Below, piece by piece: positions 1 to 64,000 of a stretch of 64,000 nt of DNA. Each line of letters starts with the position of its first letter. Position 1 is the stretch's first letter. Origin of the DNA: Planctomycetota bacterium (GTDB lineage: Bacteria; Planctomycetota; MHYJ01; WSZJ01); the NCBI GenBank assembly GCA_038060895.1, contig JBBTCT010000009.1, forward strand, positions 400,082 through 464,081, read 5' to 3'. The notes beneath the pieces were generated by a model, which searched no databases, had not been told where the DNA came from, and saw nothing but the letters and a program-made list of their open reading frames with translations. Made by a program: the position numbers and the translations under genes.

Positions 1-829
1 CCTGCTCCGGCGCCATGTAAAAGGGCGTTCCGAGCGTCTGCCCCGTCACCGTCTTCAGCGTCGAAACACCGGCCAGCGACGCCTTCGCAAGGCCGAAGTC
101 GAGAATCTTCGGCTCGTCCTGCGGCGTTACGAGCACATTGCCGGGCTTCAGGTCCCGGTGGATGATCCCGTTCATGTGCGCGTGGTGCGCGGCCCGGCAG
201 ACCTTCACCATCACCCGAAGCCTCTGCTCCAGCGGAAGCCCCTTCGCCCACCTGTCCAGCGGCTTTCCCTCGACGATTTCCATCGTGTAATACCGCCGAC
301 CGTCCTGCCGGCCGATGTCGTGCACCGCCACGATGTTGGGATGCGTGAGCTGCGCGGCCAGCTCGGCTTCGCGAATGAAGCGCCGCTCGTCGTCCTCCGA
401 GGCGAAATCCCCGGCGAGCAATACCTTCAGCGCGACTTCGCGCTGGGCGTCGGTCTGCCGCGCGCGGAACACAACCCCCATGCCGCCGCGGGCAATCTCC
501 TCGAGGATCTCGTATCGGCCGAAAAATCTCGCCGGTGCACTCCTGGAGGTGGCAGGCCTGTCCGGGAACGTCGCGCGTAGCGAAGAGTCCTCGACAGGCC
601 CCTCGCGAGGCGGGGCAAGCACGGTCTTTTCCAGCGCGCCCGGCTGCGGGGAGATCCTCGTCTGCTCCAACGCGCCACCCCTCGTCGCTTCGAGCCAGCG
701 TTCCGCGAGAAGCCCCGCGACGTCGCGGCCCGAAGCCGCCGCTTCGACCTGCAGCGCTTCCGCTCTCTCCGCGCTCACAACGCCGCGCGCAAGCGCTTCT
801 GCGAGAACCGGGTGAAGTGCGTCCTTCAT
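1..829 (-). CDS. Ser/Thr protein kinase, N-terminal part (runs off the window start); paralog of the adjacent kinase
   Basis: Absent from the ORF track. Manual translation from ATG at 829 (ATGA overlap with the stop of 826..4692) gives MKDALHPVL...FGRYEILEEIARGGMGVVFRA...VALKV...HRDLKPGNVL...DFGLAK...GTPFYMAPEQ with no stop. Confidence 0.9.
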   Translation of the reverse strand, partial: MKDALHPVLAEALARGVVSAERAEALQVEAAASGRDVAGLLAERWLEATRGGALEQTRISPQPGALEKTVLAPPREGPVEDSSLRATFPDRPATSRSAPARFFGRYEILEEIARGGMGVVFRARQTDAQREVALKVLLAGDFASEDDERRFIREAELAAQLTHPNIVAVHDIGRQDGRRYYTMEIVEGKPLDRWAKGLPLEQRLRVMVKVCRAAHHAHMNGIIHRDLKPGNVLVTPQDEPKILDFGLAKASLAGVSTLKTVTGQTLGTPFYMAPEQ

Positions 830-3800
830 CGCAAGTCCACCGAAGTGAGCCACCCGTCGTTCGTCCCGAAAAATGCTTCCGGCACGCCGTCGCCATCAGC
901 GTCGGCGAGCAGGACGCCGCCTTCGGAAAAGTCGCCGGCGGAGAGGCGAAAGCGTTCGCGGCCGGTCGCGAGGTCGACGACGAACAGACGGCCTGCACGG
1001 TCGATTCCGGCGATGGCCGGGGCGCCGCCGGGGAAGCGGACCAGGCCGAGCGCGCCGACGACGGCTGCGCTGGGGTAAGTCCAGCGGAGCGTTCCGTCGA
1101 GCGCCGTGAGGGCCACGCCGGTCTTCGTGCCCACGACGAGGGACCGGTTCGCCGGGCCGGGGCCTTCGCACTCCCACGGTGCGCAGAAGGAGCCGCCCTG
1201 CCCTTCGCGCCGGGCGACTCGTTTTCCACTCGCATCGAACACGTGCAGGTCCGCGGCTCCCGCCGCCAGCACTTCCAGCTTCCCGTCGCCGTCCACGTCG
1301 ATCGCCGCGGGCGTGGTCCGCATGAACTCGCCCGTCTCAGCGGTCCACAGCGTTTTCCCATCCTGCCGGATCGCCGCGACCCAGCCGCGCTTCATGTCCA
1401 CGCTGCCATACGCGAAGAGGATTTCGTCGCGCGCGTCGCCGTCGAGATCCGCGAGAGCGCTTCCGGCCATGACGAGGCTCGCCTCGACGGACCAGTCGAG
1501 GTCTGTCGCGCCGGAGGTTGTCTTCGCGGCGCCGAGGTTCATAGGGAAGATGGCGTAAGAGGGATTGCCGCGGGAGTCTTCGCCCAGGAATGAAGCGCGT
1601 CCGTAGGAGATCTGGTCGCGGGTGGGGCAGGTAAAGAGCGGGCGGCCGTCGCGGCCGGAAAGGACGCGGAAGGCGGTTTTTCCGGTGTCGTCGTAGCAGG
1701 TGAGCGCGATGTCGGAGACGCCGTCGTGGTCGGCGTCGTGGACGAGAGGCTCAAAAATGGTGTCGAAGCCGCTTCCGGCGCGCCAGAGAAGTTCCCCCGT
1801 GCGGGCGTCGAGGCAGCGCATCTCGGAAGCGCCGTCGTTGCCGCGGCCGGCGACGGCGATGCCGAGGCGGCCGCCTGACGGGATGGCGACAGGCCGAGGC
1901 CGGACAGAGTTCCCGAAGGAGCGCCTCCAGAGGACGCGATTTCCGCGGGCGAGCGAATAGCCGAAGCCGGTGATGATGTAATCCGTCTCGCCGTAGCCGT
2001 CGGCGTCGACGGGCTGGATTCCGTGCGAAGGCGTCAGCAGGGAGAATTCCGAGACCTCCGATCCTGATCGGTCGAACACGCGCAGCCGCAGGTCGTTTGT
2101 GGCGATCGCAACGCGGGCGCCGCCGCGGCTGTCGTGGCACACGGGTGCTGCGAGAAGCGGAGCGCCGAGCGGCAACCGCCACGACTCGCGGCCGGTGTCA
2201 AATTCGTGGCAGCGCAGGGTTGCTTCGTCGACGGTGAAGAGGCACCCTGGACCCGCGGCGGATGTGTCGCCAGCCTCTTTCGACCAGGGGAGCGGTATTT
2301 CCAGTGGCTTGCCGCCCCGGAATGCGTCCCAGCCGCGCAGCGACTCCTGTCCCCAGGCGGCCATGAGCCTTGGCGAGCGCGGGCCTGCGGGAACTTCGAA
2401 GCACGCGATGGCCGGACCGGTGTCCGCGCTCCACAACTCGCGGCCGTCCACGAGGGAGCGGGCCGACAGGAGGCGGTCTCCGGCGAGGCACAGCGGATCC
2501 GTGAAGCGATGCGCTCCGGCGGCGCGAATCGGCTTGACGGCCTGGACGCCGGGGGCGACGTCAATTCTCCACGCGATCTCGCCCGCGGAGTTCAGCCGCA
2601 GGATTTCACGGTCGCGAAATGCAAGCACGTCGCCCTCTACGGTGACCGCCAGGGCCGTCGGCGCCGGGAATTCCAGGCTCTTCAAGGTTTCTCCGTCCCT
2701 CCAGGCCAGCAGCTCCAATCCGCCTGGAATCCCGACCCACACTCCTTCCCGGCACGCCACCATGGGCGGAACGGGCGCGCTCAGCACGTTGACCGCGACA
2801 TCCTTCCTCCAGATCTCGTGCTGGGGAACGCCCTTCGGTCCCGTCGCGGGGTCCGCCTTTGCAAGGCTTCCCGCGCAGACCTGGATTCGGCCTCGCGGCA
2901 TCGCGATTCCCTGGGGAATAAATGTGGAGGCCAGCACGTCGTCCTCGACGCCGTCGCCGTCGGCATCCCACCAGGCCAGGTTCCACGCAGAAGTCCCGTC
3001 CGTCACGCGGGTCACAAAAATCGCTTCTCCGTTTCTGCCGTCAAAGGACAGCAGGACGTTGTACTGGCGGCCGCTGACGTCGGGCACGCCGTCGGCATTC
3101 ACGTCGCGCAGATGGCATTCGGTGGCCCCGGCGTCCGGGAACTTCACGCCCCATGACCCGCTCGAGGGCACGGACCTCCAGAAGCGGGTGGTTTCATCGC
3201 GGCGGACGTCGATGTCGATGAAGCGCGACCACTCGCAGGAGCGGCGGATCACGGCGCGATGCCGGCCGACGGGGAAGGGGTGGTTGGTGAGGGGGGTGCC
3301 GTGGTTTTCGCCGAGGATGGTGACGAACGTTCCCGGCTCTCCCGTTTCGAGCGTCAGTCGACCTGTCGAGACGTCGAGGCGAAACACGTGCGTCCTCCGC
3401 TCTCCGCGCCCGACGACGACCTCCCGCCGCTCGGGCTCGTGGCCCCCGGCGCCTGCGACGAGGACGTGCGCCCCCGGGCGAACGCGGACCGGGCCGCCCC
3501 GTGGAACCCGCGCCCCGTCCACTTCGACCCACGCTCCCGGCGCATCGACCTCGAAAGCGACTTCGCCGTCGCGCGACCACCACCAGCCGCCCACTACGGC
3601 GAGGGTCGTGACGACGGCGACCAGGCCCGCCAACGCCGCCGGATGCCGGCGCGCCCAGCGTTTCGCGGTCACCGACAGTCCCGGCGCGCGCGCCGAGACG
3701 GGCTCCCCGGCAATGAAGTGGTCGAGATCCTCGGCCAGCGCTTCCGCCGTCGCATAGCGTAGATGTTTTTCTTTCGCCATCGCTTTCCCGATGACCGTCG

Positions 3801-4692
3801 CGAGATCGGGCGGGGCGTCGAGGGCGCGCGCTTCTTCCTGCAGGATCTTCCTCGCGACCTCGATCATCGTTTCCGCGCGGAAGGGGACGTCACCCGAGAC
3901 GAGCTGGTACAGGACGACGCCGAGCGCGTAGACGTCGGTGCGGATATCGATGTCCTTGACCCGCCCGTCCGCCTGTTCCGGCGCCATGTAGAAGGGCGTG
4001 CCGATCGTCGCGCCGGAAGCAGTGCTCATCGTGGGCGACGCGGCCGTCACGCCTTTCGCAAGCCCGAAGTCGAGCAGTTTTGGCTCTCCGTCCGCGGCGA
4101 CCAGGATGTTCCCGGGTTTCAGGTCGCGGTGAATCACGCCGCGCATGTGGGCGTGGTGCACGGCGCGGCAGGCTTTCGCAGCGGCGCGAAGCCGTTCGGA
4201 AAGAGGCCGCGACTTCGCCCACCGGTCGAGGGGCTCTCCTTCGACGTACTCCATCGTGAAGAAGAGCCTTCCTCCTTCGCGGCCGAAGTCGTGTACCGCG
4301 ACGATGTTCGGGTGCGACAGCCGCGCGGAGAGTTCCGCTTCGTGCGCAAATCGCCGCTCATCGTCTTCCGACGCCAGGCCGCCGTGCAGCAGGACTTTCA
4401 GCGCGACGGTGCGGTTGACGTCCGTCTGGCGTGCCCGGAAGACGATCCCCATGCCTCCGCGCGCGATCTCAGCCAGGATCTCGTAGCGGCCGAAGCGGCG
4501 GGGAGGCTCGGCACCCCGCGAGGAATAGACGCGCGTGGGGCCGGGGTCCGAGGGAGGCTGCCGGGATTCGCGCACGGACGACTCCGGGACCGACGGGGGA
4601 ACCGGCGACGGCACGTCCGCCACCGGTTTCGACGGTGGCGTCGTGCGCGTCGCTGAAAAGTCGCCAGGTTCCTGGCTGCCAGCCTGCGTCAA
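826..4692 (-). CDS. Membrane Ser/Thr kinase with PEGA-like domains and an extracellular FG-GAP/PQQ-like beta-propeller region
   Basis: GGMGIVF, HRDLKPGNIL, DFGLAK, GTPFYMAPEQ; TM segment ALAGLVAVVTTLAVVGGWWW; PGAWVEVDG PEGA-like; seven DxDxDGxxD/E-type motifs. Start codon (TTG) uncertain. Confidence 0.9.
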   Translation of the reverse strand: MTQAGSQEPGDFSATRTTPPSKPVADVPSPVPPSVPESSVRESRQPPSDPGPTRVYSSRGAEPPRRFGRYEILAEIARGGMGIVFRARQTDVNRTVALKVLLHGGLASEDDERRFAHEAELSARLSHPNIVAVHDFGREGGRLFFTMEYVEGEPLDRWAKSRPLSERLRAAAKACRAVHHAHMRGVIHRDLKPGNILVAADGEPKLLDFGLAKGVTAASPTMSTASGATIGTPFYMAPEQADGRVKDIDIRTDVYALGVVLYQLVSGDVPFRAETMIEVARKILQEEARALDAPPDLATVIGKAMAKEKHLRYATAEALAEDLDHFIAGEPVSARAPGLSVTAKRWARRHPAALAGLVAVVTTLAVVGGWWWSRDGEVAFEVDAPGAWVEVDGARVPRGGPVRVRPGAHVLVAGAGGHEPERREVVVGRGERRTHVFRLDVSTGRLTLETGEPGTFVTILGENHGTPLTNHPFPVGRHRAVIRRSCEWSRFIDIDVRRDETTRFWRSVPSSGSWGVKFPDAGATECHLRDVNADGVPDVSGRQYNVLLSFDGRNGEAIFVTRVTDGTSAWNLAWWDADGDGVEDDVLASTFIPQGIAMPRGRIQVCAGSLAKADPATGPKGVPQHEIWRKDVAVNVLSAPVPPMVACREGVWVGIPGGLELLAWRDGETLKSLEFPAPTALAVTVEGDVLAFRDREILRLNSAGEIAWRIDVAPGVQAVKPIRAAGAHRFTDPLCLAGDRLLSARSLVDGRELWSADTGPAIACFEVPAGPRSPRLMAAWGQESLRGWDAFRGGKPLEIPLPWSKEAGDTSAAGPGCLFTVDEATLRCHEFDTGRESWRLPLGAPLLAAPVCHDSRGGARVAIATNDLRLRVFDRSGSEVSEFSLLTPSHGIQPVDADGYGETDYIITGFGYSLARGNRVLWRRSFGNSVRPRPVAIPSGGRLGIAVAGRGNDGASEMRCLDARTGELLWRAGSGFDTIFEPLVHDADHDGVSDIALTCYDDTGKTAFRVLSGRDGRPLFTCPTRDQISYGRASFLGEDSRGNPSYAIFPMNLGAAKTTSGATDLDWSVEASLVMAGSALADLDGDARDEILFAYGSVDMKRGWVAAIRQDGKTLWTAETGEFMRTTPAAIDVDGDGKLEVLAAGAADLHVFDASGKRVARREGQGGSFCAPWECEGPGPANRSLVVGTKTGVALTALDGTLRWTYPSAAVVGALGLVRFPGGAPAIAGIDRAGRLFVVDLATGRERFRLSAGDFSEGGVLLADADGDGVPEAFFGTNDGWLTSVDLR

Positions 4693-4732
4693 GCCGTTCT
4701 CCTCAGCCGAGACGGGCGCGGTCCTGGCAATC

Positions 4733-5695
4733 CTACTTCACCCACTCCGCCTCGATCACTACGGCAAGGAGCTTTCTCCGGTAGTCCTCCGACGGAGGTT
4801 CCGCGGCGACGGCGAGGATGGACTGACCGGGCCGAAGCGTTACCGTCGCGGCGATGCGGGATTCGGAGACTCGCGGCAGTTCGGTCATCGGGGATGCAGA
4901 ATCACTCCCGTGTCGGATTGCGATGAAGGGCCCTTTGACGTCGAACAACCGGCTCATCCGGAGTTCGAATCTGAGAAGCAAGTCGTCAGATCCCGGGCCG
5001 TTCGGAATCGCGGCGATGTCAAGGGCAGAGCCGACCTGGAGCGTCCCGATGACGGGGTTCCAGGCGACCGCCGATCCGGAATCCGCTTTCTCGTATCCCT
5101 TGATGTACGCCAGTTGGCTGGCGATCGAGATCGACCCGGCCTGGCCCGCAAACAGGGTCAACCGTGGTGCGGTCAGCAGGCTCACCCCTTCCTGTTTCAT
5201 CCAACCCGAGATGACGCCGCGAAGCAGCTCACCGTCATAAACGTCGGCGACGCCACCTTCGGCCGCGGCAGCGGACTCCAGTTCGACGAGCAGATCCGCG
5301 TCGAGGTCCAGGTGCCGCGTGGTCACCCGGATAAGTCGGCTCGCGGAGCCGGACATCGCCCGAAGCACCGTCCGTACTCCATCGCGAGCCGCTGGCGAGT
5401 GACGGACGACGATCGCATCCCCGTCCCCATAGAGCGCAGTTCCGAACTCCGGCCCCCAGGTTCCGGGCGCCACAAATCGGCCCAGTGCGCTCACGAGCCC
5501 TTCAACGCCGCCCTCACCCAGGGTCGCCGCTTCCACGACGATCCTCTCGGTAGCGAGCTCCGAAGCGACGGGACTAGCCACCTCCGCCAGTGCCGGCGCC
5601 GGACGGTCGGCAGGAGTCAGCACGGCGTGCGGAGCCGGCGCGGAGGAGCAGCCCGCGATCACTACGGCCCCCAACACAACTGTCCACTTCAGCAT
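4733..5695 (-). CDS. Lipoprotein with a short secretin-like (GspD/PilQ C-terminal-like) domain
   Basis: Lipobox VIAG-C; LTAPRLTLFAGQAGSISIASQLAYIKGY...NPVIGTLQVGSALDI resembles the secretin core motif. Confidence 0.6.
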   Translation of the reverse strand: MLKWTVVLGAVVIAGCSSAPAPHAVLTPADRPAPALAEVASPVASELATERIVVEAATLGEGGVEGLVSALGRFVAPGTWGPEFGTALYGDGDAIVVRHSPAARDGVRTVLRAMSGSASRLIRVTTRHLDLDADLLVELESAAAAEGGVADVYDGELLRGVISGWMKQEGVSLLTAPRLTLFAGQAGSISIASQLAYIKGYEKADSGSAVAWNPVIGTLQVGSALDIAAIPNGPGSDDLLLRFELRMSRLFDVKGPFIAIRHGSDSASPMTELPRVSESRIAATVTLRPGQSILAVAAEPPSEDYRRKLLAVVIEAEWVK

Positions 5696-5728
5696 GACCC
5701 GTCTCCTTCAATGGCCCCCCGGCCCCCG

Positions 5729-7051
5729 CTACGCCTTTACGATCTTCTCCCGATGCCGCGTGATCGCCTTCGTCGCGTTGCGCGTATCCACGACCAGCGC
5801 CGCGTTCTCCACGACCATCGCGTAATCGACATCCGAATGGTCCGTCACGATCACCACGGCGTCTTGTTCCTTCACCGACTTCGCCGTCAGCGCGATCGAT
5901 GTCTGCTTCACGTCGTGCTTCCGTCCCTTGCGGATCTTCGGGATGTGCGGGTCGTGGTACGACACCTTCGCTCCGCGTTCCTCCAGCAGCTCAAACAGCT
6001 TCAGCGCTGGCGACTCCCGCACGTCGTCGCTGTTCTTCTTGTAGGCGACGCCCAGCAGGAGGACTTTCCCGTTATGAAGCGTCTTCCCGCGCCGGTCCAG
6101 CGCTTCGGCCAGCCGCGTGACGACATAGTAGGGCATCTGGGTGTTGATCTCGCCCGCGAGTTCGATGAACCGTGTCGTGACGTCAAACTGCCGCGCTTTC
6201 CACGAGAGGTAGAAAGGGTCGATCGGGATGCAGTGCCCCCCGAGGCCGGGGCCCGGAGTGAAAGGCTGGAAGCCGAAGGGCTTGGTCGAAGCGGCCTCTA
6301 TGACTTCCCAGACATCGATGCCCATGCGGTCGAAGACGACTTTAAGCTCGTTGACGAGCGCGATGTTGACGCATCGGTAGATGTTCTCGAGCAACTTGGT
6401 GGCTTCCGCTGCCGCGGCACTCGACACCGGGACCACCTTCGTGACGGCCTTTCCGTACAGCGCGGCGGCGACGCGCCCGGACGCCGCGTCGAGTCCGCCG
6501 ACCACTTTCGGGATCCGCTCCGTGGACCAGTTCGGATTCCCGGGGTCCTCGCGCTCGGGGCTGAAGGCGAGGAGAAAATCCTTCCCGCACTTCAGTCCGC
6601 TCTTCTCGAGAATCGGCTTGCAGACCTCCTCCGTCGTCCCCGGGTAAGTGGTGCTCTCCAGCACCACCAGCTGCCCTTTGCGAAGCCTCTTCGAAATCGC
6701 CTCGCTCGTCTTCTCGATGTACGTCATGTCCGGGTCGCGCGTCTCCGTCAACGGCGTCGGGACGCAGATGAGGATCGCGTCGGGCTCGTTGAGACGGTCG
6801 AAGTCGTCGGTCGCCTCGAATCCTTTGTCGCGCATCGCGCGGATGGTCTCGCCGCTGATGCTCTTGATGTAGCTGCGCTTCTCCGCGAGCGCCCTGATCT
6901 TCTCCGGGTCGATGTCGAATCCCAGCACCCGCAGGCCCGCCTGCGTGAAAACGCGCGCCAGGGGGAGCCCGACGTAACCCAGACCGACGATTCCAACCTG
7001 GGCCTTGCGGGTCTCGATCTTTCCCAGAAGATCCTTCTCGATGTCGCTCAT
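5729..7051 (-). CDS. Nucleotide-sugar dehydrogenase (UDP-GlcNAc/ManNAc 6-dehydrogenase, WbpA/WecC/TviB family)
   Basis: GLGYVGLPLA, ICVPTP, LESTTYPGTT, SPEREDPGN, GPGLGGHCIPIDP, DVRESPA. Confidence 0.95.
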   Translation of the reverse strand: MSDIEKDLLGKIETRKAQVGIVGLGYVGLPLARVFTQAGLRVLGFDIDPEKIRALAEKRSYIKSISGETIRAMRDKGFEATDDFDRLNEPDAILICVPTPLTETRDPDMTYIEKTSEAISKRLRKGQLVVLESTTYPGTTEEVCKPILEKSGLKCGKDFLLAFSPEREDPGNPNWSTERIPKVVGGLDAASGRVAAALYGKAVTKVVPVSSAAAAEATKLLENIYRCVNIALVNELKVVFDRMGIDVWEVIEAASTKPFGFQPFTPGPGLGGHCIPIDPFYLSWKARQFDVTTRFIELAGEINTQMPYYVVTRLAEALDRRGKTLHNGKVLLLGVAYKKNSDDVRESPALKLFELLEERGAKVSYHDPHIPKIRKGRKHDVKQTSIALTAKSVKEQDAVVIVTDHSDVDYAMVVENAALVVDTRNATKAITRHREKIVKA

Positions 7052-7470
7052 TTAGCGAAAGTCTCCACGATCTTGTAGACCCACGCGCCGAAGAGGCCGG
7101 CCCAGAAGCCGATGGTCGCGTGTTTTCCGTAGCGATTGAAGCGGCGCTCGACGGTGCCGCCAGTGAAAAGAAAGACGAGGGAGGCGAGTCCGGCGGCCAC
7201 GGTGGCGGTGAAGAGGGCGACGCCCATGGGTTGGGCCTTGACTGCCTGCCAGGGGTGCCCGTGCGCCATGTGGGCCCACGAGGTCGTCATGCCGCAGGAG
7301 AAACAGGGGATGTGGGTCCATTTGAGGAACATGCAAGGAGGGAGGCCGAGGCGTTCGTGGGTGCCCATGCCGGTGGGGGAGGGGGTGACGAGGGCGGAGA
7401 CGATGACGAGCCCCGCCGCGATTGCTACGAGCACCGAGTTTACGAGGCGATCCTGGTGGGTCGGCGACAT
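7048..7470 (-). CDS. DUF2752-family membrane protein
   Basis: LGLPPCMF...PCFSCGMTTSW motif with TM helices; likely start ATG at 7470 (the longer ORF runs into the repeat arm). Confidence 0.75.
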   Translation of the reverse strand: MSPTHQDRLVNSVLVAIAAGLVIVSALVTPSPTGMGTHERLGLPPCMFLKWTHIPCFSCGMTTSWAHMAHGHPWQAVKAQPMGVALFTATVAAGLASLVFLFTGGTVERRFNRYGKHATIGFWAGLFGAWVYKIVETFAK

Positions 7471-7483
7471 CCGGGAGGATTTT

Positions 7484-7516
7484 GCCACAGAGGACACAGA
7501 GAGCACAGAGGAAGGC
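7484..7516 (+). repeat. Left inverted arm: three 9-nt units GCCACAGAG GACACAGAG AGCACAGAG then GAAGGC
   Basis: 7484-7512 matches the reverse complement of 7891-7919 at 28/29 nt; extended arms match at 31/33. Confidence 0.95.
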
Positions 7517-7881
7517 TACAGCGCGACTCGCTGGACCCCTTTCACGAGAGTCGGAAGGCCGAAGTTCAGGATGAGGGCCCGCTTCATTCCCGTACACCGC
7601 AGGTAGGAGATTGCCTGCGCCAGGAATAGATCGTCATTGGGACGCTGGGACTTCACTTCAACGATGACAGCGCCATACCCAATCAGGTCTATCCTCTGGC
7701 CCTTGATCATCCGTCCCTTGTATATGACGTCGACTTTGCGCTGCCGCTCGAACGGAACACCTTGAATCTCGAATTCGACGCAGAGCGCTTCTTCATAAAT
7801 GGACTCAAGCAGCCCAGGTCCGAGCACTCGATGAACCTCAATGGCCGCTGCCAGAATCTTCTCCGTCATCGCATCTCCCAT
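7516..7881 (-). CDS. GxxExxY family protein (PD-(D/E)XK nuclease-like fold)
   Basis: MGDAMTEKILAAAIEVHRVLGPGLLESIYEEAL...RIDLI...VIVEVKS...QAISYL...LILNFG; SD GGAGG 7 nt before ATG 7881. Confidence 0.9.
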   Translation of the reverse strand: MGDAMTEKILAAAIEVHRVLGPGLLESIYEEALCVEFEIQGVPFERQRKVDVIYKGRMIKGQRIDLIGYGAVIVEVKSQRPNDDLFLAQAISYLRCTGMKRALILNFGLPTLVKGVQRVAL

Positions 7882-7882
7882 A

Positions 7883-9253
7883 CTATGCCCTCCTCTGTGA
7901 TCTCTGTGTCCTCTGTGGCTCCAGTCTTTCAAGCGCATCCTCCACCGACGCCACCGGGTCCACCTGAATGCCATTCCCGTGCTTGATCCCCGGCGCGGGC
8001 ACCAGAATTCTTCTGAACCCCAGCCGCTCCGCCTCTTCCACCCTTGCCTCCACCGGCCCGCATGGCCGGATCTCGCCACCCAGCCCGACTTCGCCCACGA
8101 CCGCCGTATCGTGCGGGAACGGCCGATCGAGAAAGGCCGACGCCACCGCCAGCGCAACCGCCAGGTCGCACGACGGATCTTCCAGCTTCGCGCCTCCCGC
8201 GGTCGCGACGAACACGTCCTCCCCGCTGAGCTGGATCCCGGCGCGCTTCTCCAGCACCGCCAGCAGGACCGCCAGTCGCGTCGCGTCGACCCCATTCGCC
8301 CTTCGCGCCGGCGTTCCGTAGCCGGACTTCGTGGTGAGTGCCTGCACGTCGACGAGAAGCGTCCTCGTTCCCACCAGCGCCGGCGTCACGACCACTCCCG
8401 GCAGGACGTGCGCCGTGCGGCTCAGGAAGTAGCGCGAGGGATTCGCGACATCCTGCAGGCCGCTTCCCGACATCTCGAAAATCCCTACTTCACCGGTGGA
8501 GCCGAAGCGGTTCTTGACGCCGCGGAGGAGGCGGTAGTCCTGGAGGCGGTCACCCTCGAGGTAGAGCACCGCATCGACGAGGTGCTCGAGCGTCCGCGGG
8601 CCGGCGACCGAGCCTTCCTTTGTCACGTGGCCGATCAGGACGAGCGCGTGCCCGGCGGACTTTGCGGCGCCGGTGAGCCTCGCGGCGCATTCACGGACCT
8701 GCGTGAGGGAGCCGGGGACGGAAGGCAGGTCCGGGTGTGCGACCGTCTGGATGGAATCGATGACGACCAGGTCGGGATTTCGCGCCGCGATCTCCGCGGC
8801 GAATTCCACCAGGTTCGTGCCGCTCCCCACGAGCAGCCCCGGCGCGTTGGCGCCGACGCGGCGGCCGCGCATGGCGACCTGGGAAGCGGATTCTTCGCCA
8901 GAGAGATAGAGGACGGTGCGTCCGGCGCGCGCGGCGCGATCGGCGGCCTGCAGCATCAGGGTCGATTTGCCGACGCCCGGGTCGCCCCCGACCAGGACGG
9001 CGGAACCGCGAACGAAACCGCCCCCGAGAACGCGGTCCATCTCGCGGGAACCGGACGAAAAGCGCTCCTCGGCGCTTTCCGGGACGTCGGCCAGGGGCCG
9101 GGCCCGGTCGCGGCCGACCGCCCACCCGGTCGCGTCGTCAGGGGCGGAGAGGTCGGGCTCGAAGCAGTTCCATTCGCCACAGGACGGACAGCGGCCGAGC
9201 CTTTTGGGGGAAGCGTGGCCGCAGTGGAGGCAATTGAAGGTGGACCGGGGCAC
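7883..9253 (-). CDS. radA: DNA repair protein RadA/Sms
   Basis: N-terminal CxxC..CxxC zinc finger, GGDPGVGKSTL, IDSIQT, AGPRTLEHLVD, KNRFG, C-terminal Lon-like GEVGLGGEIR. Confidence 0.97.
   Translation of the reverse strand: MPRSTFNCLHCGHASPKRLGRCPSCGEWNCFEPDLSAPDDATGWAVGRDRARPLADVPESAEERFSSGSREMDRVLGGGFVRGSAVLVGGDPGVGKSTLMLQAADRAARAGRTVLYLSGEESASQVAMRGRRVGANAPGLLVGSGTNLVEFAAEIAARNPDLVVIDSIQTVAHPDLPSVPGSLTQVRECAARLTGAAKSAGHALVLIGHVTKEGSVAGPRTLEHLVDAVLYLEGDRLQDYRLLRGVKNRFGSTGEVGIFEMSGSGLQDVANPSRYFLSRTAHVLPGVVVTPALVGTRTLLVDVQALTTKSGYGTPARRANGVDATRLAVLLAVLEKRAGIQLSGEDVFVATAGGAKLEDPSCDLAVALAVASAFLDRPFPHDTAVVGEVGLGGEIRPCGPVEARVEEAERLGFRRILVPAPGIKHGNGIQVDPVASVEDALERLEPQRTQRSQRRA
7887..7919 (-). 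repeat. Right inverted arm GCCACAGAGGACACAGAGATCACAGAGGAGGGC, overlapping the radA 3' end
   Basis: Direct reading; encodes the last residues of RadA (PQRTQRSQRRA) and the SD of the GxxExxY gene. Confidence 0.95.
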
Positions 9254-9376
9254 GGGCGAGCTCCTGAAGTGGGTGTGCAGTCTCCGTAGCCATCATCACA
9301 TCAACAGCGATTATTGAGTATAGATGGATGGTTGTCAAGTGCATTTCCGGATTGCGCTTCCGAATATGGATCTCCC

Positions 9377-10084
9377 ATGACCGAAACCCGCACCGGCGGC
9401 GATCACTCCGATTTCGGCGCGACCCTCTGGAGCGTCGTCCTCCGCGCCCGGGATCCCGGCGCGCCGGACCGCCGCGCCGCCCTGGACCAGCTCGTCCGCG
9501 CCTACTGGAAGCCCGTCTACTTCTTCGTCCGTCGCCGCGGCCATGACGTCGAATCGGCGAAAGACTACACCCAGGGCTTTTTCGCGGCCTTCCTCGAAAA
9601 GGACTTCCTTGCCGCCGTGGACCGCTCCCGCGGCCGCTTCAAGTCATTCGTCCTCGCGGCCCTGCAGCACTTTCTGTCGAAGGAGTACGACCGGGAACGA
9701 ACGCTGAAGCGAGGAGGGGGAGTAAAGACCTTCGCGCTGGAATTCGACGGGGGCGAAATCGAACCCGGGCATTCCGAGACGCCCGAAAAGGCGTTCGCCC
9801 GCAGCTGGGCGACCATCCTTGTCGGACGCGTCATGGAGCGCTATCGGGCCGAATGCCGGGAACGCGGCGCAGAAAAGGCTGCGGAAGCGTTGAAGCTGCA
9901 TCTCGAGGGCAAGGCCTACGCCGAGGTGTCCGCCGCATTGCGCGTCTCGGTCAAGGACGTCACCAACTGGCTCCACCGCGGGCGGCAGCGCCTGAAAGAG
10001 CTGACCGAAGACGAGGTGCGGCCGACGGTTGCATCGGAAGATGATCTGCGGCAGGAAATGCGCGATATTCTCGAAATGCTGTGA
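9377..10084 (+). CDS. ECF sigma-70 factor of the kinase-associated planctomycete type
   Basis: FGATLWSVVLRA, LVRAYWKPVYFFVRR, RGRFKSFV, region-4 YAEVSAAL...VTNWLHRGRQRLK; start placed at ATG 9377. Confidence 0.88.
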   Translation: MTETRTGGDHSDFGATLWSVVLRARDPGAPDRRAALDQLVRAYWKPVYFFVRRRGHDVESAKDYTQGFFAAFLEKDFLAAVDRSRGRFKSFVLAALQHFLSKEYDRERTLKRGGGVKTFALEFDGGEIEPGHSETPEKAFARSWATILVGRVMERYRAECRERGAEKAAEALKLHLEGKAYAEVSAALRVSVKDVTNWLHRGRQRLKELTEDEVRPTVASEDDLRQEMRDILEML

Positions 10085-10116
10085 GAGTAACCCTCGCGTT
10101 TCCGTCTTGGTAGGTC

Positions 10117-11826
10117 ATGAGCGACACCACCTGCCCCAAGTGCCAGACGACGTTCGCTTCCCGCCCCGGCGACGGAGGCGAGGAAGTCTGTCCGCGCTGC
10201 CTCATGAAGTTCGTCCTCGGCTCAGCCGGGTCGACCGCCACGGTCCTGTCCTCGGACCCCCGCGTGGGAACCTTGTTCCGTGGAATGGAAGTGCTCGCCG
10301 TGCTTGGCCGCGGCGGAATGGGCGTGGTGTACCGCGCCCGCCAGAAAGACCTCGGGCGTGAGGTCGCCCTCAAGCTCGTCTCCGACGCGCTGGCCGGCGA
10401 CGCGGAATTCGTCGAGCGCTTCCGTCGCGAGGCGAAAGTCCTGTCCTCGCTCTCGCACCCGAACATCGTCGCCGTTCACGAATTTGGATTCGAAGGGGGC
10501 GTCCCTTTCCTGGTCATGGAACTGGTGGAGGGCAGCAACCTTCGGAAGTTGCTCGGCCCGAAGAAGCTCGCGGCGGAAAGCGCGCTTCGCATCATCCCGC
10601 AAGTCTGCGAGGCGCTGGAGTACGCGCATCGTGCGGGGGTGGTGCATCGGGATATCAAGCCGGAGAACATCCTGGTCACTCCGGACGGCCGGGTGAAGAT
10701 TGCGGACTTCGGGCTTGCGCGACTGTCCGAGAGCGGAGTTTCCCTGACGCGCACTGACGCGACGATGGGGACGCCGCAGTACATGGCGCCGGAGCAGGTC
10801 GAGAATTCGAAGGGCGTGGATCATCGTGCGGACATCTACTCGATGGGCGTCGTGTTCTACGAGATGCTGACCGGTGAACTGCCACTGGGCCGCTTCGAGC
10901 CCCCTTCCTGTCGCGCTTCCGTAAACGCGGCCTTCGACCCGATCGTCCTGAAGGCGCTCGAGCGTCGTCCCGAGCAGCGCTACCAGCAGGCGAGCGAAGT
11001 CCGCGCGGACGTGGCCCGAGTGCCGGCCGGAGGGGCCGGGCGGGTGAAGCCGTCGCCGGCGAGGCTGGCAATCGTGTGGTGCGCCTTGATGGTACTGATC
11101 CTCATCATGGCGCTGGCAAAGAGCGCGGATTACCTCTTCTGGGGCCCGTGGCTCTGGGTGCTCCTCGCTCTTTCCCTCGGCGGGGCATGGTTCGAAAACC
11201 GCTCCCGGGCCCGCAACCCGGGTGGCCTGAGTCCCAAGGCGACCTGGGCCGGCATCGGCGTCCTGCTCGCCGTCGGCATCCTCTCCATCAGCATCGCCGT
11301 GACGATGACAACGCCGGACCGCATGATCGCGATTCTCCTGGGTTCCGGAAGCGCGCTCCTGGGCCTCTCGCACGTCGTCTCCCGTCTGGGCTCGGATTCC
11401 CGGAGAATGATGGCTTCGCTCGCAATTTCATCGCCCTTCGCCGTCACGGTTCTCCTGGCGGCGGGCTGGGTCATCGCGGACGAAATCCGCTACGCCGACA
11501 AGCCCAGGGCCTTCAAGGGACTTGACGCCGGGCTCGACAGAACCGAAGTCCTGCGTCGCATCGGCGAGCCCCATGGAATCTGGCACACCGGCCCGGTGGC
11601 CGAAGTGCCGGTCGGCGGCGACCCGCTTGTCAGGACGCTGGCGCAGAATGAAGTCTGGTCTTATGGCCGCCAGCGCCTCTTCAAATGGCAGGCGAGTCCG
11701 GCGTTTTTCGTCCTCGCGAATGACCGCAGCGGGACCGGCCCCGCCCCCTGGGAATTCCAGGTCGAGTTCGGACTGAATGGCCGCGTGCTGAAGCTGCACA
11801 CGCCGGAGATCTCCCATTCCCGCTGA
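10117..11826 (+). CDS. Ser/Thr kinase with N-terminal Zn ribbon, multiple TM helices and a C-terminal SmpA/BamE-like motif
   Basis: CPKC..CPRC; GRGGMGVVY, HRDIKPENIL, DFGLAR, GTPQYMAPEQ; about 5 hydrophobic segments; GLDRTEVLRRIGEP. Confidence 0.9.
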   Translation: MSDTTCPKCQTTFASRPGDGGEEVCPRCLMKFVLGSAGSTATVLSSDPRVGTLFRGMEVLAVLGRGGMGVVYRARQKDLGREVALKLVSDALAGDAEFVERFRREAKVLSSLSHPNIVAVHEFGFEGGVPFLVMELVEGSNLRKLLGPKKLAAESALRIIPQVCEALEYAHRAGVVHRDIKPENILVTPDGRVKIADFGLARLSESGVSLTRTDATMGTPQYMAPEQVENSKGVDHRADIYSMGVVFYEMLTGELPLGRFEPPSCRASVNAAFDPIVLKALERRPEQRYQQASEVRADVARVPAGGAGRVKPSPARLAIVWCALMVLILIMALAKSADYLFWGPWLWVLLALSLGGAWFENRSRARNPGGLSPKATWAGIGVLLAVGILSISIAVTMTTPDRMIAILLGSGSALLGLSHVVSRLGSDSRRMMASLAISSPFAVTVLLAAGWVIADEIRYADKPRAFKGLDAGLDRTEVLRRIGEPHGIWHTGPVAEVPVGGDPLVRTLAQNEVWSYGRQRLFKWQASPAFFVLANDRSGTGPAPWEFQVEFGLNGRVLKLHTPEISHSR

Positions 11827-11849
11827 AGCGCGCTTAAGATGGCGGTCGA

Positions 11850-12377
11850 ATGAAAAACGTCGATCCCCAGCAGATCTACGACATCACACGTCCGCACAAA
11901 AACCTCTTCTGGCTCTATTTCATCCAGTCCTGCTTCGGCACCGTGCTCCATCCGGTCATTTTCCTGCCGCTCTATTTCCGATTCCACACGCTCAAGTACC
12001 ACTTCGACCAGGAAGGCGTTTCGGCCTCGTGGGGCATCCTCTTCCGCCGCGAAGTCGTTCTCACCTACGCGCGCATCCAGGACATTCACCTTTCGCGGAA
12101 CATCTTCGAGCGGTGGCTCGGCATCGGGACAGTGCAGATCCAGACCGCCGCGGGGAGCTCTTCCGCGGAAATGTCCATCGAGGGCACCGACCGTTTCGAA
12201 GAGATCCGCGATTTCCTCTACTCCCGGATGCGCGGTCACGAGAAGGCGAAGCCTGCGGCCTCGGCGGGAGGTCCGGCGCCCGCGTCCGGCGGGGAGGCCG
12301 TCGCGATCCTCAGGGAAATCCGCGAGGACCTGCGCGCGGTGCGGGAAGCGGTCGAGAGGAGGAAGGGCGATGTATGA
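11850..12377 (+). CDS. Bacterial PH-domain membrane protein (YdbS/bPH_2-like)
   Basis: WGILFRREVVLTYARIQDIHLSRNIFERWLGIGTVQIQTAAG. Confidence 0.8.
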   Translation: MKNVDPQQIYDITRPHKNLFWLYFIQSCFGTVLHPVIFLPLYFRFHTLKYHFDQEGVSASWGILFRREVVLTYARIQDIHLSRNIFERWLGIGTVQIQTAAGSSSAEMSIEGTDRFEEIRDFLYSRMRGHEKAKPAASAGGPAPASGGEAVAILREIREDLRAVREAVERRKGDV

Positions 12378-13116
12378 ATCCCTGAAGCGGGTTGCCCTGC
12401 ACCTGTTGAAGATTCCAGAGGCTCCGCCGGAAGAGCCGTCCGGCACCCACGAGAGCGTCGTGGTGTTCCGCGCTTCGCCGCACTACCTGACATACCTGCT
12501 GATCCCTATGTGGCTGACGGTTGCCATGGCGGGGGTCGGGCTGCTCGTCGCCGATACTGCCGTCGCGCTCGCGCTGCTGCAGAAGGGGCTTGCGTGGCTG
12601 AGCGTGGTGGTCTGGCTGGTTGCCGCCGTCCTGATCGTCGTCAAGGCGACGGTGTTCTACGTGACGACGCGGTTGAATTACGAAATGCGGTGGTACATCG
12701 TGACCGACAGGTCGCTTCGGATCCGCGAGGGTGTCTGGATGGTGCGTGAGGTCACGCTGACCTTCGCCAACGTCCAGAACATCAACATCATTCAGGGACC
12801 CTTGCAGCGGTACTTCGGCATCAGCGACCTGATTGTGGAGACGGCGGGCGGCGGCGTGGGCGGCGGGCACGGCGCGCAGGGCCTCGCGCTCGCCCATCAC
12901 GGCGTGCTGCGCGGGATTGAGAACGCCCACGAGGTGCGAGACCGGATCCAGAATCTTCTGCGCGCCTACCGCGCGTCGGGACTTGGCGACCCGGATGACA
13001 AGAAGGCCGCCGCGGCGCCGGAAGCCGGACCGGCGGCTTTCGACGGGGAATTCGTCGAAGTGTTGCGCGGGATGCGGGACGAGGCGAAGCGGCTGAGATC
13101 GGCGATCGGGGCCTGA
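12370..13116 (+). CDS. Bacterial PH-domain membrane protein (bPH_2-like), paralog of the upstream gene
   Basis: YIVTDRSLRIREGV...NVQNINIIQGPLQRYFGISDLIVETAGG; overlaps the upstream gene. Confidence 0.8.
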   Translation: MYESLKRVALHLLKIPEAPPEEPSGTHESVVVFRASPHYLTYLLIPMWLTVAMAGVGLLVADTAVALALLQKGLAWLSVVVWLVAAVLIVVKATVFYVTTRLNYEMRWYIVTDRSLRIREGVWMVREVTLTFANVQNINIIQGPLQRYFGISDLIVETAGGGVGGGHGAQGLALAHHGVLRGIENAHEVRDRIQNLLRAYRASGLGDPDDKKAAAAPEAGPAAFDGEFVEVLRGMRDEAKRLRSAIGA

Positions 13117-13197
13117 CCGGGTGCACCAGTCGTACTTGCGGACCGCATTGACTATAATCTCCTCCTCGCGCCAGGGGGGACTTTCGGAGGTGGACCG

Positions 13198-14526
13198 ATG
13201 CGCGTTCTTGCCGCGCTCGCCGCTCTTTTCGCCGCTTCGTCATCCGCGTTCGCCGACGGGGACTGGGATCCCGCAGGCGGTCCTGGGATCAATTCCTCAT
13301 CGAACATCGGACTGACGGCGCTTCGAGCTTTCAATACCTTCCTCTACATCGGGACGGAGAATCCGTCGCTCGGCGCGCGGATCTACAGGACCAACGACGG
13401 CGTCGCGTTTACCACGGTCGCGACCGGCGGGTTCGGCGACGGCGTGACAAAGATCACCGAATTCGAAGAGTTCAGCGGGGTGCTGTACTGCGGCACGGCT
13501 TCACCTGCGGGCGGCTCGGTGTACCGTTCTTCCGACGGCCTGGTGTGGACGCTGGTGAGCCCGGTGGGGCTTGGAAGCGCGACGAATGCGGAAGTGACGG
13601 CGCTCGCGATTTATTCGGGAGCGATCTACGCGGCGACGCGGAAAACAGGCGGCGGCGGCGCGGAATTGTGGAAGTCGACCGACGGCACGACGTGGACGAC
13701 GTCGATCACGACCACGGGATTTGGCGACGCGGACAACACGGCCATCAACGATCTCGAGGTCTCGTCATCGTTCCTGTATGCCGCAACGACGAACACCGTG
13801 GACGGCGGAAACTACGTGCAGATCACGTCCGGCGGGACGTTCACCATCCTCGTCAATGACGGATTCTCGAGCAGCGCCAACACGGCGTTCACCGCGCTGG
13901 AGCTGTACCGCGGCGAGATGTACATCGGAACCCGCAACTCGTCCAACGGTTATGAAGTCTGGGCGACGCCCGACAATTTTGGGTTCTTTCGCCGCCTCAA
14001 GGACGGCGGCAGCGACCCGCAGAACGTGCTCGTCACCGACCTCGAACGCTTCGGTGACTTCCTGTACGTCGGCGTCGAATCGGTCGGCGAACCCTTCGAG
14101 GTTCTACGCACCTTCGACGGATTCAACTACGACCAGGAGGACGCCGACGGATTCGACAACCCTGCAAACTTCCGTGCGAACGATTTCGCGGATTACGCCA
14201 ACAACATCTGGTGCGGCACCAGCAACCCCGCGGGCGGCGACCTGTACGAAACGGAGCTTCCCTCCAGCGGGAGTTTCTCGGCGTCCTCAGACGACGACGA
14301 TTCTCACAGCTGGAGGTCCCGCTGCTTCGTGGCAACGGCAGCGTACGGATCCCCGGCCGTCCCTCGCGTCGCCGAACTTCGCCGCATCAGGGACCAGCGC
14401 GTCGAAGCTTGCGTGGCAGGGCGACGCTTCACCGATCTGTACCGCGCTTCCGCCCCTCCGGTGGCCGAAGTGGTCCATGGATCGGAAGTGCTGCGGGCCC
14501 TGCTCCGGCGGACGTTGCTGAAGTAG
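13198..14526 (+). CDS. Secreted BNR/Asp-box beta-propeller protein with C-terminal CFI-box-CTERM domain
   Basis: Signal peptide; repeats YRTNDG, YRSSDG, WKSTDG, RTFDG with GFG motifs; C-terminus RCFVATAAYGSP...LRRIRD...FTDLY...PPVA. Confidence 0.8.
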   Translation: MRVLAALAALFAASSSAFADGDWDPAGGPGINSSSNIGLTALRAFNTFLYIGTENPSLGARIYRTNDGVAFTTVATGGFGDGVTKITEFEEFSGVLYCGTASPAGGSVYRSSDGLVWTLVSPVGLGSATNAEVTALAIYSGAIYAATRKTGGGGAELWKSTDGTTWTTSITTTGFGDADNTAINDLEVSSSFLYAATTNTVDGGNYVQITSGGTFTILVNDGFSSSANTAFTALELYRGEMYIGTRNSSNGYEVWATPDNFGFFRRLKDGGSDPQNVLVTDLERFGDFLYVGVESVGEPFEVLRTFDGFNYDQEDADGFDNPANFRANDFADYANNIWCGTSNPAGGDLYETELPSSGSFSASSDDDDSHSWRSRCFVATAAYGSPAVPRVAELRRIRDQRVEACVAGRRFTDLYRASAPPVAEVVHGSEVLRALLRRTLLK

Positions 14527-14660
14527 GCGCGTGGCGCTCGCCCGCTCCGCAAGTCCACGCTTCCGGCGCGTGCGAAGCGCGGCGTTCGCGGTTATTCTCC
14601 CACCCAACCGCTTTGCCGGACGGTCGTTAAAGAAGCGGACCACGGTACCCGGAGAAGCCC

Positions 14661-15524
14661 ATGCGCCGAGTTTTACCCGCCCTGATTGCGTTCGCCGCTC
14701 TCGCCGGATGCAAAGCGACGCAGCTTGCGCCTGACCAGCTTTCGATCGAAGAAGAAGAGTGGATCCTGCAGGTGAGCGACGAGGTCTGGAAATACGAAGT
14801 TGCCCGGACCTCGGGGCTGGACGGTGATCAGAGCGACGCCAAGCACCGCATGATGCGCATCGCCGAGGATCAGCGCGAGTTGCTCACCAAGGCTCTCCAT
14901 TGCAACGACTGGCGCGCCAGAAAAATCGCCGCCGGCGCGTTGGGATTTGCCGAGCGGGATGACGTCATCGGGATGCTGGTCGACGTGGTCCAGAACGACC
15001 CTGACCTCGAAGCTCGAAAAGGGGCGTTGTGGGGGCTGGCGGTGAAAGGAAGCGAACGGACCCCTGTGGAGTCCATCGTGGCGCTTCTGAACGATCCGGA
15101 CTCGGAAACCCGCCTGATGGGGCTCGGCGCGCTCGCGAAAATCCTCCGGCGGAACGTGGACCAGGGAGCTCTTCCCCGGGTGCTCGAGATGCTCGGCGAC
15201 CCTGACTGGAAAGTTCGCGGCCAGGCGGTGCTGGTCCTAGCACGGGTCGGCAGAAGGGACACGATCAAGCCGATCATGGAGAAGCCGCTCAAGGACGAGA
15301 ATGCCATGGTCAGGCTGCACGCCGTCGGGGCGCTCCAGGTGATCTCTCACGAAGAGAGCGTCGAACCGCTGATCGGTGCGCTGACTGATCCCGACCCGAG
15401 GGTGGCGGACACTGCAAGCAGATCGCTGGAGATCCTGACCGGACAGAAGTTCGGGAAGGAGCCGGAGAAATGGATGTTCTGGTGGAAGAAGCGGTTGGAA
15501 CTGGGGATGGGCCTGGATCATTAA
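14661..15524 (+). CDS. HEAT-repeat lipoprotein
   Basis: Lipobox ALAG-C; repeated DPDxxxRxxAxxAL units. Confidence 0.85.
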   Translation: MRRVLPALIAFAALAGCKATQLAPDQLSIEEEEWILQVSDEVWKYEVARTSGLDGDQSDAKHRMMRIAEDQRELLTKALHCNDWRARKIAAGALGFAERDDVIGMLVDVVQNDPDLEARKGALWGLAVKGSERTPVESIVALLNDPDSETRLMGLGALAKILRRNVDQGALPRVLEMLGDPDWKVRGQAVLVLARVGRRDTIKPIMEKPLKDENAMVRLHAVGALQVISHEESVEPLIGALTDPDPRVADTASRSLEILTGQKFGKEPEKWMFWWKKRLELGMGLDH

Positions 15525-16222
15525 GGGTAGCGCCCGGCAAGCGCCGCGACTCCCAGCACCGCTGCGGTCTCAATCCGGAGGATGTGCGGCCCGAGCTTCA
15601 CCGATGGAAGCGACGACAGCGAGATTCGCTCTTCCGCGTCCCATCCTCCCTCGGGCCCGACGAACACCAGCGCGTCCCCTGCCGTCGCCGGAACGCCGCT
15701 TCCTGCGATGTCGGCAAGGAGTCGAAGCGACCACCCGGTGGTGAGGGCAAGCACTTCCGCGAGCGGCCTCGGTTCCAGCAACTCGGGGACGGTCGCGCGC
15801 CCGCATTGCTTGGCGGCTTCCGTGGCAATCCGATCCCAGCGTGCGCGTTTCGAAGCGCCTTCCGCGGTGGCGACGCCACGTGCCGTAAGAACAGGGAAGA
15901 AAACATCGAGCCCCGCTTCGACGCACTTTTCGATCATCCAGTCCGCTCGCGCCCCCTTGGGGATCGCCGCTGCCAGGCCGACGCGGTGGCCCGCCGGCCC
16001 CGAGCCCCCGGTTGCACTTTCGGTCGCCAGAATCTCAACCCGCGCGGAAGTCCCTTCCAGTCCTACGAACCTCGCCATGGCGCGCCGCCCCCGGCCGTCT
16101 ACCAGCCGGATTTCGTCACCCGGTTTCGCCCTCAGGACGGTCTTCAGGTGGCGAGACTCCCCCGGCGGCAGCAGCGCCGCGCCGCGCTCGGGAATGTCGG
16201 GACACAGGAAGGTACGCTTCAT
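15521..16222 (-). CDS. rsmE: 16S rRNA m3U1498 methyltransferase RsmE
   Basis: HLKTVLR, WMIEKCVEAG, EAAKQCGR, VGPEGGW, LGPHILRIETAA; start ATG 16222. Confidence 0.93.
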   Translation of the reverse strand: MKRTFLCPDIPERGAALLPPGESRHLKTVLRAKPGDEIRLVDGRGRRAMARFVGLEGTSARVEILATESATGGSGPAGHRVGLAAAIPKGARADWMIEKCVEAGLDVFFPVLTARGVATAEGASKRARWDRIATEAAKQCGRATVPELLEPRPLAEVLALTTGWSLRLLADIAGSGVPATAGDALVFVGPEGGWDAEERISLSSLPSVKLGPHILRIETAAVLGVAALAGRYP

Positions 16223-16263
16223 CGCAATCGAGGTCCGGGACGATAACATGGAGTCACCTCCCC

Positions 16264-17256
16264 ATGACCGAACCCACCCCCCGACCGGAAGACCCTGCCG
16301 GAAAGAAGCCGACGCCCATGGCGGACTGGATGGCGGTTTGGGCTGAGGAAGATGCCCGGGAAGCGGCGCGGGAGGAGCCGGAAACGGACAAGAGTGAGGC
16401 GGACACGCATGTGCTGACCCCGGCGCAGATCTGGGGGGAGTCGCCGGCAGGGACGTCCGTGGATGTCGTGCCGATCGTTCTGGGGGACGGCGAACCTGCC
16501 GCACCGGTCGTCGAGGAGAAGGCCCCGTCCCGGGACGAACTGGACCCCGCCCTGGACGGAGAGATCCGGCGGCTGCTGGAACGGACGGCGCGCTACGTCA
16601 AAAAGCCCGAGGTGGACCCTCCCGAGGGGGTGAGGACGACTCCCGGCGCTTCGAAGCCATTCCTGGATTTCGAGACCCCGCCTGGAGCCTGGTCGGCCAT
16701 GACGCCGCCGCCGCTGGCGTTCGATGAAGCAGCCAACTACCGGGATGAGACCGGCGGGCGCCTGGGTCTTCTGGATCCCGTTGAGCGCCCCTGGCACAAC
16801 CCGCCGACCCCGCATGGGGCGCCGAAAAAGCGTCTGTCGAATCCGCCTCTCGCCCCGTTTGACCCGCCCTCCATGACGTCGCCACTTCCGGATCCTCCGG
16901 CCGCGCGCAAGAAGCCGTCGGGCCCGCCGAGGACGGAAGGCCAGGCTGTGGTCGCGCCGATCCCCTGGACAGACCCGCCTCCGCCGAGCCAGGCGGCCAG
17001 GGAACGTTCGACCACCCGGAGGATGCGCGATACGGCCCGTCGCGTGAAGGCAGCGATCGCACCCATCGCCGCGGCCGCGACCGCCGAGCCGGCAGCCCCC
17101 TGGCTCACCCTGGGCACGGTCGCCGTCTCTGCCGCCTGGCTTGCGGTCGCATACGCCGCTTCGAACATGGTCTTCGCCGCCGTCGGAGCCGCCTTCCTTG
17201 CGCCCTTCGCCATCTCCGCGCTCGGTGCAGCCGCGCGGCGCGGGCAGCGTCCGTGA
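16264..17256 (+). CDS. Pro-rich hypothetical protein with two C-terminal TM helices
   Basis: ATG 16264; low-complexity N-terminal part, hydrophobic C-terminus; GTGA overlap with the next gene. Confidence 0.6.
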   Translation: MTEPTPRPEDPAGKKPTPMADWMAVWAEEDAREAAREEPETDKSEADTHVLTPAQIWGESPAGTSVDVVPIVLGDGEPAAPVVEEKAPSRDELDPALDGEIRRLLERTARYVKKPEVDPPEGVRTTPGASKPFLDFETPPGAWSAMTPPPLAFDEAANYRDETGGRLGLLDPVERPWHNPPTPHGAPKKRLSNPPLAPFDPPSMTSPLPDPPAARKKPSGPPRTEGQAVVAPIPWTDPPPPSQAARERSTTRRMRDTARRVKAAIAPIAAAATAEPAAPWLTLGTVAVSAAWLAVAYAASNMVFAAVGAAFLAPFAISALGAAARRGQRP

Positions 17257-17627
17257 GTCCGAAGCCCTCCGGGACCTCGCTTCCCAGGCGACAACGCGGC
17301 TGCCTGAACCCCGGAAGTGCCATCGGGCGCCTGGCCTGGCTTTCCCTCCTGAGCGGAGCGGGACTCGCGGCAACCGTCTGGCCCGGCGATCTGGGCGGCT
17401 GGTGGTTTCATGCCGCCGTCTTCGTCTGGATTCTCACCGCCATCGTCTGGAGCTTCTGGCTCGCCCTCGCCATTCAGATGGTTCTGGCCTTCCGTAGAAT
17501 GAAAAATCAGATGGGCGCCACCATGGGAATGATGATGAAGCGCTCAGGTGACGACGACGAGGACGAGCCGAAGGAAGCCGAGATCATCCAGAAGCCCAAA
17601 CTTCCGAACGACGGATGGCCCTCGTAG
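17253..17627 (+). CDS. Small membrane hypothetical protein
   Basis: Two hydrophobic segments; coupled to the upstream stop. Confidence 0.6.
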   Translation: MSPKPSGTSLPRRQRGCLNPGSAIGRLAWLSLLSGAGLAATVWPGDLGGWWFHAAVFVWILTAIVWSFWLALAIQMVLAFRRMKNQMGATMGMMMKRSGDDDEDEPKEAEIIQKPKLPNDGWPS

Positions 17628-17666
17628 CCTGCCCCGCCGGATTCTCTTCCGCGCCCTGAAATCTTG

Positions 17667-17694
17667 TTGACCGGCTCTTCGCGCCGGATAGAAT
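17667..17694 (+). promoter_or_regulatory. Sigma70-type promoter of rplM-rpsI
   Basis: TTGACC-N16-TAGAAT. Confidence 0.6.
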
Positions 17695-17737
17695 CCTCCC
17701 CCCTAACTTCCGGAACCGAACTCGAAGGAAACTGGCC

Positions 17738-18199
17738 ATGGGCAAGGACTTTACGCGCGTTCCCGGCGTCGACGAGATCAAGTCGAAGTGGTTCATCGTC
17801 GATGCGAACGGGAAAGTGCTCGGACGGATGGCGACCCGCATCGCGACAATTCTGATGGGGAAGAACAAGCCGTCGTATTCCCCTGAGCGAAACCACGGTG
17901 ATTTCGTCGTGGTGGTCAATGCGGAGAAGGTCAAGCTCACGGGCAAGAAGCCCGTGCAGAAGATGTACGACTCGATGAGCCGCGGCGGCAAGCACAATGG
18001 AACCGCCTGGCCCCACGGACTTCACCACACGCCCTTCGAAAAAATGTTGCGTCTGCACCCGGACCGGATCGTGCGCCTGGCGGTGAAGCGCATGCTGCGC
18101 AACACGAGGCGGAACCGCGTGGCGTTCACGAAGCTGAAGGTGTACGCGGGGGACAAGCACCCGCACGCGTCGCAGAAGCCCGAAGCCCTGACCTTTTAG
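17738..18199 (+). CDS. rplM: 50S ribosomal protein L13 (divergent, with insertion)
   Basis: WFIVDANGKVLGRMATRIA..L.GK.KP, GDFVVVVNAEKVKLTG, LKVYAG..HPH..Q.P. Confidence 0.95.
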   Translation: MGKDFTRVPGVDEIKSKWFIVDANGKVLGRMATRIATILMGKNKPSYSPERNHGDFVVVVNAEKVKLTGKKPVQKMYDSMSRGGKHNGTAWPHGLHHTPFEKMLRLHPDRIVRLAVKRMLRNTRRNRVAFTKLKVYAGDKHPHASQKPEALTF

Positions 18200-18217
18200 A
18201 GAAGAGGACGAAGCCTG

Positions 18218-18655
18218 ATGAGCACTCCGACGACGACGACTCCCGCCACAGTTTCCTCCGTGTCGGACAAGCAGGTCTGGTGGGGGACCGGCCGGCGCAA
18301 GACCGCGATCGCGCGGGTGCGGCTGAAGAAGGGCACCGGGCGCGTTGTGGTGAACGGGCTCGACTACGACAAGTACTTCGACGCGGTACAGGACCGGCTG
18401 ATGATTCTCAGTCCTCTGCAGACCGCGAAGGCCGTGAATCGGTTCGACGTGTTTTCGAACTGCTGCGGTGGCGGGAAGACCGGGCAGGCCGGCGCGATGA
18501 TTCTCGGGATCGCGCGCGCGCTGCTCAAGGCCGACTCGACGTCGGAAATGCCCCTGCGGGATGCCGGGTTCCTGACGCGCGACGGGCGCATGAAGGAGCG
18601 AAAGAAATACGGGCGTCGCGGGGCACGGAGAGGGTTCCAGTTCAGCAAGCGATAG
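18218..18655 (+). CDS. rpsI: 30S ribosomal protein S9
   Basis: GTGRRKTAIARV, GGGKTGQAGA, LTRDGRMKERKKYG, QFSKR. Confidence 0.98.
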   Translation: MSTPTTTTPATVSSVSDKQVWWGTGRRKTAIARVRLKKGTGRVVVNGLDYDKYFDAVQDRLMILSPLQTAKAVNRFDVFSNCCGGGKTGQAGAMILGIARALLKADSTSEMPLRDAGFLTRDGRMKERKKYGRRGARRGFQFSKR

Positions 18656-18671
18656 ACGAAGAGAACAAACC

Positions 18672-18702
18672 AACCCCTCTCGATGTTCGAGAGGGGTTTT
18701 TT
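18672..18702 (+). terminator. Intrinsic terminator after rpsI
   Basis: AACCCCTCTCGA-TGT-TCGAGAGGGGTT followed by TTTT. Confidence 0.9.
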
Positions 18703-18708
18703 ATTGCT

Positions 18709-18805
18709 CCCTCGCCCTTGCCCTTGCCCTTTCCCTTGCCCACCGAGGTACGACCCCTGGTTCTACCTCGGTGGGAAAGGGAAAGGGCAGGGGCAAGGGC
18801 CGGGG
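18709..18805. repeat. 97-bp imperfect palindrome with five hexamer units per arm (CCCTYK / reverse complement) around a 12-bp perfect stem
   Basis: ccctcg cccttg cccttg cccttt cccttg CCCACCGAGGTA-N13-TACCTCGGTGGG aaaggg aaaggg cagggg caaggg ccgggg. Confidence 0.9.
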
Positions 18806-18825
18806 CGAAACGCTAGGAGCAACGC

Positions 18826-19986
18826 ATGGACTGGGAAAAGTCAACGCGCCTGAAATCGCTCCCGCCGTACCTCTTCTCCGAGATCGACAAGAAGAAGAAA
18901 GCCCTCTTCGCCGCTGGCAAGGACGTCATCAATCTCGGCGTCGGCGACCCGGACCAGCCCACGCCGAAATTCATCCGCGATGCCATGCGCGACGCGATCG
19001 ACAACCCCACGTTCCACCGCTACCCGCTCGATGAAGGCCTGCTCGAGTACCGCGAAGCCATCGCGCGCTACTACAAGCGGCGCTGGAACGTCACGCTCGA
19101 CCCGGCAACCGAGATCTACCCCGTGATCGGCTCGAAAGAAGCAGTGTTCCACTTCCCGCTCAGCGTCATCAATGCCGGCGACGCGGTGCTGATCCCCGAG
19201 CCCGGCTACCCGCCGTATCGCAGCGGTACCGTCTTCGCCGACGGCACGCCCGTGCTCATGCCGCTTCGCAAGGAGAACAACTTCCTCCCCGACCTCGCGG
19301 GCCTCGACAAGAAGGTGCTCGCGAAGGCGAAGCTGCTCTGGATCAACTACCCGAACAACCCGACCGGCGCCGTCGCGTCGCGCCAGTGGATGCAGGACAC
19401 CGTCAACTTCGCGCACAAGCACGGCCTGATCCTCGCGAGCGACTCCGCGTACTGCGAGACCTACTACGAGGACCCCCCGACCTGCCTCTTCCAGCTCGAA
19501 GGCGGCAAGGAGTGCGGCATCGAGTTCCACTCGCTGTCGAAGACCTTCAACATGACCGGCTGGCGCATCGGCTGGGCCGCCGGCAACAAGGACCTCATCG
19601 CCGCCCTCGCCGCCATCAAGTCAAACGCCGACAGCGGCCAGTTCATGGCGCTTCAGAAGGCGTCGGCCGTCGCGCTTGACCAGGGCGACGAGGAGTCAAA
19701 GAAGATCCGCGAGATGTACAAGAAGCGCCGCGACACGTTCGTGGCCGCGATGCAGAAGGCCGGCCTCGCCGCCGAGAAGATGCCCGCGACCTTCTACCAG
19801 TGGACGCCGGTGCCTGGGAAACGGACGAGCGTGGAGTTCATCACGCTGCTGCTCGAAAAGGCGAACGTGGTGACGACGCCCGGGAACGGCTTCGGTCCGA
19901 GCGGGGAAGGGTACTTCAGGGTGGCGCTGACGCAGACGGAGGAGCGGATCAGGGAGGCTTGTGAGAGGATCGCGAAGGCGATCTGA
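18826..19986 (+). CDS. dapL: LL-diaminopimelate aminotransferase (class I/II PLP enzyme)
   Basis: RLKSLPPYLFSEIDKKK, LGVGDPD, NYPNNPTGA, SLSKTFNMTGWRIG. Confidence 0.85.
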   Translation: MDWEKSTRLKSLPPYLFSEIDKKKKALFAAGKDVINLGVGDPDQPTPKFIRDAMRDAIDNPTFHRYPLDEGLLEYREAIARYYKRRWNVTLDPATEIYPVIGSKEAVFHFPLSVINAGDAVLIPEPGYPPYRSGTVFADGTPVLMPLRKENNFLPDLAGLDKKVLAKAKLLWINYPNNPTGAVASRQWMQDTVNFAHKHGLILASDSAYCETYYEDPPTCLFQLEGGKECGIEFHSLSKTFNMTGWRIGWAAGNKDLIAALAAIKSNADSGQFMALQKASAVALDQGDEESKKIREMYKKRRDTFVAAMQKAGLAAEKMPATFYQWTPVPGKRTSVEFITLLLEKANVVTTPGNGFGPSGEGYFRVALTQTEERIREACERIAKAI

Positions 19987-20636
19987 TGCACGGCAAGAGT
20001 ATCTCGGCAAAGCGCATGCGCACAATTCGCAGCGATTACCTGGAATTGTTTCCTGGATGGAAGGCGATCGGCTCGTCAGGCATGGCTCGTCTCGAACGGC
20101 CGAGCTTGCGCCTCATCACTTTTGAAACTCTTTCTTTTGGCGCGTACCGGCCAACTTGCTGCATCCAAGTCCTGATTGCTCCTCAGGAGGTACTGGGCCA
20201 GGCGGAGCTTCTCCAGACTCTCAAGACGTCGAAGGGTGCACCCGGACTGAGTGTGCCGGATCGCCGGCATGAAGCGGAGTTGCCCTTGATCGCGGCCCGA
20301 ATCAAGGCGGAATTCGTGCCGAGCCCGCTCCAAGCAGCAGATGCCACGGCGATCACTCGCATCTATGAATCATCCGCAACTCCAACGGCGGCCGAAGCTC
20401 TCAGCCTCGCCGCACTCAATGCCTACATGGGCAATTCACTGAAGGCCAATTCTTGGCTTGCAAAGTTCGAGCGGGTGGCGGGGGAACGAGCCGCCGACGG
20501 GCTGCCGGAAGTCCCCGGCCGCATTCTGTTTTCGCGTGCTCTCCGCGAAGCGATCAAAGCAGGTTCATCGTCATCGTTTCTCGAGAGCGTCTGGCGTGAC
20601 AATCATTCTCGACTCAAGCTGCAGTGCTTGGAGTAG
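19986..20636 (+). CDS. Hypothetical protein
   Basis: ORF coupled to the dapL stop; codon usage looks less GC-biased than flanking genes; no family recognised. Confidence 0.5.
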   Translation: MHGKSISAKRMRTIRSDYLELFPGWKAIGSSGMARLERPSLRLITFETLSFGAYRPTCCIQVLIAPQEVLGQAELLQTLKTSKGAPGLSVPDRRHEAELPLIAARIKAEFVPSPLQAADATAITRIYESSATPTAAEALSLAALNAYMGNSLKANSWLAKFERVAGERAADGLPEVPGRILFSRALREAIKAGSSSSFLESVWRDNHSRLKLQCLE

Positions 20637-20769
20637 GCGTCGCTCATTCAATTGTGTGCCTGCGCACGATTTGCGGCGGGCATCTCGACAGCGACTCATC
20701 TCATTCGCACGACTCGACCTCCGCTCGACTGCGCGCAGCGAGCGAGAGATTTCGAGTAGACTACAGGGC

Positions 20770-21021
20770 ATGGTGACGATCGAACTGACGCTTCCCGACT
20801 CGGCCTTTTCGGCCCTTCGCCGGGCTCCGCACGAGTTTGCAGCGGAACTGCGGCTTGCCGGTGCGATTCACTGGTACCAGCAGGCCCAGATCAGCATGGA
20901 GCGAGCCGCCGAAATCGCCGGGCTGGATCGGGCGGCTTTTCTCGCGGAGCTCGCCCGCCGGAAGGTCGATGTGTTTCAGGTGGACATGGACGACCTGAAG
21001 CGCGAGCTGGGTCGTGGGTGA
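20770..21021 (+). CDS. UPF0175-family putative antitoxin
   Basis: ELRLAGAIHWYQQAQISMERAAEIAGLDRAAFLAELARRKVDV; ATG 20770. Confidence 0.85.
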   Translation: MVTIELTLPDSAFSALRRAPHEFAAELRLAGAIHWYQQAQISMERAAEIAGLDRAAFLAELARRKVDVFQVDMDDLKRELGRG

Positions 21022-21502
21022 GATCTGCGTCGTCAATGCGTCGCCGCTGATTTTTCTCGGAGCCGCGCGCAAGCTGCACCTGCTGAAGCTGGCGGGGGAG
21101 AGGTTTCTGGTTCCGGAGAAAGTGCTCGATGAGTTGATGGCTCACGGACCGAGCGACCCTGCCTGCGTAGCCGTTCGGGAGGCTGCATGGATCGAGAGAA
21201 CCCCGACCGGCGCACAGCATGCCAGCGTGGTGCCTTGGGATCTGGGGCCGGGCGAAACGGCAGTCCTGAGCCTCGCTCTCGCGACCCCCGGGAGCCGCGT
21301 CGTCCTCGACGACCTTCAGGCCCGCAAGTGCGCCGAATCGCTCGGGGTGGCGGCATTCGGAACGCTTGGGCTCGTCCTTCTCGCAAAGCGACGCGGAGAG
21401 ATTCCGTCCGCACGGGCGCTGCTTACCGAACTGCGCGAACACGGCATGTGGCTGTCGGACCGAGTTCTCGATCGCGCCTTGGAGGAGGTCGGCGAGGCGT
21501 AG
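21014..21502 (+). CDS. DUF3368 PIN-like putative toxin
   Basis: VVNASPLIFL, LGPGETAVL, LDDLQAR, GTLGLVLLAKRRG; overlaps the antitoxin gene. Confidence 0.88.
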   Translation: MGEICVVNASPLIFLGAARKLHLLKLAGERFLVPEKVLDELMAHGPSDPACVAVREAAWIERTPTGAQHASVVPWDLGPGETAVLSLALATPGSRVVLDDLQARKCAESLGVAAFGTLGLVLLAKRRGEIPSARALLTELREHGMWLSDRVLDRALEEVGEA

Positions 21503-21587
21503 CTACACGCCTTCGCCAGGGTGCTCGCGGAGTTCCACGAACTGGCGACAATCTGTCGGAAGCAGACGACTGCCGTTGCCGGCGCGA

Positions 21588-23009
21588 TCACAGCGCTCCT
21601 ACCCCCGCCAGCGCGCACTCCTCCCGCATCGCGCGGTCCTGGACCTCCAGCTCCGCGGTGTCGCCGAGTTCGCGGAGCACGGCCGTGCCTTCGCCCCAGC
21701 GCAGTCGGGCCTCCTCGGACCGGCCTTGCACGGCCAGCACACGGGCGTAATCGCAGAGGTGCGTGCCTTCGTAGGCGCGGTTGCCGACGTCTCGATGAAG
21801 CGCCAGCGCGCGCTGGAATGCTTCCTCGGCGGGACGGAAGCGGCGGATGCGGAAATGCAGCATGGCGAGGTTTCCCAGGGCGATTCCCTCGGACCGGAGA
21901 TTGCCGACGTCCCGGTGGATGGCGAGGGCCCGTTCGAAGGCTTGCTCGGCCTTCGGAATCATGCCGGTGTCCGTATAGAGGACCGCCAGGTTTCCCAAGG
22001 CGATTCCTTCGAAGCGCCGGCTGCCGGCCTCCTGGTGAATCATCAGCGCTCTTTCGAACGCGCGCGCGGCCGCCTCGTTCCTGCCCATGGCGGCGTAGGA
22101 GGCGCCCAGGTTGCCCAGCGCGATACCGGTTGAGCGCAGGTCTCCGACCTCCTCGTGAATAGCCATGGCCTGCTCGATCGTTCGCTCGGCCGACTCGTGC
22201 CGTCCCGTATCGTGATACAGGGTGGCCAGGTTCGTCAGTTCAACGCCTTCGGAGCGCCGGTTGCCGACCTGGCGGTGAAGCGACAGAGCCTGTTCGTGCA
22301 TCCGCAGCGCTTCTTCAAATCGCCCAGCATCCTTGCACATCATCGCCAACTGACCGAGCGCCATTCCCGTCAAACGCCGGTCGTCCCGTTCCTGGCTCAA
22401 GCGGAGAACCTCACGGAAGGTGGCTTCCGCGTCGCCCACGCGCCCGGTTTCCGCCCACAGGAGGGCCAGGGCGGCCAGGGTGAGCGCTTCCGCACGGACG
22501 TCGCGGGCGTCGCGGTGGGAAGCGAGCGCCCCCTGGAGCAGCGTCTCCGCTTCCCGCGTCCGTCCCGCTCGCTGGGAGGCCTGCCCCGCCCGACGAAGCG
22601 CAACGCCCTTTTCCGCTCCGGATTCGAGGCCGGAGAGTTGTTCCCAGCAGTGCCGGGCATGGTCCGGTTGGGACCTGCGTTCGAGGTGCTCGGCGGCGCG
22701 GCGCAGGTAATGCAGTCGTCCCGCAAGAAAGGAAGTCGTTTCCCGGCCGACCGTGTCGGGCCGAGCTGATTCCATGGCGAATCGCGCATGTTCAGCGAGG
22801 TCGAGCGCGAACGGGTCCGAAGCCTGCGGCCTGAAGATGAACTCACCGTTTTCGGTTCTCTCTGACACCTCGATTCGACCGCCGCACGAGGTCTCGATGG
22901 CCGTGAATGCCAGCCCGTGCAGCCGCGCGCGGTCGCCGGGGAGCTGAAGCTGATACGCCGCATCACGCAGAAGCGCGTGTCTGAACACGTAGACGAACTC
23001 GGCGTGCAC
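21588..23009 (-). CDS. TPR protein starting with the FRHALLRDAAY tail motif of cyclase/AAA (STAND-like) proteins
   Basis: 40-aa repeats ALAIHR.VGN.R.EGIALGNLA; SD AGGAG before GTG. Confidence 0.85.
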   Translation of the reverse strand: MHAEFVYVFRHALLRDAAYQLQLPGDRARLHGLAFTAIETSCGGRIEVSERTENGEFIFRPQASDPFALDLAEHARFAMESARPDTVGRETTSFLAGRLHYLRRAAEHLERRSQPDHARHCWEQLSGLESGAEKGVALRRAGQASQRAGRTREAETLLQGALASHRDARDVRAEALTLAALALLWAETGRVGDAEATFREVLRLSQERDDRRLTGMALGQLAMMCKDAGRFEEALRMHEQALSLHRQVGNRRSEGVELTNLATLYHDTGRHESAERTIEQAMAIHEEVGDLRSTGIALGNLGASYAAMGRNEAAARAFERALMIHQEAGSRRFEGIALGNLAVLYTDTGMIPKAEQAFERALAIHRDVGNLRSEGIALGNLAMLHFRIRRFRPAEEAFQRALALHRDVGNRAYEGTHLCDYARVLAVQGRSEEARLRWGEGTAVLRELGDTAELEVQDRAMREECALAGVGAL

Positions 23010-23050
23010 AGGGTCATCTCCTATCGTGAACCCGGGGGCGCGCGAATCCG

Positions 23051-23680
23051 CTAAGGCGAGGCAAGAAGACGCACCACGTCATCGAGCGAGTAGTGCTCGA
23101 ACATCCCGATTCCCAGAGCCGCACGCATGACACCGTGTCCATGGTCGATCCGCAATTTCACTTCCTTGACCGTGTGGCTCGGGTGCGCGGCCGTCGGGCC
23201 GGTGTTCTTCATCGCCGCGAGTGACATCGCCTCAGCCTCTTCCCAGAACGCGGCGACCGGGTACAGAAAGCGTCCGTCTCCCTGGGCTGACTCATACAGA
23301 TCCTCCTCAAGCACGACCCAGGCCGGTTTCGCCCCTGACGCCGCTTCGACGCGCCATCGGATCGGGCGGGGGACTTCCTTGAGCGGAAGCGAAGACCGGA
23401 AATTGTCGGACCAGTTCTTGAGTGGAGGAAGTCCGTCGCCTTCGGGGATGGCGGGAAGAGGAATGCCCCTGGAGCGGACGTCATCGGGACTCAGGCGTTC
23501 GCCGCGGAAGTTGCGATATGCCTGCTGGTGGAAGGCGTCCCAGGCGAGCGACCCGGCGGCGTGGAGGAGCCAACCCTGGGCCTCGCGGAACTGAAGGACG
23601 CCCTCAAAACCCTCCGCGCCGAGGAATGCGACGACGCCTCCGTCGAGTTCGCGGAAGTCGAAGGCCTCGGGATCGGGCAT
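23051..23680 (-). CDS. Hypothetical protein
   Basis: 209-aa ORF preceded by TAGGAT-N6-ATG. Confidence 0.6.
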   Translation of the reverse strand: MPDPEAFDFRELDGGVVAFLGAEGFEGVLQFREAQGWLLHAAGSLAWDAFHQQAYRNFRGERLSPDDVRSRGIPLPAIPEGDGLPPLKNWSDNFRSSLPLKEVPRPIRWRVEAASGAKPAWVVLEEDLYESAQGDGRFLYPVAAFWEEAEAMSLAAMKNTGPTAAHPSHTVKEVKLRIDHGHGVMRAALGIGMFEHYSLDDVVRLLASP

Positions 23681-23742
23681 GGCGGCATCCTAACGCTCTT
23701 GCCGCCGGAGACAAGCCTGCGCATCCTGGCTTTACCGGGCGT

Positions 23743-25059
23743 CTAGGGGATCTTGTACCGGAACCAGGTCCCGACGTGGGACGGCATGCGCGGCTGCCCT
23801 GACGGCCTGCTTGCGGAGCCAAACACCCAGGCTTTGCCGCTTTTCTCGTCACCGTGCGCGGCGAGGCCGAGCACTCCGACCTTGACGGAGGTTTTCAGTT
23901 CGAAGTTCCCCGCGTCATGGATCTTGAGGAACCCGTCTACCGTGAACAGCAGGTACTTTTCCGACAGGGCGATGCCGCTGAGGCTGGCGCTGACCCGGCC
24001 GCACTCCTGCAGGTCGGCGAGGTAGCTTTTCGCCAGACGCACCACGGCGCCCGTCGGGGTGATGGCGAATCTCGCGTCGCGGCTGACGAGAATCCCCGCT
24101 GCCGAAGCGGCGTAACTGGCGGGCTGTGACAACTGGAGATCGAGTCCGCCCGGCTTCGAAGCGTCGGCTTTCCAGGACATCCATCCCTGGTACTGGTAGA
24201 CCCGGTCGCTTCCAGGGACGAGCGTAAAAGGTCCGCCGGCCATGCGACCCGCCGGGACGATGGCAGCCTGTTTTTCGGAGTCCAGAATGATGACCGAGGA
24301 ATCGAGCGCGCCGAGCGCGATGGCATCGTCGATCGCGTGGACGTCGACCAGCTTGTGCTCGATCTGGAACGCCTTCCGGGCGGTCATCGCCGGAAGGTCG
24401 AACAGGCAGATCGTGCTCGGCGCCACCACCCACAGCGTGCGCTCGCCTGGAGCGATGCTGAGCGAAAGCGCTCCCTTCGGCGCTTCGACGCTCGCAGCGA
24501 CCTTCATGGTGGCCGTGTCCAGCGCGACCGCCTTCCCGGCGCCGTAGTCGAGAAAGTAAATGCGGGAAGCGTCGGCCGAAAGCACGGTACGCCCGATGAA
24601 GTTGCACGGCCCGTCCATCCTTGCTTCGGGCTTCAGCTCGGAATCTGCGGCGAGCCGGATCGCGTCGTCTGCATTCGGCGGCGGCTTCCCGGGCGGCACC
24701 GGAACCGGATTCGCCCCTCCACTCCCCATGAAAGTGATCGACTTGATCTTCTCAAGCGGTACGTCCAGCTCTCCGAGCGATGTCGTGATTTTGAAGGAGG
24801 TGATACTCAGCTTTCCGACGATCGTGTTGGTGTCGAACAGCTGGATCGTGGCCTGGTCGCCCTTCATGGCGAGTCGCGAGACTTTCGAAATCTCCAGCTC
24901 GACCTTTCCGACGTCGCTCTGCACCGTCAGCTTTTCGAGATCCACGGTGCCGGTGAGTTGGCTTCCTTCCGTCGTCTGGATGGAGGCCTTCGTTCCTCCC
25001 GCAGCAGCCGGCAGGGAGAGAATCGCGGCAAGGAGAATGATCAGGCCGCGGTTCTTCAT
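23743..25059 (-). CDS. Secreted protein: small duplicated beta domain plus YncE-like beta-propeller (type A)
   Basis: Signal peptide MKNRGLIILL; IYFLDYGAGKAVALD, SRDARFAI, GFLKIHD motifs shared with neighbours; start ATG 25059. Confidence 0.75.
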   Translation of the reverse strand: MKNRGLIILLAAILSLPAAAGGTKASIQTTEGSQLTGTVDLEKLTVQSDVGKVELEISKVSRLAMKGDQATIQLFDTNTIVGKLSITSFKITTSLGELDVPLEKIKSITFMGSGGANPVPVPPGKPPPNADDAIRLAADSELKPEARMDGPCNFIGRTVLSADASRIYFLDYGAGKAVALDTATMKVAASVEAPKGALSLSIAPGERTLWVVAPSTICLFDLPAMTARKAFQIEHKLVDVHAIDDAIALGALDSSVIILDSEKQAAIVPAGRMAGGPFTLVPGSDRVYQYQGWMSWKADASKPGGLDLQLSQPASYAASAAGILVSRDARFAITPTGAVVRLAKSYLADLQECGRVSASLSGIALSEKYLLFTVDGFLKIHDAGNFELKTSVKVGVLGLAAHGDEKSGKAWVFGSASRPSGQPRMPSHVGTWFRYKIP

Positions 25060-25067
25060 GGCGACCC

Positions 25068-25075
25068 AGTATAAT
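25068..25075. promoter_or_regulatory. Overlapping bidirectional -10 elements
   Basis: AGTATAAT reads TATAAT on + and TATACT on -, between divergent genes. Confidence 0.5.
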
Positions 25076-25114
25076 TCGCGACGACGCTGGTCCGCGGTTT
25101 TGTTGAGGAGACGG

Positions 25115-27244
25115 ATGAGAGCTGCTTTCGCACTCCTGATTCTCGGCTCTGCGATTCCCGCTTCTGCCCAGGAGCTGGGTGGCGGCAATCTCACGAAGCT
25201 GAAGGACGCCACTGCGTATGTGCGATGGGAAGCGAATGGCACGGTGCACATGGGCTCGGCGTACCTGTTCAGGAAGTCGGGCAGCACCGGTTATCTCCTG
25301 ACCTGCGCGCACGTGGTCGGGAATGCCGAAAAAGTGACGGTTGTCTTCCAGGCGGGACTTCCAGGGGAAAAGTCGCTGGAAGCGAAAGTCACCGGAAAGG
25401 ACTCCTCCCGCGACACCGCGTGTCTTCGCGTCAGTGACCCCAACCTGCCCGTGCCGCTGGAGCTTTCGGCAAAGACCGAGGTCCGCGAGACGGAGAACGT
25501 GTTCGTGGCGGGGTTTCCCTTCGGCGAACTGATTTCAACCTCTGACAAGAACCCGAATATTTCCGTGTCGAGGGCTTCCGTTTCGAGCATCCGCAAGGGC
25601 AATCGCAACGAGGTGGTTGTCGTGCAGCTCGACGGAAACATCAACCCGGGCAACAGCGGCGGGCCAGTGGTGGACTCGAAGGGGCGCGTGGTCGGGATGG
25701 CTGCCGCGAAGGTGGCCGGAACGAACACGGCGTTCGCGGTGCCGCCGGAAGAGCTTCGGAAATTTCTGACCGGACGCCTCGAGCATGTCCGGCTGAACCC
25801 CATCTCCTGCGACGGCACGCGGTTGAGGCTCGAGGTCGTCGCGCAAGTTGTCGACCCGGCCGGCACCTTCAAATCGGCCGGATGGTCCTGGATGCGTTCG
25901 GACGAGTTGAAAACGATGAAAGAAGAAGACGCTTCGGGAGTGGTGCCGAAGGCCAGCCCTCTCTTCAAGGACGTGCCGCTCAAGTTCGATGAAGCGACGG
26001 GGCTCGCCAGGGTGACGATTGAAGTGGTGCGTGCCGCGGGTGAAGGCGAGGCCATCATGGTCACGTGGCAGGGATGCTTCGTGCCACTTGATGGGCCGGC
26101 GCTCTGGATGGTCCCCGAGACGGAGTCGGTCCGGTTCAAAGTCATGGCGTTCGAGCCGCCCGTCAAGCCCGGGGACAAGCCCGGGGACAAGCCGCCCGTC
26201 AAACCGGGTGACGAGCCCCCCGCGCCCGGTACCGGGCTCAAACCCGCGGATGCGCTGATCGAGAAGGGGCGCCTGCAGCTTCTGGCCACGGTCGGGGACA
26301 TGGTGCTCTCGCGCGACGGGGCGTGGCTCTACGTGCTCGATCTCTCCGACGGAAAGGTCCTCAAGGTCGATGCCGAGACCATGGCGCTCGACTCGTCCGT
26401 CGCCATTCCCGACAGCCCAGTCTGCATGGCTCTCCAACCCAAGTCCGAGACACTGATGGTCGCTTCCCGAGTGGCTGCGTCCACCGGTGCGCATGACGAT
26501 TCCGGGAAGGGACGCCTGTTTTCAGTGAACGCGACGACGATGAAGATCACTTCCACGATGGACCTCGCAGGCGATCCCTTCGATGTCGACGTCTCCGCTT
26601 CAGGAATTGCGTACGTCTCGATAACGATGGCCCGGGACCTCCTGGTCGTAGACCCGGCCAGGAAGAGTTCGGATAAGGCGCAGATCTCGACTGAAATGTC
26701 ACGCGTTCACGTCCACCCTGACGGGACCCGCATCTACATCGGCACCGGATTCTCTTCCGGGGATTTTGTCTGCATGAGCACGACGCGTGAGCCCCAGGGG
26801 AAGTACCCGAACTACTCGTGCTACAGCTATCGCGCGGACAACCGTGACCAGAGCGGTGGCGAACATGTGCTTTCTCCTGATGGAAAGTTCCTCATCGGTT
26901 CCCGGGGCACAGCCCTGCGGCTTGCCAAGGGGGGGAAAGAAGCGGACATGAAGCCGCTCGCGAAGCTCGACCCCTGGATCAGTGCGGCGGCCGCGCCCGG
27001 CTGTGCGACCCTGGTGACGGCGACGCGGGAGGGGTTTCTGAAATTCATCACCCTCGGGTCGTTCGACCTGACGAAGTCCGTGCCCGCGGGCGGGATCTGT
27101 ACCCATCTCGCCATGGATCCGGCAAAGAACCGGCTGTACGCGCACCTCGCCCCTTTGCGGGACAACGCGCTCCAGAGGGAGGACACGAGGCCGGGGCTGA
27201 AGTGCCGGATTCCCGGCGACCTGGTGGTGTGGTCTCTGAAGTGA
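25115..27244 (+). CDS. Secreted trypsin-like (HtrA/Trypsin_2) serine protease plus middle beta domain and beta-propeller (type B, triad intact)
   Basis: LLTCAHVV (His), SRDTACL (Asp), INPGNSGGP (Ser); PVKPGDK linker; LYVLDLSDGKVLKVD; start ATG 25115. Confidence 0.88.
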   Translation: MRAAFALLILGSAIPASAQELGGGNLTKLKDATAYVRWEANGTVHMGSAYLFRKSGSTGYLLTCAHVVGNAEKVTVVFQAGLPGEKSLEAKVTGKDSSRDTACLRVSDPNLPVPLELSAKTEVRETENVFVAGFPFGELISTSDKNPNISVSRASVSSIRKGNRNEVVVVQLDGNINPGNSGGPVVDSKGRVVGMAAAKVAGTNTAFAVPPEELRKFLTGRLEHVRLNPISCDGTRLRLEVVAQVVDPAGTFKSAGWSWMRSDELKTMKEEDASGVVPKASPLFKDVPLKFDEATGLARVTIEVVRAAGEGEAIMVTWQGCFVPLDGPALWMVPETESVRFKVMAFEPPVKPGDKPGDKPPVKPGDEPPAPGTGLKPADALIEKGRLQLLATVGDMVLSRDGAWLYVLDLSDGKVLKVDAETMALDSSVAIPDSPVCMALQPKSETLMVASRVAASTGAHDDSGKGRLFSVNATTMKITSTMDLAGDPFDVDVSASGIAYVSITMARDLLVVDPARKSSDKAQISTEMSRVHVHPDGTRIYIGTGFSSGDFVCMSTTREPQGKYPNYSCYSYRADNRDQSGGEHVLSPDGKFLIGSRGTALRLAKGGKEADMKPLAKLDPWISAAAAPGCATLVTATREGFLKFITLGSFDLTKSVPAGGICTHLAMDPAKNRLYAHLAPLRDNALQREDTRPGLKCRIPGDLVVWSLK

Positions 27245-29331
27245 AGGCTCTTCCGCTTCTGTTCACGGTGCTCGCCGCCGTTACCACGGCGGCCGAGGAA
27301 CCTGCAACCGCAAAGGACCGCGCCATTGCTGCGACGGCGCTGTTGAAGCCGATCGAGCGCGGAAGCACAAAGGTGGGACTGGCCTTCCTCGTCAGGAAGG
27401 ACGGCGAGACCGGCTGGCTGCTGACGCGCGACGAAATCGTGGGAACCGCATCTCGGGTGGAAGTGGTGCTCTGGCCGGGGACTCCTGCGGAGAAGATCGT
27501 GAAAGGGGACGTGGTGTGCGCGGGGGTTGGGTACGGCACGGTGAAAGTGACGGGAGTCGCGGGGCTTCCCGATCCGATGAACGTGCTGGCCGAAGTGAAA
27601 CCGCGGGACAAGGGCGAAGTGCTGGTCGCCGGATTCCCGGAGATCGGCCCGGCGAACGCCCCTGCGGGGGCGGCCCGCGCGCTGAAAGCGACCGTAACCG
27701 TCATGAACAAAAAGGACGCCTTCTGGGGGCCGGTTACGGAGTACAAGCTCGCAGGTGAATTTGCCCTCGGAGACCGGGGCGGCGCCATCATCGACAGCTC
27801 GGGAAAGGCCATCGGCCTGCTTTCCCTGGACAGCTCATCCCCTCCCGCCGGAAGAATCGTCCCCAACGACACGCTGCAGGCCTGGGCGGGCGGTTCCTGG
27901 GCCGAATTCACGGTTTCCACGAAATCCGTCACGGATTCCAAGGCACGAGTGGACATTGCCGTCACCATTTTCTCGCCGCTGGGCCCTCCAAAGTCGGCGT
28001 CCATCTCCTGGGCGCGCGCCGAACGGCTCAAAAAAGTCCCAAACGTGCTGAAGCGCGACGGCGAATGGGAGAAGGTCCATCCCGACGCCCGGGACAGCGC
28101 CCTTGCCATCTCCGGAACGAGGGGCACCGTCAGCATTGATTTTGAGCGATTCAAGAAGGACGAGGCGAAAGGGACGCTGAGTTTCCAATTCAAGATCGTC
28201 GGCCCGGACGGGAAGGCAAAGTGGTGCCAACCCGCCGGCATCGACGTGCTGTTCGAGGCCGACCAGGTGGTCAAGTCCAGGAACTCGAACAGCATGCTGG
28301 TCCACGTCCGCGAAGAGCCGCTTCCCCCGGCGCCCGGAATGACGCCGCTGGTGACTTCGGAGACATTTGAAGTCAAAGAGCGGCTTCGGCGCGGGTCGTG
28401 CCTGGAGGACCTTCACCTGTCGCCGGACGGGGCAGAGCTGGCGGTCCTCGACCTGTCTGAGGGAAAGATCCTGCGCATCCACGCGGCGGACCTCACGGTA
28501 CTGGCGGAGGCCAAGCCGGAAGGGCGCGTCGCGGGCATTTCAGTCACCCCGGACTGGAAGTCGGTCTGGGTCGTGTCCCAGGTCGCGCTTTTCAACAAGG
28601 AAGGAAGGGTCGAGTGGGCAGGGCAGGTTGTGCGGTACAGCTGGCCGGACCTGGCGGCCGGCCCGGCCGTCGGGATCATCGGAACGCCTCGCGAGGTCGC
28701 CGCCACCGATGCGGGCTTCCTGGCCGTGGCGACCATTAATGGCCACGTCGTGATGTTCGACGGGGCAAAGGGCACCGACGTCGGGCGGACATCCTCTGGC
28801 GGCCAGGGATTGCTCCTGCATCCGAACCAGCGCGTTGTCTACTGCGCCCAGGTTGAATACGTCACGACCCGTGGCCTTCCCATGAAACCAATTCCCTCCG
28901 GTAACGATCCGCGATGGGAGGTTCGCGGCCCTTCCGGCTTCGCCGGCAACGTCGCTGCCGAGGCGGCACTGTCGTCAGACGGGCGCTGGATTCTCCAACC
29001 GTGGGGAGAGGTGTTTTCCATCGAAGAAGCGGATTCGCGGACGGATTTTCTGAAAAAGTACAGCATCGACCCGTGCCTGTCGTTTGCGGTCGGAAACGGC
29101 TGCAACACGTTTTACTCTTCCACGACTGAAGGCACTTTGCGCGAGTACGAGTTCGGCCGGTTCGTGCTGAAACGGGAGATTCCGATCGGGCTTGTCCTGA
29201 GGCAGATGGCGATCGACCCGGCGAAGAAGCGTCTCTACGGCGTCGCGGTCAAATGGGGGAACGACAACCCGACCGTCCGGCGAGGCGGTTTCGTGAGCGA
29301 GCTGGTCGCGATCGACCTGGAGAAGAAATGA
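27241..29331 (+). CDS. Secreted trypsin-like pseudo-protease plus beta-propeller (type B, triad lost)
   Basis: LLTRDEIV, GYGTV and GDRGGA at the triad positions; LAVLDLSEGKILRI, DPAKKRLY; GTGA coupling. Confidence 0.75.
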   Translation: MKALPLLFTVLAAVTTAAEEPATAKDRAIAATALLKPIERGSTKVGLAFLVRKDGETGWLLTRDEIVGTASRVEVVLWPGTPAEKIVKGDVVCAGVGYGTVKVTGVAGLPDPMNVLAEVKPRDKGEVLVAGFPEIGPANAPAGAARALKATVTVMNKKDAFWGPVTEYKLAGEFALGDRGGAIIDSSGKAIGLLSLDSSSPPAGRIVPNDTLQAWAGGSWAEFTVSTKSVTDSKARVDIAVTIFSPLGPPKSASISWARAERLKKVPNVLKRDGEWEKVHPDARDSALAISGTRGTVSIDFERFKKDEAKGTLSFQFKIVGPDGKAKWCQPAGIDVLFEADQVVKSRNSNSMLVHVREEPLPPAPGMTPLVTSETFEVKERLRRGSCLEDLHLSPDGAELAVLDLSEGKILRIHAADLTVLAEAKPEGRVAGISVTPDWKSVWVVSQVALFNKEGRVEWAGQVVRYSWPDLAAGPAVGIIGTPREVAATDAGFLAVATINGHVVMFDGAKGTDVGRTSSGGQGLLLHPNQRVVYCAQVEYVTTRGLPMKPIPSGNDPRWEVRGPSGFAGNVAAEAALSSDGRWILQPWGEVFSIEEADSRTDFLKKYSIDPCLSFAVGNGCNTFYSSTTEGTLREYEFGRFVLKREIPIGLVLRQMAIDPAKKRLYGVAVKWGNDNPTVRRGGFVSELVAIDLEKK

Positions 29332-30617
29332 ACCGTCCCGCGAACCTCTGGGTGATGGCGCTCGTTCTGTCTCCGGCGCTGGCGTGCGCCGAGTCGGCGG
29401 AAGCGAAGCCGGAGCTCAAGATCGGTTTCAAGGTCGACGTGACCCAGGTCGGTTGGGCGGTGGACGAAGGGTTCACGTTCGAAAGCAGCCTCGGCAAGCA
29501 CGAGGTGAAGTGGGCCCTGATGAGCGGCGTCGTGCCGGGGAAGGACGGGATGTGGTCCCTCACCATGAAGGACCAGACCAGGGTCGCGGGCAAGGTGCTC
29601 GGGGAGACATTCAAAATCCGGAAGGCCGGCGGGACGGAGAAGACGTTCGCGTGGTCCGACCTCACCGGCCTGATCGTGCGGATGGTGAAGGAGCCCTCAC
29701 CGGACGACACGGCGCCTGTTCTCGCGAGCTACCCGGGCGCCGTGACGTGCGGCGGATTTGCCCTGTGCGGAGGAGGAATCCTCGCCGTAGCGGACCGTGC
29801 GGGTCTTGTCGTCCTTTTCATCGACTCCGCGACGATGAAGGAAGTCTCGAGTCTCAAACTCGACGGTGAGCCGCGAGCACTGGCAACGACGCCTGGCGGA
29901 AAGGTGGTTATTTCGGCCAACAATTCGGTCACCTGGGCGGATCCCGCCACCGGCGCGCTGATCAAGACCGTAGCCGCAGGAGTTCAGGGTCCCTGGCTTG
30001 TGGCGCCGACCGAGGAGGATGCGATTCTCACGGACGGCCAGCAGACCGTCGTTGTCTCCTCAGGGCGGGAGAAGGTGATCTTCCAGGACCGTGTCGCGTC
30101 TCACCGCGTGCTTCTTGCTCCTTCCTGCGACCGGATTCTCTCGGGGGCGGGACTTCTGCGCTTCGACCCGCTCGCGGACGGCGTCAAGCGCCCGATTCTC
30201 CACGGCATGCCGTTCGAGAGCGGGGCAGTCTCGACCTCGAGCGCTTTTCTCATCGGCGACAAGTACGTCGTTTTCGCCGCGGGCGGCGTTTATCGCCTCG
30301 GCTGTGGCGCCGGCGCAGCCTTGTCGCTGGTCACGCGAATTCCACCCCACCTGACAGGCACATCCGTCCGTGGAGGCAACACCTTCGCCGTATTCGACGG
30401 CAGCCTGACGGTGACGGTGATCGAGGTCGAGACCTGGAAGGTGCTCCGCAGGGCCCAGTCCGGCGTAAGTGTCTTCGCGGCGCAGCCGTCCATCGATGGC
30501 AAGAGTGCCTGCCTGCTCGGGATCCGGGATAAGTTGAACCCGCCGTTGGATCCTGCGGGCTACTTCACGGGCAAGGGCAGGGCAGCGGCGATCGTCAAAC
30601 TGTCTCTCGAGGAATGA
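29328..30617 (+). CDS. Secreted beta-propeller protein (type A paralog)
   Basis: ATGA coupling; signal peptide; LAVADRAGLVVLFIDSATMKEV propeller blades. Confidence 0.7.
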   Translation: MNRPANLWVMALVLSPALACAESAEAKPELKIGFKVDVTQVGWAVDEGFTFESSLGKHEVKWALMSGVVPGKDGMWSLTMKDQTRVAGKVLGETFKIRKAGGTEKTFAWSDLTGLIVRMVKEPSPDDTAPVLASYPGAVTCGGFALCGGGILAVADRAGLVVLFIDSATMKEVSSLKLDGEPRALATTPGGKVVISANNSVTWADPATGALIKTVAAGVQGPWLVAPTEEDAILTDGQQTVVVSSGREKVIFQDRVASHRVLLAPSCDRILSGAGLLRFDPLADGVKRPILHGMPFESGAVSTSSAFLIGDKYVVFAAGGVYRLGCGAGAALSLVTRIPPHLTGTSVRGGNTFAVFDGSLTVTVIEVETWKVLRRAQSGVSVFAAQPSIDGKSACLLGIRDKLNPPLDPAGYFTGKGRAAAIVKLSLEE

Positions 30618-30658
30618 GCGGGCCGTCGTCGCAGGGGCGCAGCAGGTAAGATGCCGCC

Positions 30659-32689
30659 ATGCCCAGCCTTCGTGTTGCCTTGGCGACTCTGTTGCCAGCC
30701 GCGCTCGCGTGTGGCGGGTGCGTGTCCGGCACGGGAGATGCCGGTCGAGGACTGTCAGCGGACGCGATTGAGCGCTTGAAGTCGGCGACAGCGCTCGTTC
30801 GCGCTGACGCCGGGCCGTGGCAGGGATCGGCCACACTCTTCCGGGTGGACGGCGAAACCGGCTACCTGCTCGCGTGGTCACAGCCGTTTCAGCGCTCCGG
30901 CCCCATCCGCGTGTTCTTCGACGCAGGGACGTCTCTTCAGCGCTCCTATGAAGGCACGGTCCTCTCCGTGGACCCCGGGCGGGAGCTGGCATGCCTTCGA
31001 GTGAATGGGAAGGGACTTCCGCAGCCGCTGGAGCTTGGCGAGGACCTGGGCGTCTCGGAGACGGCCGAAGTCTTTGCCGCGGTCTACTCGCCATGGGGCT
31101 CTTCCTTGCCCCCGACAGGGCCGGCGATCTGGATTCCCCGGCTATCCGTGACGTCGCTGACCCGCGGAGCCGGAGGCGAGGTGACGCGGTTGCGGCTGAG
31201 CGGCGACGTTCCCCAGGGCGCTTCGGGCGGACCTGTTGTGGGTTCCGACCTGAAAGTTCGAGGGATTCTGGGGCAACAGCTGCCCGGTGCGGCCGGAGCT
31301 GTTGCCTGCGGGGAATTTTCCGGCTTTTTGCGCGGCCATTTGCGTGACCTGAAGGTCGAGGTATCACCCGCCACGGACGAAAAGGTGAAGCTCGAAATCG
31401 AGGCGAGGGTGTCGGATCCGATGAGCGAGTTTCACGCCGCCGGAATCGCCTGGACGCGGAAGGATCACACCGGCGGCGCGACGGCCGAAACAGGGCTGGA
31501 AGTCGCTCGTGCGACGGGCGTGGCGCGCGCGACGGTCGAACTCTCCGCAGGACCCGGCGACGGCATCGTGATCTATGCGTTTCAACCATGGTGGACGCTC
31601 AAGGACGGAACCCGCGTCCAGGGCGCGCCGCTCGACGTCGCCGTGGACTTCGGAAATGAAGAAGCTCCGGAAGCGGAGAAACTTCCCGAGCTGCAGACGG
31701 GCGACACGATTCGTCCGATCTCCCGGCTGTCCAAACAGACGTCGCTTCAGGGGTTATGGCTCATGCGAGACCGTGCCAGCCTCTGTGTCCTGAACCTCTC
31801 CGACGGTCGCGTTCTTCGCGTGCGCGCTTCGGATCTCGCCGTCACGGGAGGCGTGGATGTTTCCGGCGGAGTGGTGGCCATGACGCTCGACCCGGCCGAA
31901 TCGATGCTTTTCGTAGCCGCCCGCGACCTCGAAATGCGCGACGTGGACGGGCACTTCGGCGGCCTTGTGCATGTCATCCGGCTATCCGACCTCCAGCTGC
32001 TGCGCACGTTGAAATTTGCGGGCGACCCCGGTTCGATCGCCGCGACAGACGCGGGCGTGATCGCGGTCGGCACGCGGGGGCAGCGGCCCGGCGTTTTCGT
32101 CCTCGATTCCGCGGGAAAGGAACCGGCATTGAAGGCCCTGTCTTCCTGCACGGGATGGTTCGTCCGGCTGCATCCGCGCCAGGTACGGATCTACGCGGGC
32201 AACAGCGGCGTTTCCCCGGGGGACTTCTTCTGCGTTCATCTCCGACAGGCCGCCGGAGCGACCGGCGACCTGTTCAGCTACGACTCCCCGTACCACGGCC
32301 AGCTGGAGCTCGGCGGAGACTGTGCGATTTCCCCGGATGGCCGATTCCTGGCCGGCAATGGCGGGCCCGTCCTGGGTCTCGCACGCCGGCGCGATGCCGA
32401 CCTCCTGAAGGTCGCAGCGACGGAACGCTGGACGGCAGCCGCGTTTGTGCCGTCGAAAGGATCCTTTTTTATCGCCACGCCGGAAGGATTCCTGAAGCAG
32501 TACTCGTCGCCCGGATTCGAGCTTCGGAAGTCATGGAAAACCGGGGAACTCTGCCTCGAGCTGGCCGTCGATCCTGAGACGGCGCGCATCTTCGCGCTGA
32601 TCGATTCCTCGCCGGCCGGCCAGCGTCGATCGGAAGATTGGAACCGGCCGCTGACGGACATCCGGTCCTGGTCCATCGAGGCCAAATGA
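30659..32689 (+). CDS. Secreted or lipoprotein trypsin-like pseudo-protease plus beta-propeller (type B, His and Asp lost)
   Basis: YLLAWSQPF, GRELACL, QGASGGP; LCVLNLSDGRVLRV, SPDGRFL, EGFLKQY. Confidence 0.75.
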   Translation: MPSLRVALATLLPAALACGGCVSGTGDAGRGLSADAIERLKSATALVRADAGPWQGSATLFRVDGETGYLLAWSQPFQRSGPIRVFFDAGTSLQRSYEGTVLSVDPGRELACLRVNGKGLPQPLELGEDLGVSETAEVFAAVYSPWGSSLPPTGPAIWIPRLSVTSLTRGAGGEVTRLRLSGDVPQGASGGPVVGSDLKVRGILGQQLPGAAGAVACGEFSGFLRGHLRDLKVEVSPATDEKVKLEIEARVSDPMSEFHAAGIAWTRKDHTGGATAETGLEVARATGVARATVELSAGPGDGIVIYAFQPWWTLKDGTRVQGAPLDVAVDFGNEEAPEAEKLPELQTGDTIRPISRLSKQTSLQGLWLMRDRASLCVLNLSDGRVLRVRASDLAVTGGVDVSGGVVAMTLDPAESMLFVAARDLEMRDVDGHFGGLVHVIRLSDLQLLRTLKFAGDPGSIAATDAGVIAVGTRGQRPGVFVLDSAGKEPALKALSSCTGWFVRLHPRQVRIYAGNSGVSPGDFFCVHLRQAAGATGDLFSYDSPYHGQLELGGDCAISPDGRFLAGNGGPVLGLARRRDADLLKVAATERWTAAAFVPSKGSFFIATPEGFLKQYSSPGFELRKSWKTGELCLELAVDPETARIFALIDSSPAGQRRSEDWNRPLTDIRSWSIEAK

Positions 32690-33957
32690 AGCGTCTCACG
32701 ATGACAGCGGCATGGGTCCTGTCGGCGATGTCAGCGCCGGCTGAGCCGAGGACCGTCCTGGTAACGACGACGGACGATCGCGAGTTCTCAGGATCCGTCG
32801 ACATCGAGAGCCTGAAGGTCAGGACTTCCAGGGCCGTATTCACTTTCAGAATCGGCGATATCGCCGAAATTCGCTTCAAGCCCGGAGAGCCTACTCTTGT
32901 GCTCCTCGACGGCCGCCAGTACGACGGAAAGATCCAGGTCGATGCCTGGGTGATCAAGAATGCCCTGGGTGAAGTCAACCTGCAGAGCGCGGGGTTGAAG
33001 TCGGTTCGCGTTCTTCCCGTCCTGAACGCCCGCGGAAAGCCGGCCGAAAGCATCGATGCGGCAGGATTCCGGCGGTTGGGCGTCTGCGTGGCGGGCAGGC
33101 CCGCTTTCCGCCCGGGAGGGGAATCTCTCGTCCTCCTCAACGCAACCGATGGCACCCTCATGCAGGTGTCCGCGAAAGACCTGACGACGAAATCCTCCGT
33201 GAAGCTGCCCGAGGGAAGCCTCGTACTCGCCCTGACGCCGAAGGGAGACCTCGCTGCCGTTGCTTCCGGAAAGTCGATCACCCTGGTGGACCTTGAGAAA
33301 GCTGAAGTTGTGAAGACGTTTGAAATCGAGAAGCCGATTGCGGACCTGGTGGCCCTCGATGGAGAAACGCTGGTGGCTTCCAGCGATCAGGGGATTCTCG
33401 TCATTTCCGCAGCGCGGCAGTCGGTTGTCCGGCATCTGCATGCTGATGGCGGGTTCTTTCTCCCCGTTCCGGGCGGAGGGAAAATCTACGGGGCAAGGCA
33501 CGCCTTCGCCCTTCCGGCAAACTCGCCCGCCCGAGCGGAGGACTTCACTCCGGCTCCCTGGTCCCTGAACTCCGAACTCCGGCCGGAGAAGTACTCCATT
33601 TCGCCCGACGGCCGCCTGGCGGTCGGTCAGGACGGATCCGTCCTCCGGACCGCAAACAGTCACCGCGCGGACCTCGCTTTCGTCGGGAAGATCTCTCCGC
33701 ACCTCTGCAGCGCCGTGTTTCCCGGCCTGAAGCGCCTCATCGCCTTCACGGCGGCGGGCGAGGCGCTCGTGTACGAACTTCCTGCCCTCGAGTTGAAGGC
33801 GAACCGGAAGCTCGGCCGAACGGTGTCGTTCGCAATCCCCGACGAGCGCCGGAAGGCCATCTTCGGCTGGTCCCTTTCGGGCGAGTCCAGGCCGACGGAC
33901 CCGTCCACACGCGTCTCGCCGCTCGGCGACTTGATCGTGCTGCCGATTCCGGAATAG
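32686..33957 (+). CDS. Secreted beta-propeller protein (type A paralog)
   Basis: ATGA coupling; TTDDREFSGSVDIESLKV aligns with TTEGSQLTGTVDLEKLTV of 23743..25059; KTFEIEK vs KAFQIEH. Confidence 0.75.
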   Translation: MKRLTMTAAWVLSAMSAPAEPRTVLVTTTDDREFSGSVDIESLKVRTSRAVFTFRIGDIAEIRFKPGEPTLVLLDGRQYDGKIQVDAWVIKNALGEVNLQSAGLKSVRVLPVLNARGKPAESIDAAGFRRLGVCVAGRPAFRPGGESLVLLNATDGTLMQVSAKDLTTKSSVKLPEGSLVLALTPKGDLAAVASGKSITLVDLEKAEVVKTFEIEKPIADLVALDGETLVASSDQGILVISAARQSVVRHLHADGGFFLPVPGGGKIYGARHAFALPANSPARAEDFTPAPWSLNSELRPEKYSISPDGRLAVGQDGSVLRTANSHRADLAFVGKISPHLCSAVFPGLKRLIAFTAAGEALVYELPALELKANRKLGRTVSFAIPDERRKAIFGWSLSGESRPTDPSTRVSPLGDLIVLPIPE

Positions 33958-33996
33958 CTTCCCGCTAACGCCACCCCATTCCCACTTCATGTCTTC

Positions 33997-34025
33997 TTGA
34001 CTCTCACGTGAAGCGCCCCTAATCT
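33997..34025 (+). promoter_or_regulatory. Sigma70 promoter, probably giving a leaderless rdgB-guaB mRNA
   Basis: TTGACT-N17-TAATCT-N6-ATG, no SD. Confidence 0.65.
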
Positions 34026-34031
34026 CAGCGG

Positions 34032-36080
34032 ATGGAAGTCCTCGTCGGCACGAAAAACGCGCACAAGCTGGAAGAGATCGCTGAAATCCTGCGCGACGCC
34101 GGCCTCACCCTCGCCCCGCTTCCCTCCACGGCTCCCGAGGTTGACGAAACGGGCGCCACATTCGAATCCAACGCGGCGCTGAAGGCGCTGGCCTGGGCGC
34201 GGCATTTCAATGCGCTGGTGCTTGCAGACGACTCCGGGCTGGAGGTCGATGCGCTGGGCGGCCGGCCCGGGGTGATCAGCGCGCGGTATGCCGGGCCGAT
34301 ACCGGACGCGAAACGGAACATGGAAAAGGTGCTCGCGGAGCTCAGCGGGGTCCCTCCGGAACACAGGTCGGCGCGCTTCCGCTGCGCCGTCGCCGTCGCG
34401 GACCCCACGGGAGTCCGCTGGCGCGCATCGGCCGTCTGCGAAGGGCGCATTCTCGACGCGCCTCGCGGCGCCGGCGGATTCGGGTACGACCCGATCTTCT
34501 TCGTTTCCGAGCTCGGAAAGACGTTCGGCGAGGCCGGATCAGCTGAAAAAAACGCGCTCTCCCATCGCGGGAAGGCGCTTCTGGACCTGAAGCGACAGAT
34601 GACGGAGGGGGCCGTGGACAAGTTCGCGGGCGATGGGATCACGTTCGACGACGTGCTGATCGTTCCCGGGCGGAGCGACATCGTTCCGCGGGAAGCGGAC
34701 ACGCGGACGGCGCTGTGCCGCGGGATCACGCTGAACATTCCGCTGCTGTCGAGCGCGATGGACACGGTGACCGAGGGGCGGCTGGCGATCGCGCTCGCGT
34801 CGGAGGGCGGGATAGGGATCATCCACAAAAACATGAGCGCGGAGGAGCAGGCGCGCGAGGTCTTCAAGGTCAAGCGGAGCGAGAACGGGGTGATCAATGA
34901 CCCGGTGACGCTTCCGCCGTCGGCGACGGTCGGGGACGCGAACCGGGTGATGGAAGAGCATCACGTGAACGGGATCCCGATCGTGGACAAGGACGGAAAG
35001 CTCGCGGGAATCCTGACTCATCGGGACCTGCGCTTCCTGAGAAGTGAGAAGACTCCGATTGCGGACGTGATGACGAAGGACAAGCTGGTGACGGCTGCGC
35101 CGGGGACGACGCTGGAGCAGGCGCGGGACATCCTGTTCCGGGCGAAGGTGGAGAAGCTGCTGATCGTGGACCGTGACGGAAAGCTGCGCGGGCTGATCAC
35201 GATGCGGGACATCAACAAGCTGGAGCAGTTCCCGATGTCCTGCCGGGATGAGCGTGGCCGGTTGAGAGTCGGCGCGGCGGTCGGCGTGAACGACTTCGAG
35301 CGGGTCGAGAGGCTCGTGAAATCGGACGTGGACGTGCTCGTGGTGGACACGGCGCACGGGCACACGAAAAACGTGATCGACACGGTGCGGGAGATCCGGA
35401 AGCGGTTTCGGGTGCCTGTGATTGCGGGGAACATTGCGACGGCGGAAGCGGCGCGGGATCTGATCGAAGCGGGAGCGGACGCGCTGAAGGTCGGGATCGG
35501 GCCGGGGGCGATCTGCACGACGCGGATCGTGGCAGGTGCCGGGGTGCCGCAGATCACGGCGATCATGGATGTCGCGAAGGTGGCGAACGCCGCGCGCATC
35601 CCGATCATCAGCGACGGCGGCATCAAGCACTCCGGCGATATCACCAAGGCGATCGCCGCGGGCGCGAGCGCCGTCATGATCGGGAGCCTTTTTGCGGCGA
35701 CTACGGAAGCGCCGGGCGAACTGGTGATCTTCAAGGGCCGCCAGTACAAGACGTACCGCGGCATGGGATCTCTCGGCGCGATGATCAAAGGCGGCAAGGA
35801 GCGCTACGGACAGAAGGAAGTCTCCCAGGCGGACAAGCTGGTTCCCGAAGGAGTGGAAGGGCGGGTGCCCTTCCGCGGGCCGCTTTCCGAGTACGTCTAC
35901 CAGCTTGTGGGCGGACTGCGTGCCGGCATGGGGTACGCGGGCGCGAAGACGATCGACGACCTGCGCAGCAAGGCGAGATTCATCCGCATTACCGCCGCCG
36001 GCGTCCGCGAGAGCCATCCGCACGACATCGTGATCACGAAGGAAGCTCCGAACTACTGGGTGGAGACCAACGAGGCGTAA
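34032..36080 (+). CDS. rdgB-guaB: Fusion: RdgB/HAM1 non-canonical purine NTP pyrophosphatase plus IMP dehydrogenase with CBS pair
   Basis: RdgB: [38 protein letters not shown]. GuaB: [41 protein letters not shown]. No stop between domains. Confidence 0.93.
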
Positions 36081-36602
36081 ATGAAGCGGTTACCGATTCT
36101 GGCTCTCGTCGTCGCCGCCGGCTGTGCGGGAACCGCGAAAGAGGTAGAGGAGAGCCGGAGCCTGATGACGAGCGACGGGCACGCCTCCTTCGTCCTGCCC
36201 GCCGGTTGGCAGGGCGCCGGCAAGGGCGAGGCGACCCAGGAGTGGCAGCTGCTGCGCGGCGAAGCGGTCGTCGCGACCCTTGAAGTGATTTTCATCGCGG
36301 ACTACGCGGACTTTTTCCGTCGCCCGGACGACCTGGCCTACATGGTGGGGAAGGACGACCCGACCCGTGAATACGAGGTCGTCGCGGCGGGGAAGACTGG
36401 GACGCAGGGCGGGCCGGCGGTGACGGTGCGGTACAGGATGGGGCATGGAGCGACAAGCGTCACCGGGACGAATCTCTTCGTCCTCACGCCCGAGGGGGCG
36501 GTTCAGTTCAAACTCGTTTACTGGATGGGCGAGCCGGCGCAGGACGTGGAGTCCGAGGGAGAGGGCATTCTCTCCAGCGTGCGGGTGCTGGAAATCCAGT
36601 AG
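36081..36602 (+). CDS. Hypothetical lipoprotein
   Basis: Lipobox AAG-C; starts immediately after the guaB stop. Confidence 0.7.
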   Translation: MKRLPILALVVAAGCAGTAKEVEESRSLMTSDGHASFVLPAGWQGAGKGEATQEWQLLRGEAVVATLEVIFIADYADFFRRPDDLAYMVGKDDPTREYEVVAAGKTGTQGGPAVTVRYRMGHGATSVTGTNLFVLTPEGAVQFKLVYWMGEPAQDVESEGEGILSSVRVLEIQ

Positions 36603-36655
36603 GGCGGCCGCAGCGGCTTCCCCGTTGCCGTGCGCGCCCTTCAACCGTTAGCCTC

Positions 36656-37273
36656 GTGCGCGTGCCCTTCTCCCCCAGGCTGGTCCGCGCGACCTACGAC
36701 CGCCGTGCTCCGATCTACGACGCCGTCGTGCAGGCGCTGGCGCTCGGGAGGGACCGGTCGTACCGGCGCCGCGCGCTTGCGGCGCTTGCCGCGCGGCCGG
36801 GGGACCGTGTGCTGGACGCCGGCTGCGGAACGGGGAGGAATTTCCCGTTGCTGGCGGTGGCCGGCGTCACTGCGTTCGAGGGGTGCGACCTCTCCGCACG
36901 GTCACTCGCGAAAGCCGCGCTCCGCGGCGCCCGCGTCGCGCAGGCCGATGCCGAGCAGCTTCCGTACCGGGACGCATCGTTCGACCGCGTCCTCTCGACG
37001 TACGTCCTGACCTCGGTCGCGAACTGGCGGCGCGCGCTCGAGGAACTGGTTCGCGTCCTCAAGCCCGGCGGCCGCCTCGTCGTCTCCGACGACCGTCTGC
37101 CTCCCGGCTGGTTCCTCGGCCCGTGCCCGATGCTGGGGATGCTCCGGCGCGAAGGCTGGGTGGACATGCACCGGGACGTCAAGGCCGAGATGGAGAAGCG
37201 TCTTCGCGGCGTCGAACTGCGCTTTCTTCACCTGCGGATGATTTACGTGATTTCCGGGGAGAAGGCGGCATGA
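36656..37273 (+). CDS. Class I SAM-dependent methyltransferase (UbiE-like)
   Basis: VLDAGCGTG, ADAEQLPY.DASFD, RVLKPGGRL; the start may be GTG 36662. Confidence 0.88.
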   Translation: MRVPFSPRLVRATYDRRAPIYDAVVQALALGRDRSYRRRALAALAARPGDRVLDAGCGTGRNFPLLAVAGVTAFEGCDLSARSLAKAALRGARVAQADAEQLPYRDASFDRVLSTYVLTSVANWRRALEELVRVLKPGGRLVVSDDRLPPGWFLGPCPMLGMLRREGWVDMHRDVKAEMEKRLRGVELRFLHLRMIYVISGEKAA

Positions 37274-37941
37274 AGCGCTTCATGCCGCTCATGGCCGTCC
37301 TGGTTTCCGCCTGTGCGGTTCCTTCCAGGGAGCCCGATTATGACGCGGTGCGTCAAATGGTGCCGAAGGGAAAGCGTGCCGACGAGATCCGGGAACGCTT
37401 TCACGTCGGCCTTTACGGATCCTGGCAGGACGGTGAGCTTTCCGTCCTCGCGGGCGCGCTCGAGATGTTCCCCAACAAGGATCTTTCCGACCTCGAGTTC
37501 TACAGGATGCCCCGGGGTCCGGAGCGGGGCGGTCGATACGACCTCGGGCGCGTCACCGTACGCGAGCCGACGCTCGACGTCGTCCTCCACGAGCTGGGGC
37601 ACGCGGTCCATTCCCGCTGCCCGTCGCGGGGCCGGCTGGACGCCGACCTGCAGGCGGTGCTTCCGTTCGGGTCCTGGCACTCCGCGGCGTGCTGGGCCGA
37701 CGGCAGGTGCGACTCGCGAAACGGGTTCGTGTCGCCCTACGCGGCCATGAACATCGAAGAGTGCGTCGCGGAGTCCGTGGCGGCGGCGAAATTGTGGTCG
37801 CGACGCGGGCGCGGGGCGCTGGCGGAGACGGACTGGAGCGACGAACGCTTCGGGAGGGTCTTCGAGATCCTGGACCGGTACGGGCTGACCGATGCCGAAG
37901 ACCGGGCTGAAATCAGGAAGTCCGCCAGGCTGATGCGCTAG
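37270..37941 (+). CDS. Lipoprotein, putative zincin metallopeptidase
   Basis: Lipobox VSA-C; VLHELGHAVH plus SPYAAMNIEECVAES; ATGA coupling. Confidence 0.72.
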   Translation: MKRFMPLMAVLVSACAVPSREPDYDAVRQMVPKGKRADEIRERFHVGLYGSWQDGELSVLAGALEMFPNKDLSDLEFYRMPRGPERGGRYDLGRVTVREPTLDVVLHELGHAVHSRCPSRGRLDADLQAVLPFGSWHSAACWADGRCDSRNGFVSPYAAMNIEECVAESVAAAKLWSRRGRGALAETDWSDERFGRVFEILDRYGLTDAEDRAEIRKSARLMR

Positions 37942-38255
37942 CCCACGGCCGAGAAGGGCAGCTCCGCCAGGCGCGTCGCTTCCATCGCCATCTCCTTCAC
38001 TTCTTCCCAGAGCTCCCGGTCCTCGGGCTTGCCGAGCGCCAGGGCGCGGACCGCGACGCAGAGGGGACGGAGCCAGAGAATCGCCGAGCTGGCCCTTGCG
38101 GGGTTGGCGTCGCCCGCGGCGTCCTGGAGGCGCACGGTGAATTCGCGGACCGCGCTGGCTAGATCATGGCGGCGCTTGTCGAGCCGATCGCTGAGGCGGA
38201 ACAGAAGCGGGACGAGCTGGTCCCGGGCGAACGTGCGAGTCGTGACGTCCGGCAT
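37938..38255 (-). CDS. Hypothetical helical protein
   Basis: Short ORF convergent with the preceding gene; start uncertain (38255 or 38270). Confidence 0.45.
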   Translation of the reverse strand: MPDVTTRTFARDQLVPLLFRLSDRLDKRRHDLASAVREFTVRLQDAAGDANPARASSAILWLRPLCVAVRALALGKPEDRELWEEVKEMAMEATRLAELPFSAVG

Positions 38256-38335
38256 GGGAGCCGCTTTCACTGGAGTCCATCCACTTCTTCGGCTCGCGCA
38301 CGCAGACGACTTAAGTTGCGAGTTCCGGGTCCAAC

Positions 38336-38366
38336 AATAGAAAAGCCCCCCGCGAACGGGGGGCTT
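38336..38366 (-). terminator. Intrinsic terminator after the dodecin gene
   Basis: 10-bp stem AAGCCCCCCG/CGGGGGGCTT with a TTCG loop on the minus strand, ending in a T-run. Confidence 0.8.
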
Positions 38367-38382
38367 CCCGGGATGGCGATCC

Positions 38383-38583
38383 CTATTCGAGAACGAAGGT
38401 GACGTTCAGGTGAACGCGATACTCCTTGATCTTGTTCTTCTCAACCTTGATGTTCTGCCGGATCACTTCGATGCCGGTGATCCCGCGAAGCGTCTTCGCG
38501 GCGCGGTCGACGCCGGCATTGATCGCGTCTGCGAAACTCTTGTCTGAGGACGCCACCAGCTCGGTCACGCGGGCAATGGCCAT
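38383..38583 (-). CDS. Dodecin-family flavin-binding protein
   Basis: ELVASSDKSFADAI..GV.RA.KTLRGI...EYRVHLNVTFVLE. Confidence 0.9.
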   Translation of the reverse strand: MAIARVTELVASSDKSFADAINAGVDRAAKTLRGITGIEVIRQNIKVEKNKIKEYRVHLNVTFVLE

Positions 38584-38719
38584 GTCTCGGTCTCCTTGAC
38601 GGGGGGCGGAGAAGAAGTAGAACGGCAGAGCCTAATGGGGCGTTCGGGGTCGTCAAGGAATGCCGCCCTTCGGCCGCGCGGGATGGCCGTGTCGACCGAT
38701 TTCACAGGGAGAACCAGGG

Positions 38720-39634
38720 ATGAGAGTTGCCGTGACTGGCGCAACAGGGTTCGTGGGGAAGCACCTGTGCGCGATGCTGCAGGAACGAAAGCACGAGGTC
38801 GTCGCGTTGACGAGGGACGCTGCGAAGGCGCCGCGAGGGACACAGGCGAAGCAGTGGGATGGCAGGGACGCTGAAGCGCTGAAGGCCGCGACCGCGGGAT
38901 GCGACGCGATCGTGAACCTGGCCGGCGAAAACATCTTCGCGAAGAAGTGGGACGCTGATTTCCGGAAGACGATCCGCGCGAGCCGTATCGACTGCACGAA
39001 GGCCTGCGTGGAGGCCTGCAAAGCCGGCCCGAAGATCCTCGTGAACGCAAGCGCGACCGGTTACTACGGCCCTCGCGGCCCCGAAGTGTGCGACGAGGAA
39101 TCGATGGCGGACATGTGGAATTTCCTCAGCAGCGTCTGCCTGGAGTGGGAAGCGGAGGCGAAGAAGGCCGAAGCCGGTGGCGTGCGGGTCGTCCTGCTGC
39201 GCATCGGCGTCGTCCTCGGCCGTGACGGCGGAGCGATCCAGAAAATGCTCCCGCCGTTCCGTGCCGGCTTCGGCGGGCCGATCGGCAAGGGCGACCAGTT
39301 CCTCTCGTGGATCCACATCGACGACGTCTGCGGGATGGCTATTCGCGCGATCGAAGAGGCGGGCTGGAAGGGGCCGTTCAATGGCACGGCGCCGCACCCC
39401 GTGACGAACAAGGAATTCTCCAAGGTCCTGGCCAGGCTCCTCCGGCGGCCATCGCTCTTCGTGACACCTCCGTTCGTCATGAAGCTGATGCTGGGGGACG
39501 TCGCGGAACTGGTGACGACGGGGCAGAATGTCGTTCCGAAAAAGGCCCTTGCGGGCGGGTACGAGTACCGGTATCCGGCGCTCGAGGGGGCTCTTCGAAA
39601 CCTGCTCGACATCCCGGAGGCGAAGAGCGCCTGA
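38720..39634 (+). CDS. TIGR01777-family NAD-dependent epimerase/oxidoreductase (YfcH-like)
   Basis: VTGATGFVG, NLAGENI, ASATGYYG, LRIGVVLG, GDQFLSWIHIDD; ATG 38720. Confidence 0.9.
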   Translation: MRVAVTGATGFVGKHLCAMLQERKHEVVALTRDAAKAPRGTQAKQWDGRDAEALKAATAGCDAIVNLAGENIFAKKWDADFRKTIRASRIDCTKACVEACKAGPKILVNASATGYYGPRGPEVCDEESMADMWNFLSSVCLEWEAEAKKAEAGGVRVVLLRIGVVLGRDGGAIQKMLPPFRAGFGGPIGKGDQFLSWIHIDDVCGMAIRAIEEAGWKGPFNGTAPHPVTNKEFSKVLARLLRRPSLFVTPPFVMKLMLGDVAELVTTGQNVVPKKALAGGYEYRYPALEGALRNLLDIPEAKSA

Positions 39635-39684
39635 CGCAGCCGGTGATGGCCTGACCGATCCATTGGGACTATGCTTCGCGCGCC

Positions 39685-42033
39685 ATGTTACGCCGCCTTG
39701 CTCCCGGGGAGCACGAGTACGACCTGTGCATCATTGGCGCGGGTCCGGCAGGACTCACTGTTGCGGCCGAGCTTGCCTACAGCGGGCTGCGCGTGTGCGT
39801 GCTGGAGAGCGGCGAGGAAAAGCGTGGTCCCTTTGCCGATGCGCTGAAGGAGGTTCTCAATGAAGGGCTGGCCATCAAGCCGGAGTCGCGCGTGCGAGCG
39901 CTCGGAGGCGCTTCCCTGACGTGGAACGGCCGCTCGGCACGGCTCGACCCCATTGACTTCGAGTCGCGACCGTGGAGTCCGGGGTGGCCCTTCGGGCGGG
40001 AGGTCCTCGAGCCCCTGGAAGTGCGGGCCGGGGCGTACCGTTTTCCCGCCGTGGACGAATTCCTGCGCTCGGAGGGACCGGAGGGGGAGCCGCGGGGCTG
40101 GCGCCACCTGCAGGAGAAAGTGTTCGTGATGACGCTTCCCACGTACCGCTACGGCTCCCTGAAGTACCTGTTTGACCGTGCGGGGTTCGACCTGGCCATG
40201 GGGGCGACGGTCGTGCGCCTGGAGGTCGAGTCGGGCCGGGTGGTCAGCGCGGTGTGCCGGTCGGAGGGGGGCGCGGAGTCGCGAGTCAGGGCGAGGGCGT
40301 TCGTCCTGGCGGCGGGGGGCATCGAGAACCCGCGCTTGCTGTTGAATTCGAACCTCGGGAACGAGCACGACCAGGTGGGCCGGTACTTCATGAATCACAC
40401 CAAGTGCCACAGCGGGTACTGGTGCCTGTCCCGGCGTCTTCCCCTGCGAAGCCTGTACACGCCGCAGACGGAAGGACCGCGCATGAACTACCTGGGGCTG
40501 CGCCTGACGGAGGAATTCCAGCGCGCGCATGGGCTCCTGAACTCGTACGTGGGATTTGAGCCCAGGCTCGGGTTCGTGCAAAGGGTCGCGTGTGCACTGG
40601 GGCGGCGAATCCTGCCTCCCTCGACGGATCTGCTGCGATCGATGTCGAGGCCGCGAACGGTGCGACTGAGCTGGCATATCGACATGGAGCCGCAAGCGGA
40701 GAATCGCGTCGTGCTCGGCGAGAAGCGCGACGCATTCGGCATGCCCATGGCTTCCGTGCGCCACCGTTTGTCCTCGCGTGACATGGACACGATCCGGGCG
40801 CTGTGGAAAGAACTTGGGGACGATGTCGGGCGCAACGGACTCGGGCATCTGAGCGGCAGCCCGGAAGAGGTCATCGCCGACCTCACGATCGACGCGAGCC
40901 ATCACCTGGGCGCGACGCGGATGGGACGCGACCCGGTGACCTCCGTCGTGAATACGGACTGCCGGTTGCACACCGTGGAGAACCTGTTTGTCGCCGGCAG
41001 TTCGGTGTTTCCGACCGCAGGATGCGCCAACCCGACCATGACGATCGTCGCCCTCGCACTTCGGCTGGCGGACCACCTCGGTGAGTTGCTGGGAGCCAGG
41101 CGGGCGGAAACTGCCGCGCCGGGTGGGCGGAAGCGGATTGTCATCATCGGCGCCGGGCGGCGCGTTTCGGAAGACGTCGTGCCTGCGCTGGAGTCGCTGG
41201 GTGACGCATTCGAGATCACGGGACTGTACGCCCGCTCGCCCGGCGCCGTTTTCGGGAGACGCCGCCGCTACGACGTACGGCCGCTTCAGGAATCCACGGC
41301 AAATCTCAAAGAAGCCGACTTCGTTTACCTGGCGGTGCCGCGCGGTGCGGTCGTGAAGGCGCTGAAGAACCTGGCGCCGACTCCCCGGGCGGAGCTGGTG
41401 ATCGACACTCCGACGCCCCTCTCACGGGACTTCCTGCAGGCGCTTCGCAGGTTTCGGAAGGTCCACGTCGCCGAGGACAGCGCCTGCCTTCCGTGGCTGG
41501 ACGCCGTCCGCGCCTGGTACGGGAAGAAGAGCCAGGCGGGGCCGCGCGAGATCGACTGCGACCGTTCGGTTTTTCGCTACCACGGCATTGCGCTCCTCAA
41601 GGTTCTCGCCGGAACTCCGGGCGCGCCCGCGCGGGTCCGGTCCGGCAGGCGGAGGGGCCGCGTTCTGCGCCTTCGTGTGGGCGACGCGCGCGCCCGAATC
41701 GTCCAGGACCGCGACTACGCGAAAGGGAAGCTCACTCTGGACGGAAGTGAGATCCGGCTGCTGTGCGCGGGCGAGTCCTGCACGGGTTTCGAAATCGAGG
41801 GGACGCAGTCATCGCTGACCCCGGACGAATCCATCCTTATGGGCGGCGTCCTTCCGGGCGACACCGTCGTCACCCGCATGCTCCACCTCAAGCGCGTCGG
41901 CCTGGCACGCATGCTCGCCATGGCCGCCCGGGGCGAGGATCCCTGGCCCCTCGCCGAAGGAATCAATGATGCACGCGTGGACCACATGCTCCAGCGCTTC
42001 CGCATTTTCCTGCGCCTGGGAACATCCCGCTGA
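39685..42033 (+). CDS. GMC-family FAD oxidoreductase fused to a C-terminal Rossmann (Gfo/Idh/MocA-like) domain
   Basis: IIGAGPAG, LAAGGIENPRLLL, HHLGATRMG, GSSVFPTAGCANPTMTI; second domain IVIIGAGRR. Confidence 0.8.
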   Translation: MLRRLAPGEHEYDLCIIGAGPAGLTVAAELAYSGLRVCVLESGEEKRGPFADALKEVLNEGLAIKPESRVRALGGASLTWNGRSARLDPIDFESRPWSPGWPFGREVLEPLEVRAGAYRFPAVDEFLRSEGPEGEPRGWRHLQEKVFVMTLPTYRYGSLKYLFDRAGFDLAMGATVVRLEVESGRVVSAVCRSEGGAESRVRARAFVLAAGGIENPRLLLNSNLGNEHDQVGRYFMNHTKCHSGYWCLSRRLPLRSLYTPQTEGPRMNYLGLRLTEEFQRAHGLLNSYVGFEPRLGFVQRVACALGRRILPPSTDLLRSMSRPRTVRLSWHIDMEPQAENRVVLGEKRDAFGMPMASVRHRLSSRDMDTIRALWKELGDDVGRNGLGHLSGSPEEVIADLTIDASHHLGATRMGRDPVTSVVNTDCRLHTVENLFVAGSSVFPTAGCANPTMTIVALALRLADHLGELLGARRAETAAPGGRKRIVIIGAGRRVSEDVVPALESLGDAFEITGLYARSPGAVFGRRRRYDVRPLQESTANLKEADFVYLAVPRGAVVKALKNLAPTPRAELVIDTPTPLSRDFLQALRRFRKVHVAEDSACLPWLDAVRAWYGKKSQAGPREIDCDRSVFRYHGIALLKVLAGTPGAPARVRSGRRRGRVLRLRVGDARARIVQDRDYAKGKLTLDGSEIRLLCAGESCTGFEIEGTQSSLTPDESILMGGVLPGDTVVTRMLHLKRVGLARMLAMAARGEDPWPLAEGINDARVDHMLQRFRIFLRLGTSR

Positions 42034-42091
42034 TCTGGCGGCCCCGCTGGTTTTTTGCGCGAGCCCGGGGGTTCGACTTAGGATAGCCAGA

Positions 42092-42775
42092 ATGGCGAAG
42101 CGAGGGCTGCTGCATCGGCTGGGCTGTCTCTTGAGGAACCAGACTCTCCTGCGCATCCTGATGGACGAGGGCCTGGCGCTCGAGACGGTCAAGGGCCGCA
42201 CCATCGACATTGGCGGCGGACGGCACCAGACCTACCTGGGATACCTGCGGTTGGAGGAGGACGCGAAGATCGAGGCGGTGGACGCCTCGATTTCCAGCAT
42301 CGATTTCGAGAAGGACCGCCTTCCCTATGACGATGCCTCCATCGATTCCGAACTCTGCTGCAACGTCCTCGAACACATCTACAACCACCGTCACCTCCTG
42401 CGAGAAATGCACCGGATCCTCAAGCCGGGCGGAGCCCTGGTCGGTTTCGTTCCCTTCCTCTACGTCTATCACCCGGATCCCCAGGATTACTTCCGGTACA
42501 CCAGCACCGCGCTCGTGCGGCTCCTCGAGGACACGGGATTCAAGGAAGCGACGGCCCGCGGCATCGGCGGCGGACCTTTTCTCCTGAACTTCAATACGCT
42601 CGCGCCATCGCTTCCGCGGTTTCTCCGCGCCCTGGCCTTTCCCTGGTACGCACTGCTCGACTGGGTCTTCCTCCTCCTGCGGCCGCGCGCCCGGATCCGG
42701 TATCCGCTCGGGTACATCTTTTCTGCGCGTGCCGGCGCCGCGCCAAACGGTCCCCAGGTTCCCGAGGGGCGATGA
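42092..42775 (+). CDS. SAM-dependent methyltransferase (Methyltransf_11)
   Basis: IDIGGG, LPYDDASID, NVLEHI, VPFLYVYHPDPQDYFRYT; ATG 42092. Confidence 0.85.
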   Translation: MAKRGLLHRLGCLLRNQTLLRILMDEGLALETVKGRTIDIGGGRHQTYLGYLRLEEDAKIEAVDASISSIDFEKDRLPYDDASIDSELCCNVLEHIYNHRHLLREMHRILKPGGALVGFVPFLYVYHPDPQDYFRYTSTALVRLLEDTGFKEATARGIGGGPFLLNFNTLAPSLPRFLRALAFPWYALLDWVFLLLRPRARIRYPLGYIFSARAGAAPNGPQVPEGR

Positions 42776-45700
42776 GCGACGTCGTCGCCGGCGATGATTC
42801 CCGCCAGGATCCGCCCCGCGACCCTTCTCCCGAAGCGCACGCAGAGACGCTCAGGCCGCCTGCCGCGCCGGGCGATGCTCATACGGGGACCTCAGCTTCC
42901 GATTCCGCCCTCCTGCGCGCGATCGCGCCTCCGCTTTCGCCGGAGGCCGCGGCCGCGCCTCCCTCGTCCCGATTCGGCAAGTTCGTCCGTGTCCGCAAGC
43001 TCGGTCAGGGCGGCATGGGCGAAGTCTGGCAGGCGTGGGATATCCCGCTCGGGCGCTGGGTCGCCCTCAAATTCCTCACGGGAGGCGACGAGACCGAAAT
43101 CGCCCGCTTCACGCAGGAAGCTCACGTGGCCGGCAAGCTCTCGCACCCGAACATCACCGCGGTTTACGAGGTCGGGGAAGCGCAGGGGCGGCACTTCATC
43201 TCGATGCAGTACATCGATGGAGCCACGGCGGCGAAGCTGCCGCGGGGTGACCGGCGGCTGATCGCGAGGCTGATCCGCGACGCGGCGCGCGGAGTCGAGG
43301 AAGCGCACCGGGCTGGCGTCGTGCACCGGGACCTGAAGCCGGAAAATCTCCTGGTGCGGGGGCGGAGGGCGGGCGGCAGCGGCGTGGACGAGCCGCACGT
43401 CTTCGTGACGGACTTCGGCCTCGCGCGGCGGACCGAGGGCGTCAGCGGGCTCTCGATGAGCGGCGCCATCATCGGGACTCCGTCGTACATGGCGCCGGAG
43501 CAGTCGCGCGGGGAACGCGTCGGCCCGGTCGCCGACGTCTACTCGCTGGGCGCGACGCTGTACGCGCTCCTGACGGGTGAGGCACCCTTCAGCGGCGCTT
43601 CCATTTTCGAGCTGATCAAGGCCCTTCAGGAGCAGGAAGCCCCTTCCATGCGCGCGAAGTTCCCCGCGATCGAGCGCGACCTCGACACGATCGTTCTCAA
43701 GTGCCTGGAGAAGGACCCGGCGCGCCGTTACGCCTCGGCCGCCGACCTCGCCGACGACCTCGAGCGCTTCCTCCAGGGCGAGCCGATCGCCGCGCGTCCC
43801 GCGAGCCTCGTTTATCGCGTGCGCAGGAACGTCTGGAAGCGGCGCGCGATCCTGACGGTCGCGCTCCTGGGCCTCTGCGGCGTCGCGGCGACGCTGGCCG
43901 CGGTGGTGCCTCCGCTGATCCGCGAGAGCCGGGCGCGGGCGGCGAAGGATCGCGAGGTCAAACTGTGGGCGGCGCTGGCAGGGACGCTGAGCGAGGCGGA
44001 GCTGTTGCGGCGGGCGGGAGCGGCGGAGCAGGCGAAGGCGAAGCTGGAAGAAGGGATCTCGACCTGCCGCGCATTCCTGGCGAGGGAGGAACTTCCGATC
44101 GCGCATTATTTTCTCGGGCGGATTGAGGCGACGCTGGGTCGAAACGGGGAAGCGCGTGTCGAGTTCGACCGCGCGCTCGCGCTGGACCCGGCGCTGGGCG
44201 AAGCGCGCCTCGCGCGCGGCGTCCTCCAGGCGCGCGAACTGCTCGGGGAGACTTCGCGTGCCCGCCGCGCCGAGCTCGTCGCGCATGGGCGTCACTCGAA
44301 GTTCGACATGGACGCCATGGTCCGCGGCCGGCCCGACCTGGTGGCCCTGGTCGGTCGCGCCGAGGCGGACCTGTCGGCGCCCGTGGGCCAGAGTTCCTAT
44401 TTCCGGGAATCGGATCGCGAACTCGGGTTGGCGCTCCTCGCGTTCGCGCGACGGCACGAAAAGGATGCCCGCGACCTTCTCGACCGCTGCCTCCAGCGCG
44501 ATCCCGCCAACATCGAGGCCGGCGTCGCGCTCTTCCAGATGCTCGAACAGGCAAGCGAGTGGGACGAAGCGATCCGCGTGGCGCTCTCGGTATCCCAGCA
44601 GGACCGGACGCAGACGACGGCGCTCGCGACCGTCATCTACTCATGCCACTGGCTTGTCTACTACAACCCCGACGTTCCCGCGAACGATGCTCGGCGCAAG
44701 CGCCAGATCGAAGCCGCGGAGGAGCTGAAGCGGCGCGGGCCGCTCGATCTCACGGGCCGCGGTGTGATCGGATTCGCGCTCTCCGACGCCGGGGACTACC
44801 GCGGCGCGCTGGCCGAATTCGAAGCGATCGTGGCGGCCCGGCCGGAGGACCCTGACGCCCTGACGCAGCGTGGAACCGTCCGCCTCCACCTCGGTGAGCC
44901 GGCCGCCGCCATTGAGGACTTCGACCGTTCGATCACGCTTCAACCCGACAACTGCATGAGCTGGTACAACCGCGGATCTGCGAAGCGGCTGCAGGGGAAG
45001 CCGCGCGAGGCAATCGCCGACTTCACGCAGTGCCTGGTCCTGATTCCCGGCTGGGACATTGCGCTGACTTCGCGAGGTCTCTGCCATGCGGCGCTCGGCG
45101 ACATCGACGCAGCGATCGCGGACTACACCGCGGCGATCGAGTCGGGGCCGGAACGCGCCACGCCGCTCACGAACCGTGCGGCCGAGCTCTTTCAGCGTGG
45201 CCATGAGAAGGAAGCGCTGGCCGACCTCGACCGGGCCATTGAGCTTCGTCCCGGCTACTACAACGCCTGGTGGGGGCGCGGCGAAATGAAGTGGAAGAGG
45301 CAGGATCTCGAGGGCGCGGAAGCGGACCTTACGAAGGCGCTCGAGATCCGGCCCGACGCCGTTGAGCCGCATCTGTTCCGCGGTTTCTCCCGTATTGAAC
45401 TCGGCAAGGCCGACGCCGCTCTGGAAGACCTGGAGTTCGTCCTCGCAAAGAACTTCCGGCCTGGGCCCGCCTGGTTCGGCGTCGGAAACGCGAAAATCCA
45501 GAAGAAGGACCGGACCGGCGCGATGGAGGCCTTCCGCAAGGCCACCGAGTTCGATCCCGCCAACAACGACGCCTGGAGAAACCTGGGCCAGGCCCTCATG
45601 GAATTGCTCCGCTTCTCCGACGCCCTCGAAGCATTTTCCGAAGTCATCCGGCGCGAGCCCGCCGCGTTTGAGTCATTCGCGAGTCGCGCGTTCTGCCGGC

Positions 45701-45837
45701 AGTCCGTGAAAGACTGGAAGGGCGCCGAGGAGGACTACCTGAAGGCTCTCGAACTGTCGCCGAAGGACTGGGAGGGCCGCGCGAACGTCGAGCTGCGACT
45801 GAAGTACGTGCGTGGAAAGCTCAAACTTAAGAAGTAA
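42772..45837 (+). CDS. Ser/Thr kinase with TM helix and a long C-terminal TPR array
   Basis: LGQGGMGEVW, HRDLKPENLL, DFGLAR, GTPSYMAPEQ; repeated AIADF/Y..AIEL.P TPRs. Confidence 0.92.
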   Translation: MSDVVAGDDSRQDPPRDPSPEAHAETLRPPAAPGDAHTGTSASDSALLRAIAPPLSPEAAAAPPSSRFGKFVRVRKLGQGGMGEVWQAWDIPLGRWVALKFLTGGDETEIARFTQEAHVAGKLSHPNITAVYEVGEAQGRHFISMQYIDGATAAKLPRGDRRLIARLIRDAARGVEEAHRAGVVHRDLKPENLLVRGRRAGGSGVDEPHVFVTDFGLARRTEGVSGLSMSGAIIGTPSYMAPEQSRGERVGPVADVYSLGATLYALLTGEAPFSGASIFELIKALQEQEAPSMRAKFPAIERDLDTIVLKCLEKDPARRYASAADLADDLERFLQGEPIAARPASLVYRVRRNVWKRRAILTVALLGLCGVAATLAAVVPPLIRESRARAAKDREVKLWAALAGTLSEAELLRRAGAAEQAKAKLEEGISTCRAFLAREELPIAHYFLGRIEATLGRNGEARVEFDRALALDPALGEARLARGVLQARELLGETSRARRAELVAHGRHSKFDMDAMVRGRPDLVALVGRAEADLSAPVGQSSYFRESDRELGLALLAFARRHEKDARDLLDRCLQRDPANIEAGVALFQMLEQASEWDEAIRVALSVSQQDRTQTTALATVIYSCHWLVYYNPDVPANDARRKRQIEAAEELKRRGPLDLTGRGVIGFALSDAGDYRGALAEFEAIVAARPEDPDALTQRGTVRLHLGEPAAAIEDFDRSITLQPDNCMSWYNRGSAKRLQGKPREAIADFTQCLVLIPGWDIALTSRGLCHAALGDIDAAIADYTAAIESGPERATPLTNRAAELFQRGHEKEALADLDRAIELRPGYYNAWWGRGEMKWKRQDLEGAEADLTKALEIRPDAVEPHLFRGFSRIELGKADAALEDLEFVLAKNFRPGPAWFGVGNAKIQKKDRTGAMEAFRKATEFDPANNDAWRNLGQALMELLRFSDALEAFSEVIRREPAAFESFASRAFCRQSVKDWKGAEEDYLKALELSPKDWEGRANVELRLKYVRGKLKLKK

Positions 45838-45892
45838 CGCCCCCGCCGCGCGCAACGTAGACTTCCTGCAGGTCATTTGATTAGATCGCCCC

Positions 45893-47431
45893 ATGAGCGA
45901 ACTCATTGCCGTCCTCGACTTCGGCGCCCAGTACGTTCAGCTCATCGCGCGCCGCGTCCGGGAGCTCAACGTCTACTGCGAGATCTTTCCGTTCTACACG
46001 AGCGTGGAAGCGCTGCTCGCGAAAAAGCCCAAGGGGATCATCCTCAGCGGCGGCCCGATGAGCGTTTACGCCGAGGGCGCGCCGAAGGTGGACGCGAAAC
46101 TTTTCAAGGCCGGGATTCCCGTCCTCGGGATCTGCTACGGGATGCAGCTCGGCTGCGACCTGCTTGGCGGAGCCGTCAAAGGCGCCCCAGCGCGCGAGTA
46201 TGGAGCGACCAAACTCCAGGTCACCGCGCCGGAAAAGCTGTTCGACGGCCTCCCGGCCGAACTCGACGTCTGGAACTCACACGGCGACTCCGTGCAGAGC
46301 CTCTCCTCCGACTTCATTCCGCTCGCCAAGACCCAGAACTCACCGTTCGCGGCCGTGAAACACAAGTCGCTTCCGTTCTACGGCGTCCAGTTCCACCCGG
46401 AAGTCGCGCACACGCCGCTCGGGACCGAGATCCTCTCGAACTTCCTCTACAAAGTCTGCGGCTGCGAAGGGAAGTGGCGCGTCGCGGACTTCATCGAGGA
46501 ACAGACGGCGCTTCTCCGCCGCGACATCGGCGACAAGGGGGTCGTCTGCGGCCTTTCCGGCGGAGTGGACTCCAGCGTCGTCGCGCTTCTCCTGCACCGC
46601 GCCATCGGCAAACAGCTAACCTGTATTTTCGTCGATAACGGCCTCCTCCGGAAAGGCGAGTACGAGCAGGTCGTCCAGGCCTTTCGCGACCATTTCAAAA
46701 TCAACCTGCGCGGGGTCGACGCGAAGAAGCGCTTCCTCGACGGCCTGAAAGGCGTGACCGACCCTGAGGAAAAGCGCAAGCGGATCGGGCACATGTTCAT
46801 CGACGTCTTCCAGGACGAAGCGAAGACGCTGAAGGGGATCGAGTTCCTGGCGCAGGGGACGCTTTACCCGGACGTGATCGAGAGCGTGAGCTCGTTCGGC
46901 GGGCCGACGGCGAAGATCAAGAGCCACCACAATGTGGGCGGGTTGCCCGAGAAACTCGGCTTCAAGCTGATCGAGCCGCTGCGCGCGATGTTCAAGGACG
47001 AGGTGCGGAAGCTCGGCGCGGCGCTCGGGCTTCCCGACGCGATCCTGTGGCGGCAGCCGTTCCCCGGTCCCGGCCTGGCGGTGAGGTGCCTGGGTGAGAT
47101 CACAGAAGAGCGGCTGCGCACTCTCCGAGACGCCGACGCAATCGTCACGAGCGAAATCGAAGCTGCGGACCTCGCGCGCGGGCTCTGGCAGTACTTCGCT
47201 GCCCTCCTTCCGGTCCGCAGCGTCGGCGTCATGGGCGACGAGCGCACCTACCAGGAGTGCATCGCGATCCGCTGCGTCACTTCCAGCGACGGCATGACCG
47301 CCGACTGGGCGCGCCTTCCGCACGAGGTTCTCGCCCGCATTTCGAACCGCATCGTGAACGAAGTGAAGGGCGTGAACCGCGCGGTCTACGACGTGTCTAG
47401 CAAGCCGCCCGGGACCATTGAATGGGAGTAG
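45893..47431 (+). CDS. guaA: GMP synthase (glutamine-hydrolysing)
   Basis: [48 protein letters not shown]. Confidence 0.98.
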
Positions 47432-47964
47432 GCGAGGCGGGCCGAGACGTGACGTTCCGACCGCCCGACTTCCTGCGTACCGTCATCCTTGGAAATGGAG
47501 GCTCCGGCAAGAGCTGGCTGTCGGAGCAACTGGCGGGATTGGTGGGCGCCGCAGTCACGGACCTGGACCTGATTCACTGGGTGCCGGGCGGGTACGACAC
47601 GCGGCGCGACCCGGCGACCGCGGTCGCCATGGTGCGCGATCTCGCGGCCGGCGACCGGTGGATCATCGAAGGCGTCTACGGCTGGCTGGCGCAGGAGGCG
47701 ATCCCGCGGGCATCGGCTCTCATCTTCCTGGACATCCCCGACGACCAATGCGTCGCCAACGTCAAGTCCCGGGGCCTGCGGCGCGGCGGCGACGAGACCG
47801 CGCTGGCCGATCTGGTCCAGTGGGTCTCCGAGTACAGGGTTCGCCGCAATGCGAATTCTTTCTCCGCGCACGAGCAATTGTTCGAGACGTTTGCGCGATT
47901 GAAGTGCAGGTTGAAGTCGCGGGAGGACATGGGGGCGCTCCTGCGCCGCCTCGCTTGCGGATGA
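47422..47964 (+). CDS. Adenylate-kinase-like P-loop protein (FlaR/topology modulation family)
   Basis: [28 protein letters not shown]; start uncertain. Confidence 0.75.
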
Positions 47965-48088
47965 ATTGTCTGTCCTCGAAGCGCAAAAGCGGCAGCGATG
48001 AGCGGCCAACCGGATCTTTCACGCTGGGCGGATCTTCATTTCAGCCGATGGAGCGTCAGGGTCGTGTTCTGATTGCCGCGGGAAACTC

Positions 48089-49519
48089 ATGAGCGGCACC
48101 TTCACAGAGACGGCATACACCTTCCGGCACGCCCTTCTCCGCGACGCGGCCTATCAACTCCAGCTTCCCGGTGAACGCGCGCGGCTGCATGGGATTGTGT
48201 TCGCGGTCCTGGAAGCGATGTGTGGCGGGCGGCCGGATCTGCCGCCGGTTTGCATGGACGAATCCCAGTTCGCGCCGCACCCTTCGGACCGGTTCGCCGA
48301 AGAAATGGCGGAGCACGCGCGCCGGGCAGAGGGAGAGGCTGGGCCCTATCCGGAAGCTGGCCGGCGCTACCTGCTGCGCGGCGCGATCGCCGCTTCGCGC
48401 CAATTCCAGACCGAGGCGGCGGAACGACTCTGGCGCCGCTTCGCCGACGCCTCTTCCGGAGTCGAGCGCGCGGAGGGGCTGCGCCGCGCGGCGCACGTCC
48501 TCTACCAGGCGGGTCGCCTGGGCGCCGCAGAGCCGCTGCTTCATCGCGCTCTCGCCGGATTCCGGGAAGCCGGGGAACGGCGCCTGGAAGGAGCGACGTT
48601 GATGGCGCTGTCCGACCTGTACCGGACGACGGGGCGGCCTGCGGATGCCGCGCCGGCCGCGGATCGGGCTCTTGCCATTTTCCGCGACATCGGCGACCGG
48701 AGATCGGAAGCACAGACGCTGTCGAACACGGCTCTGCTTTATCGCGACACGGGCAAGGTGCCGGAAGCGGAGCGAAACCTGCTGGACGCCCTGGAATTGC
48801 TGCGGGCGAACGGCGATCGGCGGCAGGAGGGCGTGGCGCTGGGACAGCTTGCCAGCGTCCTCCAGGAAACCGGCCGCCCGCAGGACGCCGAACGGCTTCT
48901 GGGTCAGGCCCTGGAGATTCACCGCGCCGTGGGGAATCGCCGATTCGAGGGCATCGCTCTTGGGAACCTGGCGAACCTGTACATGGAGACGGGGCGCGCT
49001 CTGCTCGCCGTGGCCACCTACCGGCAGGCGCTCGCCCTGCACACGGAAACCGGCGATCGCCGTTTCGAGGGCATCGCCCTCGGTAACCTTGCCGGGCTCC
49101 ACCACGGTGAGGGGCGCGTCGCAGAGGCGGAGCGCGCCTACGGGGACGCCCTGGCCATCCTGCGGGACGTCGGGGACCGGGCGTCGATAGGCATCAACCT
49201 GGGGAACCTCGCGCGGCTTTACCACGAGACCGACCGAGCAATGCAGGCCGAATCCACCTTCGAGAGCGCTCTGGAGATCCATCGCCAGGTCGGAAACCGG
49301 CGATTCGAGGCCGCCCACCTCTGCGACAGCGCCGTCCTCCTGCTGGACACCGGCCGGGCGTCCGAGGGGGAAGCGCGATGGAAGGCGGGAGCCGCGATCT
49401 TGCGCACGCTGGGCGACTCCGCGCAGATCGCGTTCAAGACGGCCGACATGCGCCGCGCCTGCGCCGCCGCGGGCGTGCTGCCGTTCGAGGAAGAAGTTAC
49501 TCGTGCCGCCCCTCCGTAA
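48089..49519 (+). CDS. TPR protein with N-terminal FRHALLRDAAY motif, paralog of 21588..23009
   Basis: FRHALLRDAAYQLQLPG.RARLHG shared; 40-aa GNRRFEGIALGNLA repeats. Confidence 0.85.
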   Translation: MSGTFTETAYTFRHALLRDAAYQLQLPGERARLHGIVFAVLEAMCGGRPDLPPVCMDESQFAPHPSDRFAEEMAEHARRAEGEAGPYPEAGRRYLLRGAIAASRQFQTEAAERLWRRFADASSGVERAEGLRRAAHVLYQAGRLGAAEPLLHRALAGFREAGERRLEGATLMALSDLYRTTGRPADAAPAADRALAIFRDIGDRRSEAQTLSNTALLYRDTGKVPEAERNLLDALELLRANGDRRQEGVALGQLASVLQETGRPQDAERLLGQALEIHRAVGNRRFEGIALGNLANLYMETGRALLAVATYRQALALHTETGDRRFEGIALGNLAGLHHGEGRVAEAERAYGDALAILRDVGDRASIGINLGNLARLYHETDRAMQAESTFESALEIHRQVGNRRFEAAHLCDSAVLLLDTGRASEGEARWKAGAAILRTLGDSAQIAFKTADMRRACAAAGVLPFEEEVTRAAPP

Positions 49520-49522
49520 GCG

Positions 49523-50527
49523 TCACCGGCCCTGCCTCCACGTCTGCAGCAGGTGCGCGTAATTCGAGCGCTCCACGGCCTTCGGATCCGGACACCGCAG
49601 AAGACTCATCGAGCCCTTCATCTGCGCCACGCCCTTATAGTCGTGCTCCTCCAGCCATTCGCGGAATCCCGTGACAATTTCCCCGAGCCGCTGCGGGCCG
49701 TGCTTGAGAAGCGCGGAGACGACCTGGACCGCGCTCGCGCCGCACATCACCGATTTCACGGCATCGACCGGGTCGTGCACGCCTCCCGTTACGGCAATCG
49801 GGATTTTCACCGCGGGGTAGAGAATCGCGAGCCAGCGGAGGCGAAGCGGCAGCTCCGTGGAATCCGAGAGACGGAGCGTCGGCGCAACTTCGAGCGCTTC
49901 GACGTCGATGTCCGGCTGATAGAACCGGTTGAAGATGACGAGGCCGTCGGCGCCGGCGGCTTCGAGCTGGCGCGCGAAGTTGACGAGGGACGTATAGAAG
50001 GGAGAGAGTTTGACGGCGAAGGGAATTTTAACGACGCGGCGGAGCGACTCGACCATTTGGACGACGCGGTCCTCGATCGACTCGGAGGTTTCGGTGCCGT
50101 CGGCCGCGAGGTCGTAGACGTTGAGCTCGAGGGCGTTGGCACCGGCGTCCTGGAGGGCGCGGCCGAAGTCGAGCCAGCTGCCGCGCGAGGCACCGTTCAG
50201 TGAGGCGATCAGCGGAATGTCGATGGCTTTACGCAGCCGGCGGACGTGATCGACATAGCCCTCGGGACCGAAGGGGAAGAGGTCGCGGCGGGGGAAATAG
50301 GAGCGGGCTTCGACGTAGGTATCGGAGTGGGCGTCCATGTTGCGCTCGCTCTCTTCGTACTCGCGGATGATCTGTTCCTCGAAGAGCGAGTGCATGACGA
50401 TGGCGGGCGCTCCCGCGGCCTGGAGCGCGGCGACCGCCTCGAGGTCGTCCACGAGCGGCGACGCGCCGGGCATGATCGGGTGGGCCAGTTTCAGGCCGAG
50501 CCAGGTCGTGGACAGGTCGGGGGTCAT
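49523..50527 (-). CDS. Dihydroorotate-dehydrogenase-like flavoprotein (PFOR-associated type)
   Basis: DLSTTWLGLKL..P..GASPL, IASLNG, AVKLSPFY, FNRFYQPDID, TGGVH; ATG 50527 overlaps the PFOR stop. Confidence 0.88.
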   Translation of the reverse strand: MTPDLSTTWLGLKLAHPIMPGASPLVDDLEAVAALQAAGAPAIVMHSLFEEQIIREYEESERNMDAHSDTYVEARSYFPRRDLFPFGPEGYVDHVRRLRKAIDIPLIASLNGASRGSWLDFGRALQDAGANALELNVYDLAADGTETSESIEDRVVQMVESLRRVVKIPFAVKLSPFYTSLVNFARQLEAAGADGLVIFNRFYQPDIDVEALEVAPTLRLSDSTELPLRLRWLAILYPAVKIPIAVTGGVHDPVDAVKSVMCGASAVQVVSALLKHGPQRLGEIVTGFREWLEEHDYKGVAQMKGSMSLLRCPDPKAVERSNYAHLLQTWRQGR

Positions 50528-53500
50528 TGCTGTTTCTCCTCCGCGGGCGGCTTGGGCAGCTTGACGCCGGCGAGTTGCCGGTATAGCTCGTAGCGGTCGG
50601 CGGCTGCGCGTTCGGCAGCCTTGATGAGGCGGCGATACCGGGCGGGGTCGAGTTTCTCGGACATGCGGAACCTGGCCTCGTTGCGGAGGTACTCGTCCGG
50701 GCGCACTTTCGGGGGCGGAGAGTCGAGCTTGAGCGGGGGCTCCCCGGCGGCGGTGCGGCGAGGGTCGTACCGGTAAAGCGGCCAGATGCCGGAATCGACC
50801 GCGAGCTTCTGCTGCTTCGCGCCGTGAGCCATGTCGTAGCCGTGAGCGATGCAGTGGCTGTAGGCGATGATGAGCGCAGGACCCGGGTAGGCCTCCGCTT
50901 CGAGGAACGCCTGCACCGTCTGCCGGTCGCTCGCGCCGAACGCGATGCGGGCGACGTAGATGTTGCCGTAGGACATCGCCATGAGGCCGAGATCTTTCTT
51001 CGGTGTTTCCTTGCCCGCCGTTGCGAATTTCGCCGAGGCTGCCAGCGGCGTCGCCTTCGACTGCTGTCCGCCGGTGTTGGAGTAGACCTCCGTGTCCAGT
51101 ACGAGCAGCTTCACGTCCCGACCGGTGGAAAAGACGTGGTCCACGCCGCCGAAACCGATGTCGTACGCCCACCCGTCGCCGCCCACGATCCAGACCGACT
51201 TGCGCACCAGCGCGTCGGCGATGTCGAGAAGTCGAAGCGCCGCCGGGTCGCCGGCGCCGGAGAGTTTTGCCCGAAGGGCCTCAACGCGCCGGCGCTGGGC
51301 CGCGATCGCGGCTTCGGACGACTCCGAAGCGCCGCCGGCGAGCTCGCCGGCCAGCGTCTCTCCGATGCGTCCCGCGAGCGGCGCCATCAGGTCGAGAGCG
51401 AGCCTCTTGCGCGCGTCGGCCGCGAGCCGGAAGCCGAGGCCGAATTCGGCGTTGTCCTCGAAGAGGGAGTTCATCCAGGCGGGTCCGCGGCCGTCGCGAT
51501 TCGTCGTGTAGGGCGTCGTCGGGAGATTGCCGCCGTAAATGGAACTGCACCCGGTCGCGTTGGCGATGAGGAGGCGGTCGCCGAAAAGCTGCGTGAGCAG
51601 CTTGATGTAGGGCGTCTCGCCGCATCCGGCGCAGGCGCCGCTGAACTCAAAGAGCGGCTCGAGGAATTGGGTCCCCTTCGGGTCAGGACGGACCTCCTCG
51701 CGCGGCGCTTCCGGCAGCTTCAGGAAGAAATCCCAGTTTGCGCGCTCGGCGTCACGGATCGGGGCCTGCGGCGCCATGTCGATCGACTTGTGACGGGGGT
51801 TTTCCTTGTCGCGCGCCGGGCAGACTTCGACGCAGAGCACGCACCCCGTGCAGTCCTCCGGCGCAACCTGCAGCACGTACTCACGCCCCGCGTACTCGGT
51901 CTGCTTGTAAGGAACCGACTTCATCGTCACCGGCGCCCCTTTCAGCGCAGCGGGCTCGACGACCTTTGCCCGGATGGCCGCGTGCGGGCAGACGAAGACG
52001 CATTTGTTGCACTGGAGGCAGATCGCCGGGTCCCAGACGGGGATCTCCTGCGCGACGTTGCGTTTCTCCCATCGCGCCGTCCCGGTCGGCCACGTCCCGT
52101 CCGGCGGAAACGCGCTGACCGGCAACTGGTCGCCGCGCCCCTGCATCAGCGCCGCCGTGACGCGCTTCACGAAGTCCGGCGCCGCGGGCGACACCGCAGC
52201 CGGCCGGGGAACCCCCGCGGCGGCCCGCCCCTTCGTCGAAATCTCGAACAGGTTGGCCAGCGTCCGGTCCACCGCCTCGAAGTTCTTCGCGACGACCGCT
52301 TCACCCTTTTTCCCGTACGTTTCGCGGATCGACTCCTTGATCGCCGCGATCGCTTCGTCCCGCGGCAGGACGCCGCTGATGGCGAAGAAGCACGTCTGCA
52401 TGATCGTGTTGACGCGCGAGCCCATGCCCGTCTCGTTCGCGACTTTCCACGCGTCGATGATCCAGAAGCGGAGATTCTTCGCGAGGACCTGCTGCTGGAC
52501 TTCGAGCGGAAGGCTTTCCCACGCTTCATCCGCCCCCCAGGGCGCGTTCAGCAGAAACGTTGCGCCCGGCGCGGCGCTCTCGAGCACGTCGAGTTTCTCG
52601 AGAAGAAACGCCTGGTGGCACGCCACGAATCCCGCCGAACGGATCAGGTACGACGAGCGGATATCGCGCGGCCCGAAGCGCAGGTGCGAGATGGTGACCG
52701 CCCCGGATTTCTTCGAGTCGTAGACGAAGTACCCCTGCGCACACAGAGACGTCTTCTCCCCGATGATCGCGATCGAGTTCTTGTTCGCCCCTACAGTGCC
52801 GTCCGAGCCCAGCCCGTAGAAGACCGCGCGGTTGACCTCCGGCGGTTCGATATCGAACTCGCGGTCGAACGGAAGAGACAGCCGCGTTACGTCGTCGGCG
52901 ATGCCGATCGTGAACTGGCGACGCGGACGCGTCGCGGCGAGTTCTTCGAACACGGCTTTCACCATGGCAGGCGTGAATTCCTTCCCCGACAGCCCGTACC
53001 TCCCGCCGATGACGCGCGGTTCCCGCGCGATGAGACCTTCGTCCTTCGCCTGCCTCAGCGCCGACTCGACGTCCATGCGCAACGGCTCGCCGGGCGCGCC
53101 CGGCTCCTTCGTCCGGTCGAGAACCGCGAGCGATTTCACCGAGGCGGGAAGCGCCTTCGCGAAATCCGCGACAGAGAACGGGCGATACAGGCGCACTTTC
53201 AGGACGCCGGTTTTCCCTCCGCGCGCGTTCATCCAGTCCACCGTCTCGTGCGCGACTTCGGCGCCCGAGCCCATCAGCACGATCACGCGTTCCGCGTCGG
53301 GCGCGCCGGCATAATCAAACAGGGAGTAACGGCGTCCCGTCCGCAACGCGAGCGATTCCATCTCCGATTTCACGATGCCCGCGCACCTGTCGTAGTAGAG
53401 GTTGCACGCTTCCCGGGCCTGGAAAAACGCGTCCGGGTTCTGCGCCGTCCCCCGCAACGTCGGCGCATCCGGCGTCAGCGCACGATCGCGATGGCTCTTC

Positions 53501-54102
53501 ACCAGGTCGTCCGGCACCAGCGCGCGCAAGTCGTCGTCCTCGAGCGCCTCGATCTTGCGGATCTCGTGCGAAGTCCGGAAGCCATCAAAAAAGTGCAGAA
53601 ACGGGATGCGCGACCGGAGCGTCGCCGCGTGCGCTACGAGCGCCAGGTCCTGCGCTTCCTGCGGCGATCCCGACGCCAGCATCGCGAACCCGGTCTGCCG
53701 GCACGCCATCACGTCGGAGTGGTCGCCGAAGATCGAGAGCGCGTGCGTCGCCACGGTCCGCGCGGCGACGTGCATGCAGAAGGGCGCCAGCTCGCCGGCG
53801 AGCTTGTACATCGTCGGGATCATGAGGAGGAGTCCCTGCGAGGCCGTGAACGTCGTGGCCAGCGCCCCGGCCTGCACCGCGCCGTGCGCCGCGGCAACCG
53901 CGCCCCCCTCCGATTGCATTTCGATCACGTCCGGAAGCGCGCCCCAGATATTTCGCCGCCCCATCGTGGACCATTCGTCGGCGAGCTCGCCCATCGTCGA
54001 GGACGGAGTGATGGGGTAAATGGCGATGACCTCGCTGAGGCGGTGAGCGACGGAGGCGACGGCCTCGTTGCCATCGACCGTGATCGTGCGGTGCTGGACC
54101 AT
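50524..54102 (-). CDS. nifJ: Pyruvate:ferredoxin (flavodoxin) oxidoreductase
   Basis: IYPITPSS, EMQSEGGA, CLQCNKC..CPH, CTGC..C..CP, FSGACAGCGETPY, GGDGWAYDIG. Confidence 0.97.
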   Translation of the reverse strand: MVQHRTITVDGNEAVASVAHRLSEVIAIYPITPSSTMGELADEWSTMGRRNIWGALPDVIEMQSEGGAVAAAHGAVQAGALATTFTASQGLLLMIPTMYKLAGELAPFCMHVAARTVATHALSIFGDHSDVMACRQTGFAMLASGSPQEAQDLALVAHAATLRSRIPFLHFFDGFRTSHEIRKIEALEDDDLRALVPDDLVKSHRDRALTPDAPTLRGTAQNPDAFFQAREACNLYYDRCAGIVKSEMESLALRTGRRYSLFDYAGAPDAERVIVLMGSGAEVAHETVDWMNARGGKTGVLKVRLYRPFSVADFAKALPASVKSLAVLDRTKEPGAPGEPLRMDVESALRQAKDEGLIAREPRVIGGRYGLSGKEFTPAMVKAVFEELAATRPRRQFTIGIADDVTRLSLPFDREFDIEPPEVNRAVFYGLGSDGTVGANKNSIAIIGEKTSLCAQGYFVYDSKKSGAVTISHLRFGPRDIRSSYLIRSAGFVACHQAFLLEKLDVLESAAPGATFLLNAPWGADEAWESLPLEVQQQVLAKNLRFWIIDAWKVANETGMGSRVNTIMQTCFFAISGVLPRDEAIAAIKESIRETYGKKGEAVVAKNFEAVDRTLANLFEISTKGRAAAGVPRPAAVSPAAPDFVKRVTAALMQGRGDQLPVSAFPPDGTWPTGTARWEKRNVAQEIPVWDPAICLQCNKCVFVCPHAAIRAKVVEPAALKGAPVTMKSVPYKQTEYAGREYVLQVAPEDCTGCVLCVEVCPARDKENPRHKSIDMAPQAPIRDAERANWDFFLKLPEAPREEVRPDPKGTQFLEPLFEFSGACAGCGETPYIKLLTQLFGDRLLIANATGCSSIYGGNLPTTPYTTNRDGRGPAWMNSLFEDNAEFGLGFRLAADARKRLALDLMAPLAGRIGETLAGELAGGASESSEAAIAAQRRRVEALRAKLSGAGDPAALRLLDIADALVRKSVWIVGGDGWAYDIGFGGVDHVFSTGRDVKLLVLDTEVYSNTGGQQSKATPLAASAKFATAGKETPKKDLGLMAMSYGNIYVARIAFGASDRQTVQAFLEAEAYPGPALIIAYSHCIAHGYDMAHGAKQQKLAVDSGIWPLYRYDPRRTAAGEPPLKLDSPPPKVRPDEYLRNEARFRMSEKLDPARYRRLIKAAERAAADRYELYRQLAGVKLPKPPAEEKQQ

Positions 54103-54211
54103 GGTGCTCCGATGCGCAGGCGCTGAAAAACACGCGGCGACTGCGCGGGATTACGCGGAATAAGCCCGTTCTGGGGCCGTTCGCGCAACAGGGAGCAAGG
54201 GGAGTGCCGCT

Positions 54212-54883
54212 TCAGTTCCGGGCGGTCGTCACCGGCTCGGCGGGTCGGATGTTGATTCCCCCGTCCGCCTCGATCGTCAATCGATAGGTGCGCCCGGCTT
54301 CCAGGCGCGTATAGACCGCCTCGCCCTGCGCCACGCGCACGCCCTTCGACCGCGCGAGATCGCCATCGTTCGTGTACTTCCAGAAATCCCGCCAAAGTTC
54401 TTCTTCGAAATTCCCGGCGCCGACGCGAAGCGCTTCGGGCACGCCGTCCACGGAAGCGGCGTCCAGAGGGAAACCGTCGTCGGGGGCCTGGTACTCGCCG
54501 AAGACGCGCCTGAAGAGGTGGAGGGAGCGGCCGCGGAGGGCGTCCGCGTCGCCGACGTAACGATCTTCGAATTTCAGGACCAGGGCGTCGAAGTAGGCCA
54601 CGTCTCCCGAGATGGTGTAGGAGCGCGGCTGTTGGGCGTTACCGAGTCGATCGTAGGTGAGGAATCGGAAAGTCGTGCGCCGGTCTCGGCCGCGGGCGCC
54701 TTCCTGGGCGGTGACCACGACATCGGCGATCCGGAATTCCGTGCCGAGGCGCGCGATCATGTCGCGCATGCGCCGGTTATCGCGCTCGAGATCGCCCGCG
54801 CGTCGCTCACGGAGGAAGAGGCTCCAGCCGAGGACGGCGGCAAGGACCGAGAGGACGAATGTGGCGAGGAGGAGTTTCCGCAT
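54212..54883 (-). CDS. Membrane-anchored hypothetical protein
   Basis: ATG 54883; N-terminal TM, short coiled coil, globular domain YFDALVLKF...LFRRVFG. Confidence 0.7.
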   Translation of the reverse strand: MRKLLLATFVLSVLAAVLGWSLFLRERRAGDLERDNRRMRDMIARLGTEFRIADVVVTAQEGARGRDRRTTFRFLTYDRLGNAQQPRSYTISGDVAYFDALVLKFEDRYVGDADALRGRSLHLFRRVFGEYQAPDDGFPLDAASVDGVPEALRVGAGNFEEELWRDFWKYTNDGDLARSKGVRVAQGEAVYTRLEAGRTYRLTIEADGGINIRPAEPVTTARN

Positions 54884-54927
54884 GAGGTTGTTATCGGCTT
54901 GAAAGCGGAGACGGCTTGATGCGGAAC

Positions 54928-54964
54928 TGGTTACTTCGGAGTAACCACCGGAAGATCCGGTAAC
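54928..54964. promoter_or_regulatory. Candidate enhancer (UAS) 1: GTTAC-N6-GTAAC plus a GTAAC half-site
   Basis: TGGTTACT-TCGG-AGTAACCA palindrome; the motif recurs at 55188, 56763 and 56786. Confidence 0.6.
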
Positions 54965-55008
54965 AGAAAACGCACGGCGCCGGGGCCGGTTTCCCTCTGC
55001 GCGGCCCG

Positions 55009-55024
55009 CGGCACGGATCTTGCG
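55009..55024 (+). promoter_or_regulatory. Sigma54 -24/-12 promoter 1
   Basis: CGGCACGGATCTTGCG (GG-N10-GC, near consensus). Confidence 0.7.
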
Positions 55025-55051
55025 ACGTCTGGCCACCAGGACAGAATCTCC

Positions 55052-55088
55052 CCGCGGGGCATTGACGCGCTGCGTCAATGCTCCGCGG
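55052..55088. other. 17-bp hairpin or operator containing TTGACGC-N3-GCGTCAA
   Basis: CCGCGGGGCATTGACGC-GCT-GCGTCAATGCTCCGCGG; core repeated at 55303-55319. Confidence 0.7.
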
Positions 55089-55187
55089 CCACCTTTCCGC
55101 GCCGCCGAAGTTTTTATTTCGTGCGAGGCGCGCTCCCAGGAACCGCACCCGCTACCGGTGTCTTTTCGAAATAAAAACATCGGTCGT

Positions 55188-55222
55188 GTTACCCGCGCGC
55201 AACGAAACAGGACCCGAGTAAC
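55188..55222. promoter_or_regulatory. Candidate enhancer (UAS) 2: GTTAC-N6-GCAAC plus a GTAAC half-site
   Basis: Same 30-nt internal spacing as UAS 1. Confidence 0.55.
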
Positions 55223-55264
55223 GCGCAATTCGCCTGAAACCGCAGCCTGCAATCGTTTGACGGT

Positions 55265-55281
55265 CTGGTCCGCGAATTGCA
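55265..55281 (+). promoter_or_regulatory. Sigma54 -24/-12 promoter 2
   Basis: CTGGTCCGCGAATTGCA (GG-N10-GC). Confidence 0.65.
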
Positions 55282-55364
55282 AGAACTCAGAGCGGCCCGA
55301 AATTGACGCAGTGCGTCAAAACCCGGGGGCGCCCTGAAGGGCCCCGAGCCACTCGGAGGTCCGG

Positions 55365-55895
55365 ATGATTCCCGTCATTCCGCTTCGCCGTCCTTCGACG
55401 AAGCTCTCCACGCATCCGGGCCGGGGCGCACGCCACCGCGGCTTCACGTTGATCGAACTCGCGGTCGTCATCGCAATTCTCGTCTTCCTCATTTCCGGCC
55501 TCGGCGCCGTCTGCGCCGGCATGAGGGGCTCTTCCAGGGTCGAGTCAACCCGCTCCCTGATTCGTGCGCTCGACTCCGCCTGCGACTCCTACCGCAGCAA
55601 GCTCGGCTCCTACCCTGGTTTCCCTCGCGCCACCTCAGACACGACCGTTCTCCACCGGGCACTCTGTGTTCCCCTTCCCGCATCCGGCACCAACCGCCTC
55701 ATCGGGCCGTTCATCGAGCTGCCGTCCAGCCGTCTCTCCTGCGCCCCGCAGATCCACGACGACTGGGGATGGCCCATCCGCTACTCGCTGCCGGGCGCGC
55801 TTCACGGCCGCGGCGCCGACAACTCGCGCCGCTTCGACCTCGACGCCACCAGCACGGAAGGCGGCGTCATCGGGAACTGGCCGGAAGCGCGCTGA
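55365..55895 (+). CDS. Prepilin-type (pseudo)pilin B0
   Basis: RG|FTLIELAVV; DDWGWPIRYSLPG..H, RFDL, NW shared with 58827 and 61531; start uncertain. Confidence 0.8.
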   Translation: MIPVIPLRRPSTKLSTHPGRGARHRGFTLIELAVVIAILVFLISGLGAVCAGMRGSSRVESTRSLIRALDSACDSYRSKLGSYPGFPRATSDTTVLHRALCVPLPASGTNRLIGPFIELPSSRLSCAPQIHDDWGWPIRYSLPGALHGRGADNSRRFDLDATSTEGGVIGNWPEAR

Positions 55896-55919
55896 CGCCG
55901 CTTCTACTCGGAGAGAATC

Positions 55920-56708
55920 ATGAAGTCGAACCGACGTGGTTTTACGTTGATCGAACTGCTTGTCAGCGTCGCGCTCGCGTCGCTTCTTGTCACCGTCCTG
56001 GCCGTGCTCTTCTTCCGCACGACGTCGACGGTGGTCGCGGGTGAAGCGCGGATGGCGGTGTCTGAGGACGGGCGGCACGCCCTGGACCAGGTGGCGAGCG
56101 ACCTCGAGAACATGCACCCGTCAACGAGCGCCGCTCAGCGCTTTCATGCGAGCGACGGTCCCGGCGACGCGACTCTTCCTGACGGGTCTGAAGCGAAGGA
56201 CGCGCTGGCGATGGTGACGTCCACGATGGTGCCGGACGGTGCGGGCGGCCGGGTCCTGGCTACGGTGTTGTCGGAATACTTTCTGGCGGCGGAGACGGAC
56301 CCCGAGTTGTCGATCGCTGGTGGAACGGCGAATGCGATCCGGTCCGGCCGGCCGCTGAAGGCGCTGAAGAGGCGGACCTGGCGAATCACGAAGGATGCGG
56401 CGCTCGGGGTCGTGAAGGGCGCGCTGCCGCTGAATCTGTCGGCGGCGACCGCGGCGGGGCTGGAGTTGATCGAAGAAAACACGCTGCACCAGTTCGTGAT
56501 GTCGATGAACGTGGAGCTGTTTGAGAATCCGGCGTGGCGTGAGCTTCATGCCACGGGAAGTGCGCTGATCGCAGCGCTTCCGATCGGCGACGTCGCAGGC
56601 GAACCGGTGCTTCCACGGAAAGTTCGGATCTCTCTCCGGGTCATAGAAGGGTCCGGCGAGAACTGTGAGCGGCTTTTCCAGCGTGAATGTTGGGTTCCGG
56701 CGGAATAG
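55920..56708 (+). CDS. Prepilin-type GspJ/PilW-like protein E0
   Basis: RG|FTLIELLVSV; EYFL and LKRRTW shared with the gene at 63474. Confidence 0.82.
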   Translation: MKSNRRGFTLIELLVSVALASLLVTVLAVLFFRTTSTVVAGEARMAVSEDGRHALDQVASDLENMHPSTSAAQRFHASDGPGDATLPDGSEAKDALAMVTSTMVPDGAGGRVLATVLSEYFLAAETDPELSIAGGTANAIRSGRPLKALKRRTWRITKDAALGVVKGALPLNLSAATAAGLELIEENTLHQFVMSMNVELFENPAWRELHATGSALIAALPIGDVAGEPVLPRKVRISLRVIEGSGENCERLFQRECWVPAE

Positions 56709-56762
56709 GGGAGTGACCCAAATGGCTATTCACGCTGGACTTGAGACGCCGGTCCCGGTAAA

Positions 56763-56801
56763 GTTACCGCACGGTAACGTCAAGCATTACGGAGCGGTAA
56801 C
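56763..56801. promoter_or_regulatory. Two tandem (G/A)TTAC-N6-GTAAC sites directly before the activator start codon
   Basis: GTTAC-CGCACG-GTAAC at 56763 and ATTAC-GGAGCG-GTAAC at 56786. Confidence 0.6.
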
Positions 56802-56805
56802 GCCC

Positions 56806-58170
56806 ATGAGAGTGCTTCTCGCTGAAGACGAAAAGTCCATCGCCCTCACCCTCGGCGACGAACTCGAGGCTGCCGGTCACGAGGTTCTTCACAAGGCCGA
56901 TGGCCTCGCCGCACTCGACTCGGCGCTCAACGGCGAGTTCGACGTCGTCATCTCGGACATCCGGATGCCTCACCTCGACGGTGAGCAGCTTCTCGCCCGG
57001 GTGAAAGAAGTGAAGCCCGACCTGCCCGTCGTCCTAATGACCGGCTTCGGGACGATGGAGTCCGTCATCAAGGCGATGCGCCTCGGCGCGTACGACTACC
57101 TGCAGAAGCCGTTCGACACGCGCGAAGCCGTTCTGATTCTCGAACGGCTCCATCGCGAAATGGAGCTCAAGCGCCGCTGCGCCCAGCTCCAGGAACAGCT
57201 CGAAGAAAAGTACCGCTTCGAAAACATCATCGGCACCTCGCCGAAGATGCAGTCGGTTTACCAGCTCATCAAGGCCGCCGCAGGAAATGATTTCCCCGTG
57301 CTCATCACCGGCGAAACCGGGACGGGAAAGGAACTCGTCGCACAGGCGATCCACCTGAATTCCAACCGCCGCAAGGGCGAGCTCGTGAAAGTGTCCTGCC
57401 AGAACTTCCCGGAGACGCTTCTCGAGGCGGAGCTTTTCGGCCACGAGAAGGGTGCGTTCACGGACGCGAAGGACCAGAAGATCGGACGCTTCGAGCGTGC
57501 TCACCGCGGCACCATTTTCATCGACGACATCGACGACATGCCATCGGGCGCGCAGGCAAAGATCCTGAACGTTCTCGCCGAACGCAAACTCGAGCGCCTC
57601 GGGGGAACGAAGACGATCCAGGTTGATATCCGCGTGATCACGGCGACGAAAGTCGACCTGCAGAAGCTCGTCCGCGACGGAAAGTTCCGCGACGACCTCT
57701 TCTACCGCCTCAACGTCGTCCCGATCGACCTTCCTCCGCTGCGCGAGCGCGAAGGCGATCTCCCGTTCCTCATGAAAGAGTTCATCAAGAAATACGCCGG
57801 CGGAAAGCACTTCACGATCTCCCCCTCCACGATGGCGGAGCTGGAGCACTACACGTGGCCGGGAAACGTCCGCGAGCTGGAAGCGGCGGTTCAGCGGGCG
57901 ATTGCGCTTTCGGGTGACACGGGCGAGTTGCGTCGCGAGCACCTTGTGAGGATCACGGCAAACACGCCGAAAGAAGCGATGGTGAGGAGCGACCGGCGGC
58001 CGCTGAGGGACGTGCTGGTGGAAGCGGAGAAGGGGCACATCCTGAATGTGCTGAAGATCTGCAACAACAAGAAGGGTGAAGCGGCGGAGTTGCTGGGCAT
58101 CAGCCGCAAGAATCTCTGGGAGAAGCTGAAGTCGTACGGGGTGGACGCGGGTGAGGATGCGGAGCGGTAG
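56806..58170 (+). CDS. Sigma54-dependent response regulator (NtrC/AtoC/PilR family)
   Basis: Receiver LLAEDE..SDIRMP; GETGTGKELVA, ELFGHEKGAFTDA, FRDDLFYRLNV, WPGNVRELE; Fis-type HTH; ATG 56806. Confidence 0.95.
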   Translation: MRVLLAEDEKSIALTLGDELEAAGHEVLHKADGLAALDSALNGEFDVVISDIRMPHLDGEQLLARVKEVKPDLPVVLMTGFGTMESVIKAMRLGAYDYLQKPFDTREAVLILERLHREMELKRRCAQLQEQLEEKYRFENIIGTSPKMQSVYQLIKAAAGNDFPVLITGETGTGKELVAQAIHLNSNRRKGELVKVSCQNFPETLLEAELFGHEKGAFTDAKDQKIGRFERAHRGTIFIDDIDDMPSGAQAKILNVLAERKLERLGGTKTIQVDIRVITATKVDLQKLVRDGKFRDDLFYRLNVVPIDLPPLREREGDLPFLMKEFIKKYAGGKHFTISPSTMAELEHYTWPGNVRELEAAVQRAIALSGDTGELRREHLVRITANTPKEAMVRSDRRPLRDVLVEAEKGHILNVLKICNNKKGEAAELLGISRKNLWEKLKSYGVDAGEDAER

Positions 58171-58304
58171 GGAGGTGTCCGCGGGCGTTGAAACCGGTTC
58201 GCGCGCGGCAAAGTAGTCTCCGTATATGAAGGATCTTAACGATAAGTAAGCGTATGCGCCCTAAATAGTGACTGCCCGGGACTGAAACCCTGAAGGAGAA
58301 ACCC

Positions 58305-58817
58305 ATGAGACGCGACGCTGGCCTGACGACGTTCGATCTCGTCATCATGATTTTCATTCTCGCCGTGGTCGCCTGGTTCGTCATCACCACCGGGAGCCCC
58401 GATCGCTGCCGTTCGAAACACAGCGTCGGACAGGCGACGATCCAGGACTTCAGCGTCGCCCTGAAGGCCTACGAGACCGATTTCGGCGCATATCCGCCGG
58501 ACGAGCCCGGGAATTACATCACCACCGGCCGCAAGGGTTCGCTGATTGACCTCTTGTCCCGGCTGGGGCCGAAGCGGATCCCGTATTACGAATTCCGGAA
58601 GGACCAGATCGACTCGAAGGGACGGTGGGTCACGCTGTTCGGCAGTCCTTACAAGTACCGCTTGAACGCCGGTCGGCAGCCGCCTGCGACGCCGAGCCCT
58701 GAAACGATGATCAACTTCCACTCATTCGACATGTGGGCTTCGGGGTGCGGCGACGCCCCGGCCTGCGACCTGGAGACGTCCGAGCCCGCCACCAAAGCCA
58801 CGATGAAAAACTGGTAG
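58305..58817 (+). CDS. GspG-like pseudopilin A1 with a degenerate prepilin motif
   Basis: AG|LTTFDLV; ALKAYETDFG.YPP, FDMWA.G, KNW shared with 61009. Confidence 0.8.
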   Translation: MRRDAGLTTFDLVIMIFILAVVAWFVITTGSPDRCRSKHSVGQATIQDFSVALKAYETDFGAYPPDEPGNYITTGRKGSLIDLLSRLGPKRIPYYEFRKDQIDSKGRWVTLFGSPYKYRLNAGRQPPATPSPETMINFHSFDMWASGCGDAPACDLETSEPATKATMKNW

Positions 58818-58826
58818 GAGAGAATC

Positions 58827-59441
58827 ATGCGCAAACACGGAAGCGGTTTCACGCTCATCGAACTTCTCGTCGTGATCGCCATCCTCGGCTTCCTCGCCGC
58901 GACGCTCGTCGTCGCCGCGGTGGGCCTGAAGCAGCGCGCGAAGATTGAGAAAACAGCCGCGCTGATAAAGCGCCTCGACACGGCGTGCGAGGCGTACTTC
59001 ACGAAGTTCCAGGACTATCCCAGCGATTTCGCCAGGCTCACCGCCGCGGACAAGCAGGCCAGCGTCACCTGGCCGACCATCGTCCCGAACGACAAGCTTC
59101 TCTTCGACTACCTGGGGCGGCCGCTCCAGGCCGCGACGAACTACAGCGCGGGAGGCGGAAAAATCGAGATGCTTTCGCCCTTTCTCGAGTTCACCACTTC
59201 GGAAGTCTCCGGGCCCTGGACGGGCGCGAAGAGCGTGCAGATTCTCGATTCGTGGGGGAACCCGATCTGGTACGAGCTGCCCGGTTTTGCGCACGGCAGC
59301 GGCTTCCTCGACACTTCGCGCGGCCAGACCTCTTCCACGAACTCGCGCTTCGACCTGACCTCTGCCGGCGCGAACGGCACGGCGGACTCTCTGACGGACA
59401 AGACCGACCCCAAGGACGACATCACGAACTGGAATCCCTAA
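58827..59441 (+). CDS. Prepilin-type pseudopilin B1
   Basis: SG|FTLIELLVVIAILG; DSWGNPIWY, FDLTSAG, DDITNW (T2SS G-type motifs). Confidence 0.88.
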   Translation: MRKHGSGFTLIELLVVIAILGFLAATLVVAAVGLKQRAKIEKTAALIKRLDTACEAYFTKFQDYPSDFARLTAADKQASVTWPTIVPNDKLLFDYLGRPLQAATNYSAGGGKIEMLSPFLEFTTSEVSGPWTGAKSVQILDSWGNPIWYELPGFAHGSGFLDTSRGQTSSTNSRFDLTSAGANGTADSLTDKTDPKDDITNWNP

Positions 59442-59454
59442 CGGAGGCTGACTC

Positions 59455-60078
59455 ATGCGACGCAACCAGGCCGGCTTCTCGATGATCGAAATGCTCGTGG
59501 TCATCACGATCATCCTCGTCCTCGTCACCGGCTCTATCTCGATCCTCGGGGTGTTCATGCGGGGGCAGGGACTCAAGCAGGGCGGGCGGATCGTCGGGAC
59601 GCAGTTCATGAACGCGCGACAGAAGGCGTGTTCCGAAAAGTGCGTCTACTTCCTGCAGTTCGACACCGCGAAGCACGTCATGCGGCTATTCCGCGACGCG
59701 GACCCGGACGGCCCCGCGGGACCGAAGACGTACGACCGGACGCTGCTCACCACCGGAGCCGACGCCGATGTGCAGGACGGGGACGAGCATCCGCTTCCCA
59801 ACCACGTCGAGTTCGCGTGCAGCCAGCCCTGGGCGTCGGGGATTGCGGCGAAGTCGCTGACGAGCAGCACGCCGTTCGACGTCGCGGGTTCGACCTTCGC
59901 CATCGCGTTTTATCCGGACGGGAGCTGCCTGCTGCCGGTCTCCGAGATCGGATGGGATCCCGACGGGCTGAAGACGGCGGACCTGATGCTGATTCAGGAA
60001 GGCCAGTCCGGCCGCGTGTTCGTGGACATCAATCCGGCGTCGGGCAAGGTCAGGAAGCAGGCGTTTCGCACGGAGTAG
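59455..60078 (+). CDS. GspH/FimT-like pseudopilin C1
   Basis: AG|FSMIEMLVV; ARQKA, FYPDG, INPASGKV. Confidence 0.85.
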   Translation: MRRNQAGFSMIEMLVVITIILVLVTGSISILGVFMRGQGLKQGGRIVGTQFMNARQKACSEKCVYFLQFDTAKHVMRLFRDADPDGPAGPKTYDRTLLTTGADADVQDGDEHPLPNHVEFACSQPWASGIAAKSLTSSTPFDVAGSTFAIAFYPDGSCLLPVSEIGWDPDGLKTADLMLIQEGQSGRVFVDINPASGKVRKQAFRTE

Positions 60079-60128
60079 ATCGACCGGCGTTTTCGCTGCA
60101 CGGGAAGCATGCTGAAACAGGAGAGAAC

Positions 60129-60761
60129 ATGAAGCGCACTCACGGAAAGAACTCGGGATTCACGCTCATTGAAATACTGATCGCGCTGGTCATTCTCATG
60201 GTTGGAATCTGCGGAGTCCTCAGTCTTTTCCCGGTCGCGATCAAGAACGTGAGCGATTCGGTGGAAGACTCGACGGCGTCGAATCTGGCCCAGTCCCTGC
60301 ATTCAGCGATGACGGAAGCGATGCGTCGGCCGGTGACGGGGGTCGTGACGGTGACGCACGACGGTTTGCCGGCGGGGACGCTGAGTTTCCCGCTTCCGGT
60401 TTCAGTCCTGGTTCCCGCGACCTATCCGGTGGCGGGGAGCGGGACGGATACGTGGCTGGAGACGTACCAGCTGGGGACGGACGTGCCGGTGGCTGCGCAA
60501 GTGGCGGACATTCGGTCGAGCGGGCTGGGCGGCGGGGATCCGACGGAGCCGACGACCCAGTATTCGTTCCAGTTTGAAGTGGTGAGGCCTGCGGAGTCCG
60601 TGATCGTGGTGGACACGGCGGGGACGATGACGAATCTGCCGCTCTACCAGTTCCGGTTCATGATCTACCGCGGGTATCGGCCGGCGGCCGTGGGGGTGGG
60701 GCAGGTGCACCCGGCGCTGGTGAAGGAGTTCACGACGCTGATTTCGGGGTCAGGAATTTAA
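60129..60761 (+). CDS. GspI/PilV-like pseudopilin D1
   Basis: ATG 60129; SG|FTLIEILIALVILMVGICGVLSLFP. Confidence 0.85.
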   Translation: MKRTHGKNSGFTLIEILIALVILMVGICGVLSLFPVAIKNVSDSVEDSTASNLAQSLHSAMTEAMRRPVTGVVTVTHDGLPAGTLSFPLPVSVLVPATYPVAGSGTDTWLETYQLGTDVPVAAQVADIRSSGLGGGDPTEPTTQYSFQFEVVRPAESVIVVDTAGTMTNLPLYQFRFMIYRGYRPAAVGVGQVHPALVKEFTTLISGSGI

Positions 60762-60804
60762 GCAAGCGGGTCAGGGGAGAGACGGTTCCGCGTTTCGAGA
60801 AGAG

Positions 60805-60942
60805 GGCACCGCCAGGTAACGCAGTAACGCCGAAGTAACCCCACCGTTGGTGAAGGTGCTTCAGATTTACCTGTAAAAAGAGCCAAAGTACGTGATTCAG
60901 GGCATATGAAGAGGAAAGTCGGCTTAGGGCCTTGGATTTGCG
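60805..60942 (+). promoter_or_regulatory. Candidate regulatory region of cassette 2: three GTAAC half-sites and a possible sigma54 promoter
   Basis: GTAAC at 60816, 60824, 60835; GGCCTTGGATTTGC at 60928-60941. Confidence 0.45.
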
Positions 60943-61008
60943 TTTCGGTATTGGCGGGCCGAAATACACCCGCTTCCACCCGGTTTTAACGAAATTCAGG
61001 AGATCGCC

Positions 61009-61521
61009 ATGCGCCAGAGCCGTGGCTTCACGATCGTCGAACTGCTCGTCGTTGTCACCATCATCGGCATTCTGGCGGCGCTTCTTCTGCCCGCCCTGAG
61101 CGCCGCGCGCTGCCGCAGCAAGCACAGCGCGAGCCAGGCAACGGTCCAGGATTTCTCCGTCGCGCTGAAAGCGTACGAGACGGACTTCGGCCGGTATCCC
61201 CCGGAAGAAGCCGGCAACTACGTCACTCAGCTGGCGGCCGCTTCGCTCATCAACATCATGTCCTCGAACGGACCCAAGAACATTCCTTACTACCAGTTCC
61301 GCGCGGACCAGATCAACCCCGGCAAGCAGTGGATCACTTCGCTCAGCACTCCCTACAAGTACCGGGAGAACGCGAGCAAGGTGAAGCCTGCGACGCCGAG
61401 CCCGCTGACGATGATGAATTTCTTCAGCTTCGACATGTGGGCCTGCGGGTGCGGCGATCAGCCGGCTTGCAGCCAGACGACGTCTGATCCCGCTGACAAA
61501 GCCAACATCAAGAACTGGTAG
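61009..61521 (+). CDS. GspG-like pseudopilin A2
   Basis: RG|FTIVELLVVVTIIGILAALLLP. Confidence 0.88.
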   Translation: MRQSRGFTIVELLVVVTIIGILAALLLPALSAARCRSKHSASQATVQDFSVALKAYETDFGRYPPEEAGNYVTQLAAASLINIMSSNGPKNIPYYQFRADQINPGKQWITSLSTPYKYRENASKVKPATPSPLTMMNFFSFDMWACGCGDQPACSQTTSDPADKANIKNW

Positions 61522-61530
61522 GAGAAGCGC

Positions 61531-62151
61531 ATGCGCAGAACGAATTCAGGCTTTTCGCTGATCGAGCTCCTCGTGGTGATCGCGATTCTGGGCTTCCTGG
61601 CGGCGACGTTGACGATTGCCGCGGCGGGGCTGAAGCAGCGGTCGAACATCGAGAAGACGGCGGCCCTTGTGCGTCGCATCGACGCGGGAGTCGAGGCTTA
61701 CTTCACGAAGTTCCACGACTACCCGTCGGACTACGCGAAGCTCACCGCTGCCGACAAGAAGGCCGCAAAGGTCTGGCCGACGATCAAGAGCGACAAGTAC
61801 CTGTACGACTACCTGGGCAAGCCGCTGACCGTGACCGAAGGATTCGTCGCCACGGGTTCGAAGATCAAGAACCTGGAGCCGTTCTGCGAGATGAATGCGT
61901 CCGAGATCCTCGGGCCGGACAGCGGCCCTCATACCGTCCAGGTGCTCGACGCCTGGCGTGGGCCGATCTGGTACGAGCTTCCCGGATACGCTCACGGCAC
62001 GAATTTCCCTGACCGGTCCAAGGGGGAAGTGTCTTCGACCGACTCCAAGTTCGACCTGACTTCGGCCGGACCTGACAAGGTGTGCGATTCGTTCCTGGAC
62101 AAGCTTCTCCCGGATGACGACGTGACGAACTGGACCTACGACCGCAAATAG
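61531..62151 (+). CDS. Prepilin-type pseudopilin B2
   Basis: SG|FSLIELLVV; colinear paralog of B1. Confidence 0.88.
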   Translation: MRRTNSGFSLIELLVVIAILGFLAATLTIAAAGLKQRSNIEKTAALVRRIDAGVEAYFTKFHDYPSDYAKLTAADKKAAKVWPTIKSDKYLYDYLGKPLTVTEGFVATGSKIKNLEPFCEMNASEILGPDSGPHTVQVLDAWRGPIWYELPGYAHGTNFPDRSKGEVSSTDSKFDLTSAGPDKVCDSFLDKLLPDDDVTNWTYDRK

Positions 62152-62161
62152 GGGCCAAATC

Positions 62162-62782
62162 ATGCGCAAGTCGAACGGTGGCTTCTCGATGGTTGAAATG
62201 CTGGTCGTCGTGACCATCATTCTCGTGATGGTGACCGGCTCGATTTCGATCCTCGGGGTGTTCATGCGGGGCCAGGGCATCAAGCAGGCCGGTCGTGTGA
62301 TCAGCGGGCAGTTCATGAACGCCCGGCAGAAGGCGAGTTCCGAAAAGTGCGTCTACTTTCTCGTGTTCGACTCGTCCAAGCAGGTGCTGCGGCTTTACAG
62401 GGACAACGACCCGGATGGACCGACCGGTCCCAAGACCTACGATCGCACGCTTGTCCTGACGGGCGTGGACAAGGATGTCCAGGAAGGTGACGAGCACCCT
62501 CTTCCCAAGAACGTTGAAATCGGCTGCAACCAGGCCTGGGCGTCCATCTCGGCCAAGTGCATGACGAGCACGGCGCCGTTCAACGTGCCGGGGTCGTCCT
62601 TCTGGATCAGCTTTTACCCGGATGGCACATGCGTCATGCCGGCCGCCGAGAAAACGTATGACCCCGACGTGGCTCTGACCGCGGACCTGATCCTGGTTCA
62701 GAACGGTCAGACGAGCAAGCTGTACGTCGACATCAACCCGGCCTCGGGAAAAATCCGCAAGCAGGCGTTCCGTACGCAATAG
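62162..62782 (+). CDS. GspH/FimT-like pseudopilin C2
   Basis: GG|FSMVEMLVV; colinear paralog of C1. Confidence 0.85.
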   Translation: MRKSNGGFSMVEMLVVVTIILVMVTGSISILGVFMRGQGIKQAGRVISGQFMNARQKASSEKCVYFLVFDSSKQVLRLYRDNDPDGPTGPKTYDRTLVLTGVDKDVQEGDEHPLPKNVEIGCNQAWASISAKCMTSTAPFNVPGSSFWISFYPDGTCVMPAAEKTYDPDVALTADLILVQNGQTSKLYVDINPASGKIRKQAFRTQ

Positions 62783-62791
62783 GAGACGATC

Positions 62792-63433
62792 ATGAAGCGC
62801 GTTCGCAGGCCTGATGCCGGGTTCACGCTGATCGAGATCCTCATTTCCCTCGTAATCTTGATGGTGGGGATCTGCGGCATCCTGAGCCTCTTCCCGGTTG
62901 CGATCAAGAACGTGAGCGATTCGGTGGAAGACTCCGCCGCGTCCAACCTCGCGCAGTCGCTGTATTCCTCGATGACGGAGGCGATGAGGCGGCCCGTGAC
63001 GGGCGTGGTCTACCTGACGCACGACGGACTTCCCGCCGGCCTCTTCAATTTTCCTCTTCCCGTGACCGTGGGCGCGCCGGTGCTCTACCCGGCCCCCGGA
63101 GCCGGAACGGATCCGACGCTTGCGGTTTACCAGCTCGGGACGGATACCCGGACGTTGGGCCAGGTGACGGACATCCGGACGCCTCCGCCGGCATGGTCTC
63201 TTGGCGGCGATCCTTCGGAACCGACCCGGCAGTACTCGTTCCAGTTCGAAGTCAGCAAGCCGCCGGAATCCGTCATCGTCGTGGATACGGCGGGGACGAC
63301 GACCAACCTGCCTTTGTTCCAGTTCCGCTTCATCATCTACCGCAGCTACTTCACCACTGTCGTGCCGGTGGGTCAGACGCACCCCGCGCAGGTCAAGGAG
63401 TTCACGACGTTCATCGCGGGAACGGGTATCTAG
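62792..63433 (+). CDS. GspI/PilV-like pseudopilin D2
   Basis: AG|FTLIEILISL; colinear paralog of D1. Confidence 0.85.
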   Translation: MKRVRRPDAGFTLIEILISLVILMVGICGILSLFPVAIKNVSDSVEDSAASNLAQSLYSSMTEAMRRPVTGVVYLTHDGLPAGLFNFPLPVTVGAPVLYPAPGAGTDPTLAVYQLGTDTRTLGQVTDIRTPPPAWSLGGDPSEPTRQYSFQFEVSKPPESVIVVDTAGTTTNLPLFQFRFIIYRSYFTTVVPVGQTHPAQVKEFTTFIAGTGI

Positions 63434-63473
63434 GCTTCGACTCGCTTCGCCAGCCCAGGCTTCGGAGACGATC

Positions 63474-64000
63474 ATGAAACGAAATTCAGGCTTTACGCTG
63501 ATGGAGTTGCTGGTGGCGGTTGGCTTGATGGTGATCCTGATGACCGCCATCGTGCTGATCTTCCACCGCTCGACGGACGTCATGAAGATCCAGGGCGCGC
63601 GCATCGATATTTATGAGAATGCGCGGGCGGCCCAGGACATCTTCTGCAACGACATGCAGAACGCCATTCCTTCCTCGGGCGGCCAGCAGCGCATGTGGAT
63701 CGCGAACTACGCCCGCCCTGCGTCTGCGCCAGTGCCGATCGGCAACAACACGGATGGCGCCGCGGATTACGTCGGTGTCGTCACGGTGACCACCTGTCCC
63801 GCGGGCTCCGGAGCGACCGCGACACGCGAGTTGAAGACCGTCTACGCCGAGTACTTCCTCACGAACGACGACGACGCCGAGACATCTTTCACAGGGAAGG
63901 GATACACGAAGGCCCAGCGCAGCCAGCGCAGGATTTTCGTCCTCAAGCGCCGCCTGTGGGCTCTTCCGACCCTGATCACGACGCTTCAGATTCAGCAGAT
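63474..64000 (+). CDS. GspJ/PilW-like pseudopilin E2 (runs off the window end)
   Basis: Absent from the ORF track. Manual translation MKRNSG|FTLMELLVAVGLMVILMTAIVLIFHRST...ARAAQDIFCNDMQNA. Confidence 0.85.
   Translation, partial: MKRNSGFTLMELLVAVGLMVILMTAIVLIFHRSTDVMKIQGARIDIYENARAAQDIFCNDMQNAIPSSGGQQRMWIANYARPASAPVPIGNNTDGAADYVGVVTVTTCPAGSGATATRELKTVYAEYFLTNDDDAETSFTGKGYTKAQRSQRRIFVLKRRLWALPTLITTLQIQQ

Follow-up and report, generated by a model that had tools for sequence, protein, structure and literature searches.

Why a 121-aa gene of the GxxExxY family should lie between radA and a DUF2752 gene, closely bracketed by inverted repeat arrays, is the question raised by one locus of the 64-kb window, the whole stretch of DNA that we analysed. 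The genes here all lie on the minus strand: radA (7883-9253; TIGR00416, 5.6e-153), the GxxExxY gene (7516-7881; 121 aa plus a TAG stop at 7518-7516, ATG at 7881-7879) and the DUF2752 gene (7048-7470; PF10825, 3e-13), whose start was taken at ATG-7470. An alternative, longer DUF2752 ORF would begin at GTG-7506, inside the downstream arm.

The upstream arm (5' in the sense of the gene; 7887-7919, minus strand) reads GCC-ACAGAG, GA-CACAGAG and AT-CACAGAG followed by GAGGGC, and the downstream (3') arm (7484-7516, minus strand) is its reverse complement at 31/33 positions. Each arm is thus built of three 9-nt units of NN plus CACAGAG, and Tandem Repeats Finder assigned both a period of 9, counting 3.0 copies for 7486-7512 and 2.9 for 7892-7917. 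In an inverted-repeat search of the window, the two 33-nt arms (94% complementary, 370 nt between them) formed the second-longest inverted repeat of the 64 kb, counting repeats within 3 kb. The motif CACAGAGNNCACAGAG, allowing at most one mismatch, has four matches in the 64 kb, every one within the two arms, against a mean of 0.00 in 100 dinucleotide-preserving shuffles of the window. No second array and no second copy of the cassette gene were found in the 64-kb window.

The arms are fitted tightly to the genes around them. The radA reading frame continues through the upstream arm, which encodes the final 11 codons (PQRTQRSQRRA), and the inner end of the same arm is the GGAGG Shine-Dalgarno (SD) of the cassette gene (7893-7889). 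The radA TAG stop (7885-7883) is one base before the GxxExxY ATG, a spacing that appears fit for translational coupling. On the other side, the downstream arm begins at the final base of the cassette gene stop codon, and its end at 7484 lies 13 nt before ATG-7470 of the DUF2752 gene. A consensus scan placed a promoter-like site, TTGACA-17-AATAAT (9310-9338, minus strand; 11/12 matches), upstream of radA and found no promoter- or terminator-like site in or beside the cassette, which is therefore probably transcribed together with radA. In the predicted fold of the RNA from 7470-7935 (minus strand; MFE -196.6 kcal/mol, z = -3.67 versus 100 shuffles), the arms pair with each other whether the MFE or the centroid structure is taken, and their stem covers the SD and AUG of the cassette gene. 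Rfam gave no match in the window, rRNA included, and no target-site duplication (TSD) is present at the element; across 38 related elements, the distribution of TSD lengths equals that of shuffled pairings, with no excess. An earlier note on this DNA, made from its letters alone, had described inverted 9-nt-repeat arms tightly enclosing the gene, an upstream arm supplying the SD and the end of radA, a downstream arm ending 13 nt before the next start, an mRNA stem hiding the SD and the lack of a TSD; each of these points stands, the stem as a predicted structure.

The note's assignment of the gene product to GxxExxY also proved sound. The 121-aa protein matches TIGR04256 ('GxxExxY') over its full length (residues 5-119 aligned to positions 2-115 of a profile of 116) at 8.6e-33 and 113.2 bits (curated cut-off 35), and PF13366 (PDDEXK_3) at 2.3e-32 and 112.2 bits (cut-off 22); these were the only families matched, and no Y1 (HUH) transposase was among them. 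The motif itself is G23-L-L-E26-S-I-Y29, and an alignment of 30 sequences shows no variation at G23 or E26 and at least 90% conservation of Y29. The start codon chosen is supported by the same alignment, because homologues share the N-terminus, with D3 and T6 invariant. The predicted PD-(D/E)XK residues are D65 and E75-V-K77, which the structure model places on strands 57-68 and 72-77; E15, E26, D65 and K77 are invariant in the 30 sequences and E75 is at least 90% conserved, which suggests that the family keeps the nuclease intact. An AlphaFold model (pLDDT 92) has the element order H H E E E H E E, and all of the best Foldseek matches in the PDB are PD-(D/E)XK enzymes (Cas4 SSO0001, LHK/lambda exonuclease, AddAB nuclease and Hjc; query-normalised TM 0.4-0.5), albeit weak ones, with a best E of 4.8e-3 and none at E <= 0.001. 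A profile sequence search of the PDB returned two YnaI channel chimeras at chance level (E 0.055 and 0.077), which we rejected. The protein had no match among the PADLOC defence models beyond Cas4 at E = 0.033, and none among the PHROGs phage families.

The GxxExxY/PF13366 family is very large and, to our knowledge, has been assigned no function. Searched by profile, it numbers 28,739 clusters at 50% identity (E <= 0.001), and a word-indexed search returned 3,218 homologues at E <= 1e-5 among 3,266 candidates. The composition of the cassette gene is foreign-like: its GC content is 55.7%, compared with 69.4% for radA and 65.3% for the window, and over 75 loci the gene lies 9.5 +/- 4.3 points below its flanks.

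We asked how often homologues carry such arms in a sample of 80 genes, made up of the window gene and 79 homologues in 80 loci (two of 81 tblastn matches, with short flanks, were dropped). The 80 loci are the most query-similar of 597 found by two peptide patterns and so form a biased sample; they are mostly MAG contigs, in which neighbouring genes were called as the longest ORF. They span 17 phyla, one archaeon included. Flanking inverted repeats, which the note had suggested looking for in homologues, exceeded the 99th percentile of 480 shuffled-flank controls for 68/80 genes and the maximum of those controls for 63/80. A heptamer array of the form C-N-C-N-R-A-G lies within 150 nt of 78/80 genes in any orientation, and 58/80 have a plus-strand array upstream together with a minus-strand array downstream. 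The loci hold 361 arrays in 677,694 nt, versus 38 after shuffling.

The placement of the unit recurs as well. Neighbours within 100 nt are co-oriented with the cassette gene in 54/56 cases upstream, 54/58 downstream and 39/43 on both sides, and the flanking genes include the operon pairs purM|purN, purL|purM, purM|purH, PDH E1|E2, nuoF|nuoG, hypD|hypE, prfB|lysS, rarA|serS and argD|argF. Comparison shows a unit that is wedged into short intergenic gaps of operons ordinary in other respects, in the same orientation as their genes. The 5' arms end 3-8 nt ahead of the cassette start codon, the 3' arm often starts within the last codons of the gene (..S-L-stop = TCTCTGTGA), and in 11 loci the stop codon of the upstream gene is the TAG or TAA of the outer motif TTAGCC. 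Arms were present in three of the four cultured-strain examples examined; cultured Sphingomonas has the cassette with arms at fabD|fabG-acpP-fabF, and cultured Bacteroides finegoldii has it at radA|FAD protein. Among 50,697 phage records there was no match, and the eight matches among 72,556 plasmid records are all on non-mobilizable plasmids, six of 0.4-1.6 Mb and two of 25-42 kb. We found no description of the gene-plus-arms unit in the literature on GxxExxY, PDDEXK_3 or PF13366.

Arm type follows the protein tree and not host taxonomy. One clade (SH-aLRT 97) of 36 rows from 9 phyla has only arms that are CAC.GAG with period 9 or are left unclassified by a strict regular expression, and a CGCCAAG-type group covers Verrucomicrobiota, Chloroflexota, Thermodesulfobacteriota and Methylomirabilota. 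The CAC.GAG label requires 14 changes on the tree, compared with 26.6 when labels are shuffled, and none of 500 shuffles was as low. At locus L072, two cassettes 2.5 kb apart have different arm types, each fitting its own protein clade, and the same holds for two cassettes of a single MAG (L046 and L055). Proteins from different phyla are up to 78% identical. These comparisons show that the gene travels together with its arms, by inheritance as well as by transfer.

Movement nevertheless must be slow, because all five RadA relatives of 80-92% identity keep the arm-encoded tail; RadA proteins of 69% identity or less are without it. At the radA locus, the cassette thus appears to be inherited vertically within a clade. 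Adjacency of radA and the GxxExxY gene in relatives was read from the arm-encoded RadA tails and from equally long contigs (32,790 for P0008/P0124; 2,769 for P0013/P0125). The earlier note had held that stable synteny with radA in all relatives, homologues lacking arms and no binding or processing at the arms would together speak against a cassette; the first is seen in the close relatives, while homologues elsewhere do carry arms. Orthologous cassette sites are likewise shared among three Gallionellaceae loci (L023, L024 and L027) and between two of Pyrinomonadaceae (L005 and L015). No copies at different sites exceeded 86% protein identity among the pairs compared, and paralogues within one MAG are 50-72% identical.

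The heptamer itself is conserved as sequence and not as base pairs. In-register heptamers differ at 40 of 819 positions; position 4 accounts for 29 of these differences and position 2 for 8. Across phyla, positions 1, 3 and 5-7 stay fixed, whereas positions 2 and 4 are free to vary. Comparison of the loci further shows that genomes with the cassette also contain cargo-less hairpins made of such arrays: we counted 62 plus/minus array pairs without a cassette gene in related loci, with loops mostly of 5-130 nt, and such solo hairpins are numerous in L047, L045, L054 and L076. Distant arrays and the arms of the resident gene are of one class in 48/59 cases, versus 27.2 +/- 8.3 with shuffled locus labels, and 17 of 2000 label shuffles were as high. 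At L016, L036 and L079, hairpins flank the gene on either side as direct repeats. Other ORFs, too, are bracketed by these arrays, namely a DUF5677 gene (L004), an unknown 210-aa ORF (L013) and a 67-aa zinc-ribbon-like ORF (L047); the arms therefore need not be private to the GxxExxY nuclease. A scan of 12 of 27 candidate ORFs beside arrays found neither the four-helix-bundle family PF05635 nor other known cargo; its only returns were a HAD hydrolase, which is an ordinary neighbour, and a FYVE zinc-finger match below threshold. Solo hairpins could be internally deleted cassettes; we rejected this idea, as 27 loops compared with 79 genes gave one 14-nt chance match. Rfam assigned no family to arms or solo hairpins, and ten loci gave four tRNAs only.

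A counterpart of these hairpins is already on record. In 2009, 'class 2 paired sites' were described in G. metallireducens as 21 intergenic pairs of three TCTCCGTS[Y] repeats, 85-440 nt apart, on opposite strands at variable distance and in spacers such as hdrB|hdrA (PMC2700814, Fig. S4, Table S4). The repeat is the reverse complement of CACGGAGA, that is, of the heptamer CACGGAG(A), and the sites were interpreted as targets of an IHF/HU-type regulator; in the parts of that study that treat them, no link to GxxExxY or to mobility is drawn (PMC2700814). The window arms, an inverted pair of 3 x (NN)CACAGAG, have the make-up of these sites as set out there and differ from the consensus only at the variable heptamer position 4, which is A and not G; unlike the Geobacter pairs as described, they enclose a gene. 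The class 2 paired sites are cargo-less hairpins of the kind described above, and Geobacter repeats annotated as 'global regulator binding sites' are thereby reinterpreted.

What, then, is the unit for? The arms might act only in the operon mRNA, where their stem would loop out the ORF and hide its SD and AUG, perhaps being cut by RNase III, so that host genes are insulated and the nuclease mRNA is throttled or released, the job of the protein being unrelated to the arms. The fold in which the arms pair over SD and AUG (z = -3.67), the near-constant co-orientation with both neighbours (39/43), the 3-8 nt between 5' arm and start codon, the 3' arm that often begins in the last codons (TCTCTGTGA) and the lack of an internal promoter or terminator are all in keeping with such a device, and intervening sequences (IVS) that contain an ORF between inverted repeats have been described (PMC4990558, in the part concerned with these elements). 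Against it, sense-strand G-U mismatches are not in excess over A-C, with 44 v 41 over whole arms and 9 v 12 in in-register heptamers; arm spacers co-vary weakly (30/96 identical versus 19.9 +/- 3.6 expected). Positions 2 and 4 drift uncompensated while 1, 3 and 5-7 stay fixed, which pairing alone does not demand, there is no Rfam family match, and both the cargo-less hairpins and those in direct orientation are left unexplained. The RNA-level intervening or self-silencing reading offered in the earlier note is thus not specifically supported, and we judge it unlikely.

Alternatively, the gene may be a passenger, the hairpins being an independent REP- or MITE-like family or host-factor (IHF/HU) sites in or between which GxxExxY and occasional other ORFs merely sit. 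The 21 Geobacter pairs, for which the relevant parts of the study note no gene link (PMC2700814), would be expected on this account, as would the abundance of solo hairpins at four loci, the other ORFs that arrays can bracket and the lack of a gene remnant in solo-hairpin loops. A host factor, however, predicts one motif per genome, whereas arm types coexist, each with its own GxxExxY clade, and arm type tracks the protein tree across phyla; moreover, the innermost 3' unit is built into the last codons and stop of the gene, and 78/80 genes have an array within 150 nt. We regard this account as rather improbable. Lastly, short tandem repeats arise easily, and repeats produced by chance or slippage at one locus would mean nothing; four matches were found where 100 shuffles gave none, and 58-78 of 80 homologue genes, as well as three of the four cultured-strain examples, show the same motif in the same orientation and place, findings which together refute this reading and leave it next to no credence.

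We therefore tentatively favour, at somewhat short of an even chance, the reading that the window contains a single copy of a selfish nuclease cassette, widespread and embedded in operons, with the arms as its cis sites, in a relationship like that of REPINs and RAYTs. The gene-plus-arms package is apparently an undescribed selfish DNA cassette, made up, as far as sequence comparison indicates, of a promoter-less PD-(D/E)XK GxxExxY gene and inverted C-N-C-N-R-A-G arrays, in which the heptamers usually number three and follow one another every 8 or 9 nt. The earlier suggestion of a compact selfish or inserted unit gains from the inverted repeats of 68/80 genes, from arm types that track the tree, from sites within operon pairs and from the GC deficit of 9.5 points. 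It is plausible that the cassette protein recognises the arms, which would fit both conservation of sequence over pairing and the coexistence of clade-matched arm types in one genome. The heptamers would then be sequence-specific, iteron-like cis sites, most likely for the cassette's own nuclease, which together with host recombination or repair may once have placed the unit at the radA site; mobility would be rare. Transcribed from the host operon, the cassette would probably be translated by coupling to radA, with ribosomes melting the arm stem and stopping 1 nt before the ATG, while the long stem would otherwise hide SD and AUG and hold nuclease expression low. Against the selfish reading we count the slow movement and the shared orthologous sites, the lack of copies above 86% protein identity at different sites, the missing TSD, the single array pair and gene copy in the window, the other ORFs that the arrays bracket, the bias of the sample and the fact that a 121-aa nuclease alone cannot join DNA. 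A more far-reaching version, which we hold to be doubtful, is that GxxExxY cassettes and gene-less hairpins form an unrecognised class of prokaryotic mobile element, in which a minimal PD-(D/E)XK nuclease would recognise iterated heptamers and drive its own homing or transposition, and that of non-autonomous hairpins, into operon spacers; the class would extend over at least 17 phyla, with an archaeon among the carriers, and over tens of thousands of protein clusters.

RAYT genes are flanked by REPs. REPINs are inverted doublets of a short repeat with an associated tyrosine transposase, in the sections of the published accounts that define them (PMC3337134, PMC3116915, bioRxiv 10.1101/2022.05.22.493013). 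The cassette resembles that system in having a single gene between inverted copies of a short repeat, in the gene-less intergenic hairpin doublets that the repeat also forms (for the cassette, in related loci), in largely vertical inheritance with long persistence and in a repeat type that goes with the protein lineage. It differs in that its enzyme is a 121-aa PD-(D/E)XK nuclease with no Y1/HUH transposase match, its arms are arrays of three heptamers and not a single palindrome, cross-phylum transfer is clear, the gene lies co-oriented inside operons, and solo copies occur in only part of the loci, with none in the 64-kb window.

Other known elements correspond less closely. MITEs and TIR transposons, such as Correia elements, have terminal inverted repeats and are intergenic, co-transcribed and hairpin-forming. 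The cassette shares their sharply defined ends (TTAGCC...GGCTAA) but has no TSD (38 elements), no transposase of a known class and no near-identical copies (at most 86% protein identity at different sites), and its arms are internally repetitive. Free-standing homing endonuclease genes of phages ('intronless homing') are small nuclease genes wedged between conserved neighbours, and PD-(D/E)XK is among the known homing-endonuclease folds. Here, too, a small nuclease gene is wedged in, co-oriented, with little intergenic slack; its insertion sites, however, are unrelated, what is common being the arms and not the target genes, and it is absent from the 50,697 phage records. The 23S rRNA IVS with an ORF (Coxiella, S23p) are small ORFs looped out by an inverted-repeat stem and regarded as selfish, as summarised in one part of PMC4990558. 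A long stem of flanking repeats looping out a small ORF in a host transcript is likewise predicted for the cassette, but that transcript is an mRNA operon and not a 23S helix, the ORF belongs to PF13366 and not to the four-helix-bundle family PF05635, and the sequence statistics do not favour selection for pairing.

The GxxExxY family thereby gains a concrete, testable context of conserved cis elements, essential operons and cross-phylum movement as a unit, with Bacteroides finegoldii and Sphingomonas parapaucimobilis as named cultured carriers. Should the nuclease act on the arrays, the cassette would represent a second symbiosis of the REPIN-RAYT type, with another kind of enzyme at its core, and might supply compact nucleases of defined sequence specificity. 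Annotators should note that the arms give rise to spurious ORFs and to protein tails such as PQRTQRSQR, TEDTE and SVSSV, and that the element can lend its stop codon to the upstream gene.

We found that the arms-plus-gene arrangement described in an earlier note for the window is correct in every detail. On the minus strand, radA (7883-9253; TIGR00416, 5.6e-153) precedes a 121-aa GxxExxY ORF (7516-7881; TIGR04256, 8.6e-33; PF13366 PDDEXK_3, 2.3e-32), which is followed by a DUF2752 gene with its ATG at 7470. The upstream arm (7887-7919, minus strand) and the downstream arm (7484-7516, minus strand), each 33 nt long with three 9-nt units of NN+CACAGAG, are complementary at 31/33 nt, and the four matches to CACAGAGNNCACAGAG in the window all lie within them, where 100 shuffles expect 0.00. 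The 11 C-terminal residues of RadA (PQRTQRSQRRA) are encoded by the upstream arm, where the GGAGG of the cassette gene also lies. The ATG of that gene is 1 nt past the end of the radA stop; the downstream arm starts at the last base of the cassette stop codon. A consensus scan gave a promoter-like site upstream of radA and neither a promoter-like nor a terminator-like site in the cassette. The note's suggestion that an arm stem hides the SD agrees with the predicted sense-RNA fold (z = -3.67), in which the arms pair across the SD and AUG in both MFE and centroid structures; given where the SD, AUG and stop are placed, this stem probably limits cassette translation. Expression would likely proceed through coupling to the upstream gene. 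The repeat arms give rise to misleadingly extended ORFs at this locus: 7048-7506(-) lengthens DUF2752 to a GTG start at 7506 inside the arm, and 7516-8295(-) is a 259-aa ORF that runs from within radA through the cassette. The annotation of the cassette protein in the database (P0002, 117 aa) is 4 residues short.

The arrangement is real and more general than could be known from the window. We sampled the 80 most similar loci out of 597 relatives confirmed by genome scan; tblastn located 81 gene copies, of which 2 were excluded for short flanks, and adding the window gave a set of 80 genes. The flanking inverted repeat that the note had proposed looking for in homologues exceeded the 99th percentile of 480 shuffled-flank controls in 68/80 genes and their maximum in 63/80. 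A sense-strand array of C-N-C-N-R-A-G heptamers upstream with its complement downstream was present in 58/80, and an array in any orientation within 150 nt of the gene in 78/80. Arm units included CACAGAG (177), CGCAGAG (31), CACGGAG (21), CGCCAAG (20) and CACCGAG (17), with spacers of 2 nt in 127 cases and 1 nt in 74, and 33 of the 58 loci had 3+3 units. The outer arm ends were sharp (TTAGCC, TTAACC, TGAACC or TTTGCC), and the last codons and stop of the gene were, in many copies, themselves the innermost 3' unit (..S-L-stop = TCTCTGTGA). The layout was also found in distant members (37-39% identity) from cultured strains: the arms measure 30 nt and are 90% complementary in Bacteroides finegoldii, 25 nt and 92% in Sphingomonas parapaucimobilis (unit CGCGAAG), and 28 nt and 86% in Bernardetia, while the repeat of a Treponema copy is only 16 nt long.

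Comparison shows that gene and arms are passed on as a unit. In a quick IQ-TREE protein tree (121 columns, many forks unresolved), a clade with SH-aLRT 97 comprised 36 rows from 9 phyla, with arms solely of the CAC.GAG period-9 type or unclassified, that is, failing the strict regex for arm type. The remaining half carried mostly period-8 arms and included a CGCCAAG-type group with members in four phyla. On this tree the CAC.GAG label required 14 changes vs 26.6 when shuffled, and 0/500 shuffles were as low. The locus L072, a Rhodocyclaceae contig, holds two cassettes 2.5 kb apart (4977-5393 and 7787-8229; proteins 57% identical) with differing arm types (CACAGAG period 8 vs CACCAAG period 9), each fitting its own protein clade; the same was seen for the two cassettes of a single MAG (L046 and L055). 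This clade-matched coexistence speaks against the motif being dictated by one host factor. Protein identity between phyla reached 78%, and the gene's GC lay 9.5 +/- 4.3 points under that of its flanks (mean of 75 loci; in the window, 55.7% vs 69.4% for radA). A Candidatus Methanoperedens contig from an archaeal MAG (L079) also has a GxxExxY gene with CACAGAG-type hairpins, due either to transfer between domains or to a binning artefact.

The arms could be conserved as an RNA helix or as a protein site. Over whole arms (59 loci, 1,796 positions), sense-strand mismatches comprised 44 G-U, 41 A-C and 101 others, with no G-U preference. In-register heptamers differed at 40 of 819 positions; heptamer position 4 accounted for 29 of these and position 2 for 8, and 9 were G-U vs 12 A-C. 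Spacer identity between arms (30/96) was slightly above chance (19.9 +/- 3.6). C-N-C-N-R-A-G is thus conserved, three times per side, as sequence rather than as helix, in favour of a site that a protein recognises; the co-phylogeny makes the nuclease of the cassette itself the likely candidate.

The cassette protein contains G23xxE26xxY29 together with D65 and E75-x-K77, all invariant or near-invariant among 30 homologues. Its AlphaFold model (pLDDT 92, element order ααβββαββ) gave weak top PDB matches (best E 4.8e-3) to PD-(D/E)XK nucleases, namely Cas4 SSO0001, lambda/LHK exonuclease, AddAB and Hjc. A profile search of the PDB with the family returned no sequence-related solved structure, and the protein had no match in defence-system and phage family libraries. 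The family is very large, with 28,739 clusters at 50% identity (E <= 0.001). Among the 150 best-listed representatives, 19 were matched over two stretches and were 240 aa or longer; in all five fused double-domain proteins read (P0242-P0245, P0248), E-x-K is kept in domain 1 but lost from domain 2. Such a pseudo-dimer is a hint that proteins with one domain act as dimers.

All five RadA relatives with 80-92% identity have an arm-encoded C-terminal tail: P0123 (92%, LEPQRAQRAQRRA), P0124 (84%, LGPQRAQRTTRRA), P0125 (82%, LEPQRARRKA), P0126 (80%, LEPQRAPSAQRRA) and P0127 (92%, LEPQRTQRKTAKGA). The tail is absent from RadA proteins with <= 69% identity, a distribution that points to acquisition before the radA clade diverged, followed by vertical inheritance. 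Gallionellaceae cassettes, and those of two Pyrinomonadaceae, occupy orthologous sites and likewise point to vertical inheritance. The GxxExxY proteins P0008 (71%) and P0013 (62%) are encoded on contigs equal in length to those of P0124 and P0125, respectively, and their genes are putative neighbours of these radA genes; the cassette appears to evolve faster than radA. We infer mobility over long time scales that would be rare over short ones.

Cassettes lie within operons. Taking the longest ORF on either side as the neighbour gene, 54/56 upstream and 54/58 downstream neighbours within 100 nt were co-oriented with the cassette, as were both neighbours in 39/43 cases. A Pfam scan covered 70 of the 155 neighbour ORFs, namely the pairs from 35 loci with both neighbours close and co-oriented, and assigned a family to 61. 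Flanking genes included purM/purN (L005, L015), purL/purM (L026), purM/purH (L080), pyruvate dehydrogenase E1/E2 (L040), nuoF/nuoG (L047), hypD/hypE (L074), prfB/lysS (L075), rarA/serS (L023), PSCyt-DUF1553/DUF1501 (L064), two ABC half-transporters (L014), argD/argF (L004), kdsB ... pyrG (L013) and, in Sphingomonas, fabD/fabG-acpP-fabF. On a B. finegoldii plasmid record (L083, NZ_OY725952.1, 1056-2896), a 39%-identical cassette lies directly 3' of radA, between it and a gene for an FAD protein; since none of the 70 scanned neighbours in MAG loci was radA, this shared adjacency is probably coincidence. The TAG/TAA of the outer motif was the stop of the upstream gene in 11 loci, and in 6 co-oriented loci the upstream ORF read through the arm, like radA in the window. 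As the note had reported for the window, a target-site duplication was undetectable across related elements.

Arrays also occur apart from the gene. The homologue loci contained 361 arrays vs 38 after shuffling, 170 of them > 200 nt from a GxxExxY gene, and 62 +/- pairs lacked that gene, mostly with 5-130-nt loops and between co-oriented genes; these loops had nothing in common with the GxxExxY gene. In 48/59 cases a distant array belonged to the same class as the arms of the resident gene, vs 27.2 +/- 8.3 with shuffled locus labels (17/2000 shuffles as high). In L016 (4768-5288), L036 (4592-5269) and L079 (4725-5470), the gene stands between two entire hairpins (array+, loop, array-) in direct orientation, whose loops are alike (in L079, 95% over 43 nt), and it looks as if the whole hairpin was duplicated at insertion. 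Other ORFs are occasionally bracketed, for example a short one in L047 that resembles a zinc ribbon. Double cassettes, arranged as [array+] GxxExxY [array+] second ORF [array-], at L013 (4968-6051; unknown 210-aa protein, between kdsB and pyrG) and L004 (1213-2491; DUF5677 protein, between argD and argF) indicate that arrays can bracket other cargo.

Gene-less arrays were already noted in 2009 under another interpretation: Aklujkar et al. (PMC2700814) catalogued "class 2" sites of G. metallireducens, 21 paired sites that each have three TCTCCGTS[Y] repeats, on opposite strands and separated by 85-440 nt, for instance in the hdrB-hdrA spacer, and proposed binding of an IHF/HU-type regulator; their account of these sites draws no link to GxxExxY. 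We found no description of the gene-plus-arms unit in the literature on the GxxExxY/PF13366 family and heptamer hairpins. The closest analogue is REPIN-RAYT, in which REP doublets accompany a REP-associated tyrosine transposase, although the cassette's enzyme differs; a mechanism of binding, cleavage and movement for the cassette is putative.

The window contains another gene-less hairpin at 18704-18810, with 52-nt arms of hexamer tandem repeats, (CCCTTG)n/(CAAGGG)n, that are 85% complementary across a 3-nt gap and would fold as RNA at -116.8 kcal/mol (z = -12.3). The hexamer is unrelated to CACAGAG, and this hairpin may represent another family of tandem-repeat-armed palindromes. A terminator-like hairpin (18672-18700) lies immediately before it, and the next ORF begins at 18826.
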